A stretch of 64,000 nucleotides of DNA from a virus (taxonomy: Duplodnaviria > Caudoviricetes), in IMG/VR virus record IMGVR_UViG_3300021431_000079, positions 64,001 through 128,000 of that record; one strand, 5' to 3'. The position numbers were made by a program, and so were the translations under genes. The notes under the pieces are model-generated. The model saw only the letters and a list, made by a program, of their open reading frames with translations. It ran no database searches and was not told where the DNA came from. This document shows, in pieces, positions 1 through 64,000 of this stretch. Positions within the stretch are counted from its first letter, which is position 1. Every line of letters begins with the position of its first letter.

Positions 1-1223
1 ATAAGCTCAGAGAGAAGTATTACGAGAGTGGTGGATATGACACACTTGAAAAGGCAATGGCAGAAATAAGCCTTGAAAACTTTGATGGATATGTAGAAGA
101 ATTAAGAAAATGGAATGGTGTTATAAAGCTTGCCAAGAGTGGATTTGGTGTAGGAGATAACATCTCAAAATACTGTGATATGACTTCTGATCAGATCTAT
201 GATGAGTGGGAAGCTTATCTAAACGGAATTTATGCCAACATAGACAGAGAAGCAAAGACATATGATATCGCCTTTGATCTTGACAAGTTAATTGATGATC
301 TTGATGCAGGAGTAGCACTTGGTTTACCATACCATGACATGGATATGCTTACGGCTGAAACTGGTGGACAGTATTTAGGTTCAATTACACTTGTAATGGG
401 ATTGAGTAACGTTGGTAAATCTACATTTGCCAGAAATGCTTGTATTCCGTCAGCCTTAAAAGAGGGTAAAAAGATTGTTGCCATGATCAATGAGGATAAC
501 TTGATTAAATGGCAACGAGAATTACTGATATATGTTGCAAACAATATTTTGAAGAAGGATCTTCAGAAGCATGTATTAAGAAACGGAAATTACACTGAAG
601 AGGTTCGTAATATTCTTGAAGAGTCTAAGCAATGGATTCAAGAGAACACAAAAAATCATATGATCACAGTTATTCCGTTTCTTCAGTATAAAACAAAGAA
701 CGTTATTAAGACAATTAAAAGATTCGCCGCTCTTGGTGTTGAATATTTCATATTAGATACCTTCAAACTTGATGCAGGAGAATCAGTTGAATCATCATGG
801 TTGCAGATGCAACAGCACATGGTGGAGATAAATGATACAATAAAACCAGAAGCAAAGAATGTCCATATTCTGATAACAGCACAGTTAAGTAAGGGGTCTG
901 TTCATCAGAGGTATTACACACAGGACTCAACTGGTCTTGCTAAGAACATAATAGATGTGGCAAGTACAGCTATTATGATCAGAGACCTATATGAAGATGA
1001 ATATCCGGGTGAGAAAAGAGAGTTAACAGTATACAGAAGAGAAGGTAAGAATGGCAAAACAAAAATCGCAGTGAACTTAGATAAAGATAAGCACTATCAA
1101 ATCTTGTTTATCACGAAAAACAGAGAGGGTACAGCAAACCGCTACCAGATCGTAATAGAACATGATATGAGCAGGAATATAATTAAAGAGATTGGGACAT
1201 GCAATGTTTTACCAGATTTTTAA
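1..1223 (+). CDS. dnaB: Replicative DNA helicase, DnaB-like (5' truncated by window edge)
   Basis: Walker A GLSNVGKS, Walker B FILD, AQL and KNR motifs; frame is open upstream of the ATG at 57; adjacent to primase. Confidence 0.85.
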   Translation, partial: KLREKYYESGGYDTLEKAMAEISLENFDGYVEELRKWNGVIKLAKSGFGVGDNISKYCDMTSDQIYDEWEAYLNGIYANIDREAKTYDIAFDLDKLIDDLDAGVALGLPYHDMDMLTAETGGQYLGSITLVMGLSNVGKSTFARNACIPSALKEGKKIVAMINEDNLIKWQRELLIYVANNILKKDLQKHVLRNGNYTEEVRNILEESKQWIQENTKNHMITVIPFLQYKTKNVIKTIKRFAALGVEYFILDTFKLDAGESVESSWLQMQQHMVEINDTIKPEAKNVHILITAQLSKGSVHQRYYTQDSTGLAKNIIDVASTAIMIRDLYEDEYPGEKRELTVYRREGKNGKTKIAVNLDKDKHYQILFITKNREGTANRYQIVIEHDMSRNIIKEIGTCNVLPDF

Positions 1224-1232
1224 AGAGGTAAT

Positions 1233-2348
1233 ATGATGACAGTCAATGAGTTGAAAGAATATATTTATGATAAAGATAAAATATATAAGATACTTGACTC
1301 TGTTGGTTGCCATCATATTATTTTTCACAACAATAATAACAAGGCTTATTATACTTGCGCTAATCCAGATGGAGATAATACATCGGCAATTACTGTCAAG
1401 ATGAATCATGGTTTATCTGTTAAGGATTATACAAGAGAGAAAGAATTTCCAGAAGCTTCAGATATATTTACACTGGTTTCCTATTGTTTGAAGCTCAAGA
1501 AGCAGAAAAACGACTTTTACCACACAATAAAATATATACATGAACTTTTTGGGCTAAATTTTTCAATCAAAGATAAGCCAAACAAACAGGATAAACTCAA
1601 GGATGAGAAACAAGATCCATTATATTGGTTCAAGAAGGTTCGCAAGAAAAGAGCGATCTGTATAGCCAATGATATTGAAGTAAAAGAGATAGAAAACACG
1701 GAAGAATATGCTCCATATCCGCATATTAGCTTTGTGAGAGAAGGGATTATGCCGTGGACATGGAAAAAGTTCGGACTGGGCTATTCATATCAAAGAAAAA
1801 GAACAGTTATCCCTTTAAGATATTGGTTGACTGGGGAGCTTATAGGCTATAACATGAGAACCTCAGTTGAACATGCAGATTTGTTAGGAATTAAAAAATA
1901 TTGGATAACACCAAACTATCCGAAGTCAATAAACCTTTTTGGCTTGTATGAGAACATGGAAGCCATACAGAAAGCAAAATATGTTGTTGTCTATGAGGCT
2001 GAAAAGTCAGTATTGAAAAGAGATTCGCTTGGTGATTCAACAGGAGTCGCTGTTCAAGGGCATTCGTTATCACTTGAACAGATAAAAATACTGATTGGAC
2101 TAAACGTAGAGATAATTATTGCGTTTGATAATGATATAGACAGAGATTATTTAAGATATTGTTGCAGTAAATTCTATCTCATCAGAAGAGTATCGTATAT
2201 TTATGATACGCATGGATTGTTAGGAGAAAAAGATGCACCAGTTGACTGTGGAGATAGGATTTTTCAACAACTACTCTCTGAAAGAGTAAAATATGATGCG
2301 GCAGAACACGCCGCTTATCTAAAAAGTGTAAAGGTGGAGAAGGAATGA
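1233..2348 (+). CDS. DNA primase (TOPRIM, phage DnaG-like)
   Basis: N-terminal C..PDGDN segment, VYEAEKS and IAFDND TOPRIM motifs, GEKDAP; follows helicase. Confidence 0.8.
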   Translation: MMTVNELKEYIYDKDKIYKILDSVGCHHIIFHNNNNKAYYTCANPDGDNTSAITVKMNHGLSVKDYTREKEFPEASDIFTLVSYCLKLKKQKNDFYHTIKYIHELFGLNFSIKDKPNKQDKLKDEKQDPLYWFKKVRKKRAICIANDIEVKEIENTEEYAPYPHISFVREGIMPWTWKKFGLGYSYQRKRTVIPLRYWLTGELIGYNMRTSVEHADLLGIKKYWITPNYPKSINLFGLYENMEAIQKAKYVVVYEAEKSVLKRDSLGDSTGVAVQGHSLSLEQIKILIGLNVEIIIAFDNDIDRDYLRYCCSKFYLIRRVSYIYDTHGLLGEKDAPVDCGDRIFQQLLSERVKYDAAEHAAYLKSVKVEKE

Positions 2349-3622
2349 GGTTAACATCTAATGAACTTGAGAAAATTAAAGAAAAATACGGTGTAGATAC
2401 GCTTTGGAGTTGGTCAAGGCTTGAAAAAGCAAGGAATTATCTGTATGAGTTTTATCTTACATACATAGCAAAGAAAAGAGAGGATAGAACGGACTGTGTT
2501 TATGGTGTAATGGGAGGATTATGCCACGAGATACTTGAAAAACTGTATAACAATGAGCTTCCATATGAAGATATGGAGTCTTATTTTGAAACTAACTGGA
2601 CAGCACTGATTGACGTTGCCGATTTGAAATTTGATAGGAATGATTCTGAGAAAAATAGAAGTATAGCGACTAAATACAAGGAAAATCTCGCACATTTCTT
2701 TAAAAATCATAATAAGATAAGCGAAAAAATAGCCACAGAGCGTTTTGTTGTTACTAAATTTGCTGATGATATTGTTTTTCAGGGATATATTGATGCCATC
2801 CGTGTAAATAAGAATGGCTCTTATGATATTTTGGACTTCAAAACGAGCACAAAATACTCTGGTTCTGCTCAAAAAGAGAAGTGTGGACAGCTTGTGTGCT
2901 ATGCACTGGGTCTTAGCCAGATGAAGAACATTCCTGTTAAGACAATAAACATTGGATGGAACTTTTTGAAATATGTGACGGTCAATTGTACTCAGGCTAA
3001 TGGTACTATTAAGAGAAGAGATATTGAAAGGCGAGAGATTGGCAAGAGTCTTGCCACTTCTGCAAAAATGTGGCTTAAAAAGCTTGGCTACGAGGATGGA
3101 ATTGACGATTATCTGAGCAGAATGGAGCTTGAAAATTCTATTGATTGTCTCCCGGATGATGTGAAGGAAAAATTTAGCATTTCTGATTGCTATGTTTATG
3201 TAGAGATCACAGATGAGCTGATAGATTACTGGAAGAATATTGTGATCGAAACAGTTCATGACATTGAGGATAAGATTAAAAGATATGAGACTGTAAAAGT
3301 AGTAAATCCTGATGAAGCGGATAAGATTTTCTATGATTCTCCTGAAGCCATTGAGAAAGAGAGCTATTATTATGCAACATTGTCTGGTTATTCCGCAAAC
3401 TTAAATATCCCATACAAGATGTATCTGGAAAAACTTGAGGCAAAAAAGAATGGAGTAATTGATTTTGGCAATCTGGGATCAGATTTATCATTGGATAATC
3501 TGTTTGGTGATTTTCAGCAGTCTCAGGAAGATGTAACTGATAATAATGTCAGCGTTAAATCTGATTCTGAAAATGTAAAAGAAGCGGATGTTGAGGACAT
3601 TGATTTGAGTTGGTTAGAGTAA
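2345..3622 (+). CDS. PD-(D/E)XK nuclease (RecB/AddB-like exonuclease) with acidic C-terminal tail
   Basis: SWSRL, G..CHEILE, GYIDAI...ILDFKTS and QLVCY motifs. Confidence 0.8.
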   Translation: MRLTSNELEKIKEKYGVDTLWSWSRLEKARNYLYEFYLTYIAKKREDRTDCVYGVMGGLCHEILEKLYNNELPYEDMESYFETNWTALIDVADLKFDRNDSEKNRSIATKYKENLAHFFKNHNKISEKIATERFVVTKFADDIVFQGYIDAIRVNKNGSYDILDFKTSTKYSGSAQKEKCGQLVCYALGLSQMKNIPVKTINIGWNFLKYVTVNCTQANGTIKRRDIERREIGKSLATSAKMWLKKLGYEDGIDDYLSRMELENSIDCLPDDVKEKFSISDCYVYVEITDELIDYWKNIVIETVHDIEDKIKRYETVKVVNPDEADKIFYDSPEAIEKESYYYATLSGYSANLNIPYKMYLEKLEAKKNGVIDFGNLGSDLSLDNLFGDFQQSQEDVTDNNVSVKSDSENVKEADVEDIDLSWLE

Positions 3623-3637
3623 AGTGGAGTTGGATAA

Positions 3638-6600
3638 ATGAAAAATTATGTTGTTTATCATCTACATACAGAGGATTCGTTGTTAGATAGTTGTACCAAC
3701 TATAAACTGTATGTAGATAAAGCGGCAGAACTTGGACAGAAAGCTATTGGTTTTTCTGAACATGGCAATATTTTTCGTTGGACAGAGAAAAAAGCGTATG
3801 TAGAATCTAAGGGATTGAAATATCTTCATGAATGCGAGGTTTATCTTACAGAAAAGCTTTGGCCAAAAACGAGAGACAACTACCACACGATCTTAGTTGC
3901 AAAGAATTATGATGGTATGAAAGAAATGAATCTTCTTATTGGACATGCTACAAACAGAGACCATATATATTATAAACCTCGCATTACATTTGATGAATTC
4001 TTTAAGATTTCAGATAATGTGATCAAGATTTCTGCTTGTTTGGCATCGCCACTATCTCAGTATCCTAAATCGTTTGATGGATTATATGATGAAATTAATA
4101 ATTTACAACAGGAAAAGATAAATCATATAAGAGAAGTGGCTGTAAATTCATCAGAAGATAATTACAATCAATATCTTGAATCTTATAATGCTGAAAAAAC
4201 CAAAGAGACTATTCTTCCACTACCATATGAAATCTGGATTGAGAATCAGAAGAAGATAATGACGGATGTTCAGACCGAATATGATAATAAGATTAAGAAT
4301 ATACAGAAGAGAATTGATGAGGCAAAAGAAACGTATCATAGGCTGTTGGCTACATATGACTATTATGAGATTCAGCCGCATGTTAATTCATCAGATCAGA
4401 TAAAGTATAACAGATTTCTTTATGAGGCTTCGAAACGATATAATAAACCTCTGATAGCTGGAACTGATACACATAGTCTTGATAAGTATAAAGCAGAGTG
4501 CAGAAGCATATTACAGAAAGCAAAGAAAATCGAATACACCGATGAAGATTCGCTTGATTTAACCTATAAATCATATAGTGAACTTGTTAAGATGTTTGAG
4601 TTACAGAATTCTATCCCAATGACTGTAGCTTTGGAGGCTATAGAAAATACAAACAGGATGGCAAATTCTGTTGATGAGTTTATCGTTGATAGCACTGTCA
4701 AATATCCAAAGCTTTATGATAACGAAGAGGTGGTCTTAAAAGAAAAGATTGTTGAAGGGTTAAAATACAAGCTTCAGCATGGCATAATTGATAAAAGAGA
4801 TCTGCCAAAATACAAGGCGAATATTGCTGAGGAGCTTAGGGTTTTCAAGAAGATTAACATGATAGGCTTTATGCTGTTTATGTCTGAACTGACGAAGTGG
4901 TGTTGGGAAAATGGTATTCCAATTGGATTTTGTCGTGGTTCTGTAGGTGGTTCTACAGTAGCATATATTATAGACATAATTGATGTTGATCCTGTGAAGT
5001 GGAATACAGTGTTTTCAAGGTTTGCAAACGAGGATCGTAAAGAGGTAGGAGATATTGACATTGATATTTCTCCTGATCAGAGAGACGCAGTATATGAACA
5101 CATCTTTGACAAGTTCGGATATGATAAAGCCGCATATATTTTAGCATTGGGTACTGTATCTGATAAAGGTACAATAGATGAGATCGGAAGAGCATTATCA
5201 ATTCCGCTGAATGAGGTAGCCGAAATTAAAAGTCGTTACTCAATGATAAAAGATGAGCTTGATTCTCTTTATGACAGCCTGAAGAATGCACAAGAAAACA
5301 ACAATGAAAAACTATGTGCGTCTATTCAGGAGAAGATAGATAAAGCAAATAAGGATATGAAAAAGCTGAGAACAGAAGATTATCCGAATTTGTTTTACTA
5401 CTTTGATGGAATCAATGGCACTGTGGTTTCTCAAAGTATGCATCCTGCCGGAATTGTTGTCGCACCAGTAACTTTACCAGACAACTATGGTTGTTTTTGG
5501 AATAGTGATGGTAAACAGATCATGTATATTAACATGGAAGAGATTCATGATAACGTTGGACTTGTGAAATATGATTTATTAGGACTAAAATCCCTCCAAG
5601 TTTTGCGTTTAACCTGCGAATATGCAGGAATCCCATATCCAAAGTCTTATCAAATAAATTGGTATGATGATAAGGTATGGGACGATATGATAACAAGTCC
5701 TGCGGGAATATTCCAGTTTGAAAGTTCGTCAGCGTTTAGGATGTTAAAAGATTTTCATCCTCACAAAATCAATGATATGTCTATTGTGAATGCCGCACTT
5801 AGACCATCTGGGGCAAGCTACAGAGATCGTTTGTTGTCTGGTGAGATAAATAAAAATCCGTCACCAATGATTGATGAACTTCTTAAGGCTAATAATGGCT
5901 ATCTTGTATTTCAGGAAGATGTAATTAAATTCCTGCAAGAGATATGCGGAATGAGCGGGTCAGAGGCTGACAACCTCAGACGAGCTATTGGAAGAAAAAG
6001 AGTTGACATACTTGAAAAAGCTTTGCCCGATATACTTGATGGATACTGCAAGATGTCCTCTCAGCCAAGGAGTGTCGCAGAAGAAGAGGCAAAAAGCTTT
6101 TTGAAGATTATTGAGGATGCATCATCATACATGTTCGGATTTAATCATTCGCAGGGCTACTCTATGATAGGTTATCTTTGTGCATATTTACGATACTATT
6201 ATCCAGAAGAGTTCATTGCGGCATATCTGAATTGCGCGAATAACGCCGATGATATTGTATTCGGAACTAACCTTGCAAAGCTTAAGAACATTACAATTAA
6301 TTCAATTAAATACGGAAAATCAATTGCCGATTATTCCGTGGATAAACCCAACCATGCAATCTATAAGGGTATAGAGTCTATTAAATACTGTAATGCTCAG
6401 ATTGCAGATGAATTAATGACCCTTTCAAAAGAGAATCAGTATGATAACTACATTGATCTGCTAATAGATATTAAGGATAAAACATCTGTAAACTCACGAC
6501 AGCTTGAGATTTTAACTGGACTTAATTTCTTTTCTGACTTTGGTGGCAATGCTTATCTGTTACAAGTTATCGACTTATTTGATAAGTTTTATAACATCAA

Positions 6601-7093
6601 ACAAGTGAAAAAGGATAAAATGTCTGAACTTGGTTTGGATGAATATATAATGCAAAAGGTTTCTGGAAAAGAAACAGCGAAGCTCTATAAGGATATTAAC
6701 TGGATTGAGATAGTAAAGATGCTGTCTGCGAAACTTGAGGATAAAAGCTTTGGAGTAGTATCACAAATGCAATTCGAAAAAGAATACCTTGAGTATGTGG
6801 ATTACATTTATCCCAAAGCACCAGAGGATATCTATGTGATCATTGATTATGTTGAGTTAAAAGACACAACAAAACCAAGGTTCACGGCAAGAAGAATCAG
6901 CGATGGCGAAGAGATGAAGACCAGAATCAAACAATCTAAGGTTTATAAGAAGAATCCGTTTGGGCTGTGGTCTGTTCTTAGGATTCCAGAATTTAGCTTG
7001 GAGTTTAAAAAGAAACCAAACGCTAATGGCGAATGGGTTGTAACAAATGAAATGGAATTGATTTTAAATCAATATGAGGTACTTAGAAGATGA
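3638..7093 (+). CDS. dnaE: DNA polymerase III alpha subunit
   Basis: PHP domain (HLHTEDSLLD, EHG, TDTH), RGSVGGS, catalytic DIDID, SMHPAG, KYDLLGL, FQFES, FGFNHSQ. Confidence 0.95.
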   Translation: MKNYVVYHLHTEDSLLDSCTNYKLYVDKAAELGQKAIGFSEHGNIFRWTEKKAYVESKGLKYLHECEVYLTEKLWPKTRDNYHTILVAKNYDGMKEMNLLIGHATNRDHIYYKPRITFDEFFKISDNVIKISACLASPLSQYPKSFDGLYDEINNLQQEKINHIREVAVNSSEDNYNQYLESYNAEKTKETILPLPYEIWIENQKKIMTDVQTEYDNKIKNIQKRIDEAKETYHRLLATYDYYEIQPHVNSSDQIKYNRFLYEASKRYNKPLIAGTDTHSLDKYKAECRSILQKAKKIEYTDEDSLDLTYKSYSELVKMFELQNSIPMTVALEAIENTNRMANSVDEFIVDSTVKYPKLYDNEEVVLKEKIVEGLKYKLQHGIIDKRDLPKYKANIAEELRVFKKINMIGFMLFMSELTKWCWENGIPIGFCRGSVGGSTVAYIIDIIDVDPVKWNTVFSRFANEDRKEVGDIDIDISPDQRDAVYEHIFDKFGYDKAAYILALGTVSDKGTIDEIGRALSIPLNEVAEIKSRYSMIKDELDSLYDSLKNAQENNNEKLCASIQEKIDKANKDMKKLRTEDYPNLFYYFDGINGTVVSQSMHPAGIVVAPVTLPDNYGCFWNSDGKQIMYINMEEIHDNVGLVKYDLLGLKSLQVLRLTCEYAGIPYPKSYQINWYDDKVWDDMITSPAGIFQFESSSAFRMLKDFHPHKINDMSIVNAALRPSGASYRDRLLSGEINKNPSPMIDELLKANNGYLVFQEDVIKFLQEICGMSGSEADNLRRAIGRKRVDILEKALPDILDGYCKMSSQPRSVAEEEAKSFLKIIEDASSYMFGFNHSQGYSMIGYLCAYLRYYYPEEFIAAYLNCANNADDIVFGTNLAKLKNITINSIKYGKSIADYSVDKPNHAIYKGIESIKYCNAQIADELMTLSKENQYDNYIDLLIDIKDKTSVNSRQLEILTGLNFFSDFGGNAYLLQVIDLFDKFYNIKQVKKDKMSELGLDEYIMQKVSGKETAKLYKDINWIEIVKMLSAKLEDKSFGVVSQMQFEKEYLEYVDYIYPKAPEDIYVIIDYVELKDTTKPRFTARRISDGEEMKTRIKQSKVYKKNPFGLWSVLRIPEFSLEFKKKPNANGEWVVTNEMELILNQYEVLRR

Positions 7094-9345
7094 GCACTAC
7101 ACAAAATGCCAATACTGGAACAATAACTTTTCAGGCCACGCTGAACAGGAAGATGTTTGAAAAACAATATGATGGTGAGCGATGGTGGCGAGTATATCTT
7201 ATGAATGCGTCCAAAAATTTAATTCCTGATGATGGTATCAATTACAGTGTCGTAAAGATATTTGGATATATCCCAGAATTAAATTATGACGAGAAATATA
7301 CCATCATAGCTCAACCAGAAGAAAACAGTAAGTACGGAATTTCCTATAGGGTGTTTCATATTGGACAGGAGTATAACGGCAATTATTCATCTAAAGATGT
7401 AGCTATATTTCTCAATTCTGTTATTCCATCCTATGCGGTAACGTTGCTGTCAGCATATCCAGATATATTAGATAGGATTGTACGTGACGAACCAATTGAT
7501 TACTCAAAAACTCGTGGCATAAAAGAAAAAGCGTATGAGAAAATAAAGAAAAGAGTGCTGAGCAATCTTAGAGAGATGGATTTTATTGTGGCGTTTGGAG
7601 ATATTATGTCAGCGTCACTCATTGCACGTATATATGAATTATATCCGTCTGTTGATGAGGCTAAGACTGCATTGGCAAATGATCCATATAAGTTCTTCTG
7701 CTCCGTTCAGCGTATTGGTTTTATAAAAGCTGATAAGCTGATTAAACAAATAGCAAGAATTGATAACAACCAGTATGGAATAAGTCGTGACATAATCAAC
7801 AGTGGGAGCAGGTGCTTATCTTGCATGAGATACCTACTGGAAAAGGCTCGTGATGGGGGTAACACTTATATTGAAGTTAAGGACTTGAGACAGGAAGTAG
7901 CAGAACTATGTCCAGAATGTGTTGATAAGTTCAATACGTGTATTTCGGATGATTCGTTATATTTTAATCCTAAAATGATGGCTGTATCTCTGCAAGAAGT
8001 GTTTGATATAGAGAAGGGTATCGCTGATATTATTCTGGATGTAATAAAGAAGCCCTTTTTCTATAATAAAATTGACCTCTCACTCTATAAAAATATAGAT
8101 GGTGTTGAATTAACTGATGAGCAGATACAATTTTTAGATATGGTTACTAAAAACAATATCAGCATTCTTAATGGATGTGCAGGAACAGGAAAGTCATTCA
8201 CAATAAAGGCATTAATTAAAATGCTGAATGACAACAATCTGAGCTATTTTCTTTTAGCTCCGACTGGTAAAGCCGCAAAAGTTATAACGGATTATACTAA
8301 TGATGAGGCAATGACAATACACAGGTGGTTGGCAATTCGTGAAAGATATGATTCTATACTGAATTATGCTGATGTAATAATCGTTGACGAATTCTCAATG
8401 GTTGATATTATAATTTGTTACCGTTTATTAAAACAAATTGACTTTAGCAGAACAAAGCTTGTGATCATAGGAGATAACGCACAGCTTCTGTCCGTATCAT
8501 GTGGCAACCTGCTTCATGAGTTTATCAATACAAATATAATTCCAAGGGTATCACTTTCAAAAGTGTTTCGCTATGCTGATGGTGGACTAATGATGGTGGC
8601 TACTGATGTGAGAAACGGAAAAGATTTCTTTGGATCAGCAAAAGAACCTATTTTGATTTATGGTAATGATTATAGGTTTATAAAAACATCAAAAGATAAC
8701 ATCGTGAATAATGCTGTCGCTTTATATAAAAAGCTGATCGGATCAGGTGTAAAGCCTTATGATATCGAGTTGTTATCTGCACAAAAAGTGGGTGATTGCG
8801 GTACTGAGGCAATTAATAGTAGGCTTCAGCAGGAGATAAACCCATATTATAATACAGAGCATGGAATTAAAATCTTTGAACACGAATACTATATTAGCGA
8901 TATAGTTATACAAACAGTAAATAATTATCGTGTCAGAACAGTGAAATATAATAATGAAGAAAACCAGTATTACATTGATCAGGAAGATATGTTTATAGCA
9001 AATGGAGAGATCGGAGAGATTGTAGACATTAGAGATAGACATGTTTATATTAAGTTCAATGATGAAATAGCAGAGTATACTGAGGGTGATATGCGAGATG
9101 TGCAACTGGGATATGCGATTACCGTCCATAAATCACAGGGATCATCTGCTAAGTATGTTATTTTTATTTCGCCAGAAAGTCATACATTTATGCTGTCTTC
9201 CAATCTTATTTATGTTGCGCTGACAAGAACAATTAAAACGTGTTTTCATTTTGGTGATGAAAGGGCGGTTAAGAGAGCGATTAAAAAAGTTGAGAACATT
9301 AAGAGACAAACATTTATGCATGATTTATTGTTAGGAACGATCTGA
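7090..9345 (+). CDS. recD2: ATP-dependent RecD2-like SF1B helicase
   Basis: GCAGTGKS, APTGKAA, DEFSM, GDNAQL, YAITVHKSQGS, YVALTR. Confidence 0.9.
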   Translation: MSTTQNANTGTITFQATLNRKMFEKQYDGERWWRVYLMNASKNLIPDDGINYSVVKIFGYIPELNYDEKYTIIAQPEENSKYGISYRVFHIGQEYNGNYSSKDVAIFLNSVIPSYAVTLLSAYPDILDRIVRDEPIDYSKTRGIKEKAYEKIKKRVLSNLREMDFIVAFGDIMSASLIARIYELYPSVDEAKTALANDPYKFFCSVQRIGFIKADKLIKQIARIDNNQYGISRDIINSGSRCLSCMRYLLEKARDGGNTYIEVKDLRQEVAELCPECVDKFNTCISDDSLYFNPKMMAVSLQEVFDIEKGIADIILDVIKKPFFYNKIDLSLYKNIDGVELTDEQIQFLDMVTKNNISILNGCAGTGKSFTIKALIKMLNDNNLSYFLLAPTGKAAKVITDYTNDEAMTIHRWLAIRERYDSILNYADVIIVDEFSMVDIIICYRLLKQIDFSRTKLVIIGDNAQLLSVSCGNLLHEFINTNIIPRVSLSKVFRYADGGLMMVATDVRNGKDFFGSAKEPILIYGNDYRFIKTSKDNIVNNAVALYKKLIGSGVKPYDIELLSAQKVGDCGTEAINSRLQQEINPYYNTEHGIKIFEHEYYISDIVIQTVNNYRVRTVKYNNEENQYYIDQEDMFIANGEIGEIVDIRDRHVYIKFNDEIAEYTEGDMRDVQLGYAITVHKSQGSSAKYVIFISPESHTFMLSSNLIYVALTRTIKTCFHFGDERAVKRAIKKVENIKRQTFMHDLLLGTI

Positions 9346-9385
9346 AAAAGTTGAAAAAAATATTGAAAAAAATATTAAATAATAC

Positions 9386-9414
9386 TTGACAGGTTCACAA
9401 TTATATGCTAATAT
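9386..9414 (+). promoter_or_regulatory. Sigma-A promoter driving the tRNA/ncRNA island
   Basis: TTGACA-17 bp-TAATAT with extended -10 TG and upstream A-tracts. Confidence 0.8.
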
Positions 9415-9531
9415 ATACCATGTAAGACAGAGGTGAACAAAACCTCCTGCCTCATGTAGTAATTTCCTTTCTTTTGTTTTTTTGTTTTGCTTGTTGGTGT
9501 TTGAATAAATTAAAACAAGCACCAACAATAT

Positions 9532-9605
9532 TGCGGGGTGGAGCAGTCTGGTAGCTTAACGGGTTCATGTCCCGAAGGTCGCAGGTTCGAATCCTGCCCC
9601 CGCGA
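9532..9605 (+). tRNA. tRNA-Met(CAT), initiator type
   Basis: GCGGGGTGGAGCAG start, three G-C pairs in the anticodon stem, loop TTCATGT, T-arm GCAGG-TTCGAAT-CCTGC; no encoded CCA. Confidence 0.9.
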
Positions 9606-9829
9606 CTCGGTATAGCAAACGATGTTGCGATCTTTGCAGATACCGACTCATGAGTAGGTCTTGCCGGAGACCGTTAATGCGTAGCGTGTACGCAAGCACT
9701 GTCTACGCTCCGGCGCTGTCTATCTTGGTGAATATGCGACTTCAACTCCTCAATTATTTACCAGACAATTAAGGCGGCATCTATTTATAGATGTCGAGAA
9801 ATGGTGATCCCGTCAATCATCAAAAGATA

Positions 9830-9932
9830 TAAACGCTTACAGCAATCATTTTTTTGTAGTCAAATGGTTAGACAATACTCTTGAAAAGTATCATATGTTG
9901 GTTCAAATCCAACCAAAAGAAAAAGCGTTTAG
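9830..9932 (+). ncRNA. ACAGCAA stem element copy 1, enclosing a tRNA-like cloverleaf (anticodon TGA)
   Basis: TAAACGC/GCGTTTA stem + ACAGCAA; internal cloverleaf 9850-9920 with D-arm, ATACT-CTTGAAA-AGTAT, GTTGG-TTCAAAT-CCAAC. Confidence 0.7.
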
Positions 9933-9937
9933 AAATA

Positions 9938-9995
9938 AAGGCACACACAGCAAATATGTAAAAGTATTATTTGGGAATACATTTATTGTGCCTTG
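9938..9995 (+). ncRNA. ACAGCAA stem element copy 2
   Basis: AAGGCAC-AC-ACAGCAA...GTGCCTT-G; internal GTATT-ATTTGGG-AATAC hairpin. Confidence 0.7.
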
Positions 9996-9999
9996 TTAA

Positions 10000-10088
10000 G
10001 CAATCTTACTCAAGTGGTTGAAGAGAGTAGTCCTGAAAACTACGAGACGGTTAACAGCCGTGCGAAGGTTCGAATCCTTCAGATTGCG
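10000..10088 (+). tRNA. tRNA-Ser(TGA)
   Basis: Acceptor GCAATCT/AGATTGC, GTAGT-CCTGAAA-ACTAC, long variable arm, G73; atypical C33. Confidence 0.85.
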
Positions 10089-10105
10089 CGAGGCTGTGTC
10101 GCTTT

Positions 10106-10253
10106 AGTGCGGTGGCGGAATAGGTATACGCTTAGTGTTAGGGTGCTTCTCCAGAAGATAACAGCGAACGCTTCAAAAAGTGACTAAGAGAAATAAGCAA
10201 ACCCGATCAACTTGTTTGTTTGTCATGCAGGGTGTAAATCCCTGCCCGCACTA
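10106..10253 (+). ncRNA. Expanded tRNA-like RNA (Leu-type D-arm, large insert replacing the anticodon loop)
   Basis: AGTGCGG/CCGCACT acceptor, GCG-GAATAGGTATA-CGC D-arm, 6-bp T-stem with TGTAAAT loop; paralog at 34545. Confidence 0.65.
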
Positions 10254-10382
10254 TTTGAAATGAAATATATCGAGGCCATGAACAGTTCACAGTGATGCGG
10301 TGTGAAGCTATTACCGAAAGGGGTGGAGTAACCTCATGGAGAGGAGACATCGTTGAACGATCTTTGGATGGATGGTCATTAT

Positions 10383-10454
10383 GGGAGCGTAGCTCAGTTG
10401 GGAGAGCGTTTGACTTGCAATCAGGAAGATTGGGTTCGAATCCCACCGTGTCCA
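10383..10454 (+). tRNA. tRNA-Ala(TGC)
   Basis: G3-U70 pair, loop CTTGCAA, TTCGAAT T-loop; one acceptor mismatch and an imperfect T-stem. Confidence 0.75.
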
Positions 10455-10463
10455 CTTTATTAT

Positions 10464-10537
10464 GCTGTGGTAGCCCAATTGGCAGAGGCAACTGTCTCAA
10501 AAGCAGTACAGTATGGGTTCGAATCCCATGCACAGTA
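10464..10537 (+). tRNA. tRNA-Leu(CAA), short variable arm
   Basis: ACTGT-CTCAAAA-GCAGT anticodon arm, ATGGG-TTCGAAT-CCCAT T-arm. Confidence 0.75.
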
Positions 10538-10725
10538 TTAAACAGAGCATTGGCTGTTTTTTAAATCTCCTTTCTTTGTTTTTGTGCCAATGCAGTTTAG
10601 TCGGTACTTAACTGACAAAGATTATCCAGAAGCTAACAGTATAGGATAATTAAATATTTGATGAGTTAGCATCTCAAAAATCAAGCCTTAGCACAGCAGA
10701 ACTATGAGATAAAAACATCAAATAA

Positions 10726-10797
10726 GACTGAATTCATCCAGTGGTAGGAGACTTAAGCATATGCGAGTGACGCAGGTTCGATTCCTGCATTCGGTCT
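10726..10797 (+). pseudogene. Pseudo-tRNA with aberrant anticodon arm
   Basis: GACTGAAT/ATTCGGTC stem, TCC-AGTGGTA-GGA D-arm, GCAGG-TTCGATT-CCTGC T-arm; no 7-nt anticodon loop. Confidence 0.6.
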
Positions 10798-10798
10798 T

Positions 10799-10858
10799 TA
10801 AGCACACACAACAATTATATTGAAAATCTTTTAGGGTAAAGAATTTTTTGGTGCTTAG
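10799..10858 (+). ncRNA. ACAGCAA stem element copy 3 (ACAACAA variant)
   Basis: TAAGCAC-AC-ACAACAA...GTGCTTA-G. Confidence 0.65.
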
Positions 10859-10862
10859 GAAA

Positions 10863-10922
10863 AAGACACATGCAGCAAATATGTATTTTGTATTTTATAA
10901 TCAAGCATAAAAAGGTGTCTTG
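10863..10922 (+). ncRNA. ACAGCAA stem element copy 4 (GCAGCAA variant), abutting the RBS of the DUF2828 gene
   Basis: AAGACAC-AT-GCAGCAA...GTGTCTT-G followed by AAGGAGG. Confidence 0.65.
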
Positions 10923-10937
10923 TTAAGGAGGATTAAG

Positions 10938-12443
10938 ATGAATTTTTATAACATGATGGAGAATCAGGTTAAAACTACGAAGAGCCTTACTGAAAATGGA
11001 GCAATTGCTTACAAAACCTCTGGGAGTGAACTGCTTGATTATAATTTTCATGTAAGCGCATTAAGAGCAAAGAGCGAAGCTGAAATTCAGGCAATGTTCG
11101 AAAGAGCGTTCTATGAGGATAAGATCGCCGCTCTCAGATATCTCTTTTATCTTGGTGATATCAGGGAGGGAATTGGTGAAAGAAAGCAGTTCAGAGCTTG
11201 TATGAGTTACCTTATTCAGTATCATACTGATATAGCTCTTGCTGTCATGCCTTTTATTCCTGAGTACAACAGGTTTGATTCTCTCATGGTATTTGTAGAG
11301 AATAAGAACACTCATGATGTGGCTATTGAGTTCCTGAAGAAGCAAATAGAGACTGATAAGAGGAATATGAAAGAAGGAAAGCCAGTCTCATTATGTGCAA
11401 AATGGATGCCAAGTGAGAATGCGTCTTCAAAAAGAACCAGAGAGCTTGCAAGGAATATCATTAGTAGTTTTAAATGGTCTGAAAGTAAATATAGAAAGAC
11501 ACTTTCTGCACTCCGTGATTTTATCGGGGTAACTGAGGTGTTCATGAGTGCCGGGAAATGGGCATCCATCGACTACTCAAAAGTCCCATCAAAGGCGAAT
11601 TTGATCTATCAGGGTGCATTCCTCAGAAACGACAAGGAGAGGAGAGAAGCCTATCTGGAATCTCTTAAAAACGGCACTACAAAGATCAACGCAAAGGTAT
11701 TACAGCCTCATGAGATTGTTTATAATTACGCGAGGGATATACATGGGGTGAACACTGCATACGAGGAGATGTGGAAAAATCTTCCTGCATATACATTGGA
11801 TAATGTACTTGTGGTAAGAGACGGATCTTACTCTATGACTGGTGGTTTTGGAATAAGCTATCGTCCTCTTGATGTTGCTACTGCTCTTGCTATTTATATG
11901 GCAGATCATAACTCAAGTGAATGGAAGAATAAGTTCATTACGTTCTCTTCTTCTCCTAAAATCGTTGATCTTTCTAACTGCAAGACTCTTAGAGACAAGA
12001 TTAGGAAAACATACGCAGAGGATGATTGCAGTAACACCAACATCTATAAGACAATGAAGCTTATACTTAATACAGCTATCGAAAATAATGTTTCTCAGGA
12101 AGAAATGCCCAAAATGGTTGTCATTTGTTCTGATATGCAGTTTGACGGACGCTACGAACGCTATTTTAATTATAATAAAAGCCTATTTGATACAATTAAA
12201 GATGAGTATAAGGAACATGGTTATCTTCTTCCGAAGATTTGTTTTTGGAATCTGAGTGGAAACGTAGATAATACAATCCCAATGCAGGAGAATGATCTTG
12301 GAATGATTCTTTGTAGCGGATTTAGTGTTCATCTTCTTAAGATGTTCATGAGCAATCAGTTAGATCCGTACAAGATTCTTTTAGATGCAATCAACCAGAA
12401 GAGATACGACCCGATTGAGAATGCCGTAAAGCATCTGGTATAA
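10938..12443 (+). CDS. DUF2828-family protein (TROVE/Ro60-like helical domain + C-terminal vWA)
   Basis: TENGA, DIREGIGER, AKWMPSE, IDYSKVPS; MIDAS-like DGSYSM, NTN, SDMQFD, FWNL, SGFS; RBS AAGGAGG before ATG at 10938. Confidence 0.8.
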   Translation: MNFYNMMENQVKTTKSLTENGAIAYKTSGSELLDYNFHVSALRAKSEAEIQAMFERAFYEDKIAALRYLFYLGDIREGIGERKQFRACMSYLIQYHTDIALAVMPFIPEYNRFDSLMVFVENKNTHDVAIEFLKKQIETDKRNMKEGKPVSLCAKWMPSENASSKRTRELARNIISSFKWSESKYRKTLSALRDFIGVTEVFMSAGKWASIDYSKVPSKANLIYQGAFLRNDKERREAYLESLKNGTTKINAKVLQPHEIVYNYARDIHGVNTAYEEMWKNLPAYTLDNVLVVRDGSYSMTGGFGISYRPLDVATALAIYMADHNSSEWKNKFITFSSSPKIVDLSNCKTLRDKIRKTYAEDDCSNTNIYKTMKLILNTAIENNVSQEEMPKMVVICSDMQFDGRYERYFNYNKSLFDTIKDEYKEHGYLLPKICFWNLSGNVDNTIPMQENDLGMILCSGFSVHLLKMFMSNQLDPYKILLDAINQKRYDPIENAVKHLV

Positions 12444-12453
12444 AAAAATAAAA

Positions 12454-12521
12454 AAGACGCATACAGCAAAATTATATTCTGGAATAGCCTTTTAAACTAT
12501 GAACCAAAATAAAGCGTCTTG
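12454..12521 (+). ncRNA. ACAGCAA stem element copy 5, with a Lys-like CTTTTAA loop
   Basis: AAGACGC-AT-ACAGCAA...GCGTCTT-G; internal ATAGC-CTTTTAA-ACTAT. Confidence 0.7.
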
Positions 12522-12751
12522 TATAAAGGAAGCGTTTGCCGTGAAAGGCGGCTTGGTACAGTATGCCAATATAATACTGGTAGTGTGAGTGAGCAGTTAG
12601 GTCTCTGTTAGAAGCAACGCAACCATCTCTCACGCATGAGTTTTCATAAAAAGATCAAACTGAGTAGTGAAGATAAAGCCATTTGATATCCCCACTGTAC
12701 GAAACTTTATTCTTCGTCCGTACAACAGGAATAAAGTTGTGGACAAAAGTA

Positions 12752-12819
12752 TACCTTGTAGTTCAACGGAGAGAATACCTCTTTGGAGGAGATGCAGAGT
12801 TCGAGTCCTGCCATAGGAA
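12752..12819 (+). pseudogene. Pseudo-tRNA with a 4-nt anticodon loop
   Basis: GTTC-AACGGAGA-GAAT D-arm, CCTC-TTTG-GAGG, GTTCGAGTC T-loop. Confidence 0.55.
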
Positions 12820-12961
12820 GCTTTTGTAAAAGATATTGAATGAAAACACTGTATAACATATTAGCAATGCCGGTCGCATATAAATTAGACCCCTGATAAG
12901 TGTTTGCGCAGACTGAACTCAGGTACAGTGTCTACAGATGAAAGGCTGTGGCTCAGTTTAT

Positions 12962-13037
12962 GCTTTCATAGCACAATTGGTAGTGCAGTTGATTTGTAAT
13001 CAACAGGTTGGGGGTTCGAGTCCCCGTGGCATCACCA
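12962..13037 (+). tRNA. tRNA-Thr(TGT) with mismatched (chimeric) acceptor stem
   Basis: GTTGA-TTTGTAA-TCAAC; 5' GCTTTCA vs 3' TGGCATC has 2 mismatches; ends in ACCA. Confidence 0.65.
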
Positions 13038-13184
13038 TTGGCAATACAGGTTTCGGTGTAAGTCCGTGTAATGTTGCTCCTACCAAAATCCCGAATGGAG
13101 ACCCCCTGAAAAAAAAATTGAATCGGCTTGGGGATATGCTGATTCTTGTAGACCGGATTTTAAGCCTTTTTGCTGGTCTATTAT

Positions 13185-13257
13185 GCGGTAGTAGCGCAAT
13201 TGGTAGCGCATCACCTTGCCAAGGTGGAGGTTGTTGGTTCGAGTCCAACTGGGAGCT
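13185..13257 (+). tRNA. tRNA-Gly(GCC) with mismatched (chimeric) acceptor stem
   Basis: TCACC-TTGCCAA-GGTGG; 5' GCGGTAG vs 3' TGGGAGC has 3 mismatches. Confidence 0.6.
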
Positions 13258-13445
13258 TGGGATAGTAACAAGATTACTATCATGTATGATGAAATATGTG
13301 ATTGGGTTGGTGACAGTCACATATGGAGTACGATGTTGGTTAAGCAGTTACCTAAAGCCAACTAAGGTCTTAGACTGAAAGAAAATGCTTGAACAAAAGG
13401 AATTTCCTTTTACCTACAAATTGTTTACAAGGAGTAGGGTTTTAC

Positions 13446-13519
13446 TGGGACGTGGCGCAACCGGTGAGCGCAGTGGTCTTATAAACCAAAGGCTGGGAGT
13501 TCGAGTCTCCTCGTCCCGA
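13446..13519 (+). tRNA. tRNA-Ile(TAT)
   Basis: TGGGACG/CGTCCCG acceptor, loop CTTATAA, A73. Confidence 0.8.
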
Positions 13520-13523
13520 TTTA

Positions 13524-13617
13524 AAGGTACATACAGCAAATTAGATATAATTCTTAAAAGTATTTAAATTGTAGTTATCTTTATTTTATTTTTTTTAAAA
13601 ATTGTAAACGTGCCTTG
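13524..13617 (+). ncRNA. ACAGCAA stem element copy 6
   Basis: AAGGTAC-AT-ACAGCAA...GTGCCTT-G (G-U at pair 5). Confidence 0.7.
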
Positions 13618-13622
13618 CATAT

Positions 13623-13684
13623 GAGACGCTAACAGCAAATATTTTTTTTATAACAAAAGCTGACAAGTGTTATTAAGCGTCTCG
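13623..13684 (+). ncRNA. ACAGCAA stem element copy 7
   Basis: GAGACGC-TA-ACAGCAA...GCGTCTC-G; internal ATAACA/TGTTAT hairpin. Confidence 0.7.
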
Positions 13685-13969
13685 TCTCCCTTTGCTCGAC
13701 AAGGGCAGTGCGCACAGAGTTGATCGTCTGTGCTATGTTACAAATTTGTCTACGTTAAACACCTAAGAGATTGAGTGTTTCAAACATCCGCAGATATCCG
13801 CAGAGTGGGGATAAATAAAAATAGTCTTCGAAATCTGTTACGCTTCACTTAACGTAGATCTAAGTTGTAACAAAAAATAAAAGAATGTGAGGTATAAACC
13901 GATGGGCTATTAATCCAACTTAGTTTGGTAAGCAGTTTGCGGTCTGCTAAATAAAAAAACCGCATCTAT

Positions 13970-14044
13970 TGGGGTGTAGTTCAGTTTGGTTAGAACGCTG
14001 CGCTTGGGACGCAGAGGTCGTGGGTTCGAATCCCACCACTCCAA
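13970..14044 (+). tRNA. tRNA-Pro(TGG)
   Basis: Canonical cloverleaf, CTGCG-CTTGGGA-CGCAG. Confidence 0.92.
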
Positions 14045-14050
14045 CTATAA

Positions 14051-14123
14051 GTGCCAATAGCTTAGTTGGTAAAGCACATGACTTTTAATCATGGGAGCGT
14101 GGGTTCAAGTCCCACTTGGCACA
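14051..14123 (+). tRNA. tRNA-Lys(TTT)
   Basis: Canonical cloverleaf, CATGA-CTTTTAA-TCATG. Confidence 0.92.
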
Positions 14124-14141
14124 TTAAGGTCTGTAATTTAT

Positions 14142-14214
14142 TGCTCCTTCGCCAAGCGGTAAGGCACAGGACTTTGACTCCTGCATTACACTGGTTCGAA
14201 TCCAGTAGGGGCAG
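14142..14214 (+). tRNA. tRNA-Gln(TTG)
   Basis: Canonical cloverleaf, CAGGA-CTTTGAC-TCCTG. Confidence 0.92.
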
Positions 14215-14406
14215 TTTTGGTTATATAAAAAATGATAAAGGAGGAAATTATGACAGACATCAGATTGAAACTTGCACCACTTTGGATTACGTGAAAATGT
14301 ATTGAATGGAGTGTATTTCAATACAGATGTTGAGCATGGTTATCTTGGTAAACCGTTTGGTGAATAGCCTTAATGATATAAAAATAATAAAATAAATTAA
14401 AAAATA

Positions 14407-14483
14407 GAGACACATACAGCAACAAAAACAGAATAAATCTATATTATAATATTATAATCCAATCAATACTTCCAAGTGTCTCG
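14407..14483 (+). ncRNA. ACAGCAA stem element copy 8
   Basis: GAGACAC-AT-ACAGCAA...GTGTCTC-G. Confidence 0.7.
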
Positions 14484-14697
14484 TGATAAAATAGAAAAAA
14501 TCAGAGGTATAAAATGACATACATGCGTTTGATTAATTATTGTACTCGCCGTGATGGTAATTGTAAGAAGTGTGCTTATACAAAGTATTGCAATCAGTAC
14601 AAGAAGTTATTTGACGGTGACATTCCGTTAGACGATGATGAGTTTCACCCTGATAGATATATTAAAAAAGAAATTATACTTGAGGAATAATTAAGTT

Positions 14698-14964
14698 ATG
14701 AAAAGCAAAATTGCAAAGACCGATAATAGCACCTTTAGAAATATAAATATAATCATAAAAGTATTTCTAATTATAGCTATTATCGGTTTTTTATTTGGAA
14801 GCCTGACAGTAGATAGTCAGTCTAAGATACCGTTGATTGTCCTTATTATTTCTTCCTCATGGATTGCTTTGTGTTTCTTACACTTTATAAGCATACACCT
14901 TCTGTTTGAGGAGAATGTCGTAATGTCACCAGAAGAATTTCAGGATAATTTTATGGATAATTAA
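14698..14964 (+). CDS. Small membrane protein
   Basis: Two hydrophobic segments; GAGG upstream. Confidence 0.6.
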   Translation: MKSKIAKTDNSTFRNINIIIKVFLIIAIIGFLFGSLTVDSQSKIPLIVLIISSSWIALCFLHFISIHLLFEENVVMSPEEFQDNFMDN

Positions 14965-15358
14965 TAATAGCAAAAAGGGGTAACATGAATGGATTAGTAA
15001 TAGCAATTATTATAGTCGTGTTTATTATAATCGCAATTATAGATTATGCTTGCTGTGTTATGAGCGGAATAGATGAAGAGCGATGTAATAGAGAACGAGA
15101 GAAGCGAGAGAAACATAAGAATGACGAACTTTGAATTATGGGTTAAAGCTTGTGAAGTATTTGATGATCAAATATATAAGCTCACCAAGAATCAGGAAGA
15201 TGGTCATGGTGTTTATCAGACTATAAAAGAATACTTTCCACCGAAAAGCTATAATACTATGAGATGTGTGATGTATCATTTATGGTGGCATGGAAAACAT
15301 GAAGTGGTGGGTAGCGATTATTACAGCATAATCAATTTATTCGAGAAAAGAGAAAAAG

Positions 15359-15859
15359 ATGGATACGTTAGAACTGAGTAAATATAAATATATATATAAA
15401 GTAATTGTTAACACTGACGCTGAAATTGATAAATATAATATATATAAATATCCAATAGTATATATCAGCAAAGAGTTTGTATATTATCCTGAACATGAGC
15501 ACGGTGAACTTATAAAGATTCATAATGAGTGTACAAATGATTTACATAACGAGTTTATTTGCATAAAGGGTGCAACATCGAGATCATTGTTTGGCAAGGA
15601 ACACACATATTATTATATATCATATAAAAAAGTAGACAGAGAGCAAATAAAAGAAGCCATAAGTCAGATTATAAATAAAATTTCTATAGAAGAAAGAAGT
15701 ATAGAAATTGAAAATTTAGAAAAGCGAATCAAAGATTTAAAATCTCAAATAAATATGCTCGATGCTGATCTTAAAAAACAGAAAGAAGATATGGTCGAGA
15801 TGAAGCATACAGAAAACATAAAACTTGTAGAAGAACTGCTTAATAAGGGAATGATATAA
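15359..15859 (+). CDS. Hypothetical protein, C-terminal coiled coil
   Basis: ORF in operon context. Confidence 0.6.
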   Translation: MDTLELSKYKYIYKVIVNTDAEIDKYNIYKYPIVYISKEFVYYPEHEHGELIKIHNECTNDLHNEFICIKGATSRSLFGKEHTYYYISYKKVDREQIKEAISQIINKISIEERSIEIENLEKRIKDLKSQINMLDADLKKQKEDMVEMKHTENIKLVEELLNKGMI

Positions 15860-15861
15860 AT

Positions 15862-17163
15862 ATGGACACAGTAATTAAACTATTTGATAAAATTAAAAAC
15901 ACACGAAGTCGAAACGAGAAGATTGATATAATCAAATCTAATAAAGACAACGAATTGTTTATCGAGGATCTGAAATTTCTGTTAGACCCATCTGTGATCA
16001 CTGGGATATCTGCATCAAAACTCAAGAAGGATGTCGGTGTAATTAACGCAATAGAAATTAAAAATCTTCAAACTGAAAGAAGATCATGGTTCGCATTAAA
16101 ATCATGGTTGCTTGATCATCCGACAGGAACAAAACGTGAGATTGTTGCATGTCAGAAATTCTTAAAATCTGTTCCAGAAGATCATAGAGAATTTTATGAG
16201 CAGATGATTACCAAGAAGTATCGTCTTGGGTGTGATTGTAAAACCGTCAATGAAGCTATTCCGGGATTGATCAAAGTCTATGAGACTCAGCAAGCTTATC
16301 CCATTTCAGATAAGAACAGGCCAAAATCTGGTGAATGGTTCTCTCTTTCTGAAAAGCTGAATGGAATTAATGGTGGATTCATAAATGGTAAATGCTTATC
16401 TCGTCAGGGTAAACCCATCTCAGGAATGCAGCACATTATCTCAGACTTAGAGAAGCTTGGGCTTCAGAACTACTATGTGAACGGTGAGTTGATCAGATAT
16501 AACCATGATAATATTCCAGATGATGAGAATTTTCAGTTGACTACATCAATTGTAAACAGTGATTCGAATACACCGAAGAGAGAGATTCACTTTATCTTTT
16601 ACGAGATTATTCCTCTTGATGAGTTTTATGCAGGAAAATCCAAGCTGAAGTACAGTGAAAGACTGAAGGTTTACAAGAAGATTGCGCTCAAGATTGAAAA
16701 TGAAAAATTAAAATACATTCACTTTGTTGATCAATATTATGATGGTAAGAGTCAGAAAGAAATTCAGGAATGGCTTGACTGGGCTGACTCACATAACAAA
16801 GAGGGGATTATGCTCAACAAGGACACTTATTGGGAAGCAAAGAGGAACAATGGTCTTCTTAAGGTTAAGACATTTAAGTCATGCGATATAAGATGCATTG
16901 GAGTAGAAGAAGGTGATGGTAAAAATTCAGGAACACTTGGAAGGATTAACTGCGACTATAAGGGTAATGTTTTGGGTGTTGGGTCTGGTTTTACTGATGA
17001 ACAGCGTGATTATTTTTGGAAGTATCCAGAAGAAATCATCGGAAAGATAGTTACAGTAAAGTATAAAACAGAAACAAAGAATAAACAAAATGGTGTTTCT
17101 GTACAGTTCCCTGTTTTTGTTTGCGTTAGAAAAGATAAGAATACGGAGAGTTACGAAAATTAA
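15862..17163 (+). CDS. ATP-dependent DNA ligase
   Basis: Motif I EKLNG, GELI, EGIML, LLKVK, OB-domain VGSGFTD and FPVF. Confidence 0.92.
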   Translation: MDTVIKLFDKIKNTRSRNEKIDIIKSNKDNELFIEDLKFLLDPSVITGISASKLKKDVGVINAIEIKNLQTERRSWFALKSWLLDHPTGTKREIVACQKFLKSVPEDHREFYEQMITKKYRLGCDCKTVNEAIPGLIKVYETQQAYPISDKNRPKSGEWFSLSEKLNGINGGFINGKCLSRQGKPISGMQHIISDLEKLGLQNYYVNGELIRYNHDNIPDDENFQLTTSIVNSDSNTPKREIHFIFYEIIPLDEFYAGKSKLKYSERLKVYKKIALKIENEKLKYIHFVDQYYDGKSQKEIQEWLDWADSHNKEGIMLNKDTYWEAKRNNGLLKVKTFKSCDIRCIGVEEGDGKNSGTLGRINCDYKGNVLGVGSGFTDEQRDYFWKYPEEIIGKIVTVKYKTETKNKQNGVSVQFPVFVCVRKDKNTESYEN

Positions 17164-17361
17164 AAATGAGCAAAACGAGTAAATATAAGTGCAATAAATG
17201 CGACAATTGTTTTTGGTATTGGTCTGGATCATATGACAAGATTTGTCATAACCAAATGGTTACAAGCTTAAATATAGAAAACAGATATGAAGATGATTGT
17301 GTATTCTTTGAAGATAAATTTATTGGTAATGCCAAGGCAAGAGATGTGACAGAGGATTATT

Positions 17362-18081
17362 ATGATGGAAGATGGTGAGAAAAAATGCATTATACAGAAT
17401 AGGGTTATTGATTTGGCAAGGAATCCACCAAAACCAAAACCAAATTTAACTCATTCTCTTATGCATGACATTATTTTTATTGATTGTGTAATTAAGCCGC
17501 GTTGTTTTTATGTCTATTGCAATCAGATATTCCGATGTGAATTTATTAATTGCAGATTTTGTAATAAAGCATTTTATGGTTGTTCAATTCGCTCCTGTTC
17601 ATTTAGTAATATTACTTTAACAGATGAACCAAGAGAATGTATGTATATGTGTAATTTTTATGATTGTCAATTAGACGAAGAGCTTCAAAATAAATTTGAT
17701 ACAACAAACCCATGCTTGTACAACGGTGCAATTACTGGTTGGAAGAAAGCTTACTTATTTAATGATCAATATTTACATCAATATAAAGCATATGTAATTA
17801 TAAAACTAATGATCCCAGAAGATGCTAATAAAGTATGTGGGTATAGCAATAAGTGTAGATGTGATAAAGCAGTCGTAGTTGAGATTCAAACTATGAGCGG
17901 AGATGTATTAGGATTTGATTTAAAAAATCGTGTATGTTCTATGTATAATGAGTCATTTTTATATAATGTTGGCGATATTGTAAAACCTGAGTATGATTTT
18001 GATCCTAATCCATTGAATGAATGTTCAAGTGGAATCCACTTTTTTACAAAGCGAGAAGATGCAGTTGTATACAAATATTAA
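17362..18081 (+). CDS. DUF5758-like protein with degenerate pentapeptide repeats
   Basis: GWKKA, KCRCDKAVV, ECSSGIHFF. Confidence 0.65.
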   Translation: MMEDGEKKCIIQNRVIDLARNPPKPKPNLTHSLMHDIIFIDCVIKPRCFYVYCNQIFRCEFINCRFCNKAFYGCSIRSCSFSNITLTDEPRECMYMCNFYDCQLDEELQNKFDTTNPCLYNGAITGWKKAYLFNDQYLHQYKAYVIIKLMIPEDANKVCGYSNKCRCDKAVVVEIQTMSGDVLGFDLKNRVCSMYNESFLYNVGDIVKPEYDFDPNPLNECSSGIHFFTKREDAVVYKY

Positions 18082-18105
18082 TATTATGAAAGTGAGTAAA
18101 GAAAA

Positions 18106-18741
18106 ATGAATATGAATATGTTTAACGGAATGTTTGGAAAGATTGAATCTGGAATGTGTAGGCTGTCAATGAATGGTGATATTGCGGTGAAAACTTCAAG
18201 TGGATTTAAGTATTATAATCTTAAGTCTGGGAGATTGGTCAACTGTGATAACTTTGCTTTTGACATTGGAGAGGATTTCTTCTTTGTGATCCCAACAAAC
18301 CATGTATCTACTGGTGATATTATTCTGGTTAATGGCAAGCCGAGATGTGTAAAGAAGGTTGAAAAAGATTTGATTGTTGTTATTAACTATGAAGACAACA
18401 CTATTGATACCATTCTTCCTGAGAGACACGTACTCATGGGGAAGACATATTTCTATGGCAAGATCATTTCCATGCTTGGCAACAACCTATTTAAGGGTGG
18501 AAAAGGTAAGGGACTTAACGGCATGATGAAGTACATGATGCTGTCTGAAATGATGAAGAGTGGTTTTGGAAACAACGGAGCTTCTGGTGCAACAGGAATG
18601 AATAGTATCTTACCTATGATGATGATGTTTGGTGGTGGTAACTCTGAAGGGATGTTTGATGGAATTTTTGATTTTGATTTTGAATCAGAATTAAATAATT
18701 CAGATGAAGATGATGAAACTGAAGAGGATGATTTGAAGTAA
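18106..18741 (+). CDS. Hypothetical protein with Met/Gly-rich C-terminus (partner of the vWA/PurA-like cluster)
   Basis: MMKYMMLSEMM, PMMMMFGG, acidic tail. Confidence 0.7.
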   Translation: MNMNMFNGMFGKIESGMCRLSMNGDIAVKTSSGFKYYNLKSGRLVNCDNFAFDIGEDFFFVIPTNHVSTGDIILVNGKPRCVKKVEKDLIVVINYEDNTIDTILPERHVLMGKTYFYGKIISMLGNNLFKGGKGKGLNGMMKYMMLSEMMKSGFGNNGASGATGMNSILPMMMMFGGGNSEGMFDGIFDFDFESELNNSDEDDETEEDDLK

Positions 18742-18968
18742 TGCATGAGTATTTGGGAGATTAGTTTTGAAATAAGCTCTAAATTAAATACAAATAATGT
18801 AAATAATGAAAATGTATATGGTTATTTTACTATAGTCGGAAGTTGTTATATTGAAGCGGCAGATATAGAAACAGCCATAAAATCAGCTAAGTCAGAGCTT
18901 TCAGTGTTTTCCAATGGCACTATATTTATTAACGGTGCTAAAAGCGTTTAAATAGGAGAAATAAAAAT

Positions 18969-19853
18969 ATGGGAAGTAGTTCATGGAGTACAAGAGACTT
19001 TGCCTCGTATAGTACATCAAAAGGATACACGGTAACAACAAGTACAACAAGTGGGTATACAAAATTATCACTTGATGGAATAAGTGATGCGAAACAGATG
19101 TATACCGCATATAAAGTTGATGCGGCACTAAATCCTCATAATGTTATGAGGGAATGTAGGGATTCTGAGGAACATCCAAATACATTACCTATTATACTGG
19201 CACTGGATGTGACAGGTTCAATGAGTGATTGTTTGATGGAAGTCGCATCGTCTCTGAATGAAATTATAAGCAAGTTACTGAGTGAAACTATTGCAGACGT
19301 AGAAATTTGTGTAATGGCAATTGGTGATCTCGCATATGATAAAGGAGCGATTCAGATCGGACAGTTTGAGTCTGATATTAGAATCGCAGAACAGCTTGAT
19401 AAGATATGGTTTGAACAGGGTGGCGGTGGAAATTCTTATGAATCATATACAGCGGCATGGTATATGGGAGCAAAACATACAGATTTAGATTGTTGGAAGC
19501 GTGGTAAAAAGGGCGTTATTATCACTTTTGGTGATGAAGAATTGAACCCATATTTACCAAAAGGCAAGCTTAATATATTAACTGGTGATACGCTTCAGTC
19601 AGACATTGAGACAAATGATCTGTATAATGAGGTATGTAAAAAATATGATGTATATCATATCTTTGTTGATCATAATTCCCACACACACCGTAGATGCGAA
19701 CAGGATTCTCAAACATTCAAAAAGGTGATTGGTGATGATCATGTTTTAATTAGTTCTGTTAATGAACTGTCTAATAACATTACTGAGATCATAAAAAGAA
19801 ATACAAATGATATTAACAGAGTGAATTATTATACTGGTGGAATTAGTTGGTGA
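18969..19853 (+). CDS. vWA-domain protein
   Basis: MIDAS LDVTGSM, GQFESD, GGGGNSYESY, ITFGDE. Confidence 0.8.
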   Translation: MGSSSWSTRDFASYSTSKGYTVTTSTTSGYTKLSLDGISDAKQMYTAYKVDAALNPHNVMRECRDSEEHPNTLPIILALDVTGSMSDCLMEVASSLNEIISKLLSETIADVEICVMAIGDLAYDKGAIQIGQFESDIRIAEQLDKIWFEQGGGGNSYESYTAAWYMGAKHTDLDCWKRGKKGVIITFGDEELNPYLPKGKLNILTGDTLQSDIETNDLYNEVCKKYDVYHIFVDHNSHTHRRCEQDSQTFKKVIGDDHVLISSVNELSNNITEIIKRNTNDINRVNYYTGGISW

Positions 19854-19857
19854 CGAA

Positions 19858-21009
19858 ATGAATAAAGAAATCAAAATTGTAATTGGAGCAAATGCAGGAG
19901 ATGAGGGCAAAGGACTGGCTGTTGATTACTTCGCTTCGAAGAAAAAAGATGGTGTTGTGATCATGTCTAATGGTGGTTCTCAGCGTGGACACACCGTAGA
20001 GCTTCCGAACAAAACTCGTCATGTCTTCCATCATTTTGGATCTGGAACATTCAGAGGATGGGATACTTATTTTTGGAAAGATTTTATCTTGAATCCAATG
20101 CAATTTTGCAAAGAATATGAAGAGATAAAGAAAATATACAATAAAGATTTTAAGGTATATTGTGATCCAACGTGTATGTGGTCTACGCCATATGATATGA
20201 TTTACAACCAGATCATGACGAGGCTATCTGGAAGATATGATACTTGTGGTATGGGAATATGGACAACCATTCAGAGATACAAATATTTTATGGATAACAA
20301 TATTCCCATACCATCTATCTTCGATAATCATACAAGGTCAGAGCTTGATACTATCAGAATGTATTATATAACACTGTTCAACCAAAACGTTAAAGATAGA
20401 GAATCGCTTAACCTTGTATTAGATTTGTGTGCGTTTTTTCTGGATAACGATTTGTTAGATCATTTTTTAGCTGATCTGATATTTATGAGCAATCATATGA
20501 AACTGTGTTCTCCCAGTAGTATGTCGAGTTATCAGAACATCATCATTGAGAATGGACAGGGTTTATTGATTGACACTGACCGTGATGTTCAATTTGGAAC
20601 TCCTTCACATACTGGATTGAACATACCAATGAAAATTGTAGACAGCTTGCCGAGTAATTATGATATTGAAGTGTGTTACGTGTCAAGATCATATCTTACG
20701 AGACACGGATATGGAGTTTTGCACGAAGAAGATTCTCGTGATAACATTATTAAAACTAAGGCGGTTGATCTTACAAATATATTTAATGATTTTCAGGGTG
20801 AATTGAGATATGGGAGACTCTTTCAGCACGACTTAATCAACAGAATATTGTCTGACATTAGCCTATATCCAAATAAGAAGTATGACAAATCAGTCATGAT
20901 AACCCATTTGAATGAAAATACAATGGATATTTTGCCGATCAAAAATTCATTTGATAGGCTATATTTGTCAGAAACAAGGTACTCAAAAGACATTTATGTT
21001 ATGAAATAA
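19858..21009 (+). CDS. Adenylosuccinate synthetase-like protein (divergent PurA family)
   Basis: GANAGDEGKG, NGGSQRGHT, ENGQGLL, YLTRHG, ELRYG. Confidence 0.85.
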   Translation: MNKEIKIVIGANAGDEGKGLAVDYFASKKKDGVVIMSNGGSQRGHTVELPNKTRHVFHHFGSGTFRGWDTYFWKDFILNPMQFCKEYEEIKKIYNKDFKVYCDPTCMWSTPYDMIYNQIMTRLSGRYDTCGMGIWTTIQRYKYFMDNNIPIPSIFDNHTRSELDTIRMYYITLFNQNVKDRESLNLVLDLCAFFLDNDLLDHFLADLIFMSNHMKLCSPSSMSSYQNIIIENGQGLLIDTDRDVQFGTPSHTGLNIPMKIVDSLPSNYDIEVCYVSRSYLTRHGYGVLHEEDSRDNIIKTKAVDLTNIFNDFQGELRYGRLFQHDLINRILSDISLYPNKKYDKSVMITHLNENTMDILPIKNSFDRLYLSETRYSKDIYVMK

Positions 21010-21023
21010 AGAGGTAGTATATT

Positions 21024-21494
21024 ATGAATATATATTTAGCCGCACCAATAGTAAATATACCAGAAGATTGGAAGGATAAAATCCAAGAGGTAAAGAACCA
21101 GTTAAGTAAAATTGAGGACTGTAATGTATATGACCCTCGTGAACACGGAGTTCCAAACGCATGGGGAATGAGTATGTCTGAGTGGAGTCATTGCATTTTT
21201 ACAATGGATGTGCTTGCACTTGATAATGCAGACTGGGTGGTTGTGTGTGACTTTGGAAGAGATTGTACTGCCGGAACAGCATGGGAAGCAGGTTACGCTT
21301 TTGGTAAAGGCAAGAAGGTTCTGATCGTGAGAATGTGTGATAACTCACAGCACTATTCTGTTATGATGAATGGATGTTGCGCTAACTATGTTAGCTATTC
21401 GTCCTTGATGCTTATTGAAAAAGGCAGTCTTTTTAAGACTTATTTTGTGGAGCGAGGAAGGGCGGCGGGAACAAATGATGTGATGTTTGATTAG
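21024..21494 (+). CDS. Nucleoside 2-deoxyribosyltransferase family protein
   Basis: IYLAAP, D...LDNADWVV, GTAWEAGYAFGKGK. Confidence 0.85.
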   Translation: MNIYLAAPIVNIPEDWKDKIQEVKNQLSKIEDCNVYDPREHGVPNAWGMSMSEWSHCIFTMDVLALDNADWVVVCDFGRDCTAGTAWEAGYAFGKGKKVLIVRMCDNSQHYSVMMNGCCANYVSYSSLMLIEKGSLFKTYFVERGRAAGTNDVMFD

Positions 21495-21502
21495 GAGAAA
21501 AC

Positions 21503-22078
21503 ATGGAAGACGTTAAAGATATCAAAAGTCCAGAAGAAACGATAGTTCTAATAGACATTGACAACACTATTGAAAATCTATCTTATTCATGGTGCAAATA
21601 CTTAAATAATAAATACAATTTTAATGTTGATTATACAACGGCAAAAGATTATAAGATAAGCTTTTTATATCCAACATTAACAAGTGATGAAATATATGAA
21701 CCGCTTGGACAAGAAGATTTTTGGAAGAATGTAAGACCATATGTAGATGCCGTTTATTATGTTAGATTGTTGCATGAATTTGGATATAAGATTTATCTAT
21801 GTACATCGTCATATATCAATCAGCTTGTTCCAAAATACAAGTATGTGATTGAACCATATTTTCCATATATATATCCACGAGACATAATTGTTTGCAACAA
21901 AAAGAGAATGATTAAAGCGGACTATTTGATAGATGATAACATTAACAATCTTATAGGCGGCGAGTATAAAAAGATTCTGCTGACGCAACCTTATAATGAG
22001 GATATCACTTTTGATGATATATACAGAGCAGATGATTGGGAAGAAATATATGATGTCATAGTGAACAATAAAATATAG
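21503..22078 (+). CDS. 5'(3')-deoxyribonucleotidase (NT5C, HAD)
   Basis: DIDNT, ADYLIDD, PYN motifs. Confidence 0.85.
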   Translation: MEDVKDIKSPEETIVLIDIDNTIENLSYSWCKYLNNKYNFNVDYTTAKDYKISFLYPTLTSDEIYEPLGQEDFWKNVRPYVDAVYYVRLLHEFGYKIYLCTSSYINQLVPKYKYVIEPYFPYIYPRDIIVCNKKRMIKADYLIDDNINNLIGGEYKKILLTQPYNEDITFDDIYRADDWEEIYDVIVNNKI

Positions 22079-22091
22079 GAGACAACACATT

Positions 22092-23072
22092 ATGAGAAAT
22101 CCAGATAGGCTTGATAGTTTTTATGATGAATTAAAAAATCTGCATAAAAATACATTTCCAGATTGGAGATTTGGACAACTGATGAGCAACTTCTTTGGAT
22201 GGCTATGGAGTAATAAAGGCATTGATTGTTTCTTTCCTGAAGAAAACAGGATGCTTGAATACCTGAAAGAATATGTAGATTATTGCAAGATGGGAGAATA
22301 ATAATGGGAAGTCAGAAGTTCATAAAGAAGCTTGAAGAGTTTAAGAAGAATATGAAAATTGGTGACAAATTCTGTTTGACTCAAGACGATATAGCATTTG
22401 AGCACGACTACGATCTTCCGCACACAATGACATTCTATGTTGTAAAGAAATATGAATACGTTGTGCTGTTAGAAAAGTCTTGCAAATATGGGATACATCG
22501 TCAGAGTATGAGCTATCTGAATTTATTTATGCTTACACACAGGAGCGAAAATATATGGTGATAAAAAGTAGCGAAGTAAAAACTTATTTTGATGAGGCGA
22601 TATGTGATTGTGGTGGGGAGTATCGGTATACTGGAATAGGCTATCCAGTATTTCCAGAAATGTATCAGCATATATGTAATAAGTGTGGTGATGTAGTGAC
22701 ATTTAGAAAAATATACCCTGATATAAGATACGAGTATGTTGACAAATCAACACAGGTTCACGAAGAAGAGAGTAATCTTAAAGATACAGATAAACAAACA
22801 TGAAGAAGCAAAAGTTTATATTGATTTGTGAAGTATGCGGTAAACAAATAATCTGTGACGATCCGAAAGATGTTTATGATCTTGGATGGGATTATCCACC
22901 TTTCATGGGGAAATACGGTGTATTGTCTCCACGAACGTGTAATAGTTGTACTATTGAGAAAACATTATGGTGGAAAATCACAGCAGAAGGAAGTGACTAC
23001 TTGAACAGTCACGATCTTGAAATACTAAAAAGAATTAAGGATGAGCCAAAAAGTTTATATTATAAAGAATAA
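22092..23072 (+). other. Run of four small hypothetical CDS (22092, 22283, about 22555, 22800), some with Cys pairs
   Basis: Abutting or overlapping ORFs. Confidence 0.6.
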
Positions 23073-23097
23073 GTGAAAAAATGAGATGAAAATGATA

Positions 23098-23126
23098 TTG
23101 ACAAAGTTTATCTGTGGTGTTATAAT
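23098..23126 (+). promoter_or_regulatory. Consensus sigma-A promoter
   Basis: TTGACA-17 bp-TATAAT with TG. Confidence 0.85.
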
Positions 23127-23176
23127 GATAATGTACTTGATAGACTTTGTTTTTATTTATATGAGGTATACATTAA

Positions 23177-23953
23177 ATGATCAACCATAATGAGTTAAAG
23201 ATCGGAGATATTGTTTATTTCGTTGATAGAGCCAGATATACATATGAATATGTAGTTAATGTTGGAGTTGTAGATGATATTTTTGTAGATGGTGTTATAT
23301 TATGTAGGCTGTGTACGAAAGAATGCAGATTGGTTAACGGAATAAAATACGATGATTTTGTAACTCCTACAAGATGGATGAAGCTTCCGAAGGGATGGAC
23401 ATACAATACACCATTATATAATCTTACATATGAAGATGATAATAATTATGAAGCGTTCTTAAAGATATATTCTATAAAGAATAAAGAAGATATATTGGAA
23501 GCATTGGATCTTGGATATCTTATTCGTGCAGATAAGAAAGATTATTCTTATATAGATGTTGAGATTGATAAGCAATTAGGATATAGATTGATTAGAAGAT
23601 ACTGTGCAAAAGAAGTCATAAATACAGGAACAACACGTATGTGCAATCAAATATATTCATCATATAAAGAAGCTGAGAAATGGATTGATGATTATGTGGA
23701 GGAATTAAAAAGACAGTCGAAGCTAACATATAAAGAATGGTCATTAGAACAGATACAGAGGACTGTTGATAGGTATTTGAATTTTACTTTTTCTGATGAA
23801 TCCGTCAGAGCTGAGAAAAGAGATAAACTGATGGAGTATTTTAAGGAATTAAAAAACGTGGAAGATATAGAAACAAGACTGTTTGATGGACAGATTGAGT
23901 GGAAGTATTGGAAGAATAAGAAGTGGAATAGCATTTCAAATAATATAGTGTAG
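23177..23953 (+). CDS. Hypothetical protein
   Basis: 258-aa ORF with GAGG RBS after the promoter. Confidence 0.7.
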   Translation: MINHNELKIGDIVYFVDRARYTYEYVVNVGVVDDIFVDGVILCRLCTKECRLVNGIKYDDFVTPTRWMKLPKGWTYNTPLYNLTYEDDNNYEAFLKIYSIKNKEDILEALDLGYLIRADKKDYSYIDVEIDKQLGYRLIRRYCAKEVINTGTTRMCNQIYSSYKEAEKWIDDYVEELKRQSKLTYKEWSLEQIQRTVDRYLNFTFSDESVRAEKRDKLMEYFKELKNVEDIETRLFDGQIEWKYWKNKKWNSISNNIV

Positions 23954-24190
23954 GGGCAGATGAAACAGTTTATAGATTCAAAAAATATGAGTAGACAAGA
24001 GTGTGAAGCTTGTGGAAGATTATATAACTTTAGCGATCTCAGATTGACAGCTACAGTTGATGGTGAGTTGTTACTTTGCAACAATTGCTATAATCAGATT
24101 TTGAGATCTGTGAAATATCAGAAGAAGAGTAGCGATGAACGAAAAGAATAGCTATGCTATAAATGTATATGTAAAAAGAAAGGATATATT

Positions 24191-24703
24191 ATGGGTAAGA
24201 AGTATGTGATTGAGTTGGAAGATGTGCCGTTTGTTGACGATTTGACTCTTCTAAATGAGAGGCTTTACCGGGTGAAAGGTTTTAAAAGTCTTGTGTTTGA
24301 CGAGAACGGATTGGAAAAACTCACGCCGATTGATGATGCACTCCGTGAAGCCGAAAGAAAAGGGCAGGACGAGGCATGGGAGTTTATACGATTGTCGGAT
24401 GAAGACCTCAAAGAAATATTTCCTGAAGCTTACAAAGAATACGGGCGTGATGGAATCTCATATAAGTCGTACTATGAAGCTAAGACAATGTATGACGAAT
24501 GGTTAGAGAACCAACCAGAAGAGGTTACTATTGGAGATGAAGTCAGCACACCGTGGAACAAGGGTGTTGTAATTTATATGGAGGATGATAAGGTCAAGGT
24601 ATTGAGTGCGGGTGGAGACACATTTTACATTAGAATGGAAGATGGTAAAAAAACAGGCCGTCACTTTTCAGATGTTGCTGATCTTTTGGAAAAGATTAAA
24701 TAA
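24191..24703 (+). CDS. Hypothetical phage protein
   Basis: ORF with RBS; C-terminal KTGRHF. Confidence 0.65.
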   Translation: MGKKYVIELEDVPFVDDLTLLNERLYRVKGFKSLVFDENGLEKLTPIDDALREAERKGQDEAWEFIRLSDEDLKEIFPEAYKEYGRDGISYKSYYEAKTMYDEWLENQPEEVTIGDEVSTPWNKGVVIYMEDDKVKVLSAGGDTFYIRMEDGKKTGRHFSDVADLLEKIK

Positions 24704-24714
24704 AGATATGAAAA

Positions 24715-25002
24715 ATGAAAAAGAAAATACTTGCTCTTCTATTATTTTTTATCGTTGCTGTAATGAGCGGCTGTTCGCAAAATGTCAGTAATGCAACAGT
24801 GGATGTATCGTCAGGGGTTACACCAAACTTACTATCAACAGGCGATATGTACGTTGGTGAACGATATTATTATTACGTCATAGACACAAATACTGGTGTT
24901 GTATATCTGGCGAATGCTGGTTACAATTGTAGTGGAATCTCAGTAATGCTTAATCGTGATGGTAGTCCTATAACGGCGGAACAGCTTGGAATTGAATATT
25001 AA
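24715..25002 (+). CDS. Putative lipoprotein (DUF6440-like)
   Basis: Signal peptide with MSGC lipobox; DTNTGVVYL...NRDGSP. Confidence 0.6.
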   Translation: MKKKILALLLFFIVAVMSGCSQNVSNATVDVSSGVTPNLLSTGDMYVGERYYYYVIDTNTGVVYLANAGYNCSGISVMLNRDGSPITAEQLGIEY

Positions 25003-25396
25003 GGAGAGATGATGGCTTTCTCTAAATTGGTATTAGCTATAATTATATCGGTATTCGTTTTTATGGGATTAGGTATCATGGATAATAGTGAGCTTGTTGG
25101 CATTGGTTTTTGTATATTGCTTTCAGGATTTATTGCGCATGATGAGAAATAAAAAAAACATTATAGAGGATAGATGATGGGTACACAATATAAAAGGTGG
25201 ATAGAGATATACCATTGGGATTTTGGCTACACAAAATGTCCTTATTGTGGTGACGAGACTGAATGGTATAATCCAATGAGACGAGGTTTCCAAATGGACA
25301 ATGACAACAATCGGAGAAAACATTGCCCTAAATGCGGTAACCGTGTATATGCAAGAGAGGGACTGCTTATAAATCAACCGCCAGAGGAGGTGAACG

Positions 25397-25639
25397 ATGG
25401 AGAAGCTTAAAAACTGCCCGTTTTGTGGAAATATACCAGAAATAAAAGTTAAAATAACGCAGTATGGCAGTGGCGAATCACGTATTGAACATATTGATTA
25501 TATTATCCGTTGTACAGAATGTGGAACAAGTAAAAACAGTACGATTAAAGGAAAAGGAGGATTTTCATTTTTTGATATAAACAGAATAAAAAATGAAGTT
25601 ATTGCGGCATGGAACAGGAGAGTAAAAGATGCTGATTGA
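25397..25639 (+). CDS. Lar-family restriction alleviation protein
   Basis: LKNCPFCG...CTECG...AAWNRR. Confidence 0.75.
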   Translation: MEKLKNCPFCGNIPEIKVKITQYGSGESRIEHIDYIIRCTECGTSKNSTIKGKGGFSFFDINRIKNEVIAAWNRRVKDAD

Positions 25640-26105
25640 AAGACGAAACAGAGAAGAGATAAAAGAACCACTTAAGGTAACGGGAATAACCTTGCTGTCG
25701 ATTAAGGAATACGAGACGGCAAAAGAATACGTCCCCTTGGTTAATGGTTGGTGGTGGTTGCGTTCGCCCGGCGACATTAGTGGTCGTGCCGCGTATGTTG
25801 AACACTATGGCCGCGTCAATACGTATGGTAATTATGTCGATAGTACGGATATTGCCGTTCGCCCCGCTTTATTAATCTTAAATCTCGACTCTTCTAATCT
25901 TAATCCGGGGGACAGAATCGTTGATTTTTGTGGATCTGATTGGACAGTGATATCCGACAACATGGTCTTATGCGACACAGAAGTAGGGACACATTGCTTT
26001 CGAGAAGACTGGGTGGCAGATGGCGCAAATGATTATAAAAAATCTGATGTGAAAAAATGGCTTGAGAACTGGGCGAGAGAAAGGGGGATCATTGATGTTG
26101 TGTAA
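25629..26105 (+). CDS. DUF6273-like protein
   Basis: WWWLRSPG...AVRPAL; NDYKKSDVKKWL. Confidence 0.6.
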   Translation: MLIERRNREEIKEPLKVTGITLLSIKEYETAKEYVPLVNGWWWLRSPGDISGRAAYVEHYGRVNTYGNYVDSTDIAVRPALLILNLDSSNLNPGDRIVDFCGSDWTVISDNMVLCDTEVGTHCFREDWVADGANDYKKSDVKKWLENWARERGIIDVV

Positions 26106-26782
26106 GGATTGTGAATATGGGGCAATCTACATTGATTTTTCGAAGGATAACCACTACGAAAATGGAAAGATTGGAGTATCTTGTGAAAAGTATCATCTTA
26201 TATGTGATACAACTCATCCAGAAACAAGACAGTGTATTGAAGAAGACTGTGATGTATTGTGGAGAACGGCAAGATGCAGACTTGATGGGAGTTATGATGA
26301 AACAAGAAAATATTAAAATCATTGAAATGACAATAATAGCTCTATCACTTTTTGTGGTTGGCTACTCTGTTAAATCAATTGAGATAAATAGCAGTGATAA
26401 GGTGTCTATATTTTTTATTATATACTACAGTGTTTTAGGTATATACTATTGGCTTAAGTTTGTATATTATATTAAGAGAGGCAAAATTTAATAGCATTAT
26501 CTTAATATGAACTAATTAAAAAGGTGTTGCAAATGGTTTATAAAATTCTTTTCCATTATGATAATACAGAGAAAACAAAGGCTTATATTGGACAGACTTT
26601 TACATATAAAAAGCAGAGATATGTTGGGCTTGATGATAACCTTCCAAAATATTATAGATCAAAAAGCGTTGCTGAAAGAACCGCACAGAATCTAATAAGC
26701 AATTGTGTAAATACTGGAAATACTTTTGAAGTGGTGGGAGTTTTGGATGAATATGATTACTGAGTCTATGGTAAATAATAAA

Positions 26783-29700
26783 ATGAATGGTCTAATCAGC
26801 AGACAGAAGGTACTAAATCTAATCCGAATGGTTATGACCGAAGAGACAGTAAGCAGTATGCTCTTATATCAATCTGTAAGTCAGATGGACTCTGAAGAAC
26901 CGAAACAAGGACACTGGATTGAGCATAAATGGGCAGAAGAAGTAGATGGAATGCTTATTTCGAATTACGAATGTTCCGAGTGCCATTATTGGGGGAGACA
27001 TGACAGCAACTTCTGCCCGAACTGCGGAGTAAAGATGGAGGTCGAAAATTTTTTTGAGGAGGTTGCCGAAGAATGAAGATTGAATTAAATGACGATTTTG
27101 AGACAATCCTGCTCTGTGCAGAAAGGTATGCATGTAGTCATGAGTCCTATATGCCATCATTAGTGATTAATTATATCACACCACTATTGCCTAACCTGTC
27201 CGACAGGGCGTTATCGGTGTTAGATGAGGACATGCGTGTGGTTGACGAAATTGATCGTAGATACAAATCTCTTGAGATTACTTTCGAAAATTGTCACGGA
27301 ATATGGGGCAATGATCATATTGACAAGCCCGAATGGATGCGTTTCTGGCGGGCAGTAAAAGCGGAAATTGGAAGGAGGAAGAATGGACGATCTAATCAGT
27401 AGACAGGCAACGATAGATGCAATGAATGAAGTCTATTGCCACATCGAAATGATTAAAAAGCGTCCTGTCAATAAAACAAAACAAGCCGTGTATCTTGATA
27501 TGATAGGAGTGGTGAAGTCAGTGCCATCCGCAGAGCCAGAAATCAAACCAATAGAATATCGTGACTGCGCAGATGCGATGCTGAAAATGTGGATGGATAA
27601 TGTGGTAACTGATGGGGAATATAACCGCATCATGGACAAGTTAAATGCACATTGGAGGATGGAGAATGGACGATCTGGTCAGTAGACGGGCGGCTATAGA
27701 TGCGGTTGAGAAAAGCAGGCGCTTAAACCATCATCAAGATGGGAAAGAAGCTTGCGCTCATGAATATGAACATAGACACTTCTTAAAAATTTTGATGGAT
27801 TTGCCATCAGCAGAACCAGAACCGCTAACCGATAAGGAAAAGAGAATATTTCTTGCCGCAATGGGAAGAGAGGAAAAAGTCTGCAAAGAGGTTGATGAAA
27901 ACTTGCCTCTTAAAGAGCCATATGAGGATAGTCTTGTGCAGGTATGTAGAGAAATCGTAAGAAAGGTAAAGGGTACGCTATGGACGAGTTGATCAGCCGT
28001 CAGGCGGTGATTGATACAGTGTATGATTGGAGCAATTACGCACCGACAGACGAAGAGGCAAGGAATATTAGACAGGTGATTAATGATATAAAAGCTCTGC
28101 CATCCGTACAGCCAGAAATCATACGGTGTAAGGATTGTAAATATCGAGACGAAAATTGGAGAAGGGTATCTGTTAGATGGTTGCCGTGCATGGATGTGCA
28201 AACTGGTAACAACTGGTATTGCGGAAGCGCAGAGAGAGGCGAACAGGATGAGTGATCTAATCAGCAGACAAGGTCTTTTAAATAAAATCTGCGATGGGTG
28301 CGGATATATAGGTTATTGCCATCCCGACAGGAAAAAGTGCATAGAGTATGAACGAGTAGAGAGTATGCCATCAGTAGAGCCAGAACAGCGGTGGATACCA
28401 GTGAGTGAGAGGTTGCCGGAAGATAGCCAATTCGTGTTAATGACAATACGAAGAATGGGTGAACGCTATAATCACGAACCCTTTATATCCATTGGCTATA
28501 TCTCGTGGAATCAATCAGTATGGTGGTGCGCTCATGACGGAGATTGCAAATTACACAATGTCAGAGTAGACGCGTGGATGCCGTTGCCCAAGCTATACGC
28601 AGAGAGGAGACAGGATGGATGATCTGATCAGTAGACAGGCGGCGATTGATGCTCTTGCTGAACATGAAAAATCGAATGGACACAACTATACCTTGTTTGT
28701 GGATATTGTAAGCGAGTGCGCTGAGATTATCAGAGATTTACCATCCGTACAGCCAGAGCGGGCGATAGGAAAGTGGATGGATACGGATAATTATTATCAA
28801 AGGTGGAAATGCTCGGTTTGTGGATGCCATACACGGGATGCGAAACCGCCTTATTGCTCGCATTGCGGTGCAAGGATGGAGAGTAAATAAAGGACGGTGG
28901 TTAAATAAATGACAAAAGAACAAGTAGTTTTTTGGTTGTTACTCTTACGATTTAATCCTGACAACAACGTCTTACCAAATGAAGTAATTGATATAGCAAT
29001 TGGAGCAATTGTCGCAGAGCCAGAGCGGAAGATGGGGAAGTGGATAACCGTTGACAAAGGCTTAATAGTGACATCATACAAATGCTCTGAATGCGGCAGA
29101 ACAGTAAGAGATGATACCGGGTATGATGTTGCTAAGGATTATCCGTACTGCCATTGTGGGGCAAAAATGGAAGGAATGAAGAATGAATAATTGCAAGCAT
29201 TGCATGGAAATCAAAGAAAACGAGATCGGTGAGACGGTTGCTTTCTGTGAGTTATCCGATGAATGGGAAAATGTTACTCTTGGAAGCTGTTTTGGAAACT
29301 GCGAAGGTCAGGAGTTTACTGCTGACTATATCGCACAGCGCTTGAATCAACTTTCCGACTGCGCCTACGACTGGCATATTGATAATAAAGTGGTGGGTAT
29401 TGATGTATGTGAGTTTGAACAGCTGATGGACGTGGCGGCTAAAATGATTCTCAGAAAGGATGAATGATGAATAATCTAATCAGCAGAAAAGCGGCGATTG
29501 ATCTGTGGGAGACATATCATCCAACAATTGCTGTTGATGCAATGGCATATGATAAAGCGTTAAGAGAGCTACCATCCGCACAGCCAGAACCTGCGATTCC
29601 GTTACAATGGATTGAAGCGCAGATTGAATGGCTGAAAAGTCTGGATAATGCCTTTGCGACATTAACGGCAGGACAAATTTCGGCGATGGTGAATAAATGG

Positions 29701-30426
29701 AAGGGTGAACAGGATGGATGATGTAGTCAGTAGACAGACGGCAATTGATGCGTTATGTGATGAATATTGTGGTGGGTGGCAAGATTGCAAGCACTATCCC
29801 AAATGTGAAAACTTGAAAGCAATTCAAAACCTGCCATCCGTACAGTCAACTTTATACGGATACAATATAGAACACCTTGAATTGATAGCGAGGGTTCTTC
29901 AGAAAGAAGATTTACCGCCAGAGAGAATAGTAGAAGTCTTAACAGATATTGGTAGAATTGTTGCTATTGTCAGAGATGAGTTTGAAGAAGTATTAAGAAA
30001 GGCGGTAGAGCAATGTATGACCTAATCAGCAAGCATGCGGCAATAAATGAACTCAAAGCAAACAGATTATTATATTGTGATGAAACACCGGAAAGCTTCT
30101 CAGAGTTATCGTATGAAGATAAATGTAGAGTCGATGAAATAGACAATGCAATTGCTACACTCTTGAATCTACCATCTGAAAAACCAGAGTATAAGCTTGA
30201 TGAGTGGTGTATGGATTGTAAAGAATATGATCATAAAAAGCACCGTTGTCCAAGATTCAATCGAGTGATCAGAAGAACCGTAGATGAATGTACCGCAAAT
30301 CAGTTTGTTAAAATTTTGGAGAGCCTTAAGGATGATGATTATGACACATATTGTCATACTGGACATAGTAGATTTTCAGAAAATGATTGGGATTGGGTTA
30401 TCGCCAGAGTGAAGGAGCTTAAATGA
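26783..30426 (+). repeat. Tandem array of about 10 paralogous modular small genes (MDDLISRQAAID...LPSxQPE family) with interspersed unrelated ORFs
   Basis: Shared N-terminal box at 26783, 27383, 27666, 27980, 28248, 28615, 29464, 29714, 30013 and shared CCATCnGyAsAGCCAGA linker box. Confidence 0.8.
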
Positions 30427-30758
30427 GTGAAATGATTGATAAACAAGAAACAAGTCAGAGTCATATAACAAAGAAAGAAGCATATAAATATGGCGATAAG
30501 TTTATTTTAGAGATTGGGGAAAGAAGAGCTGTTCTTGATGAATACAATATTGTAGGAACAGATCTTTATGTAAGAGAGTCTTTGCTCCAATATCTTACCC
30601 CATATAACCCACCAGTAAGTTGTAGAGATTGCAGACATAACGGCAGTTTTGATACAGATTGCCCGATCAAGTGGGAGGGTAAAGAATATTGCAGTTTTGG
30701 AGAGGAATAAATAAGAAATAAAAAGATTATTCTGGACACAAACAATGAGGAATAACAT

Positions 30759-31151
30759 ATGAAAATTATAATACTTATAAGTATGATATTTCTGCATATT
30801 GTAGACGATTTTTATTTACAAGGAATTCTTGCCAAGATGAAACAAAAGTCTTGGTGGGATGAAAATACATCCAATGAATTATATAAAAATGATTATATAA
30901 TTGCTCTTGTTGAACATGCCTTTAGTTGGACATTTATGATGATGTTACCAATTACAGCAGTTATGATATTTGGAAGTGGTATGCTTAGTATACATTGGGC
31001 TATCTGGTTATATGCGTTTATTTGCAATGTTATAATTCATGCAATTATAGATAATTTAAAGGCTAATATTCAATGCATCAATTTAATTACTGATCAAATG
31101 ATTCATCTTGCGCAGATAATATCAACGTGGGTGTATTTATGTATTTTATAA
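30759..31151 (+). CDS. DUF3307-like membrane protein
   Basis: HIVDDFYLQ, HAIIDNLK, DQMIH. Confidence 0.75.
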   Translation: MKIIILISMIFLHIVDDFYLQGILAKMKQKSWWDENTSNELYKNDYIIALVEHAFSWTFMMMLPITAVMIFGSGMLSIHWAIWLYAFICNVIIHAIIDNLKANIQCINLITDQMIHLAQIISTWVYLCIL

Positions 31152-31166
31152 AGAAGGAGAAGCAAA

Positions 31167-31859
31167 TTGAAATTTGAAAATACAGAAGTGTGGGGATTTG
31201 AACACGCTGTGAGAGGAATGAGAAACCCTTTGGCTTCATGGGATAAAAGTGATAGCACGTTCGAAAATGGTGAAATTAAATTAGGCAAGAGTGACATTGA
31301 TTTGATGCAGAGACTTATTAAGGCGGGATCTCCTGATAGAAAATTTATGAGACAGATCTTTGTAAGTGTAGATATTACAGCACCAATGTACTGGTGGAGT
31401 GAACTTGACACTTATAAAGTTGGAACTGTCGCAAACAGCACTTCTAAAATGCACAAGCTTGCGTCAACACCAATCACTTTAGATTGTTTTGAGACGGATG
31501 ATTTCAATCATACATTAAAATTATTTGACAGTGAGCCATATAAAGAAGATGTTTATATTGATGATGCGTGGGAAGATATAATTTGTGTATGCGAAACATT
31601 AAGAAAAAGATGTCTTGAAACAAAAGACAAGCGCTATTGGAAAGAATTAATTCGAATTCTTCCTGAGTCATGGCTTCAGACAAGAACAGTAACTATGAAC
31701 TACGAGAATATTTATTCAATGATCCGTCAGAGAAAATTCCACAAGTTGAATGAATGGAGTGGAAAAGATGATTTGAACAAACCTAACTTCATTGCTTGGG
31801 CGAAGACACTTCCTTATGCTGAAGAGTTGTTGTTCTATGGATTAGATAGCAAAGAATAA
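31167..31859 (+). CDS. Divergent ThyX-like (flavin-dependent thymidylate synthase fold) phage protein
   Basis: RKFMRQIFVSVDITAPMYWWSELDTY, LPESWLQ, R..HKLNEW; canonical RHR motif absent. Confidence 0.45.
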   Translation: MKFENTEVWGFEHAVRGMRNPLASWDKSDSTFENGEIKLGKSDIDLMQRLIKAGSPDRKFMRQIFVSVDITAPMYWWSELDTYKVGTVANSTSKMHKLASTPITLDCFETDDFNHTLKLFDSEPYKEDVYIDDAWEDIICVCETLRKRCLETKDKRYWKELIRILPESWLQTRTVTMNYENIYSMIRQRKFHKLNEWSGKDDLNKPNFIAWAKTLPYAEELLFYGLDSKE

Positions 31860-32619
31860 AAAGTGAGTAAAAATATAAATGACAAGATTTGATATTATAA
31901 AAAACAGTACAGTAGAACAGATTGCAAGACTATTATGTGATAATGTTATGTGGGGTATGCAAGCAAAAGATTCAGAAGAGTATGATAGGCTTTGTAAAAT
32001 GTGTGTTGCGTCTTCTAAGTGTAAATATGGACATAATGGTTTTATAGACTGGTTGGGTGAAGATGTGGATGTAGGTGAAGACAATGAAAAATAATTTTGA
32101 TTTTACATGGAAATATAAAGATTTCGAAATCCGCACAACGCACAGTTATGGTAAAGTTCAAAGACCATATGTTGAACTGATTTATCATTATTTGGATGAT
32201 AACGGACGAGATTATTGTTTTACACTTGCCTATTGGCATAAAAATCAGAGCGGTGGATATGACTTAATTTTTGTGGGAGACAGACCGTTAGAATATATTG
32301 CAGAGATTGATGTATCTGTAATTTGGAAGCAATTATATTTAGCACAACAAATGTTCGAAGATGCTGAGGCAAGAGATGGAGATAGCGACTTATACCGTTA
32401 AAGATTGCAGAACATGTAAATTTTATAAGAAAATAATAAACTTTCATTGTGTGCACAATGAATACGGTGGACAATCGTGTAAGTGTATAAATGAAGATGG
32501 GTTTGGATGTTTAGGTTTTGCTAATAAAGGAATAGTAATGCACAAAACAAGTGACAACAAAAACATATATAGTCCATGTAAAATGTACATAACAAAATAT
32601 TAAAGGGGTAAAAGTAATA

Positions 32620-33246
32620 ATGGGATGCGATATACATATAAATTGTGAGATTAAAACTTCTGATGGATATTGGGAGAACTGTGACTTCTTCACCATTGAT
32701 CCAACATATAAATCTCTAAAAGGCGATCCAGAACGTCCACCTAAATGGCTGATCAAGCAGGTTGATGTTGGAAGAAATTATGCTCTGTTCGGTGTATTAG
32801 CAGGAGTAAGAGATAGAAGTCACCCAATGATAAGTGAACCAAGGGGTATTCCTGATAACATATCTAAGCAAACAAAGAAAAGATATCTTAGAGAATCAGA
32901 ATGGGGTTGTCATTCGTATTCGTGGTTAACGCTCAAAGAGCTTCTTGATTATAGGACTCAGTATGAAAACAAGTATTGTTGTGGATACGTTACGGATACT
33001 GGATTGGAAAATATAAATATTTATGGATCGCCAGAACCAGAACATGTTTCCAAACATATGTATGATGAATATTTTCATTATGCGTCATGGAAAGACGAAC
33101 TTCTTAGTTCATTTGATTCATTTCTTAATGAATTATATGAAAGACTTGACTGGGCTTTTGGTATCTATGGATTTCATTATATTAAGAACGATTTAAGAAA
33201 AAACTTTTGTGATAAATTTAGAATAGTATTTTGGTTTGATAGTTAA
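32620..33246 (+). CDS. Hypothetical phage protein (MGCDIH family)
   Basis: MGCDIH, RNYALFGVLAGVR, HSYSWLTL, RIVFWFDS. Confidence 0.7.
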   Translation: MGCDIHINCEIKTSDGYWENCDFFTIDPTYKSLKGDPERPPKWLIKQVDVGRNYALFGVLAGVRDRSHPMISEPRGIPDNISKQTKKRYLRESEWGCHSYSWLTLKELLDYRTQYENKYCCGYVTDTGLENINIYGSPEPEHVSKHMYDEYFHYASWKDELLSSFDSFLNELYERLDWAFGIYGFHYIKNDLRKNFCDKFRIVFWFDS

Positions 33247-33322
33247 TGTATAAATAACATACTAAAACAAAAACTATTCGTGTAATGACAATCCCCTTTT
33301 TGCGATAAGATGCAGAATAAAG

Positions 33323-34396
33323 ATGATGGAGTTACATATGAACATTGATAGGATCAGAAATGAATTAAACACAGACAAATATGACTTTCTAAGAAAAGCT
33401 CCTCTAAAAGATCATATCATCCTACTTGGACTTGGTGGTAGTTATGCTTATGGTACGAACGTAGAAACAAGTGATATAGATGTCAGAGGAGTTGCTACGC
33501 ATAGTGCTGATGATATAGTAACTTGCTCTGGGTTTGAACAGGTTGAAAATCATGTAACTGATACGGTAGTTTATTCCTTGGAAAAGATGATGTCTCTTTT
33601 ATCTAATTGCAATCCTAACACCATAGAGATACTTGGGCTTGAACCATGGCAGTATTTTTACTTATCTGATATTGGACATGATTTAATTAAAAATGCTGAT
33701 ATGTTTTTATCAAAGAAAGCATTCAATTCTTTTGGTGGATATGCAACGGCTCAGTTAAGACGCTTAGACAATAAGGCGGCAAGGCTTATCAGTCAGTCTC
33801 AGCAAGAACAGCACATATTAGCAAGTGTCAATAGGGCAAGAGAAACATTTAAAGAAAAATACTTCAATTATCCAGAAGACTCAATTAATCTCTATATTGA
33901 TACAGCAGTCCAAGAAGATTATGACACAGAGATATTTATGGATGTTAATTTGAAACATTATCCTTTGAGAGACTTCAAGGATATGTGGTCTGAGATGCAT
34001 AATATTGTTAAGGATTATTCTAAATTTGGCAAAAGGAATAAGAGTGCGATAGAACACGACAGGCTTGCTAAACATATGATGCATTTGATCAGATTATACC
34101 TCATGTGTTTTGATATCCTTGAAGATGGCAAGATCGTTACATATAGGAGAAAAGATCATGACCTGTTAATGTCTATCAGGAATGGTAAGTATCTTGATGA
34201 AGATAAACAACCAACCAAAGAGTTTTATGATATGGTTGACGAGTATGAAAACAAGCTCGACAAATTAAAAGAGACAACACCACTACCTGATAAACCAGAT
34301 TACGACAGAATCAAAAACTTTTTGAAGAATACAAATTATAATATTGTAAAAAATAGGCTTCGGCATTCATATGTGATAGGGTCTGAAGGAGATTAA
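33323..34396 (+). CDS. Pol-beta superfamily nucleotidyltransferase (Nuc-transf/YcgL-like)
   Basis: GGSYAYGTN..SDIDVRG, NPNTIE, KHMMHLIRL. Confidence 0.85.
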   Translation: MMELHMNIDRIRNELNTDKYDFLRKAPLKDHIILLGLGGSYAYGTNVETSDIDVRGVATHSADDIVTCSGFEQVENHVTDTVVYSLEKMMSLLSNCNPNTIEILGLEPWQYFYLSDIGHDLIKNADMFLSKKAFNSFGGYATAQLRRLDNKAARLISQSQQEQHILASVNRARETFKEKYFNYPEDSINLYIDTAVQEDYDTEIFMDVNLKHYPLRDFKDMWSEMHNIVKDYSKFGKRNKSAIEHDRLAKHMMHLIRLYLMCFDILEDGKIVTYRRKDHDLLMSIRNGKYLDEDKQPTKEFYDMVDEYENKLDKLKETTPLPDKPDYDRIKNFLKNTNYNIVKNRLRHSYVIGSEGD

Positions 34397-34544
34397 AAAT
34401 GCCAGATGATTTTTATGAGTGGTTAGATGCGAAATGCCCAGAAGGAATGGACGAATTTACATTCCTTCATAAGTGGATGGCATGGGGAATAGCACACGAG
34501 TATTTCATTGTTATTGCAAATGATACTATGTGAAAAGGTGACAA

Positions 34545-34678
34545 TATGCGGTGGCGAAATAGGTAAACGCTTAGATGTAAGGCTCAGTACCTTTAGAGTA
34601 AACTGCGATAGCGAGAGCGAGTGCAGAACTTGGGTTGCGATCTGTGGCTATGTGAGGTGCAAATCCTCACCCTCATTA
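34545..34678 (+). ncRNA. Expanded tRNA-like RNA, paralog of 10106-10253
   Basis: GCGGTGGCGAAATAGGTAAACGCTTAG 5' part; GTGAGG-TGCAAAT-CCTCAC T-arm; long structured insert. Confidence 0.6.
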
Positions 34679-34752
34679 TGAGCCTTTTGCTTTTTCACAA
34701 AGATCGCTTATAGAAAGTGGCACATATAGATATTTTAAGTAAGGAGTCGTAG

Positions 34753-35499
34753 ATGAAGTATTATATCGCAGACCTGCATTTTGGTCATGGTAACTTGAAT
34801 CAGTACATGGATCATAGAGGATTCTCTTCTGTAGAAGAGATGAATGAATATATGATTCAGCAGTGGAACAGTGTGGTAAAAGCACATGATGAAGTTTATA
34901 TTCTTGGGGACTTATTCTGGAAGGTGGAAGAACCTAAAGATGTTGTTCGCACACTTAATCGTATGCATGGAAAGAAATATCTGATCCGTGGTAATCATGA
35001 TAGCAGATGGTTGTCAGATTATGATAACGAAAAGTATCATTGCTTTAAGTGGATTAAAGATTATGCAGAAATCAGCGACAACAAAAGAAGAGTGCTTCTG
35101 TTCCACTATCCCATTATGTCGTATAACCATCAGTTCAGTGAAAAGACTTGGATGTTGTATGGACATATTCATTTTACTCAGGATGTAGACTTGGTTGAAG
35201 CTTACAAAGATGCTTGTAAAAAAGATATAAGAGTGGATGAGAAACATGGGATTACTGAATCACCATATGTTCATATGATCAACTGTTTCTGTGTGGCCTC
35301 TGATTATAAGCCGCTGACGCTTGATCAGTGGATTGAGATGGAAGAAAGTGGAAAATTAAAAAGAGTCGAGACAAGTAATGGAGTATTGGAGTATACAATA
35401 GAAAACACAAAAATACAAGCGTGGCTTAATTCCAATAATGATATATGTATTATAAATCCACGTTCAAAAAAAACCACTGAAGATCAAAGAAGCATTTGA
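34753..35499 (+). CDS. Calcineurin-like metallophosphoesterase
   Basis: DLHFGH, LGD, GNHD, HYP, GHIH. Confidence 0.9.
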   Translation: MKYYIADLHFGHGNLNQYMDHRGFSSVEEMNEYMIQQWNSVVKAHDEVYILGDLFWKVEEPKDVVRTLNRMHGKKYLIRGNHDSRWLSDYDNEKYHCFKWIKDYAEISDNKRRVLLFHYPIMSYNHQFSEKTWMLYGHIHFTQDVDLVEAYKDACKKDIRVDEKHGITESPYVHMINCFCVASDYKPLTLDQWIEMEESGKLKRVETSNGVLEYTIENTKIQAWLNSNNDICIINPRSKKTTEDQRSI

Positions 35500-35532
35500 T
35501 TTGGAAAACAAAGAAATATAAGGAGAACAATA

Positions 35533-36339
35533 ATGTTTGATGAATTAGGCAATAGAATGAAGAAATTTTATGAAGAAATCCCTAAAACAAGGCTTATGCG
35601 CAGAACACCAGTGATTATTAGGTTGGATGGCAAGGCTTTTCACACGTTCACAAGGGGCTTCAAAACACCATTTGATGGGGTTTTAAATCAGTCGATGCGT
35701 GATACAATGGAGTACCTTTGCAAGAATATTCAGGGCTGTGTGCTTGGTTATACGCAGTCTGATGAGATCACTTTGGTTCTCTGCGACTATCAAACATTAG
35801 ATACTTCCGCATGGTTTGATTACGAGATACAGAAGCTTTGTTCAGTATCTGCTTCCATGGCAACACTTGCATTTAATAAAGCACTCATAAGAAATATTAA
35901 TTTATATGTTACGTATGAGGCTATACATAAAGAAGATAATGATGATAAATATTTGTTAACACTAAAACACGCTATTAATAAAGGTGCTATGTTTGACTCA
36001 AGATGCTTCAACATTCCCAAGGAAGAGGTGGCGAATCTCTTATATTGGAGACAATCTGATTGTATGCGTAACTCAGTATCTATGGTGGGAAGGTGTTATT
36101 TTTCTGACAAAGAACTATATAAGAAATCAACAAACGATATAATAAATATGCTTGCTGAAAAAGGATACAACTATTTTGAAGACACACCGCTCCATTATCA
36201 AAGAGGAAGCTGTTGCGTGAAATTTAATGCTGAAGATAATGAACAGTTAAAAACTAATTGGATAGTTGATTTGGAAATCCCAGTATTTAAGAAAGATGGA
36301 AGAGAATACATCGAAAAGAGGATAAGGTTTGATAAGTAA
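35533..36339 (+). CDS. tRNA-His guanylyltransferase / Thg1-like 3'-5' polymerase
   Basis: RMK.YE, RLDGKAFH, YTQSDEI, FDSR, WRQ.D..RNS. Confidence 0.92.
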   Translation: MFDELGNRMKKFYEEIPKTRLMRRTPVIIRLDGKAFHTFTRGFKTPFDGVLNQSMRDTMEYLCKNIQGCVLGYTQSDEITLVLCDYQTLDTSAWFDYEIQKLCSVSASMATLAFNKALIRNINLYVTYEAIHKEDNDDKYLLTLKHAINKGAMFDSRCFNIPKEEVANLLYWRQSDCMRNSVSMVGRCYFSDKELYKKSTNDIINMLAEKGYNYFEDTPLHYQRGSCCVKFNAEDNEQLKTNWIVDLEIPVFKKDGREYIEKRIRFDK

Positions 36340-36832
36340 TATAGAAATAAATGAAATATTTATGCCAATCGAAAGAAAGAAGCTTGAAGAGTTAACCAAA
36401 AAGATATCTTTTGATCTTAATTTATTTTTCAAAAATAATCACATTAAATGTCACTGTAAAAAAGTTTCTAAATATTCATTTAATATTCTGTATTATTTTG
36501 ATGATGTGGAAGAAGATTGCTTACTGGCAACAGTTGATTTTCGTAACGATGTAATTACAGCGAATGCTGAGATACTTACAGAACTCGAATATGATATCTT
36601 TTATGAAATGTGGCTCGATTCTAAATATAATAAATACTTTAATAACGATGAAGAAAAATATGATTTGAGTATTATTCCGTATGATGTTGTCTATAATTTT
36701 TTTATTGAAAGATTGAATTATACATTTCTTGAAAAACATCATTTCATTCAGGAATGGACAAATGTTTATAAGCTGATGATAGAAAAAATTGAAAGTGCAT
36801 TTAATCTAAAAAAACAACAGGAGTAATTACAT

Positions 36833-37138
36833 ATGATACTTTGTTTTGAATTATCAATGCCTAATAGGGGCAGTTGGAATGGAAGATGGAGCGGCGAGAA
36901 GGATATTCATGTCATTACGAAAACAGATAGAGATATTGGCAAAAAGCGCATTCAAGAGCTTGATGGTAAATATTTCTTTTATCGTTGGGATGATGGATGG
37001 ACAGCTTGTGTTGACTGCAAAATAATTGATGCTAAAGAAGCCGCAAGATTAAGAAAGCTTAACAGAGGATTCTGCGGATATGATTGGATGGTCAACAGTA
37101 TTATCTATAAAGATAGAATAGAATATGCGAGGTACTAA
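36833..37138 (+). CDS. Hypothetical protein
   Basis: ELSMPNRGSWNGRWSG...GFCGYDWMV. Confidence 0.65.
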   Translation: MILCFELSMPNRGSWNGRWSGEKDIHVITKTDRDIGKKRIQELDGKYFFYRWDDGWTACVDCKIIDAKEAARLRKLNRGFCGYDWMVNSIIYKDRIEYARY

Positions 37139-37756
37139 TATGCTTACTTGTGATCTTGAAAGTATCAATCTGGGTGCTGCTTGGCATAAAGCTGTTGGAG
37201 ACAGAAAGATCGTTGTTATCAATGGTGTTGGTGGATCTGGCAAAGACACTTTTGTATTTACGGTTACCGATCTTCTGAAGAAAATTATTAACCCCAGTTT
37301 ATTTGCAGATGATTCCGTTTCTATTGTAAAAACATCTCTACAATTGATTGCGTGAAACATGCGGCGATGAGATTAGGGTGGAAGTATGGCAACAAAGATG
37401 ATAAGAGCAGAAAGTTTCTGTCAGAAATAAAAAAGCTGTCTTGTGCTTATAATGATATGCCGTATCAGGATTGCAGACAGAAGATATATTTGGGTAATTA
37501 CAAAATCTGTTTTGTGCATTGTAGAGAGCCAGAAGAGATTCAGAGATTTAAGGATGAATTCAATGCAACAACATTATTGATAACAAGACATAGTGTTGAT
37601 ATACCAGATAATTCATCTGATCGAAATGTGTTTGATTTTGAATATGATATGTACATTAATAATGATGGCAGTTTTTCAGACTTAAAGAAGGAAGCAATTA
37701 AATTTATTAAGAATATGGGTATGGAAGAATGGATGGTGAACAAGATTGATGATTAA
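37125..37756 (+). pseudogene. P-loop (dNMP-kinase-like) gene split by a -1 frameshift at an A5 run
   Basis: GVGGSGKDT in ORF1; adding one A at 37328-37332 gives VKNISTIDCVKHAAMRLGW continuing into ORF2. Confidence 0.65.
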
Positions 37757-37952
37757 GTTGTATTCGACTGGTTGCCCTAAGTGTAACGTTTTAAAGAAAA
37801 AGTTAGAAATGAAGCACATCGAATATGAAGAAGATGGTGATGTTGACTTTTTATTAAAGAACGGCATTCAGCAAGTGCCGATTTTAGATGTGGATGGACA
37901 GTTATTAAATTTCACAGAAGCGAATAAATGGATTAATAATTATAGAAACTAA
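37749..37952 (+). CDS. Glutaredoxin-like protein (NrdH-type)
   Basis: CPKC, VPIL; directly upstream of nrdD. Confidence 0.8.
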   Translation: MIKLYSTGCPKCNVLKKKLEMKHIEYEEDGDVDFLLKNGIQQVPILDVDGQLLNFTEANKWINNYRN

Positions 37953-37977
37953 GAAAAGAGAGTTAAAATGATGCCTC

Positions 37978-39927
37978 ATGAAAATAGATATTAAATTGAT
38001 TAAGAATTTTGTATCACAATACAATAAATTACAAGCTGAATTTGGAACTGATATATCCGAATTAAATGGTTTTGGTGATGATCAGTTAAGTTATACGGAC
38101 TTCATTGATAATTTTATTGATGAAGATACTGTAGCAAACTCAAGTATTGATGGCAATTCAAATGTTGCTCATAAAGATATTGTAACATTAGAGAGAGAAA
38201 TGCCTAAGCCGCACTCAAAATTACTGGCATTTAATAAAATATATTATGAGATATCAAAAAAGTTTGGATTTAAAATCGCAAATGATTGGTTGAGGCTTGA
38301 GTGGACTGGCTCTCTTTATATGCATGATGCACCGTCAAGTACATTCCGCTCATATTGTTTTGCCTATGATCTTAAAGACCTTGCTGAGAAGGGATTATAC
38401 TTTATTGATGGACAGAATCCAGAACCCGCAAAGCACCTTACTACTTTTGTTGATTTTGTGAAAGAGTTTGTAAGCTTTGCTTGTAACAGGACAAGCGGCG
38501 CGGTGGGCTTGTCTAACATAATACCATATATGTATTATTTCTGGAAGAAGGATGTTGACAGTGATTATTTGGGTATCAAAACTTCACATAATGAGAAGTA
38601 TTATGCAAGACAGAACTTCCAGAGATTTATCTATGCAGTCAATCAACCATATGTAAGAGACGGATCGCAGAGTGCCTTTACAAATACATCTGTGTTTGAT
38701 CATGAATATTTTGAAGCTTTATTTGGTGGTGCTGAGTTCCCTGACGGAACATTCATGATTGATTTCGAAGAAGAAATTATTGACTTCCAGAAATGGTATA
38801 TGGAAGTTATGGCAGAAATCAGAAGCACGAATATGTTTACTTTCCCTGTTTCTACAATTTCTCTTCTTAGACAAAACCATAAATTTGTTGACGAGGATTT
38901 TGCCAAGTGGGCTGTTAAACATAATATGAAGTGGTCAGACAGCAATCTCTTTGTAGATAGTACAGTTAATTCATTAAGTAATTGCTGTAGGTTAAAAAGT
39001 AATATAGAAGATCTGGGGTATTTTAACAGTATCGGAGGAACTGCTTTAAAGGTTGGTTCAGTAAAAGTAAACACAATCAACCTCGCAAGACTCGCACTTG
39101 ACTCAAAAAATGAGGACGAATACTTGGAAAATCTTCGGTATAGAGCATATGTGTGCTTATGTGCTTTGGATGCGGTAAGACATATCATCCAGAGAAATGT
39201 AGAGAAGGGCATTCTTCCTAATTTTACTTATGGCCTGATTGATTTTGAGCATCTTTATAACACAATAGGATTTTTGGGGATCTATGAAACCATGAAGAAG
39301 TTTGGTTATATTACAATTGATGAATTCGGAAATACTTTTTACACAGAAGAAGCATCAAAATTTGGCAAAAAGATTTTTGAAACCATAAGATCAACAGCCG
39401 ATGAATTCATCAAAGAATACAACTGCAACTATCAGATCAATACAGAACAAATTCCCGGAGAATCAGCGGCGGCAAAACTTATGAAGAAGGATAAGTTTTT
39501 TTATCCAAGAGCAAAGATTTATGATCTTCCGCTTTATGGAAATCAGTTTATCCCGCTTGGTGTAAAAACAACACTTCAAGAACGTGTAAGAATTCAAGCA
39601 TTGTTTGACAGCTATTGCAATGGCGGTTCGATTCTTCATGCGAATATTGATGCACCATTTGATAGCTTTGAAAAAGCATGGAAAGTAACAGAGTATATCG
39701 CAGATCAAGGTGTTACATATTTTGCATTTAATACAAAAATTCAGGCTTGTAAAAACAATCACGCATTTTACGGAGATAAATGTCCAGTATGTGGTAATTC
39801 AGTAAGCACTGAATACACGAGAATTGTAGGATTTTACACACCAATTAAAACATGGTCTAAAGAAAGAACTGATGAATACAAGCTTCGCAGGTGGGAGCAG
39901 GTCAACAAAACTTCGGAAGAAATATAA
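37978..39927 (+). CDS. nrdD: Anaerobic ribonucleoside-triphosphate reductase
   Basis: YMHD, YCF, FTFPV, NCCRL, EQIPGES, Zn site C..H..CPVCG, glycyl radical motif TRIVGF. Confidence 0.92.
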   Translation: MKIDIKLIKNFVSQYNKLQAEFGTDISELNGFGDDQLSYTDFIDNFIDEDTVANSSIDGNSNVAHKDIVTLEREMPKPHSKLLAFNKIYYEISKKFGFKIANDWLRLEWTGSLYMHDAPSSTFRSYCFAYDLKDLAEKGLYFIDGQNPEPAKHLTTFVDFVKEFVSFACNRTSGAVGLSNIIPYMYYFWKKDVDSDYLGIKTSHNEKYYARQNFQRFIYAVNQPYVRDGSQSAFTNTSVFDHEYFEALFGGAEFPDGTFMIDFEEEIIDFQKWYMEVMAEIRSTNMFTFPVSTISLLRQNHKFVDEDFAKWAVKHNMKWSDSNLFVDSTVNSLSNCCRLKSNIEDLGYFNSIGGTALKVGSVKVNTINLARLALDSKNEDEYLENLRYRAYVCLCALDAVRHIIQRNVEKGILPNFTYGLIDFEHLYNTIGFLGIYETMKKFGYITIDEFGNTFYTEEASKFGKKIFETIRSTADEFIKEYNCNYQINTEQIPGESAAAKLMKKDKFFYPRAKIYDLPLYGNQFIPLGVKTTLQERVRIQALFDSYCNGGSILHANIDAPFDSFEKAWKVTEYIADQGVTYFAFNTKIQACKNNHAFYGDKCPVCGNSVSTEYTRIVGFYTPIKTWSKERTDEYKLRRWEQVNKTSEEI

Positions 39928-40436
39928 TGAAACCAATAACAACAGAAATAACCGAAACCATAACAGTAAAAGGAATTATAGATGAGGACTTTATAAATTA
40001 TAAGAGTCCGTCTATGACCATTATGTTTCCATATTGTACTTTTAAATGCGAGACAAATGAAGGTGTCCATTGTCATAATTCTTCATTGGTTAATGAGCCG
40101 AATATTAAAATAGCTATAAAAGATATTTACAAAAGATACGCTTCAAATCCAATAACAGAGGCTATTGTTTGCCAAGGACTTGAACCATTTGATTCATGGC
40201 AGGAGCTTAATGGATTGTTGTTTCATTTTAAGATACATGAGTCATGCCATGATATGTTTGTGATCTATACTGGTTATACCAAAGATGAGATTATGGATAA
40301 GGTGTCTTACATACAAGCAATGTACAGTAACGTGATTATAAAATACGGAAGATTTATTCCGAATAACAAAAAACATTTTGATGAAACGCTTGGTGTGTAT
40401 TTAAGTAGTGATAACCAGTATGCAGAAAGAATATAA
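39927..40436 (+). CDS. nrdG: Anaerobic RNR activating protein
   Basis: C..KC......CHN, GLEP, IYTGY, KYGRF, SDNQ; overlaps the nrdD stop. Confidence 0.85.
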   Translation: MKPITTEITETITVKGIIDEDFINYKSPSMTIMFPYCTFKCETNEGVHCHNSSLVNEPNIKIAIKDIYKRYASNPITEAIVCQGLEPFDSWQELNGLLFHFKIHESCHDMFVIYTGYTKDEIMDKVSYIQAMYSNVIIKYGRFIPNNKKHFDETLGVYLSSDNQYAERI

Positions 40437-40501
40437 AGATGTGTATGTCCATTATTATTTACAAAAGTACATATAAATGTATATAATAATGGACAACCAT
40501 T

Positions 40502-40555
40502 AAGCCCAACATAATTAAGGTATAAAGTGTATTTTAATTGTGTTGGGCTTTTTTT
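40502..40555 (+). terminator. Rho-independent terminator
   Basis: AAGCCCAAC...GTTGGGCTT + T-tract. Confidence 0.75.
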
Positions 40556-40575
40556 GACTTAAAATTAAAATGTGC

Positions 40576-40604
40576 TTGACAAAATAAGTTATATATGATA
40601 TCAT
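40576..40604 (+). promoter_or_regulatory. Sigma-A promoter
   Basis: TTGACA-17 bp-TATCAT with TG. Confidence 0.8.
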
Positions 40605-40648
40605 ACAACATATAAATAATATCAACGCACCAGAAAGGATGTTAAAAT

Positions 40649-41164
40649 ATGATAAAAATCAGATATGGAGTATTTGAAACTAATTCATCGTCCTGCCATT
40701 CTATTTCCTTTTCAAATAAATATAAACGAATCACTAAGAGCAAATTAAAATATGAGACAACAAAAGACAATGCAAAAGAGCTAAGAGATATTGTTAATGG
40801 CAATTACGATCATAGCTTAGAAATTCCACTTGGAGAATTTGGGTGGGGAGTTCAAACATATAATGATTGTTATACAAAGTTACAGTATGCATTAACTATG
40901 GCTTATGTAACAGAGTGTGGGTATTCGTCAAATGGACAGGGCTTTGAAGAAACAGATGGATACAAAAAGATTTTAGATTTGCTCAAAGAAGAAATTGGAT
41001 GTGAGTTTTTGATTGTGAGTAATTTTGAAGATGGTTATATTGATCATCAGTCTTGTTACGATTACTCATCATTAGCTGATTTTCTAAGTGATTGGGGTGT
41101 ATCACTGTACGACTTTATTTTTAATCCTTATGTAAAGCTTAATATAGACAACGACAATCACTGA
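40649..41164 (+). CDS. Hypothetical phage protein (FETNSSS family)
   Basis: IRYGVFETNSSSCHS, GYIDHQS, DNDN. Confidence 0.7.
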   Translation: MIKIRYGVFETNSSSCHSISFSNKYKRITKSKLKYETTKDNAKELRDIVNGNYDHSLEIPLGEFGWGVQTYNDCYTKLQYALTMAYVTECGYSSNGQGFEETDGYKKILDLLKEEIGCEFLIVSNFEDGYIDHQSCYDYSSLADFLSDWGVSLYDFIFNPYVKLNIDNDNH

Positions 41165-41175
41165 TGGGAGGATAA

Positions 41176-42099
41176 ATGAAAAAGATATCTGACTACATGA
41201 ATGGGAATGTTCACATTACTCTGTATGATAATGGAACACGCATTATGGATTCTGGTGAGGATGATTATTTTGATTTTGCGTATCCAACCAATACAGATAT
41301 AACAATCACGAAAAAGTGTGATGGCAACTGTCCTTGGTGTTATCTTGGGTGTACGAAAAATGGTGAACACGCTGACTTAATGAGTTGGAAGTTTTTTGAC
41401 ACTATACCATCTGGTATAGAGATGGCAATTAACCTTAATGATATGTCTCATCCTCAGCTTGAAGAGTTCCTACTTAAGATGAAGAATAAAAGCATCTTTG
41501 TCAATGGTACAATTAATGAGAAACATTTTCTTAAACACTATGACATAATTAAAAAATATGCAGATGAAGGATTACTTCATGGAGTCGGAATATCTCTTAC
41601 AGATCCAACAGATGAATTTATTGATAAAGTCAGCACAATCCGCAATGCTGTTGTTCATATAGTCAATGGTCTCTTTACAAAAGATGATTACATAAAAACG
41701 TATAACAAGAATCTTAAGCTTCTGATACTTGGATATAAGGATATTGGGAGAGGATATGGATTTCAGGTTGTTCATCAAGACGAAATTAAAGAGAACCAAG
41801 ATTTCTTATATTCTATTCTCCCTGTTATGATGTTAGAGTATGATGTGATAAGTTTTGATAACTTAGCAATAGAACAATTAAAGATCAAGGATTTTGTTTC
41901 AAAAGAAGAGTGGGATAGGTTATATCAGGGTGATGATGGAACAAGTACATTTGCAATAGATCTTGTAGATGGAACATTCAGTAGAAACTCGATGGAGAGG
42001 AATAAGAAATACCCCATTTCAAATAGTATCACAGATATGTTTGATACGATTAAAAAAGAGAGGCTAAATGATCTTAATAAGGAATACAATCATTATTAA
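41176..42099 (+). CDS. Radical SAM protein
   Basis: CDGNCPWC (CxxxCxxC). Confidence 0.8.
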   Translation: MKKISDYMNGNVHITLYDNGTRIMDSGEDDYFDFAYPTNTDITITKKCDGNCPWCYLGCTKNGEHADLMSWKFFDTIPSGIEMAINLNDMSHPQLEEFLLKMKNKSIFVNGTINEKHFLKHYDIIKKYADEGLLHGVGISLTDPTDEFIDKVSTIRNAVVHIVNGLFTKDDYIKTYNKNLKLLILGYKDIGRGYGFQVVHQDEIKENQDFLYSILPVMMLEYDVISFDNLAIEQLKIKDFVSKEEWDRLYQGDDGTSTFAIDLVDGTFSRNSMERNKKYPISNSITDMFDTIKKERLNDLNKEYNHY

Positions 42100-42648
42100 T
42101 ATAGTCATCCTTGTTCTTATTCGAATTTCTAAAGAACAGGAAGGAGTGTGCTAATGAAGCCAAGAATGAAGACAATTAACACGGCAGGATGTTCAAAGTG
42201 CCAATATTGCACTTTGGATGAATCAGATAAATCAAACATAAAAGTTAACTGCTCTGCACATGATAAAACATATACATATGGCAAACGAATAGAGTGTGAA
42301 GATTTCTTGAGAAGATCATAAATTAAAAGACATGAACAAAGATCAGCTTTTTGAATTTGAGTATTCTTTCTATGATAAATTGCAAATCTCATATAAGAAA
42401 CGAGATACATTATTATATAGAAGAGAGTGTTTCCTGAAGCATCGTGATAAAATGAAGAGACTTGCTAATGATGTTTACTTGTGGATTCCAAGCGGATATT
42501 TAATCAGAAATAATAACGGTAAGGAATATGTAAAAAGATTCTATCGTGGACAGAGAAGCAGTTACTTAAAACAGATTGGAAATAAAGCAGTAAGAAGATA
42601 TAAACACTCGTTACCCAACAAAGGTGACTATAAAAAGGTGTTTGATTT

Positions 42649-43905
42649 TTGGTGGAGTTATTGGTGATGGAAGAAATGAATACAAATATTTACATACCGA
42701 AACGAATAAATGTTGGATATCAAAATCGCACTGGTACATATACTGGTAAGCTTGCTTATGTTATTTATTATGATGAGCACAACAAACTCAGAAAAGAAGC
42801 ATCGTGGAATAGTTGGAGAGACGAAAGCATTCCTAACGATGAGTACGACAACGAACCTATGGAGGGATTTGTATTAAATAAAAATGTGGGTGGCGTTCAG
42901 GACTCTTGGAGTCATTATGTAAGAAACTCATATGTTAGAATTTATGATCCGAGAGGGTTTGAGTTTGAAATCACTATTCCTAATCTCTTGTGGATACTTG
43001 AGAATTGCAACTGTATTAAGGGTAAGGGGCTTGAAGGTGAATTTGTTTACGGATGGGATGGTAAAGACTTGGTTCTCGTCCCAGTAGAATCACCAGACTA
43101 TAAAGTCATTAAAGCACAAAGTGAGATAATCAATAAAGCAGAATACATCAAGTCATCAGATTTAATTATAGGTGCAACCTATCAGGGGAAAGATAGTAGC
43201 AGGTATTATGTATATCTTGGGAGATTTGATGCATATAAGGAAAGTTGGAACAGTGTAACTTGGAATGGCATGTATAATCGTTCTACGTGGCATTATACAA
43301 AAGAAGATGATGGTACATATCATAGTGATCCATTTGATCCGACAAGATACAAATACATAAATCGTGGAAAACATTATTGGTTTATGGAGTGTTCTAAATC
43401 AAAATATTCTGATACCACTTATGAGTGTTTAACGCAGATTAAAAATATAAAAAACAGATTTATAAAATGTATTGATGATAAATGTAGCGAAAAATATATC
43501 GAATATGTTAATAGAATGGAGACATCTAATGAATTTTCGCCTATTGATTTTGATAATGTTGTGATAGAAAAATTACCATATCAAACATTTGAAAAAATAT
43601 TAATAAATTTAAAATGTAATAGTCCGTATAGTAAGAGCTTTTATACATTAAATAAAGATCAGTTTGGATGCTACAAAAATATAAAAATCTTATATGGATA
43701 TAATACATATTATTTTAAAAATCGTGGGTATTATATATCAGATGCTTATGAAAAAAATGTTCTTTTAGGAGATATTCCAGAAGATATTTCATTTAAAGAA
43801 GTATACGATCGTGTGCAACCAATATATGGTATATATTATTTAAAGAATGGTAAAGAATATAAAAGAAAAGGATGGTATAACGAAGATGGCACAGCAAAAC
43901 GATGA
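42649..43905 (+). CDS. Hypothetical phage protein
   Basis: 418-aa ORF; YDPRGFEFEI. Confidence 0.7.
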   Translation: MVELLVMEEMNTNIYIPKRINVGYQNRTGTYTGKLAYVIYYDEHNKLRKEASWNSWRDESIPNDEYDNEPMEGFVLNKNVGGVQDSWSHYVRNSYVRIYDPRGFEFEITIPNLLWILENCNCIKGKGLEGEFVYGWDGKDLVLVPVESPDYKVIKAQSEIINKAEYIKSSDLIIGATYQGKDSSRYYVYLGRFDAYKESWNSVTWNGMYNRSTWHYTKEDDGTYHSDPFDPTRYKYINRGKHYWFMECSKSKYSDTTYECLTQIKNIKNRFIKCIDDKCSEKYIEYVNRMETSNEFSPIDFDNVVIEKLPYQTFEKILINLKCNSPYSKSFYTLNKDQFGCYKNIKILYGYNTYYFKNRGYYISDAYEKNVLLGDIPEDISFKEVYDRVQPIYGIYYLKNGKEYKRKGWYNEDGTAKR

Positions 43906-44302
43906 GAGAATTATGTCATTAAAGAAACAGATTGAAGAGAAGAAAGCTGAACTTGAAAAGCTCAAAACAAGATTTGTTCCTGAAACGAATTGTATGTTAG
44001 AGCTTGATTCTGCGAGATATAATCTGCATACAATAACTGATCCTTGCAATCTGCTACTGCTACTTAAGCTTTCGTCTCTTATGATGGCGGCAGAGAAACT
44101 TGATATCAACCCAGATGATGTTATGATCTCTGGCTATTCTTTATCGCTGTGGATAAATGACATTAAGAATAAAATGAAAGCAGACAAGTACAAGCTTGAA
44201 AAGAATAATCTCAATAATATTGAAAAGCAGTTGACCGATTTATTATCAAGTGATAAACAGACGGAATTAAAAATTGACGCACTTGAGAGTCTGATTCATT
44301 AA
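43886..44302 (+). CDS. Hypothetical coiled-coil protein
   Basis: Overlaps the previous gene; start approximate. Confidence 0.6.
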   Translation: MAQQNDERIMSLKKQIEEKKAELEKLKTRFVPETNCMLELDSARYNLHTITDPCNLLLLLKLSSLMMAAEKLDINPDDVMISGYSLSLWINDIKNKMKADKYKLEKNNLNNIEKQLTDLLSSDKQTELKIDALESLIH

Positions 44303-44311
44303 GAGGTTATC

Positions 44312-44557
44312 ATGAATAGAGATACAAAAACAATTTTATTACCATACATCTATCAGGGATATCGTGGCAATGCAACATATGACGATATAGAAGATTTGTG
44401 GTTTGGAAAAGTGATCAATTCTGGTGTTGATCTCGTACCATATGAAGCAAAAACTCTTGATGGATTGCGTGAAGAATTCAAGAAAGCTGTAGACAACTAT
44501 CTTGTCTTCCTGAAAGAGCTTGAAGAAAAACAAAAATTAGGAGAGCAGTTATGGTAG
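44312..44557 (+). CDS. HicB-like antitoxin domain protein
   Basis: YQGYRG....D...FGKV...DLV.YEA...L.EEFKKAVDNYL. Confidence 0.65.
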   Translation: MNRDTKTILLPYIYQGYRGNATYDDIEDLWFGKVINSGVDLVPYEAKTLDGLREEFKKAVDNYLVFLKELEEKQKLGEQLW

Positions 44558-44813
44558 AAAGACTATCTGGTGATTTTAATAGGGGCTATACAAAAGCAAT
44601 TCTCGATCTAATATCAACTGTCGATTATGTTTATGATGATTTGAGATTTCATCATAAAACGTTCAACTATTTAGTCCTAAAAAAGTTTCTTAAATGCTGT
44701 CTTGACAACAGAGAAATGTTGAGAGATTCACAAATGACTGATTCAGGAAAGAATTGTATCAGATGGAATAAACGGTTAAACAATTTTGAATTTTACGAAG
44801 GAGAATCAATACA

Positions 44814-45065
44814 ATGAAGAAGAAGTTATTAGTGTTATTACTATGTGGACTTATGTTGATAATGGGTTTTGCAGGATGCAACAGGTCTTTGTTTGATACC
44901 AAGTTTAAGTTTGATGAGGCTTATATTTATATGCCAGATGGAACAGTAATTCATGGTGAGGTTGAAAAGTGGAGAGACTTTGAAGATGGCGATCAGTTAC
45001 AAGTTACCATTGATGGAATTACTTATCTGACTCATGCAACAAACGTAGTTCTGATAGCACGATAA
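44814..45065 (+). CDS. Putative lipoprotein
   Basis: FAGC lipobox. Confidence 0.65.
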   Translation: MKKKLLVLLLCGLMLIMGFAGCNRSLFDTKFKFDEAYIYMPDGTVIHGEVEKWRDFEDGDQLQVTIDGITYLTHATNVVLIAR

Positions 45066-45100
45066 CATAGTCAATATAAAACAGCGAGGAAATAGTAATA

Positions 45101-45628
45101 ATGAATAAGAAGAAAATAATTTTATTGATGTTGTCTTTGATTGTTATCTTAATGGTCGGTTGTGATCCAAGTGGGTCAGCACAGGACTCTATGAATCAGA
45201 GAGCTGTTGCCAACTCTCTTGCTAAAAACCAGTCAACACCAACAGATATAAATTATTCGCTTGAAAGATATAATTTAATTCGTAGAGCATATTGGGTAAA
45301 TGGTATGCGTGAAAAGGCGAATACTTTGGTTTGTGAAATTCAAAAGCCCCTTGGTTACATTATTTTGTTCACAGAAGGTGGCGGTACTGTTGGAAGATTT
45401 GTTGTAGATGGTAAGATTACATCGCTAAATAGTTTTCTTACACCATCATATGACTATAATGGTAGCGAGCTTGCTGATGTAGATGGATCATACGGAGAAA
45501 ATGATAGCGGTATTTTCTTCTTTACACCAGATGGGAAGTATATTGAATGGACAGGAATATATCTATACTCAGATATTCCTTTTGAAATTGATGATGTGAA
45601 TGTCATTGTTAAGGAGGCAGAAGAATGA
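45101..45628 (+). CDS. Putative lipoprotein
   Basis: MVGC lipobox; DGSYGEND.GIFFFT. Confidence 0.7.
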   Translation: MNKKKIILLMLSLIVILMVGCDPSGSAQDSMNQRAVANSLAKNQSTPTDINYSLERYNLIRRAYWVNGMREKANTLVCEIQKPLGYIILFTEGGGTVGRFVVDGKITSLNSFLTPSYDYNGSELADVDGSYGENDSGIFFFTPDGKYIEWTGIYLYSDIPFEIDDVNVIVKEAEE

Positions 45629-46047
45629 AGAGATCATTAAGAGACGTATTAACATTTTTGGGTACGATGGTAGCGCTTATCATCATCCTGTTTGTCATGT
45701 ATATAATCTTCACACCATCTGGAAGAGCACTGATCAATAATTACACTCATCTTATGAAAGAGGTGGATGATAAGACGCTTTATCAGACGAGAAAAGATGT
45801 AGAAGATACATGCAGAAGTATGCAAGCGTCATATGAATCAGATAAGCTTGTGTGGCTACAATTCAAGGATAGTGATAACACAGAGAAACAAAACTGGGCT
45901 GATGCCGCAATGATTAGAGCAAATAAGACAGCCGCAGAATATAATAATTATGTTCTTAAGAATAGATATGTTTGGAAAGATAATATTCCTGCTGACATAT
46001 ATGTTACAATGCAATATCTTGGAATGGAAGAAGAGGTAGAAAAATGA
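45625..46047 (+). CDS. Membrane-anchored protein
   Basis: N-terminal transmembrane helix; coupled to the preceding lipoprotein. Confidence 0.65.
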   Translation: MKRSLRDVLTFLGTMVALIIILFVMYIIFTPSGRALINNYTHLMKEVDDKTLYQTRKDVEDTCRSMQASYESDKLVWLQFKDSDNTEKQNWADAAMIRANKTAAEYNNYVLKNRYVWKDNIPADIYVTMQYLGMEEEVEK

Positions 46048-46238
46048 GAAAAACGAATAATAATCCTGTTGATGAAAAACTTTTGGTTACAACAAACGAC
46101 CTTGCAGGTATGCTATCCTGTGGCCTTGTAACGGCTAAGAAGATTGGCGAAGAGTCAGGAGCAAGATTACAAGTAGGTGGAAGAGTTCTATATTCAGTAG
46201 AAAAAATTAAGAAGTATATTGAGGAGAAAACACACTGA
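46044..46238 (+). CDS. Small HTH / excisionase-like DNA-binding protein
   Basis: DLAGMLSCG..TAKKIG...VGGRVLY. Confidence 0.55.
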   Translation: MRKTNNNPVDEKLLVTTNDLAGMLSCGLVTAKKIGEESGARLQVGGRVLYSVEKIKKYIEEKTH

Positions 46239-46762
46239 TGATCACAACTAATGATGATTTTACACTTACTAAGGATTCACACAATGTTGATGCTTTATAT
46301 ATTAAGAAGCTATACAGCGATGCGATTGTTCCGACAAAAGGTACAGTATATTCTGCCGGATTTGACTTGTACGCACATAACATAAAGGATGTTATTGAAA
46401 ATAAAGATTATACAGACTTTAAGTATTTTACGATTCGACCTAATGAAACTGTTAAGGTTGGAACAGGAATTGCTTTAGAGATCCCTGAGAAATGTTTTGG
46501 TGGTATCTTTGCAAGAAGTGGTCTTGCTACGAAACAAGGATTAAGGCCGAGCAACTGTGTAGGTGTTATTGATTCAGATTATCGTGGTGAGATTATAGTC
46601 GCACTACATAATGACTCAGATAAACCACAGCAGATTAACTTTGGAGACCGCATTGCACAGTTAGTGCTTATCCCTTATTTGCTATCATATGTACAACTGG
46701 TAGATGATCTTTCTGAAACAGATCGTGGTAATGGTGGCTTTGGAAGCACAGGAAGTAATTAA
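46238..46762 (+). CDS. dut: Trimeric dUTPase
   Basis: SAGFDL, ARSGLA, GVIDSDYRGE, RIAQL, RGNGGFGSTG. Confidence 0.95.
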   Translation: MITTNDDFTLTKDSHNVDALYIKKLYSDAIVPTKGTVYSAGFDLYAHNIKDVIENKDYTDFKYFTIRPNETVKVGTGIALEIPEKCFGGIFARSGLATKQGLRPSNCVGVIDSDYRGEIIVALHNDSDKPQQINFGDRIAQLVLIPYLLSYVQLVDDLSETDRGNGGFGSTGSN

Positions 46763-47336
46763 GAAAAGATGAAAACTACAGAAGAATACATCGTAAGCAA
46801 AGGTTACAAAGAGTATCCAACATCTGAATATGATTCACCATATGTTATAAAGAATTTTCAAAAAAGATTTACTGATAATAATGGTGCAAAATATTTTATT
46901 AATATAAGCAAATGGGATATAAAAATTGACTCAAGCGTGTTAAAAGATAGATATGAATTTTCATATAACATATATTTTATAGCATCAGATTGTGATAACC
47001 CAATTAAAATAGAACTATATGCAGGTTGGGAACTTGATGATGTTGAAAAACACATAGAAAAATTATGGAACACTGGACTGTATAAAAATGATGGCTGACA
47101 GTTTTTGAGAAAGCGAGGAATAATATATGTCAGAAATAAAAATAGATTTTAATAAATTACTTTTGAAAGTATGGGACGAAACAGTTAGTGATCTAAGTGA
47201 GGCATTGTTCGGTTATCAAGTGATCCAGATAAAAGCAAAGAAAATAAAAATAGACTTAGAGATGAAATTAGTATAGCTTTTAGAAAATCCATGATAATAG
47301 ATAAATTAAAAGCATATATTAAAGAGGAAGACAATT

Positions 47337-48437
47337 ATGAGTAGAAGTTTAGCACATATTGAAGAGATTAAAGCGCTTCATCCAATTGAAGGAAAAGATA
47401 GAATTGTTCTTGCTGAAGTGCTTGGGTGGACAGTTATTGTTCAGAAATCAGAATTTAACATTGGAGACAAAGTAGTATATGTAGAGATTGATTCTGTCCT
47501 TCCTGAGAAACCAGAGTTTGAATTTTTAAGAGATAAGAACTTTAGAATCAAAACTATGAAAATGGCAGGATACTATAGTCAGGGAATTTGTTTTCCGCTT
47601 TCCATTCTCCCAGAAACAAGAGAGTATAATGTTGGTGATGATGTTACAGACATTATTGGCATTAAGCAATATGAGCCGACAATGGATGATGATAAAGAGG
47701 TAATTAAAAACACGCCTCAGAATACAAAACAAAACACAAAGCATTATCCTGAGTTCTTAATGAAGTGGAAGTGGTTCAGAAAGCTTGTACTGCCAAAGAA
47801 ACAGGCAAAAGGATTCCCTGATTTTATTAACAAAAGTGATGAAACGAGGATTGAATCTGCACCTTTTTATCTTCAGAATAAAACTCCAATGATCTGTACA
47901 GAAAAAATTGAGGGACAATCCGGCTCGTTTGCGCTAAAGAAGATTCCTAAGAAACATTTTTGGCAAAAGACACAATATGATTTCATTGTTTGTTCTCGTA
48001 ATCTCAGACTTTGGAATGAAAACAATTCATCATACTGGACAGTTGCGAAGAAGTATCATATTAAAGATGTTCTTATGAAGTTAATTGGCAATAATGATTT
48101 TGTCGCTATTCAGGGCGAATGCGTAGGAACTGGTATTCATAAGAACATTTATCATATTAATGGTTATGATCTTTATGTGTACAATCTCATTTATCCATCT
48201 GGAAGAATGGGAAGTCTTGAAGCTAAGAAAATTATTGAAAAGAATGGAATGAAGTTCGTTCCTATTGTAAATGATAGCTATGTACTTCCTGATACCATTG
48301 AAGAGTTAAGAGAGTACGCACATGGACAAAGCGTATTATATCCAACACTTAGAGAGGGTCTTGTGATTAGATCAAGAGATGGACGTAGAAGTTTTAAGTG
48401 CGTTGATCCTGAATATCTTATCAAGCACAATGCATAA
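47337..48437 (+). CDS. RNA ligase (Rnl2/DRB0094-like)
   Basis: N-terminal OB-like module, SDETRI, motif I EKIEG, IQGEC, REGLV, SFK. Confidence 0.85.
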   Translation: MSRSLAHIEEIKALHPIEGKDRIVLAEVLGWTVIVQKSEFNIGDKVVYVEIDSVLPEKPEFEFLRDKNFRIKTMKMAGYYSQGICFPLSILPETREYNVGDDVTDIIGIKQYEPTMDDDKEVIKNTPQNTKQNTKHYPEFLMKWKWFRKLVLPKKQAKGFPDFINKSDETRIESAPFYLQNKTPMICTEKIEGQSGSFALKKIPKKHFWQKTQYDFIVCSRNLRLWNENNSSYWTVAKKYHIKDVLMKLIGNNDFVAIQGECVGTGIHKNIYHINGYDLYVYNLIYPSGRMGSLEAKKIIEKNGMKFVPIVNDSYVLPDTIEELREYAHGQSVLYPTLREGLVIRSRDGRRSFKCVDPEYLIKHNA

Positions 48438-48452
48438 ATTAAAAAACATCAG

Positions 48453-51400
48453 TTAAAAGGACGCTTTAAAAAAAAAGGACACTTGGGACGCATCCCCTTG
48501 CCAAAGCCGTAGTGCGTGGCTGTAAATAACGGACGGTGGGATGCACGACAACCTGTTGGAAGAAGGCTTGGGTTGTCACTTAAAGGAGATATATGGTGGA
48601 AGCACTCAATAAGCGAGAAATTCATGAACAGCTTGATGAAATCAAAAGTATTGTTGAGATGAATGTTCATCCTGCTGTTTCGCCTGACAACTGGTATATC
48701 TATTCAAATCTGCATGATGAACTTGAGCAACTTGAACTGTTATTAAAACGAAATAACGTAATTTAAATAAAATTGCGGTTTCGCCACAGTATCGTTGATG
48801 GGCGTGTAATAAATAGGTGTGTAGCCTACTTGCAAAGACCTTCCGCATTCTATATTAAAGGGCGATTTGAAGCACAGGAGATAATTTTTAATATGCTGTT
48901 AGCGATATGCTTTTTATGCTTACCCTTTGCATGGACATATATGCTCTATATCTTATGCAAAGAAATAGACGAATTGTAATTTAAAGGGGTAATAAGACTA
49001 TGGCGATCATGAAATGGGAAGAACTTTCTAATGAACAGAAACAGGAATGCTACATGTCCTACTGCGAGGATGTGCGCTATGAGTGGGGAGATAGAGCTAA
49101 ACCGATGTCATACGATGAATGGTGCAAAGAATCAGAGGAACTTGGTGAAGCACTTTATTAAATGAGTTTGGATATGTGGATAGTCCCATTACTTATTGCT
49201 GTTGGATTTGGTGGCATTATTGTGCTTTTTGTGCTTATTGATAAAGATGAATCATAACTTAAAAAGGGAGTTTTGGCATGATGGATGATTGGAAATTATG
49301 GAGGTTATGGTTTATATTTACCATCGTCTGCTGTGTGCTATTAGTTATCCTTGACATTTTAGGTGTGCCAATTGATTAAAACGAGCAAAGCAATGAGAAG
49401 GCGAATTGACGCTACAATTTATTTTGGCGAAAACAGAAAAGAAACAACCGTTTTTGTGGATGAAAATGCCACATATGAAGAGATCTATGATGCAGTCATG
49501 AGCGATGCTTTAGACATGATCGAAATTGAGTGGCACGAAGTTGAAACTGCTTTTTAACGGATGCTTAAAAGGAGGGCTGAGGTGTGATCATTATTTTTGC
49601 AATAATCGTTATAATTCATGCACTTTGGTATACATTTTTGTATGTCGAGTGGCGTAACGACTGTAAAGAGATATGTAAAGAAAATCTTGCCGTACCTTTA
49701 TCAGAGCGGTTGTATAGCTCGTTCTTTTATATTACAATTCCATGTTTTGTTGGAGTGTTAATGGGTTTGTTATGAAAACTTTTCAATTTAAAAGTAACTG
49801 TCTTAATTGCAAATATCATTTAGATAATTGTATTTGTGGAAAAGATGGCACAGATACAAGTGAATGGTTTATGGATGAGGTAACATGTTGTGAGCTATCC
49901 GAATCAGCCAAACAGTACGAATACACAATAAATACAACGCTAAATTAAAGGGAGGCAATATCAATGGAGAAGTATTCATACTATCTGGGCGGGAAACTGT
50001 ATTTTGTCTTGCTGTCACCAGAAGAAAAAGTGCTTTTTGAGAATCGGTATGGTGTGTGCCTGTCAATAGTACGTTAAAAGAGGAAGAGGCAGAGTAATGT
50101 TCACGAAAAAGAAAAATGCAAGATTTGGCAGATATCCATGTTGTGATATGGTCAATAACGCCATAAGGCTCATCGCAAACGGAAAAACAGAACATGCCAT
50201 TGAAGAATTATATATGGCTATACAGAAAGCTGATGGTTATATCCATGAAGACCTTATTGATATAGTCAACGAGGCTCATAAGCAAACATGGAGTGAACGG
50301 CACGGTTTTGATTATTGAGGTACGATTAATGAGCGTGATTATTAAGTGGTCATTTACAAATTAAAAGATCGGAGTATCGTATGGCATATAATATTGGTGA
50401 CACAAGGGTGTTTTATAGCCAGAAATATCGAGACGAAAAGGCAGACAAACTTGAGAAAATGGGATATCGCATTAAACGATATGATGGCCTGACCAATTAT
50501 TTTTTCAAGGTGCTGGACACCCCAAGTCGTTTCTAAAGGACGCTATGGATGAGAAGAAACTAAAAGGTTTGTGTAGAAATTGCATGTATCGTAAAAGATG
50601 TGAAGATGCTAAACGGTATCTCAACATGATTGCATGTTCCAGTTATAGGATACATGGCAATAGGAAGAAACTCACTAAAAGGAGTGTAATCATGAATACT
50701 GTCTATGATTTTGAAACTGCTATCAGCGAACTGATGGACAAGGCATTGAACAAACTTTCTCCGAATGAATTTGAAGTCCTTAAGGACAGAGTTTCTGTGA
50801 TTCTTACGGAGTATGACTAACATTAGAGACGCATATGGGAGCTAACACGAGAAATGAAGGAAACATTTTTAGAGCTGTGTAAACTTTGGTCATTTGTACA
50901 CTTCTGCGAATGGAATGGAACGTACACAAAAGCGATTGACGCATGTAAGAGAATTGATGTTGTCGCAAAAGGACATCCAGTGCTCAATTTTTTAGCGCAA
51001 CATTTTTGCTCATTCTTTTGTTAAAGGATGTTTATAAATGGGAAAAATTATATGTGTATTAACTGTATTTTTAGTGCTTTATTTGATATTAGCCGTTTTT
51101 TATGATGACTGGTTTTTCTTTAAGTAAAGAAGTTCGATCAATGAATGTTAGAAAAGACTGTTTTTATTACGAATATAACATAAGTACCAACACTGATTGT
51201 TGCACATGCAACGAATTAGGAATTTGTCAATGCTCAGATACCTGTGAAGATTATGTGGATAGAGAGGAAATGTCTCAGTCTATTCTTCAGATATTAGAAA
51301 GGGTTTATTAAACGGTGTTTATGAATGATCAAGAAACATAAAATGAGTAATAAGCTTAAATGGTGTTTAGGTTTTAGCAAAGCTGTCGATCTTCGTGGGC

Positions 51401-51990
51401 ATCCAAGATGGAGAACCCGAAAAAAGAATATTCACAGAGTTCAGAAAATGATGCGAAAAGCCTTCAGGCGATGGGGATGCTTTCCTTTACCGCCTGAGTG
51501 GAAACAAAACTCAACTATAAGGAGGGAATGAAAATGGCTTGCCTTTGGTATTTAGGATTAGAAGCAACAGAAGAGTGCATAAAAACGTGTACTATAACAG
51601 AGAAAAATAGGGATATTTGTGTGCGCCCAGAAACTTTAGACGCAGATGACGATTTTGAGTTAATTTAAAGGAGTATAGATGAAAACATGATGCAACTAAT
51701 AGCACATGGCATAGCAAGTGGCAATCTTGTTGCATATATGATACTTTACATAATTCTTTTACCGCCAATAATGCTTATTTGTTTTGCTATTATTGACTGG
51801 ATAAAGAACAAAAATAAATAACTTAAAGGCAGGTATTATGACAGTAAAGGAGTTGATTGAGAAATTACAGCAAGAAAATCCCGATACGCTTGTTTATACA
51901 ACGGACGATACAAATTATGATGATATTGCTTTAGTGACCGAAATTAGTAGAAATATACTTTTTGGAAAGGAGATCATATTTCTTCATTAG
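48453..51990 (+). repeat. Array of about 20 tiny unrelated ORFs and ncRNA-like segments separated by YTAAA(A)GG-type junctions
   Basis: Junctions near 48453, 48579, 48762, 48854, 48980, 49157, 49258, 49375, 49564, 49944, 50073, 50360, 50533, 50674, 51021, 51308, 51664, 51822. Confidence 0.6.
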
Positions 51991-53072
51991 ACGTATATGG
52001 AAGGAGATTGTTTATTTTTATTATGAATTTATTATTTTACAATAATAATGGCGAATGGCATAAACTGTGTGAAACATCTGAGTTTGAAGTAACCAATATA
52101 GAGACAGAAGAGATTACAGAAGGAAAACAGCAAACTCTAATGTTCGATGGCCACTATTCGTGTGATGGAGTGTTCACCCTTACAAAACAATCAAGAATCA
52201 AATTGTTGCAAAAAGTATTTTGTATGTCCAACAACTGGTTGCGTATGCATGGGTATCCGATGAAAAAGAAAAGGGAGTAACTATGATCAACGGATTAAGA
52301 TTAAAAAACGCCTTATTGTGTCAAACAGGAGAGGGTAAAAAATATTGCAAGCATTGTTCGTATAATAACGATGATAAATGTGATATTAAAAAACTCTCGT
52401 CAGATGTGTTGGAGTATATCAAAACGGGTGAAGACACTTTTAATATGCTACAAGATGAATTATTAAAACACATGAAAGCGTCGGAGGGAGACCTTCAAAT
52501 AGAACGAATAAATAAACATAATTCTTTCTTTGTACCAAAAGAGGAAGAGCCAACTTATAAGTGGATAATAGATGGACATCATATTATTTGTGAGCACTGT
52601 GGAATGTGTATGTGTAGGACAGATAGAGAAGGTGACACAATCCCGCATAACTTTTGTCCTGAGTGTGGTGTGAGGATGGAAGAAATAATAGAAGGGTAAT
52701 GAAAGAATGGATGGATATTGTGCAAAGCATAATCGACCATGGACTATTATATGTATTGGATTCAATGAATGGGGCTATGGATGCCCTGAATGTCAAAAGG
52801 AAGGAATGCTTATTCCATCATATAAAGCAGATACAATAACAATAAACACTCAACAAGGATGGGACAATAAAATGGAAAATCAACGAAATGAATTAACGAA
52901 CGACAAAGAAGACAATAAATGCAGGTGTTGTGGCTATCATGGTTTGGAGCAAGGGGATACGTTATATATTTCTGCTGACTGGGATGGTGGAATCGGATTC
53001 GATTACATTCGCAATATAAAATACTGTCCTGTTTGTGGTAAAAAGTTACCCGAAACGTGATGAGGTGTTGTG

Positions 53073-53249
53073 GTGAAGAGATATAGATGTATAGAGTGTA
53101 AACATTGTAATGAAGATGAAAAGAAATGTTATCCTCAGTCGAAAGATTGTCAGGCTGAATATGACTTAACAGAAGATGATATTTATGAGTATTCAACCGA
53201 ACGCTGTGATTTCTTTGAGGCGAAAGTTGAGAAGATGGAGGATGCATGA
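53073..53249 (+). CDS. Small Cys-rich protein, paralog of 63283-63456
   Basis: MKRYRCIECKHCNEDEKKCYPQSKDC...; below the ORF-track length cutoff; 40/57 identities with the minus-strand copy by hand alignment. Confidence 0.75.
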   Translation: MKRYRCIECKHCNEDEKKCYPQSKDCQAEYDLTEDDIYEYSTERCDFFEAKVEKMEDA

Positions 53250-53562
53250 AGAACATCTTGAGTTATCCTGTTGGAACAACGTTCTCTGGGAGTGAAATCA
53301 AAGAATATATCACATACCATTTAACACATGAAACATCTCATACAAAAACGGCAAAACAAATGGAAGAGTATCTATCTGTTAAAGACGAAGAAACCTATGT
53401 ATTTTATAAAGGAAGCTACGAATCCTCCGCTTCTTTCAACAAACCAATGTTTAAAAAGAGGTAATTAAAAATGATTGGAATTATTATTATGACTTTTATT
53501 TTTGGTTTTGTATCAGGAGCATTACTTACAACGTATTATTATGATAAAGGAGAATAAATAAA

Positions 53563-53832
53563 ATGAAAACAATTATAGATAAATATATTTATTATACTGT
53601 AAGGTTTAACTTAAGTAGCTTGAAAGATTTTTGGGAAGTCATTATGAGGTTCTATGCCAACATGGACGCAATACAAGGAAAGTATATCGTTGATGCAAAG
53701 AGTCTTCTTGGAATGCATTCACTGAATTTACTTGAGCCTGTTGTGATTAAGGTGTATGAGGACGATCTTAATAAAGAGGAACAAATAGCACTGGATAAAG
53801 TGCTGTTGCCACTCAGTGTTAATGTTAGATAA
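53563..53832 (+). CDS. HPr-like phosphocarrier-fold protein
   Basis: KYIVDAKSLLGMHSLNL matches the HPr Ser46 region. Confidence 0.7.
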   Translation: MKTIIDKYIYYTVRFNLSSLKDFWEVIMRFYANMDAIQGKYIVDAKSLLGMHSLNLLEPVVIKVYEDDLNKEEQIALDKVLLPLSVNVR

Positions 53833-53858
53833 AACAAACAAGATATATGATTAAATTA

Positions 53859-53894
53859 AAATTCGGCTATTTCACAAGTAGCCGAATTTCGTTT
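53859..53894 (+). terminator. Rho-independent terminator
   Basis: AAATTCGGCTA...TAGCCGAATTT hairpin. Confidence 0.7.
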
Positions 53895-53911
53895 AATGGG
53901 AGATACTATAT

Positions 53912-54091
53912 ATGGAAGAAACTGACGAAAGAGATCATATTACAAATGATGAGTTAATACTTTTAAGCGCACTAAATCATATGTGCGAATCTGGAAAAAT
54001 ATCACACAGCCTATTTACTTCTGTCCTTCGTGATTATAAATCAAAAGTTGACATATCTAAGTTCACATGCTATAATCATAATTACAAATGA
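53912..54091 (+). CDS. Small hypothetical protein upstream of the recombinase
   Basis: 59-aa ORF with GGGAGA RBS. Confidence 0.5.
   Translation: MEETDERDHITNDELILLSALNHMCESGKISHSLFTSVLRDYKSKVDISKFTCYNHNYK
54048..54076 (+). promoter_or_regulatory. Consensus sigma-A promoter for the serine recombinase
   Basis: TTGACA-17 bp-TATAAT with TG. Confidence 0.8.
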
Positions 54092-54103
54092 TTATAATTA
54101 TAT

Positions 54104-55939
54104 GTGAGGTTAGTTATGAGAGTAGAAAATAATCAACCAAGAAACATAGCTATATATGCACGAGTATCTACAGAACATGAGGCACAACTATATGCTCTTG
54201 ACAATCAAATAGACTGGTACGAAATCATACTACAGAGTCACCCCAATTGGAATATCATTCATAAATATATTGACAGGGGAATCACTGGAACATCTGCAAC
54301 AAAAAGACCACAATTCATGCAGATGATAAAAGATGCAGAGAGTAAAGAGTTTGATCTTATCATCACTCGTGAGGTTTCGAGGTTCGCAAGAAACACAGTT
54401 GACACATTACAGTACACCAGACAATTGAAAAAGATCGGAATAGAAGTCTATTTCGTTGAGGATAACATCTGGACATTTGATGCAGATGGTGAGTTGAGAC
54501 TAACTATTATGGCAACTCTCGCTCAAGATGAGAGTAGAAAAACATCACTGAGAGTTAAAGCAGGACAAAGGGCAAGTATGGAGAAAGGTGTGTTCTTTCA
54601 GAACGGAAGCATACTTGGATACGATAAAATAGGTAACAACATGGTAATAAACCCAGAACAATCTGCTACTGTCAAATTGATATTTGATCGGTATAATTCA
54701 GGGATGGGTGTTCGTAAAATTCAATGGGAGCTTGAATCACTTGGCAGAAAAACAGCCAAAGGTAGCACAAAGTGGACTGCTTCTGTAATATGCAGAATCT
54801 TGAAGAACAAATTCTATGCAGGATACATTGTGTGGTACAAGCAATTCGTTCCTGATTTTCTTGAACAGAAGAAGATCAATAACCACGGAGAGAAAGAGCA
54901 GTTTGAAGTTCTTGGAAGTCACGAGCCAATAGTATCTCTTGAAGATTGGGAGCTTGCTCAGAGAAGATTGGAGCAATCAAGTCAGATAGTCAACAAGGGT
55001 AGAAAGGTCGGTGCTAAACCTAAGACAGGGTTATGGACAAACAAGCTTAGATGTTCATGTGGTAGATCATTCAACAGAAAGATATGGCACAAGGATAAAA
55101 AAGATGGATCAATCCAATATGGATACCAATGTTACAGCAGTATAAAGTCTGGATCAGTTGCAACAAGAATAAATAAAGGCTTGCCACTTGATGGAATCTG
55201 TAAGAGTCCTGCGATCTCAGAGTGGAAGCTTGAAGCAATGGCACTATATATTTTCAAAGATTTTACCTTCAATAAAGATAGAATCATCCAACTTGGAATG
55301 CGTGAAATAGAAAAAGCATTAAGGTCTGTTAATAATAATGATAACAAAGAACAAATAAATAGTCTAAAAAATGAGCTTGACAAATACAATAAAAAGATAG
55401 ATAATCTAATCGAAATGCGCACAGATGGGGAGATCTCTAAAGAGCAATTCACCGCAAAGAAAAAGGACTTTGAAATCGAGATAAACAGAATAGAGAAAGA
55501 GATAGAATCAATAAGTGATAAGCAGGATGCCATTAAAGATATCCCACAGTTATTGAGTGAGTTCAAAGCAAATTTAACAAGCATGTTGAACGAGCCTATT
55601 GTGGATAAAGTGCCTGAGTATATTATTGATGCTATGGTTGAGTATATCTTGGTGGATGAGAATAAGTTCACTTGGAAGCTACGCTATCCATCTGATAAGT
55701 ATTATTTATCTATTGATGGTAGTAAAAAACAGCATACAGTGTCAGAAAGTCCATCTTTACGTCAATGCCTCACAGGCTGCAATACACGAAATGCGGAACA
55801 AGCAGTAAACAATATCTCATTTACAAACGATTCTATCCTCATCTTATTTGATAAAAAGATGGTACAGCAATATGGCAATCTCAAACCAACAGATAGAATC
55901 CACAGATGGTATGATATTGTGATCGAGATTATTTTTTAA
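54104..55939 (+). CDS. Large serine recombinase (probable integrase)
   Basis: YARVSTE, DRGITGT, SRFARN, recombinase domain, C.CG...C zinc ribbon, coiled coil; true start may be a few codons downstream. Confidence 0.92.
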   Translation: MRLVMRVENNQPRNIAIYARVSTEHEAQLYALDNQIDWYEIILQSHPNWNIIHKYIDRGITGTSATKRPQFMQMIKDAESKEFDLIITREVSRFARNTVDTLQYTRQLKKIGIEVYFVEDNIWTFDADGELRLTIMATLAQDESRKTSLRVKAGQRASMEKGVFFQNGSILGYDKIGNNMVINPEQSATVKLIFDRYNSGMGVRKIQWELESLGRKTAKGSTKWTASVICRILKNKFYAGYIVWYKQFVPDFLEQKKINNHGEKEQFEVLGSHEPIVSLEDWELAQRRLEQSSQIVNKGRKVGAKPKTGLWTNKLRCSCGRSFNRKIWHKDKKDGSIQYGYQCYSSIKSGSVATRINKGLPLDGICKSPAISEWKLEAMALYIFKDFTFNKDRIIQLGMREIEKALRSVNNNDNKEQINSLKNELDKYNKKIDNLIEMRTDGEISKEQFTAKKKDFEIEINRIEKEIESISDKQDAIKDIPQLLSEFKANLTSMLNEPIVDKVPEYIIDAMVEYILVDENKFTWKLRYPSDKYYLSIDGSKKQHTVSESPSLRQCLTGCNTRNAEQAVNNISFTNDSILILFDKKMVQQYGNLKPTDRIHRWYDIVIEIIF

Positions 55940-55968
55940 GCTATTTAATTGCCTACAGTTAAAGGGCG

Positions 55969-56013
55969 AAAAAAGCCGCTTCTGAGAGTTTATCTCAAAA
56001 GCGGCTTTTATTT
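55969..56013. terminator. Bidirectional terminator between convergent genes
   Basis: AAAAGCCGCTT...AAGCGGCTTTT. Confidence 0.85.
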
Positions 56014-56015
56014 AA

Positions 56016-57161
56016 TTACACTTTTCGAATATAATTCTTGTGAGCATATGCGATATGAAAATCAGTTCCATTTTCAATTCGAATTCTATCCCAATCTCCG
56101 ACAGTTCCAATTACTCTGACATAGTTACCATTCCCAAGCTTAGGAAATGGAGTGTAGATATTATTCGCAGTCTGCTCAGGAGTCTTTCTTACATTTAAGT
56201 AAGCTCCTGCATCATGTACAACACCAACATAATCACCAGTGGTTGGCATGATATAACTTGCATTTACATATCCACTAAACCTTTCAGCAATTACAATCTT
56301 ATACCACATCCTGTTGTTCGGTGCAAACTCCTCACCAATAATTCTTACCATGTTTCCATTACCAAGACGAGGCCAATCAGCGAGAAGAGCAGAAGATGGA
56401 TTCGGGGAAACTCTTACAGAAAGAGTATCACCGTTCACAAGTCTTACGACTTTACCTACCCACTGCTCATAACCCTTCTGAGGTTCAGGAGTTGGCTTCT
56501 TGTTGTTGTCAGAGAGAATATATGGAGCAGAAGAGTTAGAGAATATATAATCTCTGAATGTGTTCCAGAGTTCATTTCCAGTTCTTCCATAATACTTCAT
56601 AACCATATCAGAGAAGAATGGGAGAGGACACCACTTATGATAATTAAGATCATCAAGCCTTGGGTCTACGCTTTTACCATAAACATCAGCGTGTCTAATA
56701 ACTCTTTCCTTTGGAATATGATACTTCTCTACAAGATACTTGCCAAGCTCAATAGCATTGTTGATTGTACCCTGTTCAAAATAGCAATCATCCTCACGAC
56801 CAGTGAGCTGAGAAGCAGTTTTACCAGACAGACATTTAGGACACATCTCAATGCTAATAGAGTTTGAATTTCTGCACTCGGTGATATACACAGAGTTCTT
56901 CCATTTACCGACAGATCCCGCAATGTCCTTTTCTCTTGTTGACATCACAATTTCATTTTCATCTACAAAATAATGAGCGCCAACATGACCAGTGTTTCCA
57001 CTACGATAATAGTCTGCATTCGCAACAGCAGTAGCACCCTTAGATGTGTTTGCAGTCCAGTGATAAACCAGATACCTGATCTCACCACTCTCTGGTGTTC
57101 TATTGGCAGGAGTGTAATTATTGATATTGTTATTTACATAATTCATATTAATTGCTACCAT
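56016..57161 (-). CDS. Endolysin: N-acetylmuramoyl-L-alanine amidase (Amidase_2) + two SH3b domains
   Basis: YHWTAN, AHYFVD, SISIEMC, RHADV...KWCP; LSVR/LNVR repeats. Confidence 0.88.
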   Translation of the reverse strand: MVAINMNYVNNNINNYTPANRTPESGEIRYLVYHWTANTSKGATAVANADYYRSGNTGHVGAHYFVDENEIVMSTREKDIAGSVGKWKNSVYITECRNSNSISIEMCPKCLSGKTASQLTGREDDCYFEQGTINNAIELGKYLVEKYHIPKERVIRHADVYGKSVDPRLDDLNYHKWCPLPFFSDMVMKYYGRTGNELWNTFRDYIFSNSSAPYILSDNNKKPTPEPQKGYEQWVGKVVRLVNGDTLSVRVSPNPSSALLADWPRLGNGNMVRIIGEEFAPNNRMWYKIVIAERFSGYVNASYIMPTTGDYVGVVHDAGAYLNVRKTPEQTANNIYTPFPKLGNGNYVRVIGTVGDWDRIRIENGTDFHIAYAHKNYIRKV

Positions 57162-57181
57162 TTCATACCTCCTTATAAAAT

Positions 57182-57210
57182 AAAAAAGCAGTGCTATAAA
57201 ATAGCACTGC
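57182..57210 (-). terminator. Putative terminator
   Basis: GCAGTGCTA-TAAAA-TAGCACTGC with a T-tract on the minus strand. Confidence 0.6.
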
Positions 57211-57233
57211 CATGTTATAAATATTAGTAGTTG

Positions 57234-57734
57234 TTATTGTTGTTCTTCTGTTTGTTCTTCTGGTTTAGCCCCAATCAGATTATCTATAGCTTCTTTAACT
57301 GCAATGAACTTTGTAAATTCATCAAATGAAACTTTTGAGATTCCTATCTTAGAGATATCATCCCTGATAGAAGATAGTCGCTCAAGTATCTGTGGTATAC
57401 TGACTTCTGTATTTGTTTCTGAGTAAATGAGAGTTTGCTTCGGTACTCGATTAAGTTCTTCCTCTGACATATTCGCTACAATATCAGCAACTCTTTGAGC
57501 TTCTTGTTCACCTGCTTCAGTTAGACAATTATTCTTATCTTCATCAAGAGCAATAAAACCAAGTAACTTTTTGTTGTAAATAAATTGCGCTATCTTTTGT
57601 GTGGCTACTTCTCGTTGTAATTTTTGCTGTGTGAGCTTTCTCAGATCTCTTGTGTTTAAGTGTTGTTCCAAAAGAAGCTGATAAACAGCATTCGCAAAAA
57701 CCACATCACCAGTTCTCCCATTTACATTGTACAT
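57234..57734 (-). CDS. Hypothetical protein (possible winged helix) with its own promoter
   Basis: ORF; TTGACA-17 bp-TAATAT on the minus strand at 57821-57793. Confidence 0.6.
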   Translation of the reverse strand: MYNVNGRTGDVVFANAVYQLLLEQHLNTRDLRKLTQQKLQREVATQKIAQFIYNKKLLGFIALDEDKNNCLTEAGEQEAQRVADIVANMSEEELNRVPKQTLIYSETNTEVSIPQILERLSSIRDDISKIGISKVSFDEFTKFIAVKEAIDNLIGAKPEEQTEEQQ

Positions 57735-57873
57735 ATTTATATACCACCCTTCTAATAAATACATCGCAATTCATGCACATATGTATAAATGTATATTAAG
57801 TTATGAAAGATGGTTTGTCAAGTTTAAAAAGCATCAAAATGTTCACTTTTAATATTAATTAGAAATATTATTT

Positions 57874-58284
57874 TTATTTATTGACAGATAGTTTATTCTC
57901 TCGTACTGAAGCCTCGATCACAGAATCAATCCAAGCATTGAAGTCACCATATAATATAGATACAGCCTGTTTAGCTTCAGATGTAATCAGCGCAACAGCT
58001 TTATCAAGAGCCATTTGTTTTGCTGTTACCTGAGCTTCTTTATCAAATTTGCCTGCGCTTTTGAGACTATCAACATATGTCTGACAAACATCAAGAACAC
58101 AATTGTTTACAACATCAGTAGCATAATAAACATAGTCACGAAGTTTAGCATCTTCGATTTTCTCAGTTGCCGTAGCTATTACTGTGGTAATATACTTTAT
58201 AATATACCTTACAAGTATCGGCATAATAATTGTTAAACAAACATACAAAACATTCAAAAGCATTTCATTCCATTCAAATTTCAT
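57874..58284 (-). CDS. Holin, LL-H-like
   Basis: N-terminal transmembrane helix, QTYVDSLK, IEASV; lysis context. Confidence 0.7.
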   Translation of the reverse strand: MKFEWNEMLLNVLYVCLTIIMPILVRYIIKYITTVIATATEKIEDAKLRDYVYYATDVVNNCVLDVCQTYVDSLKSAGKFDKEAQVTAKQMALDKAVALITSEAKQAVSILYGDFNAWIDSVIEASVRENKLSVNK

Positions 58285-58288
58285 CTCT

Positions 58289-58681
58289 TTATCCCTCTCC
58301 ACCAATGTCATTTATTGTATTATCAACATCAAACTTAACATTATCTAATGATACATCAGACTCACACAAAGCACTTGACGTTACATCTTCCATGTAATTA
58401 ATCTGTTCAATTTCAAGTTGCTTCATTGCAGTGTCATAAGTAATACCGCCCTTTATATTTTGTGATCGAGCTTTCCAGTAGTATCCAAGAATAATAGGCA
58501 CTAATGTAACAGGAACACCAACAAGAGTATAAAGAGCATTACTATCACGCAGGATCAAAACAACTACTTGAGTATATATAAGTATCTCAATACAAATAAT
58601 AAATACAATCCAAAGAACTAATTTACTTGTCTCAAGTTTTTTCTTTGGCTGTTTGTTTTCTGTTTCTTTCTTTCCAAACAT
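58289..58681 (-). CDS. Holin-like membrane protein
   Basis: Two transmembrane helices, YYWKARSQN; lysis context. Confidence 0.6.
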   Translation of the reverse strand: MFGKKETENKQPKKKLETSKLVLWIVFIICIEILIYTQVVVLILRDSNALYTLVGVPVTLVPIILGYYWKARSQNIKGGITYDTAMKQLEIEQINYMEDVTSSALCESDVSLDNVKFDVDNTINDIGGEG

Positions 58682-58683
58682 AA

Positions 58684-59478
58684 TTATATCCTCTCCGTGA
58701 AATCCAGTGATATCCAACCATTACGTTTATCTGAATATGCTTTGAGCAGTCCCCATCCTTTATTAGAACCAAGACCATAACACTCTTCAACGATAGTATA
58801 TGATCCCTTTGGAATTGGATTTTCGTAATTCACATAGTTCGTTCCATGTCCCTTACGAATATTCAGATCGTCAATGTTCACACGCACCATATAATTCACA
58901 CGCTTACCTTCATACACACAAGTAAGAGATGGGAGAGCAGAGATATATACACCAGACTTTAATTTCCAGAATTTTCCATCTTGCGTTTTTTCTGCAACAG
59001 TATATTCACCACCCTTAAAAACAACACCGACAATGTTATCTTTAATCTCTGGTGTACTTCTTACGTTTACACCATCAGCACCATCGTATACAACAGTAAG
59101 TCTCAGTTCATGATTCCTCGGAATGCCAAAATAAAAAGAACCCCAAGGTTCTTTCCCATCTTTACCAAGATAAATATAATTGTCAGGAATCGGGCAAATA
59201 CCAGACTTAATCTTTGTCCAATCAGGATTACCATTTCCATCAGAGTATTTCTTGAAGCTTCTAAACTGTAATAACTGATACTCTGGGAATCTATGAACAC
59301 CATCCATAGCCATTTCTGCGGCCTTAATACTATCAGCAGAAGTGTAATTGACAGGAGTTGTAAAAGCACTTGCGTTAAAATTATTATCTACAATACATTG
59401 TCCAACAGCAAGCTTTCCCATGAAATCTAATACACCTGCTTCAGCCTCTATAATCTGAGCCATTTCATTTATTGTCAT
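58684..59478 (-). CDS. Cell-wall hydrolase (SleB/Hydrolase_2-like) with SH3b domains
   Basis: IEAEAG...GKLAVG; VNVR and LNIRKG...GWISL. Confidence 0.65.
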   Translation of the reverse strand: MTINEMAQIIEAEAGVLDFMGKLAVGQCIVDNNFNASAFTTPVNYTSADSIKAAEMAMDGVHRFPEYQLLQFRSFKKYSDGNGNPDWTKIKSGICPIPDNYIYLGKDGKEPWGSFYFGIPRNHELRLTVVYDGADGVNVRSTPEIKDNIVGVVFKGGEYTVAEKTQDGKFWKLKSGVYISALPSLTCVYEGKRVNYMVRVNIDDLNIRKGHGTNYVNYENPIPKGSYTIVEECYGLGSNKGWGLLKAYSDKRNGWISLDFTERI

Positions 59479-59502
59479 TTTAACATCACCTCCAAGAAAT
59501 GT

Positions 59503-61605
59503 TTAATAACCTCTCACTGTATTAAATTCAATAAATCCAGATAATCCATTTAGTGGTATTGCAGAATTACTTGCATTACTTAAAATAATATTCACACCCA
59601 ACTCAGTTACACCGCTTGAATCAACAGTGATAGCGTTAGAAGATTGAGTTGTAGTACCATTAACTGTTTTATAACTTGTTACGCCAGATACATATAATCC
59701 AGAGTTTGTTGGGCTATTTAAAGATACCGATATAGAATGTGTTCTTCCTGTGAGATCACTAATATCTGAACTACTTAAAACATAGGTATAGATATAGCTT
59801 CCATTTGCCGCAATACTATCCGTAATTGTTGTATCAGATGGAATAGTAACAACTGTTTTTCTTGGAATAACATATTTTGTATCTGTAACAGATACAGCCC
59901 ACTGTTCTTCATCGTTGGCATCAGTATAACAGCTTATTGTTAATACACTTGCAACAAAATTATATGCGCTATTATATTTTACGGATATGTATCTGGTCGC
60001 ACTAATTCCACCAGAAACATTATTATATGGTAAATATACAGTTGATTCTCCTGCATACATCGGACTCTCAAGTACAACATATTGTGGATAATATTTAAAC
60101 TTACCAATTTTGTTTTTAATATTTTCAAGATCACCTATTGTATAAGTTGTAGTTCCACCATAACTTACTTTACTTATCTTAATAGCTAATACGTTGGACG
60201 ATGTAGATGATGATGAAAGTAATACGCCTAACTGTATGGCACTCATGGTTACTTGATCTGATGTACCATAACCAAGTGTAAGACCACCAGATAAGTATTC
60301 ATTACCGCCCCAATCTAACATTCTCGCATTAGAGCGACTTGTATTTGCTGTACCATTTCCAACCATTTCAACATAAGTACCACGAGCACTCGCTGATGAT
60401 ACACTACTATTTAAGTCGTTATTATATTCGCCAAAAACACGAGCGGATCTTCCAGACGCAATTGTTCCTTGTCCCTCGGCATGAGACATATTACCAGATG
60501 CATTTGTATTATAACCTTCAGCGTGAGAATTTAAACCAGACGCTGTATTATAGTTTCCTTCAGCATGAGAATTCGCGCCAGACGCAGTAACATTAGACCC
60601 TTCAGCATGAGAAAAAACACCAGACGCTGTATTATATAATATATTGTTTGTTATTAGTCCATAGTCACCAGTTCCTTTTGCAATTCTATCTGAAAAATCA
60701 TCTATACCAAGCATTGTCTTAATAGCAGACTTCGCATCATTAGTATATGTTCCTATAGTATTACTTGATTGTGACTGGGTGGTGTCTCCTGCAGCTTTAG
60801 CAAGACCATAAAAAGCAGACTCATGTTGATGTGATGGGACAATTGATTTATTGCCCTCTGTTCCAGTTTTAATCTCACCCGATGAAGCAACACTTTGTGA
60901 TACCACACCATTACTAACGGATAAACCAGAGCCAACTTTCAGAATTCCAAAATTATTTTGTGTTGCATAATCTGTATTTTTTACATAGTTACTCAGATCA
61001 ATAGAATCTTCCACATCAGAAACAATCTCAGATTTATCTGTTGCAGTCCAATAATCAACACCTTTTACTGGTGTATAACCGTTCTGTCCGTTACTTCCTG
61101 CATCACCCTTATCACCCTTAGCCCCAGTATCTCCCTTGTCTCCTTTATCGCCCTTATCTCCTTTATCACCCTTCACGCCTTGAATGCCCTGAATACCTTG
61201 TGCTCCCGTATCACCCTTATCACCTTTGTCGCCTTTTGCACCTTGAGCACCCTGAGCGCCATCTTGTCCGTTTTCACCATCTTTACCATCATTTATTGTT
61301 GCAATTGCTACGCTGTCAACATAAACAGTTGTTACACCATTGCTTTTACTTGCTGTAATAACTGGTGTATAACCATCAGCACCTTTAAGAGGTTGGGTAT
61401 CATAACTTGAACCATCGGCAAGAGTTATTGTTAATGTGCCATCTTGGTTCTGCGAGATATTTGTAATCCCCATACCCGGAGAACCCTCTTTACCATCTTT
61501 ACCTCTTTCTCCGGGTTCTCCCTTTTCTCCTCGTGCTATAATTAATTTAGTAACAATGTTATTGTCAAAATCATAATTTATATTATTCATAATTATATTC
61601 TCCAA
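59503..61605 (-). CDS. Tail fibre / receptor-binding protein with collagen-like and YadA-head-like repeats
   Basis: GxY repeats (GDKGDKG), YTPVKGVDYWT, repeated SHAEG. Confidence 0.8.
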   Translation of the reverse strand: MENIIMNNINYDFDNNIVTKLIIARGEKGEPGERGKDGKEGSPGMGITNISQNQDGTLTITLADGSSYDTQPLKGADGYTPVITASKSNGVTTVYVDSVAIATINDGKDGENGQDGAQGAQGAKGDKGDKGDTGAQGIQGIQGVKGDKGDKGDKGDKGDTGAKGDKGDAGSNGQNGYTPVKGVDYWTATDKSEIVSDVEDSIDLSNYVKNTDYATQNNFGILKVGSGLSVSNGVVSQSVASSGEIKTGTEGNKSIVPSHQHESAFYGLAKAAGDTTQSQSSNTIGTYTNDAKSAIKTMLGIDDFSDRIAKGTGDYGLITNNILYNTASGVFSHAEGSNVTASGANSHAEGNYNTASGLNSHAEGYNTNASGNMSHAEGQGTIASGRSARVFGEYNNDLNSSVSSASARGTYVEMVGNGTANTSRSNARMLDWGGNEYLSGGLTLGYGTSDQVTMSAIQLGVLLSSSSTSSNVLAIKISKVSYGGTTTYTIGDLENIKNKIGKFKYYPQYVVLESPMYAGESTVYLPYNNVSGGISATRYISVKYNSAYNFVASVLTISCYTDANDEEQWAVSVTDTKYVIPRKTVVTIPSDTTITDSIAANGSYIYTYVLSSSDISDLTGRTHSISVSLNSPTNSGLYVSGVTSYKTVNGTTTQSSNAITVDSSGVTELGVNIILSNASNSAIPLNGLSGFIEFNTVRGY

Positions 61606-61656
61606 TCATTATCTTGCACATAAAGAATATAATATATTATAACATTAACATATTTA

Positions 61657-62646
61657 TTATGAGCAATATCTATAATAAGCGTTTTTAACGTTATCCTTTT
61701 CGATGTAAACATATTTCATTGTGGTGTCAATTTTGTCGTGACCCAAAATATAAGCCACATCCTGAATCGACATACCACGCTTAATTAAATTCGTTGCAAG
61801 TGTTCTTCTAAATCTATGCGGATGAACATTCACAACACCAACTTTTTCAGATAACTTTGTCAACATAAATCTAACTCCATGCTGAGTTAGTCTTTCTGAT
61901 CTCTTACCAATTCCAGAGAAGAGAGCTTCGCTATCATCCGTTCTACTTTCAAAATACTGCTTGAGATACATAGCCGTGATATCATCTATGTAAACAGTAC
62001 GCTCCTTATTCCCTTTACCAAGTACACGCACTTCAAGATTCTTGAAATCAACATCGCTTTTATTTAATCTTGTCACTTCACCGATTCTACATCCAGTAGA
62101 AATAAGAAAACAGACAAGCGCCTTATCTCTGATATTAATACAACCTTCTTTTAATTTCTCTATTTCAACACTGTCAAAAGGTAGTCTTTCTAACTTAGCA
62201 TACTTAATCCTACTTAGATTAATGCATGGATCAGTAGGGATAAGATTTTCTCTAAATAACCATCCGAAAAACGAGCACATGACACTTCTATATCCATTCA
62301 ACGTTCTATCAGATATTCCACGACTTTTTAATCCTGCTAAATAGTTTCTAATGTGATATACACTTATATCTCTGGTTGGAACATTGATCTTTTCATACAT
62401 CTTCTCAAGCACATAACGATAATGCCCCAATGTCTTTGAAGAACAACCTTCAATCTGCTTAGAGGAGATAAATGCATCCAATAAGTCTGCGCTATCATCA
62501 TTTTTAATTTCATCAATATTAACAGAACAGACAGAGAGATTATTCGCAACAACTTCCATCACCATAAACAGATCATCATATGACAACTTCGATATAAGAT
62601 CGTTTTTAATATTTTTAATTAAAACCTGCTTATCAGCAATTGACAT
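61657..62646 (-). CDS. Tyrosine recombinase (XerC/D-like, N-terminal SAM-like domain)
   Basis: STGCRIGE, GKGNKER, HPHRFRRT, LGH, catalytic Y in TMKY; GAGG RBS before ATG at 62646. Confidence 0.92.
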   Translation of the reverse strand: MSIADKQVLIKNIKNDLISKLSYDDLFMVMEVVANNLSVCSVNIDEIKNDDSADLLDAFISSKQIEGCSSKTLGHYRYVLEKMYEKINVPTRDISVYHIRNYLAGLKSRGISDRTLNGYRSVMCSFFGWLFRENLIPTDPCINLSRIKYAKLERLPFDSVEIEKLKEGCINIRDKALVCFLISTGCRIGEVTRLNKSDVDFKNLEVRVLGKGNKERTVYIDDITAMYLKQYFESRTDDSEALFSGIGKRSERLTQHGVRFMLTKLSEKVGVVNVHPHRFRRTLATNLIKRGMSIQDVAYILGHDKIDTTMKYVYIEKDNVKNAYYRYCS

Positions 62647-62692
62647 AGCATATACCTCACAATAACACACAAGCAACTATAATGTTATAGCA

Positions 62693-62721
62693 ATTATAAC
62701 ATGAGACAATATAAATGTCAA
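62693..62721 (-). promoter_or_regulatory. Consensus sigma-A promoter for the tyrosine recombinase
   Basis: TTGACA-17 bp-TATAAT with TG on the minus strand. Confidence 0.8.
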
Positions 62722-62764
62722 TTTAAATATAATGTAAGATATAAATAATAGCTAATAAAACAGT

Positions 62765-62803
62765 CAAAAATAGCCCCGCTCTATAATATAGAACAGGGCT
62801 ATT
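62765..62803 (-). terminator. Terminator upstream of the recombinase promoter
   Basis: AAATAGCCC...GGGCTATTT hairpin with T-tract on the minus strand. Confidence 0.7.
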
Positions 62804-62895
62804 TATTATTATATCGTATTCAGTTTTTATTCAATTTTTATTCGGTTTTTTATTTTAAGTACATTGTGTTGTGATGCGAAAAAGGCCGTTCATAT

Positions 62896-62914
62896 TACTT
62901 ACCAAAAGCGTCCT
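62896..62914. repeat. 19-bp direct repeat, copy 1
   Basis: TACTTACCAAAAGCGTCCT, identical at 63825-63843. Confidence 0.9.
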
Positions 62915-62928
62915 ACTAATGTTAGGTA

Positions 62929-63147
62929 TTATACACTATTAGTATCTACTGTCCTCTCCCGATGGAGATGCTCTTTGAACATTCGACAGTCACTTTGCAG
63001 GCAAGCTTTCTCGAACGGAGAGTCACAAGATGCAGAACCGTCAGAATTGTAATAAATGTGCTTACAATTGTCGCACGTTTCTATTCTGTGTTCTTTCCCG
63101 TGTTTCCGCTTACGTCTTTCCAACAGCCATCTTGTCACGATACTCAT
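62929..63147 (-). CDS. Small Cys-containing hypothetical protein
   Basis: TAAAAGGAG RBS before MSIVTRW. Confidence 0.6.
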   Translation of the reverse strand: MSIVTRWLLERRKRKHGKEHRIETCDNCKHIYYNSDGSASCDSPFEKACLQSDCRMFKEHLHRERTVDTNSV

Positions 63148-63165
63148 TAGCGCTCCTTTTACAAT

Positions 63166-63240
63166 TTGCGGCATAGCAGAATCGAACTGTCTATTATACG
63201 GTGTCACGCACTCGCTCTCTACCCTTGAGATAATGCCGCA
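63166..63240 (-). pseudogene. Pseudo-tRNA / tRNA-like element
   Basis: TGCGGCAT/ATGCCGCA stem, CTC-AAGGGTA-GAG D-arm, CAG-TTCGATT-CTG T-arm; abnormal anticodon arm. Confidence 0.55.
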
Positions 63241-63282
63241 GATTGTTTATGGTGTTTTAACATAAAGCCATAATAAACAGAT

Positions 63283-63456
63283 TTATACACTCATGTTATT
63301 TACTTTCGGTTTATAAAAATCACACCTTTCAGTAGAATAGTCATAGATATCATTATCTGTAAGCGCATATTCACTGAGACAATCCCTCGATTGAGGATAG
63401 CACTTCTTTTCATCTACATTACAATGTTTACATTCTATACACCTATATTTCTGCAT
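63283..63456 (-). CDS. Small Cys-rich protein, paralog of 53073-53249
   Basis: MQKYRCIECKHCNVDEKKCYPQSRDC...; GAGG RBS. Confidence 0.75.
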   Translation of the reverse strand: MQKYRCIECKHCNVDEKKCYPQSRDCLSEYALTDNDIYDYSTERCDFYKPKVNNMSV

Positions 63457-63593
63457 AAATAATCCTCATTTGCGTTCTATTATATGTAGGTATATTACAC
63501 CATTGATATATACATTCCTCTCCTGATACCGACTGTCCTACATTGACAACAGAGTGCCTACTTTGGTACACTAATGTCGAGGAGGTGATACGG

Positions 63594-63779
63594 ATGGGTA
63601 TCAATGGAGGCCGTAACATCCGGGGAGTTGAAGAGGAGGGTGGATATACCAAATTCAACATCACTCTCCCTCCGTCCCTGATCGAGCGTCTGGATAAGTA
63701 CATGAGGGAAGAAGAACGCAACCGCTCATGGACAATCCAAAAGGCACTCGATGCTTACCTAAGAGAGAAGGGCTATTAA
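63594..63779 (+). CDS. Ribbon-helix-helix (CopG-like) regulator with its own promoter and terminator
   Basis: KFNITLPPSLIERLDKY...RSWTIQKALDAYL; GGAGG RBS; TTGACA at 63543; hairpin spanning the stop. Confidence 0.8.
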   Translation: MGINGGRNIRGVEEEGGYTKFNITLPPSLIERLDKYMREEERNRSWTIQKALDAYLREKGY

Positions 63780-63824
63780 GCCCCTCTCTTTTTGTCTCCC
63801 CTGATAACCACCAGTAGTTATTGA

Positions 63825-63843
63825 TACTTACCAAAAGCGTCCT
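63825..63843. repeat. 19-bp direct repeat, copy 2
   Basis: Minus strand reads CTTAAAGGACGCTTTTGGTAAGTA right after a stop codon. Confidence 0.9.
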
Positions 63844-63848
63844 TTAAG

Positions 63849-64000
63849 TTAGTTGCTCGGCAGTAATGATTTTATCTTACCGCCAATAAGGTTACCAATC
63901 CGTTCCCGTCCTTTTTCGTTCGGATGTGTTCCATCATCAGCCGGATAGAAATAAAGCCTTGTAAACGGGTTAAAACTTGTTTCATGATAAAGGTCAAGAA
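63849..64000 (-). CDS. C-terminal fragment of an SGNH/GDSL hydrolase domain (partial; probably a tail-associated module)
   Basis: LDLYHE...DDGTHPNEKGRERIG (DxxH block V). Confidence 0.65.
   Translation of the reverse strand, partial: LDLYHETSFNPFTRLYFYPADDGTHPNEKGRERIGNLIGGKIKSLLPSN

Follow-up and report, generated by a model that had tools for sequence, protein, structure and literature searches.

The window analyzed here, a stretch of 64,000 nucleotides, lies within the 165-kb genome of a gut or rumen phage that is SPbeta-style, AT-rich, and of Firmicutes type. Between an RNA ligase gene and a conserved 89-codon gene, the window carries a variable block of ~5 kb (48438-53562) containing ~26 tiny ORFs and two small RNAs (Table 1). 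The genome is also rich in RNA-repair genes. The sequence-only reading had described an array of ~20 small units in the first part of this block; 19 ORFs of 27-91 codons and two non-coding units were found in 48438-51990, and the variable block extends further, to 53562. Automatic gene calls missed several of the micro-ORFs, and the junction list was therefore curated by hand. All array ORFs are on the plus strand, and a scan for promoters and terminators found neither inside the array; a perfect sigma-70-type promoter was located at 54048-54076, ahead of a large serine recombinase gene that probably encodes the integrase. Many products of the micro-ORFs in 48893-51990 are small membrane or cysteine-rich proteins, and almost none of them matched PHROGs or Pfam. 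The 57-codon ORF between the two non-coding units gave no match in the family search, and a DNA search of the phage collection returned zero matches.

Table 1. Features of the micro-gene array, its flanks, and the recombinase region (window coordinates)
Feature	Position	Strand	Remarks
RNA ligase gene, conserved left flank	47337..48437	+	Pfam RNA_ligase and PHA02142 OB domain
Strong copy TAAAAGGACGCTTT	48454..48467	+	One mismatch to site A; no stop role, no start after it
nc1, conserved structured small RNA	48471..48590	+	Core ~48486-48580; 10 homologs, covariation
ORF of 57 codons, between nc1 and nc2	48593..48766	+	Ribosome site AAGGAGA
nc2, tentative conserved RNA	48772..48856	+	Three sequences
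Strong copy TTAAAGGGCGATTT	48855..48868	+	Orphan; the next ORF's own ribosome site is 20 nt further
Seventeen micro-ORFs, 27-91 codons	48893..51990	+	All co-oriented
37-codon cassette	49964..50077	+	Upstream of the 73-codon unit here
73-codon cassette, best-travelled unit	50097..50318	+	17 protein clusters at 56-99% identity
Strong copy CTAAAGGACGCTAT	50533..50546	+	Doubles as one ORF's stop and the following ORF's ribosome site
Two units in one frame	50545..50820	+	Second unit 50692-50820 with own SD and ATG
44-codon cassette	51534..51668	+	Directly after the 73-aa homolog in L017
Single-cassette presence/absence	51841..52025	+	50-codon ORF 51838-51990 and the next initiation region
Second part of inserted block, 7 ORFs	52023..53562	+	Joints without TTAAAGG; missing in L008-L011
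58-codon Cys-rich cassette	53073..53249	+	Paralog beside recombinase, 63283-63456 (-)
89-codon gene, conserved right flank	53563..53832	+	Homolog directly 3' of RNA ligase in L008-L011
Large serine recombinase	54116..55939	+	Pfam Resolvase and Recombinase
Xer-like tyrosine recombinase (predicted), all catalytic motifs	61657..62646	-	NCBIfam XerA model
Site B, centre and right arm as site A	62896..62925	-	19-nt direct repeat of site A
Ribbon-helix-helix (RHH; CopG-type) gene between sites A and B	63594..63779	+	Pfam RHH_1
Site A, full strong site, abuts tail-fibre gene stop	63825..63852	-	Exact TTAAAGGACGCTTT at 63847-63834

Homologs of the RNA ligase with 76-98% identity were found in L007-L011; the IMG/VR sequences L002-L006 and a ligase group of 60-66% identity (L012-L015) were set aside as too distant for synteny. 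In L008-L011, where the ligase is 76-82% identical, the block 48438-53562 is wholly missing. In L008 and L009 homology breaks off at the ligase stop codon and picks up again at the ATG of the 89-aa gene, and in L008 a tyrosine integrase occupies the position of the window's serine recombinase. The divergence between L007 and the window is ~3% up to 48470 and then drops to one base in 2.1 kb, which points to a recombination boundary at the junction-element copy at 48454.

One presence/absence difference was resolved to the base. The 50-codon unit is present in the window and in L051 and is missing from L039, L052, and L053, which are 99-100% identical to the window over the 3.4 kb upstream of the missing unit. 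Both breakpoints are at ATGs, in an 8-nt repeat (shared TATTATG); the break is 16 nt 3' of the TAAA, and no TTAAAGG is found at the right end. The sequence-only reading had asked whether relatives gain, lose, or reorder units exactly at the TAAA; gain, loss, and reordering were all observed, but the one base-resolved indel falls at start codons instead. What looked like a replacement allele of this cassette in L052 was rejected, as it is a scaffold gap of N between duplicated sequence and the cassette is simply missing. Elsewhere, divergence between strains shifts abruptly at the scale of units, as in a mosaic. The 44-codon cassette, for example, is a divergent patch: of the few differences that separate L039 from the window, 10 lie in it. 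L017 and L018 share ~90% nucleotide identity over one cassette, ending inside a joint, and a 660-bp stretch of 96.7% identity between L025 and L026 both begins and ends at joints. In four comparisons (L017/L018, L025/L026, L007/window, and L039/L052/L053 versus the window) the breakpoints lie in joints or no more than ~16 nt from them.

Single units also recur, reordered, in unrelated phage contigs (L017, L018, L024, and L025). The 73-codon cassette was found in at least five unrelated contexts, and its nucleotide differences number 30 at third codon positions versus 12 and 9 at the other two. In L018, a homolog of the 37-codon cassette (50% amino acid identity) is located downstream of the 73-aa homolog, so the order is reversed relative to the window. 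The ORF 50545-50820 had been read as two units fused by an out-of-frame junction, which agrees with L024 and L025, where a stand-alone 43-aa gene upstream of the 73-aa gene matches the last 42 codons of this ORF. The 58-codon cassette and its paralog beside the recombinase are 70% identical in amino acids and ~80% in nucleotides, from the ribosome site to about codon 50, and their flanks are unrelated. Thus, the absence of the whole block, the reordering, the paralog, the single-unit indel, and the mosaic boundaries support the view that the array units behave as independently exchangeable cassettes.

Two of the units had been described as structured and non-coding, a description that fits nc1 well and nc2 tentatively. 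Among the 10 sequences of nc1, 14 of the 29 predicted pairs are compensatory and almost none is broken; this covariation confirms the structure of nc1, a new covarying RNA family. A model (R1) finds one nc1 copy per genome; in L029-L031 it is located between tRNA genes, and in L032, L033, L041, L045, and L046 it is bounded by direct copies of the local junction element. The second unit, nc2, is ~77% identical to L025 1558-1642, with a third and more diverged copy at L026 38-112. These three sequences preserve its closing stem, with a single compensatory change, and pattern scans of IMG/VR gave no further copy; we tentatively regard nc2 as a conserved structured RNA. Rfam contains no family for nc1 (E up to 5) or for nc2, and the single-sequence folding energy of neither unit is better than that of shuffled sequences (z of -0.4 and +1.4).

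We then consider what joins these units. The ten junction strings listed in the sequence-only reading are all present where it had placed them. The pattern YTAAA(A)GG was set post hoc by that reader, but the margin of the enrichment is large: YTAAA{1,3}GG within 30 nt upstream of a start was found at 9 of the 19 junctions in 48438-51990, versus 4 of the 229 junctions elsewhere in the 165-kb genome (Fisher P = 7e-9). It was seen at none of the 7 junctions of 52000-53563 and at 1 of 101 other genes shorter than 100 aa. Genes elsewhere in the window had been said often to overlap instead, which is only partly true (51 of 235 junctions outside the array). The commonest 7-mer of the array is TTAAAGG, and the sequence shared by the joints of the window is only 7-9 nt long. 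A T-rich right arm is present in only 6 of the 17 array joints, the centres of which all differ, and most array joints consist only of the left half of a dyad element (e.g., TTAAAGGAG). Joints can be highly uniform in the arrays of other phages, TAAATAGGAGTTT occurring seven times in 1.2 kb of L018 and AAAGCAGAC at least five times in 1.3 kb of L026.

The explanation that we favor, with confidence no better than even, is a hyperplastic region of the PeSL kind that is shuffled by short-homology recombination at its junction elements. PeSL stands for promoter-early stem-loop; such cassettes populate the hyperplastic regions of T4-type phages (Arbiol et al. 2010, PMC2839356; Comeau et al. 2014, PMC4122927), where PeSL-mediated shuffling and mini-circles have been documented (PMC2839356). 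Under this explanation, the tiny accessory genes would form, together with two small RNAs, a promoterless and co-oriented chain that is read through from upstream. Each joint would consist of TTAAA as the left arm, then 5-7 nt of G-rich centre, and in many cases a right arm rich in T, overlapping in the window phage with a stop codon and a ribosome-binding site. Since a like element is found at every joint, in a lineage-specific version, short-homology or microhomology recombination between joints could move the units, so that single units would be inserted, deleted, replaced, and reordered. Such exchange may take place within one genome or between co-infecting relatives, possibly via small circles. 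Motif enrichment, cassette turnover, and breakpoints at joints are observed, and we infer that joint homology, without a dedicated enzyme, is behind most events.

The resemblance to PeSL regions is extensive. Both have dense runs of small ORFans joined by a repeated, lineage-specific intergenic motif, which is concentrated in the small-gene region and also has an expression function. In both, close relatives differ by insertions, deletions, and replacements located at the motif, although the best-resolved event here is at an ATG. The differences are in the joint and its contents. Whereas PeSLs contain a sigma-70 promoter and a stem-loop terminator, neither was found at the joints here, which are 9-17 nt long, of the stop, A/U-rich, and ribosome-site type, with dyad arms. 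Such a translation-initiation-type linker, lacking promoter and terminator, would act like the "mobile regulatory cassettes" of PeSL regions. Small RNAs are among the cassettes here, and the host and phage group are unrelated. Three points speak against the short-homology explanation: a joint of 7-9 nt is short for homologous recombination, constant arms around a genome-uniform centre are the pattern expected of sites read by a protein, and strong copies of the element adjoin Xer-like recombinase genes.

The last two points concern a family of stronger sites. The best copy of the motif had been reported beside the tyrosine recombinase, and it is indeed there, as site A. Six matches to TTAAAGGACGCTTT with no more than two mismatches are present in the window versus 0.51 expected, and none of 100 shuffles reaches six, so the site family is non-random. 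The copy at 48454 marks the left edge of the array, site B is ~240 nt upstream of the Xer-like recombinase gene, and an in-frame related copy is located inside the fibre gene at window position 65435 (minus strand). Four copies (48459+, 50538+, 63842-, and 62913-) have the centre GGACGC in common with swapped left or right arms. Across lineages the arms TTAAA/TTTAA are kept and the 6-nt centre changes, while within one genome the centre is uniform. In L008, the three equivalent positions, one behind the ligase and one on either side of an RHH gene, have a GGACAC version, which suggests that the centre covaries between genomes. The RHH gene of L020 is likewise bounded by GGACAC-type copies. The arms reach ~8-11 nt in L037 and L045, but they are short overall and the right arm is missing from many copies. 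In the window, L008, and L045, strong copies adjoin Xer-like recombinase genes; L045, a distant phage, repeats the layout of the window with fibre gene, site, cassette (nc1), site, terminator, and Xer-like gene in this order, and has three GGGAAC centres.

The recombinase beside these sites is predicted to belong to the Xer family with an intact active site. It scores 219.6 bits against the NCBIfam XerA model (cut-off 220), among relatives of solved structure its best match is XerA (4a8e), to which R, K, HxxR, H, and Y align, and its motifs include R (GCRIGE), K (GKGNKER), HxxR, LGH, and Y. By comparison, the integron-integrase model TIGR02249 gives 56 bits (cut-off 265) and PRK15417 gives 36.6 (cut-off 435). 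Judged by these scores, the enzyme is XerA/XerC-like and no integron integrase.

A site-specific cassette platform of Xer type, working like an integron or like dif modules, is a possible though doubtful alternative. The AT-rich inverted arms of ~8-11 bp and the 6-bp centre might form the core site of the recombinase, a view to which we give similarly limited credence; blocks between identical centres (GGACGC) might, with equal reserve, be cut out in circular form and integrated at other copies; and the weak TTAAAGG joints could conceivably be decayed or co-opted half-sites. In its broadest form, which we hold just as doubtful, a dedicated exchange system of large SPbeta-style gut and rumen phages would use the Xer-like enzyme on TTAAA-N6-TTTAA to move micro-genes and RNAs between a platform at the fibre gene and remote arrays. 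Besides the excess of sites and the catalytic residues, this alternative has in its favor the four GGACGC copies, which resemble hybrid products, the centre shift in L008, the repeated layout in L045, the direct element copies around nc1 in the five phages named above, and the L007 boundary, which lies on the 48454 copy. On the other side, the arms are degenerate, and most array joints, as left half-elements with unlike centres, are poor candidates for partner sites of a tyrosine recombinase. The base-resolved indel is outside the element, the strong sites show no rearrangement among five near-identical strains, and L008 has an orthologous recombinase and sites yet no array. No tyrosine recombinase was found in L018, L033, and L034, although these contigs are each only ~40% complete and the absence there is weak evidence. 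The array itself is 10-13 kb from the recombinase and on the opposite strand; between sites A and B are only 2-3 units, oriented as the recombinase gene. The sequence-only reading took the joints for crossover scars of this enzyme. The exchangeable cassettes, a junction element beyond stop and SD, and the strong element shared with the recombinase region are retained from that proposal; the rest of it, including junctions made by the recombinase, is not upheld by the Xer-like enzyme, the lack of attC-like repeats, the distance, the strand, L008, the indel at start codons, and the half-element joints.

As in integrons, promoterless single-gene cassettes point in one direction, are singly mobile, have a recurring boundary sequence, and recur elsewhere carrying the 3' boundary element, and a tyrosine recombinase gene lies beside strong copies of the site. 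Unlike in integrons, the enzyme is Xer-like and not IntI, there are no 57-141-bp attC hairpins or GTTRRRY cores at the 9-17-nt joints, and the array has no attI or Pc arrangement. In integrons, attC sites are imperfect inverted repeats with R''/L''-L'/R' boxes that end each cassette on its 3' side, and the array starts at attI and Pc, which adjoin the integrase gene and diverge from it. A search of the joints for attC-like local inverted repeats found none, with only distant weak pairs. The units are several-fold smaller than typical cassettes, and one resolved indel is outside the element. The array is a gene-shuffling hotspot and not an integron in the strict sense. The dif modules of Acinetobacter plasmids (pdif, XerC/XerD; PMC6449649, PMC13141974) are likewise small accessory units shuffled between replicons, and they too are delimited by short Xer-type sites in which AT-rich arms surround a 6-bp centre. 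However, they use host XerCD and 28-bp sites in alternating orientation, whereas the sites here are direct repeats, shorter and more degenerate, with a putative phage-encoded Xer-like enzyme. The Rin shufflon of Bifidobacterium prophages, in which a tyrosine invertase acts on 11-bp rix repeats at segments of a receptor-binding-protein gene (PMC6109161), is similar in that a phage tyrosine recombinase neighbors a tail-fibre gene and short repeats occur at this gene or within it. Rin inverts alternative C-terminal segments between inverted sites, whereas the fibre-gene sites here are direct repeats and the array consists of unrelated micro-genes far from the fibre gene.

It is unlikely that the joints are translation punctuation only, i.e., a stop codon, an A/U-rich enhancer, and an SD sequence in an AT-rich Firmicutes phage, with no recombination role and with mosaicism being ordinary gene-boundary mosaicism filtered by selection. 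AAAGGAGG base-pairs with the 3' end of 16S rRNA, and in the rest of the genome 152 of the 233 upstream genes end in TAA. Within the array, TAA serves as the upstream stop in 9 of the 17 TTAAA/CTAAA copies, which bears out in part the claim that it often does so; the other eight follow a separate stop or non-coding DNA. Punctuation would also fit the location of the resolved indel at start codons and the presence of another small-gene block in the same genome with its own junction dialect, GAAAGGAGA. The motif is, however, ~25-fold rarer at the other 229 junctions, 61 of which have gaps of 5-25 nt, and the copies at 48453 and 48855 have no start of their own. A stop plus an SD sequence, offered earlier as a caveat, thus fails as the full cause of a motif of which about half of the copies are not stops and two precede no gene. 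Furthermore, other phages have sister arrays (L025/L026, L041, and L032/L033) in which the homologous element flanks an RNA or is found ahead of a separate ribosome site, and the uniformity of the joints of a single array goes far beyond what function requires. These observations support a junction element that is more than a stop and an SD sequence.

It is very unlikely that the strong sites are primarily regulatory, as operators for the RHH protein or for a repressor with a recombinase fold, or as promoters of a phage RNA polymerase, recombination being incidental. In Bacillus phage SPbeta, also a large temperate-style phage with a serine integrase and a protein of tyrosine-recombinase fold, this protein (MrpR) binds a short ~15-bp element, SPBRE, repeated in ~10 intergenic regions (PMC10516654). 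Sites flank RHH genes in three phages here, and the genome encodes a two-barrel RNA-polymerase-like protein. MrpR has lost the catalytic residues, which the protein here retains, and no MrpR structure is among the sequence matches of the recombinase; SPBRE is situated in promoter regions and has not been reported to bound cassettes, whereas several copies here coincide with gene ends or fall within a gene. In neither G006 nor G007 does the generic element show genome-wide enrichment. The junction element leaves 0-2 nt between its end and GGGAC, the invariant start of nc1, and has an outline that we take to be like that of T7/SP6-type promoters, but this idea is a minor rival, as no T7-type polymerase was found in three complete genomes (PF00940 search of G000, G006, and G007, run without a positive control).

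The small early genes of large phages are a source of anti-defence and host-takeover functions, and their trade is poorly understood outside T4-type phages. With PeSL-like shuffling by short homology as the favored explanation, this locus shows, at base resolution and among co-circulating strains, the exchange of individual micro-genes and small RNAs at short junction elements that several uncultured phage lineages have in common. The new covarying RNA family of nc1 travels as a cassette and is found among tRNA genes in other phages. Should the Xer-like enzyme indeed read these strong sites, the locus would represent the first cassette platform of its kind carried by a phage and could supply compact, orthogonal recombination sites. 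A dedicated exchange system, if true, would amount to a viral counterpart, in function, of integrons and dif modules.

The RNA ligase of the window is 76-82% identical to those of four sister phages (L008-L011), in which the ligase is followed by a terminator hairpin and then by the counterpart of the 89-codon gene that starts at 53563. Homology to these phages at the DNA level ends at the ligase stop codon and restarts at the ATG of the 89-codon gene, and the gap thus defines a variable block of ~5.1 kb, which, judging by these alignments, is an insertion relative to the sister phages. The sequence-only reading had placed an integron-like array of micro-cassettes at 48453-51990; variability there was borne out, but the block is longer than proposed. 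Manual curation of the genes in 48438-51990 delimited two non-coding units and 19 ORFs, all on the plus strand and 27-91 codons long, and the junction strings of the earlier reading were each found at the listed coordinate. A hairpin 8 kb upstream of the block matches the terminator-like hairpin 3' of the L008 ligase, and is thus a repeated intergenic hairpin.

Coordinates of features in the window, the full genome and compared phage contigs
Feature	Position	Strand	Remark
Variable block	48438-53562		
nc1, non-coding unit 1	48471-48590	+	directly 3' of RNA ligase
ORF with homolog in L018	49964-50077		
73-codon ORF	50097-50318		
Fused ORF	50545-50820		
44-codon ORF	51534-51668		
Strain indel	51841-52025		50-codon ORF and next initiation region
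Duplicated ORF	53073-53249		
Its paralog	63283-63456		opposite strand
Strong-site copies	48454, 48855, 50533	+	
Strong-site copy	63847	-	abuts tail-fibre stop
Strong-site copy	62914	-	19-nt repeat of 63847 copy, upstream of recombinase gene
Related palindromic copy	65435	-	in frame within fibre gene
Repeat-flanked segment	62896-63852	-	between tail-fibre stop and Xer-like gene
Hairpin	40446-40495	+	82% identical to L008 11100-11148
Drum RNA	13284-13393	+	RF02958, 78.5 bits
Promoter	54048-54076	+	TTGACA-17-TATAAT, extended -10 TG
Second small-gene block	-28127 to -17810	+	genome ~36-46 kb
587-aa ORF	genome 25877-27640	-	
RHH segment	L020 4071-4450		
Non-coding stretch	L017 4880-5190		~300 nt
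Site and Xer-like gene layout	L045 8630-10053		

A strain set of contigs, chosen for an identical ligase or for near-identical array DNA, was aligned to the window. L051 is identical to the window, and three other strains (L039, L052 and L053) are 99-100% identical across the initial 3.4 kb of array DNA and lack exactly the segment listed as the strain indel. Its breakpoints are the two start codons, within a common TATTATG; the left one is 16 nt 3' of TTAAAGG, and the right end has no TTAAAGG. A seeming replacement at this place in L052 is a scaffold gap. Divergence between strains is patchy and at the scale of cassettes: the 44-codon ORF holds 10 of the few differences of L039, and the ligase relative L007 is ~3% divergent up to 48470 and then differs by 1 base in the next 2.1 kb. 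The indel and the patchy divergence thus indicate that units are gained and lost at joints, as the earlier reading had proposed, but the sole event resolved to the base has its breakpoints outside the TAAA at which crossover had been placed.

The joints of sister arrays are lineage-specific and much sharper than those of the window array. TAAATAGGAGTTT occurs in 7 copies within 1.2 kb of the array contig L018 and in 4 copies in another, L017, and (ACTGA)ATTAAAGCAGAC is found at almost all joints of the contigs L025 and L026, in which a separate ribosome site follows the element. L017 (G+C 46%) and L018 (34%) have different flanking genes but have one cassette in common at ~90% nucleotide identity, which stops within the joint. 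Likewise, L025 and L026 are 96.7% identical across 660 bp, each end of which is at a joint, the right one after ACTGAA, within the element. The non-coding stretch of L017 has tRNA-like ends (5' GGTGGCGGAAT and a T-arm-like 3' GGTGCAAATCC) and is possibly a tRNA gene interrupted by a large insertion.

Units also move singly. The 73-codon ORF has 17 homolog clusters, with substitutions concentrated at third codon positions that mark it as a real gene, in at least five unrelated genomic settings, including 3' of a transglutaminase-like gene close to a holin, adjoining HTH and integrase genes, 3' of a diversity-generating reverse transcriptase, and within other micro-gene arrays. Its neighbors vary: a homolog of the 44-codon ORF is immediately 3' of it in L017, and a homolog of 49964-50077, upstream in the window, is one gene downstream in L018. 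In L024 and L025 it lies downstream of a 43-aa gene that stands alone and is homologous to the last 42 codons of the fused ORF, confirming that two units are joined there. The duplicated ORF and its paralog share ~80% identity between the ribosome site and about codon 50, and their flanks are unrelated. In phage contig L020, a 12-nt direct repeat, GGACACTTTAAT, is on both sides of a 367-bp segment with an oppositely oriented RHH gene, directly 3' of the 73-aa cassette and within the tail and lysis region of the phage.

Two non-coding structured units had been proposed, and the first, nc1, is upheld by compensatory changes in 14 of 29 pairs among at least 10 homologs. The RNA is ~95 nt long, with two covarying stems; its 5' GGGAC is invariant and a hairpin loop in it is conserved. 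It is present once per genome in further contigs (L025, L027-L034 and L036-L047) and is located between tRNA genes in L029-L031. No Rfam family was found for nc1, a candidate new phage small-RNA family. Independent contigs carry direct copies of the local element version on both sides of nc1, with arms TTAAA and TTTAA and centers TGACAC, TGGCAC, GGGAAC or GGACAC.

For the process behind the turnover, we put homology-driven exchange like that of PeSL regions at about even chances. In its favor, the breakpoint of the resolved indel lies in microhomology, most joints of the window array are degenerate half-sites, some arrays are in contigs where the search found no recombinase, and one sister phage has the recombinase yet no array.

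The window is bases 64001-128000 of a complete virus record, which is 165,006 bp long (G+C ~35%) and encodes a PolIII-alpha-type polymerase, NrdD, a tRNA cluster, RNA ligase, endolysin, one large serine recombinase and one tyrosine recombinase; in overall composition it is like the SPbeta-style large phages of Firmicutes. A two-barrel RNA-polymerase-like ORF of 587 aa is present upstream of the window. It matches Enterocloster and Thomasclavelia phage proteins that carry the annotation "RNA-dependent RNA polymerase", with identity of up to 44%, reached against a gut phage contig that lacks annotation, and it probably belongs to a two-barrel phage RNA polymerase. The tRNA cluster (11 genes at 9.5-14.2 kb of the window) contains a drum RNA. 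A perfect promoter is directly upstream of the large serine recombinase, the position of which is occupied by a tyrosine integrase in L008.

The tyrosine recombinase of the window resembles XerA/XerC, and its catalytic motifs are intact. It falls far under the integron-integrase cut-off, attC-like hairpins sought in the array joints were not found, and the array fails the tests that define integrons. The motif copy noted beside the recombinase (63848-63834, minus strand) does belong to a family: TTAAAGGACGCTTT with at most 2 mismatches has 6 matches in the window against 0.51 expected, a number reached in 0 of 100 shuffles. Four strong-site copies have the center GGACGC in common, with arms exchanged among them, whereas L008 has GGACAC at the matching three places, after the ligase and on each side of the RHH gene, and the center thus covaries between genomes. 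In the distant phage L045, a fibre-like gene stop is followed by site, site, nc1, site, terminator and an Xer-like gene (30% identical to the window recombinase), all three sites being centered on GGGAAC; this layout matches the minus strand between 65.7 and 61.6 kb in window coordinates. The repeat-flanked segment of the window comprises ~930 bp with the RHH gene and two micro-ORFs between two 19-nt direct repeats, and the Xer-like gene has the opposite orientation in L008. A site-specific, Xer-type process at the strong copies is a possible but doubtful alternative to homology-driven exchange. It would fit the dyad architecture of these sites, their centers (the same within a genome, different across genomes), the arm-swapped copies, the recurring recombinase-adjacent layout and the L007 divergence boundary at 48454. 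On the recombinase side, the arrangement is reminiscent of dif modules (PMC6449649) and of the Rin shufflon (PMC6109161).

The earlier reading cautioned that a stop codon plus a Shine-Dalgarno sequence can imitate the junction motif. YTAAA{1,3}GG precedes 9 of the 19 starts in 48438-51990 by no more than 30 nt, versus 4 of 229 starts elsewhere in the genome (P = 7×10−9, Fisher's exact test), 0 of 7 starts in 52000-53563, and 1 of 101 starts of other genes under 100 aa. The motif is thus enriched per junction, and not as a by-product of gene density. The TAA, read earlier as often the upstream stop, has this role in 9 of 17 TTAAA/CTAAA-G copies, but the other 8 come after a separate stop or non-coding DNA, and no start follows the copies at 48453 and 48855. 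Of the 61 junctions with gaps of 5-25 nt in the rest of the genome, most of which come after TAA, just 5 contain TAAA..GG. Stop plus Shine-Dalgarno accounts for the motif in part, not wholly, and punctuation as its entire explanation is improbable. The second small-gene block has its own junction dialect, (TAAgc)GAAAGGAGA, with 10 of the 13 plus-strand genome copies of GAAAGGAGA inside it. A promoter and terminator scan found no sigma-70-type promoter and no terminator inside the array. That the strong sites are operators or promoters has a precedent in MrpR/SPBRE of SPbeta (PMC10516654) and suits RHH genes with sites on both sides, but we regard it as improbable as well.

Cassette turnover at the joints is a demonstrated property of this array. 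Among known systems, the PeSL-rich hyperplastic regions of T4-type phages (PMC2839356) are closest to it in working, although the linker of the window array is of a different kind.

Follow-up and report, generated by a model that had tools for sequence, protein, structure and literature searches.

Why should a tailed phage carry two exact copies of a 19-bp sequence, TACTTACCAAAAGCGTCCT, either side of a small block of genes, with a tyrosine recombinase on one flank and the enzymatic tip of a tail fibre on the other? The window analysed here is a 64,000-nucleotide stretch (positions 64,001 to 128,000 of IMGVR_UViG_3300021431_000079) of a 165,006-bp phage genome, for which the first-pass annotation had proposed TTAAAGGACGCTTT as the recombination site of a shufflon-like system (features listed in Table 1). 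Part of that proposal stands: TTAAAGGACGCTTT lies at a junction where complete units vary between natural phages—the C-terminal module of the fibre, the RHH cassette and the micro-gene cassettes—with the role of the enzyme being something we infer.

Table 1. Features of the interval between recombinase and fibre gene, in window coordinates (site A by its window-equivalent position)
Feature	Coordinates	Strand	Sequence or supporting match
Xer-like tyrosine recombinase, 329 aa	61657..62646	-	PF00589 1.2e-34; SAM-like N-domains (PF13495/PF02899)
Recombinase promoter	62693..62721	-	TTGACA-17-TATAAT with TG extension; 12/12 match to sigma-70-type consensus
Hairpin, 18-bp stem, terminator-like	62768..62804		inverted repeat I16, 89% complementary, 1-nt gap
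Site C	62897..62924	-	gene strand: TAACATTAGTA-GGACGC-TTTTGGTAAGT; holds left 19-mer copy (62896-62914)
Cys-rich 72-aa ORF	62929..63147	-	ribosome-binding site TAAAAGGAG
tRNA-like element (pseudo-tRNA)	63167..63239	-	Rfam RF00005, 31.2 bits against gathering score of 29, E 3e-4
Cys-rich 57-aa gene	63283..63456	-	
Decayed internal site	63461..63488	-	core GCGTTC on + strand, then second copy of ~56-nt cassette leader; cassette-start alignment
RHH promoter	63543..63572	+	TTGACA-18-TACACT with TG
RHH (CopG-type) DNA-binding protein, 61 aa	63594..63779	+	PF01402 1.3e-6
Site B	63826..63853	-	gene strand: ACTAACTTAAA-GGACGC-TTTTGGTAAGT; holds right 19-mer copy (63825-63843)
Tail-fibre gene 3' end, GDSL/SGNH esterase C-terminal module	63849..64000	-	PF13472 1.2e-16; PHROG tail fibre
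Site A	65414-65441 (L003:4414-4441)		gene strand: ACTGACTTAAA-GAGCGC-TTTAAATTGGA; in frame in fibre gene, reads TDLKSAL

Read along the gene strand (minus), the locus runs from the N-terminal anchor of the fibre, through site A, the enzymatic C-terminal module with its stop codon, site B, the cassettes and site C, to a terminator, a promoter and the recombinase. The 19-bp repeat is confirmed as exact and is present twice genome-wide; a search of all 165,006 bp allowing up to four mismatches found no third copy, and 100 shuffles produced no match, so that a chance origin can be rejected. We likewise rejected the idea that the motif is a generic stop-plus-ribosome-site junction found throughout the genome, as CTTAAAGG occurs only seven times. 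The 19-mer consists of the 6-bp ‘core’ (GGACGC, gene strand) and one 11-bp arm of a 28-bp site with 11-6-11 geometry, three related examples of which (A, B and C) lie here in direct orientation; a whole-genome scan for 11-6-11 dyads scoring at least 16/22 returned just two in 165 kb, A and B. The sites are asymmetric, as in a shufflon, with the core and one arm conserved and the other arm variable, and they appear to bear little resemblance to the Firmicute dif sequence.

Each site sits at the border of a unit. As the first-pass annotation anticipated, a related in-frame copy lies beyond position 64000, inside the fibre gene, and exactly at the boundary of the natural swap described below (site A). 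The left arm of site B contains the fibre stop codon and the right 19-mer copy ends 5 nt past this TAA, adjoining the SGNH module as first reported. Site C is upstream of the recombinase gene; in other contexts its outer arm reads ACTAACTTAAA, ACTGATTTAAA or ACTGACTTATT (window plus strand), matching the family arm. A decayed internal site separates the micro-gene block from the RHH cassette.

In gene-strand order, the cassettes between B and C comprise the RHH gene, the 57-aa gene, and the tRNA-like element together with the 72-aa gene. The initial description of this block holds for the RHH gene, the pseudo-tRNA and the TAAAAGGAG-preceded ORF; it had counted one Cys-rich micro-gene, and both small ORFs are in fact Cys-rich. 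Cassette orientation is mixed, the RHH gene being opposed and having its own promoter. The 57-aa and 72-aa proteins have no detectable similarity to each other. A paralogue of the 57-aa gene at 53070-53249 (+; 80% nucleotide identity) retains both open frame and Cys pattern; the 72-aa ORF has no match in Pfam, PHROG or NCBIfam and is annotated as a gene in public assemblies. The tRNA-like element has a cloverleaf-like fold and was not called by ARAGORN, which thus lends no support to a tRNA function.

The recombinase, which gains 10 aa if an alternative TTG start at 62676 is used, combines a SAM-like core-binding domain with a catalytic domain; the two-domain fold of the Xer group. Its closest solved structures are XerA (4a8e; 4e-29) and XerD (1a0p), and alignment with both indicates that the catalytic set R-K-H-R-H-Y is apparently intact: R (RIGE), K (GKGNK), H..R (HRFR), H (LGH) and Y (KYVY). 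It scores 219.6 bits with the NCBIfam XerA model NF040815, just below the cut-off of 220, and falls far under the cut-offs of the XerC, XerD and XerS models; judged by these scores, we would class it as Xer-like but not as a XerA equivalog. The consensus promoter claimed for it is indeed present, its -10 box overlapped by a perfect 8-5-8 palindrome (62682-62702), and the terminator-like hairpin separates this promoter from site C. A collagen-like fibre gene comes after the recombinase gene, also as first noted, and the phage does possess a separate large serine recombinase (54104-55939). The recombinase family is also found outside fibre-gene neighbourhoods (P0009 context), a point against the exchange reading favoured below.

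Direct evidence for variation at these borders comes from a sibling phage. The GDSL/SGNH fibre protein of the window genome has 624 aa, its gene extending to window-equivalent position 65723; in the sibling (L009; 164,319 bp), a peptidase M14 replaces the GDSL C-terminal module and the replaced stretch is bounded by the cores of A and B. Over the ~14 kb compared, the flanks of the swap are 100% identical between the two genomes (6.3 kb + 6.0 kb). The M14 form was seen again in another data set, and a scan of JGI data with the RHH promoter matched the M14 sibling alone; no donor of the M14 module was present among the fetched loci. Together with GDPD, this makes three fibre modules observed at site B. 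Contigs of other relatives (L012, L015 and L005) break at or near A and C, which fits branching of the assembly graph at the sites.

Does such a swap need a dedicated site? Ordinary mosaicism, generated by homologous or relaxed homologous recombination, would have the fibre linker and the RHH region serve as patches of homology, the sites mark the ends of that homology, and the recombinase be otherwise employed, for example in resolving genome multimers. Because the flanks of the swap are identical for 6 kb, the crossover points cannot be placed, and the flank identity seen with L009 and L010 would be equally compatible with homologous crossovers anywhere within those flanks. The fibre linker (~70-90 nt, ending at TDLKS) retains 70-82% nucleotide identity even in phages without B sites. 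Site A falls within a conserved protein motif, AADAK..GDEI.DLKSA, that is kept at the nucleotide level in phages with neither B sites nor recombinase nearby (L021); its conservation may be due to coding. Ten IMG/VR contigs with a B-type site contain no recombinase homologue at E <= 1e-10 (two of the 10 being an estimated 92-100% complete), so the link between enzyme and site is not an obligatory one. Relaxed homologous recombination by Rad52-like phage proteins is, moreover, documented in temperate phages (PMC3945230). Saying this, we consider mosaicism of this kind unlikely to account for the locus, given four features of its recurrence elsewhere that it leaves unexplained.

The first concerns the RHH unit, 365 bp in length and flanked by two such sites in six sequenced contexts, with constant element-side arms and context-specific outer arms. 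Fifteen public contigs encode the identical RHH protein among differing neighbours and, between B/C-type sites, three left and at least eight right (fibre) contexts meet the unit at one 6-bp core with family-type arms. The unit behaves in this respect like a dif module or IMEX, occurring in different backbones whose breakpoints lie at the core or an arm. A look-up for larger contigs covering the second left context gave only its own 2.2-kb contig. One relative (L016) has the recombinase context with the RHH unit only, minus the 564 bp bearing the micro-genes. The second feature is that the outer arms of C-type sites, which are non-coding, reproduce site A's coding arm in reverse complement.

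Third, 13 further phages share a conserved ~22-nt motif just 3' of the stop of enzyme modules that are unrelated to one another. In 13 IMG/VR phages, a long fibre-like gene (GDSL, M14 or unassigned) has a complete B-type site at its stop codon, against a chance expectation roughly estimated at <1 for an assumed collection size, and most fibre-like genes with a terminal B-type site also have an internal A-type arm. The dyad symmetry of this set was imposed in part by the search pattern; its free outer half, in the left arm, is weakly symmetric and confounded by stop codons. Fourth, recombinase homologues are encoded 135-380 nt from such sites in at least five lineages, and the A/B/recombinase architecture is repeated beside recombinases of 47-57% identity in four other lineages (L028, L018, L030 and L037), the first of which also has a WDGH gene flanked by two GGACAC sites. 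Before the family motif was used, a generic dyad search near the recombinase genes of distant relatives had returned terminator hairpins only.

Joining the outer arms across the core predicts a site of the form ACTRACTTAAA-GGACGC-TTTAAGTYAGT, and complete sites of this predicted form exist in other phages. Scans of IMG/VR and JGI data gave zero matches for the exact 19-mer, the RHH right junction or the predicted empty dyad, and yielded neither an unoccupied site nor an excised circle or circle junction for this phage's own context, which counts against site-specific exchange. Among known isolate phages none was found with this locus, the matches being to collagen repeats only.

Alternatively, fibre genes may end in a conserved regulatory or RNA element—a stem-loop with a GGACAC loop, an RHH operator, or a terminator or mRNA 3' protector—that was duplicated here along with neighbouring DNA. 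Complete B-type sites can be folded as an 11-bp stem and 6-nt loop right after the stop codon, the sites are always at gene ends, between fibre and lysis or recombinase genes, and RHH proteins bind short repeats. Against this, it is the sequence of the right arm that is conserved, changes in the left arm are uncompensated and the stem is not followed by a U-tract; with a single family arm, site C and other left sites can form no stem at all, yet keep the core and arm; and the outer arms vary with context, unlike an operator travelling with its RHH gene. We regard this explanation as quite improbable.

A shufflon or Mu-G-type inversion switch, alternating fibre C-termini within one genome, is barely credible: a tyrosine recombinase does adjoin the fibre gene and the 19-bp conserved part (core and one arm) recalls sfx sites, but the three sites are direct, the 165 kb contain no inverted copy, silent alternative C-terminus or trace of the sibling's M14 module, and inward reading from site C yields nothing beyond an antisense frame of 62 aa. 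The premise offered as established for such switching, that tyrosine recombinases beside tail-fibre genes drive shufflons, was itself a loose one, since it is serine invertases that operate the classical tail-fibre switches of phages (Mu Gin, P1 Cin). The target of the Rci shufflon is a plasmid pilus adhesin (PMC11852207).

We therefore lean, with some reserve, towards site-specific cassette exchange as the best reading of the locus. The 19-bp repeat appears to be the conserved portion of a short, asymmetric recombination site, found in many rumen/gut phages and often beside an Xer-like recombinase; the sites look like markers of where the enzyme-bearing fibre tip and small neighbouring genes are swapped. 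The exchange is one between genomes and not an intragenomic inversion. Mechanistically, a tyrosine recombinase would exchange strands within the 6-bp core, where we would also place cleavage, and recombination is probably site-specific rather than homologous. The adjacent Xer-like enzyme would be the likeliest candidate, and a co-resident phage could supply a homologue in trans. Recombination of B with C would excise the 929-bp block, or integrate it, as a circle; like sites on two co-infecting genomes would recombine to swap the adjoining unit, the fibre's enzymatic tip included. Loss of the tip through recombination of A with B would be disfavoured as their cores differ (GAGCGC versus GGACGC). 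The RHH protein may regulate the palindrome in the recombinase promoter or else downstream genes.

More tentatively, and with doubt slightly outweighing belief, we suggest a cassette system of rumen/gut Firmicute phages, in which an Xer-like recombinase and short asymmetric sites would swap fibre tips in frame and capture small regulatory or accessory genes. The tip enzymes concerned (esterase, carboxypeptidase, phosphodiesterase) would be receptor-destroying. Exchange of tail-fibre tips is the main route by which phages change host, and is usually ascribed to untargeted homologous recombination; a defined 28-bp site with a dedicated recombinase would turn it into a programmed, testable reaction. 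If correct, this would represent a site-specific route to altered host range, distinct from invertible segments, diversity-generating retroelements and homologous mosaicism, would account for assemblies of these phages breaking at fibre genes, and would extend the logic of dif modules and integrons to the structural genes of a virus, with a protein domain joined in frame as the cassette. It may also offer a compact natural recombinase-site pair, and as the sites are easily searched for, the idea can be tested in existing metagenomes.

How does the locus compare with known systems? It shares with modular tail-fibre mosaicism a conserved N-terminal anchor, variable receptor-binding or depolymerase C-terminal domains, and a swap at a conserved motif. 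Here, however, a defined short motif marks the 3' border as well; it is common to unrelated modules and to non-fibre cassettes, and is statistically, if not obligatorily, linked with one recombinase family. The R64 shufflon (Rci/sfx) likewise places a tyrosine recombinase next to a receptor-binding protein with a diversified C-terminus, the part played by the enzyme at our locus being presumptive, and in its sfx sites, too, conservation is confined to the core and a single arm (19 bp together), making them asymmetric (PMC11852207). There, inverted sites drive inversion among resident segments; here the sites are direct, no alternatives are resident, exchange is between genomes and the enzyme is Xer-like.

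Single-recombinase Xer systems (XerA/dif, XerS/difSL, XerH/difH) have the same 11-6-11 geometry, with the recombinase gene adjoining the presumed site (PMC5357621), and XerA provides the best HMM and structural-sequence match to our recombinase, at 0.4 bits under the cut-off. Their task is to resolve chromosome dimers, with one site per replicon, whereas several sites here delimit exchangeable phage units. As in integrons, small mobile units with sites at their 3' ends adjoin an Xer-related tyrosine recombinase, and integrase-less arrays occur there too; where integrons have long folded attC hairpins, this locus has duplex-type cores of 28 bp, and its cassettes, mixed in orientation, carry promoters of their own, with no attI/Pc arrangement. 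A true integron can be discounted: the recombinase scores 56 bits with TIGR02249 (cut-off 265) and 36.6 with NF011946 (cut-off 435), far too low for an IntI-type integrase with the integron-specific additional domain, and promoterless attC cassettes in a single orientation are not what we find.

The pdif modules of Acinetobacter plasmids and IMEX at dif are also alike, being small modules bounded by 28-bp 11-6-11 Xer-type sites in many backbones; they often encode RHH or toxin-antitoxin-type proteins, occur as tandem arrays with hybrid sites, and in many carriers come without a recombinase of their own (PMC6449649, PMC13141974, PMC6744903). Our locus differs in that its sites are direct repeats, where pdif modules alternate in orientation, and in that its carrier is a tailed phage, the candidate enzyme being a single phage-encoded Xer-like recombinase and not host XerC/XerD. 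It differs further in having one site in frame inside a structural gene, such that the cassette is a protein domain.

Reading along the minus strand, every element listed for this locus by the first-pass annotation is present (see table), including, elsewhere in the window, a separate and large serine recombinase (54104–55939). The tRNA-like element lies in the 5′ region of the 72-aa ORF, within the block of micro-genes and RHH unit enclosed by the two repeats. The 19-mer is exact at both positions and has no match in 100 shuffles; allowing up to four mismatches, the whole genome holds no third copy.

Features of the fibre and recombinase locus, in minus-strand order (window coordinates; for site A the numbering is carried past 64000)
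Feature	Position	Strand	Remarks
Site A	65414 (window-equivalent)		in fibre gene; reads TDLKSAL; 11-6-11 dyad, ≥16/22
Fibre gene, 624 aa, GDSL/SGNH C-terminus	stop 63849–63851	-	
Site B	63826		11-6-11 dyad, ≥16/22
Right 19-mer repeat	63825		directly after fibre gene
RHH gene		opposite to fibre gene	after right repeat; own promoter and terminator
57-aa Cys-rich gene			next after RHH
tRNA-like element	63167–63239	-	score just above Rfam gathering score; anticodon arm aberrant
72-aa Cys-rich ORF			after tRNA-like element, before left repeat
Left 19-mer repeat	62896		followed by strong hairpin, perfect promoter, recombinase
Collagen-like fibre gene		-	downstream of recombinase; lysis genes after

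On the gene strand, the 19-mer resolves into one base, a core (GGACGC), an arm (TTTTGGTAAGT) and a final base. Comparing, for every copy in the window and related loci, the 11 nt that flank the core on each side, we see that the cassette-facing side is constant in every site, whilst the outward-facing side depends on context, yet fits a single consensus, ACTGACTTAAA, or its reverse complement. A whole-genome scan for 11-6-11 dyads of this family arm returns just two places at ≥16/22: site B at the fibre stop codon and site A inside the fibre gene, the latter a related in-frame copy in a tail gene beyond base 64000, where the first-pass annotation suggested looking. A third site, C, lies upstream of the recombinase gene. 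Further away, a 14-mer at 48454–48470 (+), AAAGGACGCTTTAA, is identical to the core with the inner bases of the family arm and heads a micro-gene array; with a paralogue of the 57-aa cassette gene close by (53070–53249), that array and the cassette block may be linked.

Natural variants change at these sites. L009, an assembly of 164,319 bp whose sample has a neighbouring accession, matches this genome at 100% identity over flanks of 6,297 and 5,991 bases and carries a swapped fibre C-terminus, a peptidase M14 module (1,740 bp) in place of GDSL (1,581 bp); identity is lost within the core of A and returns 3 nt short of the core of B, limits from which, the flanks being perfect, the crossover positions are not readable. 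A JGI-indexed metagenome contig has the M14 form as well. An identical 61-aa RHH protein is encoded on 15 contigs; in L013–L017 its gene stands alone in a 365-bp unit enclosed by two sites. To the left of the RHH unit lie three kinds of neighbour (the recombinase; an amidase; a hairpin with a 183-aa gene), and to its right at least eight different gene ends, M14 and GDPD modules among them; one contig (L016) keeps the recombinase context at 92% identity and lacks both micro-genes. In the window, the border between micro-gene block and RHH unit is a decayed site plus a second copy of a leader of ~56 nt, so the cassette block is itself an array. This conserved leader starts each cassette (62915–62970, 63480–63535; also 63283–63307) and, as its TATAAT box faces outward on the minus strand, cassettes may carry a promoter directed into the unit that follows. 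In the region upstream of the recombinase, a 94% relative (L005) shows clustered differences at one place only, the outer arm of site C. Relatives' contigs stop 12–50 nt beyond site A (L012:3671–3698, L015:1808–1835) or 26 nt beyond C (L005:1–45), pointing to coexisting variants that split the assembly graph at precisely these points; scans of IMG/VR and JGI gave neither an empty site nor a circle junction for this backbone.

Joining the outer arms over the core predicts an undivided site, and its inner part recovers 13 contigs from IMG/VR, against a chance expectation below one (a rough estimate, for an assumed collection size). In 12 of these the site begins at, or just past, the TAA that ends a sizeable ORF; eight such ORFs exceed 500 codons, and the assignable modules are GDSL or M14. 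Most of the ORFs also carry an A-type arm about 40–290 codons into the gene. Site symmetry here is in part a product of the search pattern; in its free half the left arm is only weakly symmetric and overlaps stop codons. Recombinase homologues follow the site by 255–350 nt in L030 (53%) and L037 (47%), and are absent from 10 of the 13 contigs, two of these ten being rated 92–100% complete. A siphovirus-like contig (L028; homologue at 57%) has an A-type site inside its RBP gene, a GGACAC site at the stop and a second GGACAC site after a WDGH gene, beyond which lie an antisense HTH gene and then the recombinase; L018 has a GGACAC site separating a 495-aa gene from the convergent recombinase. One relative has its recombinase in the early region, apart from that contig's fibre-like genes.

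The recombinase itself is Xer-like: it scores 219.6 bits against the XerA model (cut-off 220), XerA and XerD are its closest relatives among solved structures, and the entire catalytic set aligns. Its family, known from metagenomes, is very large and made up of ~328-aa proteins. Integron-integrase models fall far under their cut-offs and, as neither the IntI model nor the type of site nor the organisation of the cassettes fits, an integron is ruled out. A perfect 8-5-8 palindrome (ATGTTATA GCAAT TATAACAT, 62682–62702) overlaps the -10 box of the recombinase promoter and is kept in the 94% relative; it may be an operator, perhaps bound by the RHH protein. More distant recombinases (54% identity; L006–L008, the L006 copy at 8001–8990) translate correctly only with TAG as Gln, so these phages appear stop-codon recoded; there the order is GDSL fibre gene, 44-bp gap, recombinase and a 2852-aa protein.

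The 165,006-bp record, of which the window covers bases 64001–128000, is rated complete in IMG/VR. Its first and last ~60 nt are near-identical, with a long T homopolymer (1–70 versus 164940–165006), an overlap indicating a circular or circularly permuted assembly rather than a truly linear one. The host clues favour Clostridia of the rumen or gut: an RHH homologue (63% identity) lies in a prophage-like region of Ruminococcaceae MAG RUG13034 (CACZXQ010000033.1), with neighbours as in the window, namely a GDSL fibre gene, an endolysin and a 328-aa Xer-like recombinase. That region holds no recognisable site of the A/B/C family; between its RHH and fibre genes the motifs AATGGCGGTTGTA and ACTGAGCCGCCGCAGT each occur twice.

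Fixed unit ends, junctions at one 6-bp core, hybrid sites with one family arm, undivided sites elsewhere, whole units present or absent and a linked recombinase family nearby together form the pattern of units that have inserted at a core site for a tyrosine recombinase. On balance we lean towards site-specific cassette exchange at this locus; the neighbouring recombinase is a candidate catalyst, a role it is about equally likely to have or to lack. Homologous mosaicism, in which the sibling genomes would have exchanged modules through their shared flanks, is rather unlikely, and that the sites serve instead as a regulatory or RNA element seems improbable. One limit on the favoured reading is that site A sits within a widely conserved fibre motif, conserved at the nucleotide level even with neither a B site nor a recombinase nearby. 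An inversion switch can practically be dismissed, sites A, B and C all being direct. For cassette exchange of the kind we favour, our literature search found no paper on fibre modules bordered by such sites beside a phage Xer-like recombinase. The shufflon-type switching originally proposed does not hold, the sites being direct and resident alternatives absent; saying this, the asymmetry of the sites does recall that of shufflon sfx sites (PMC11852207). In how it works the locus most closely resembles dif modules and IMEX arrays, and it is also similar to integron arrays that lack an integrase.
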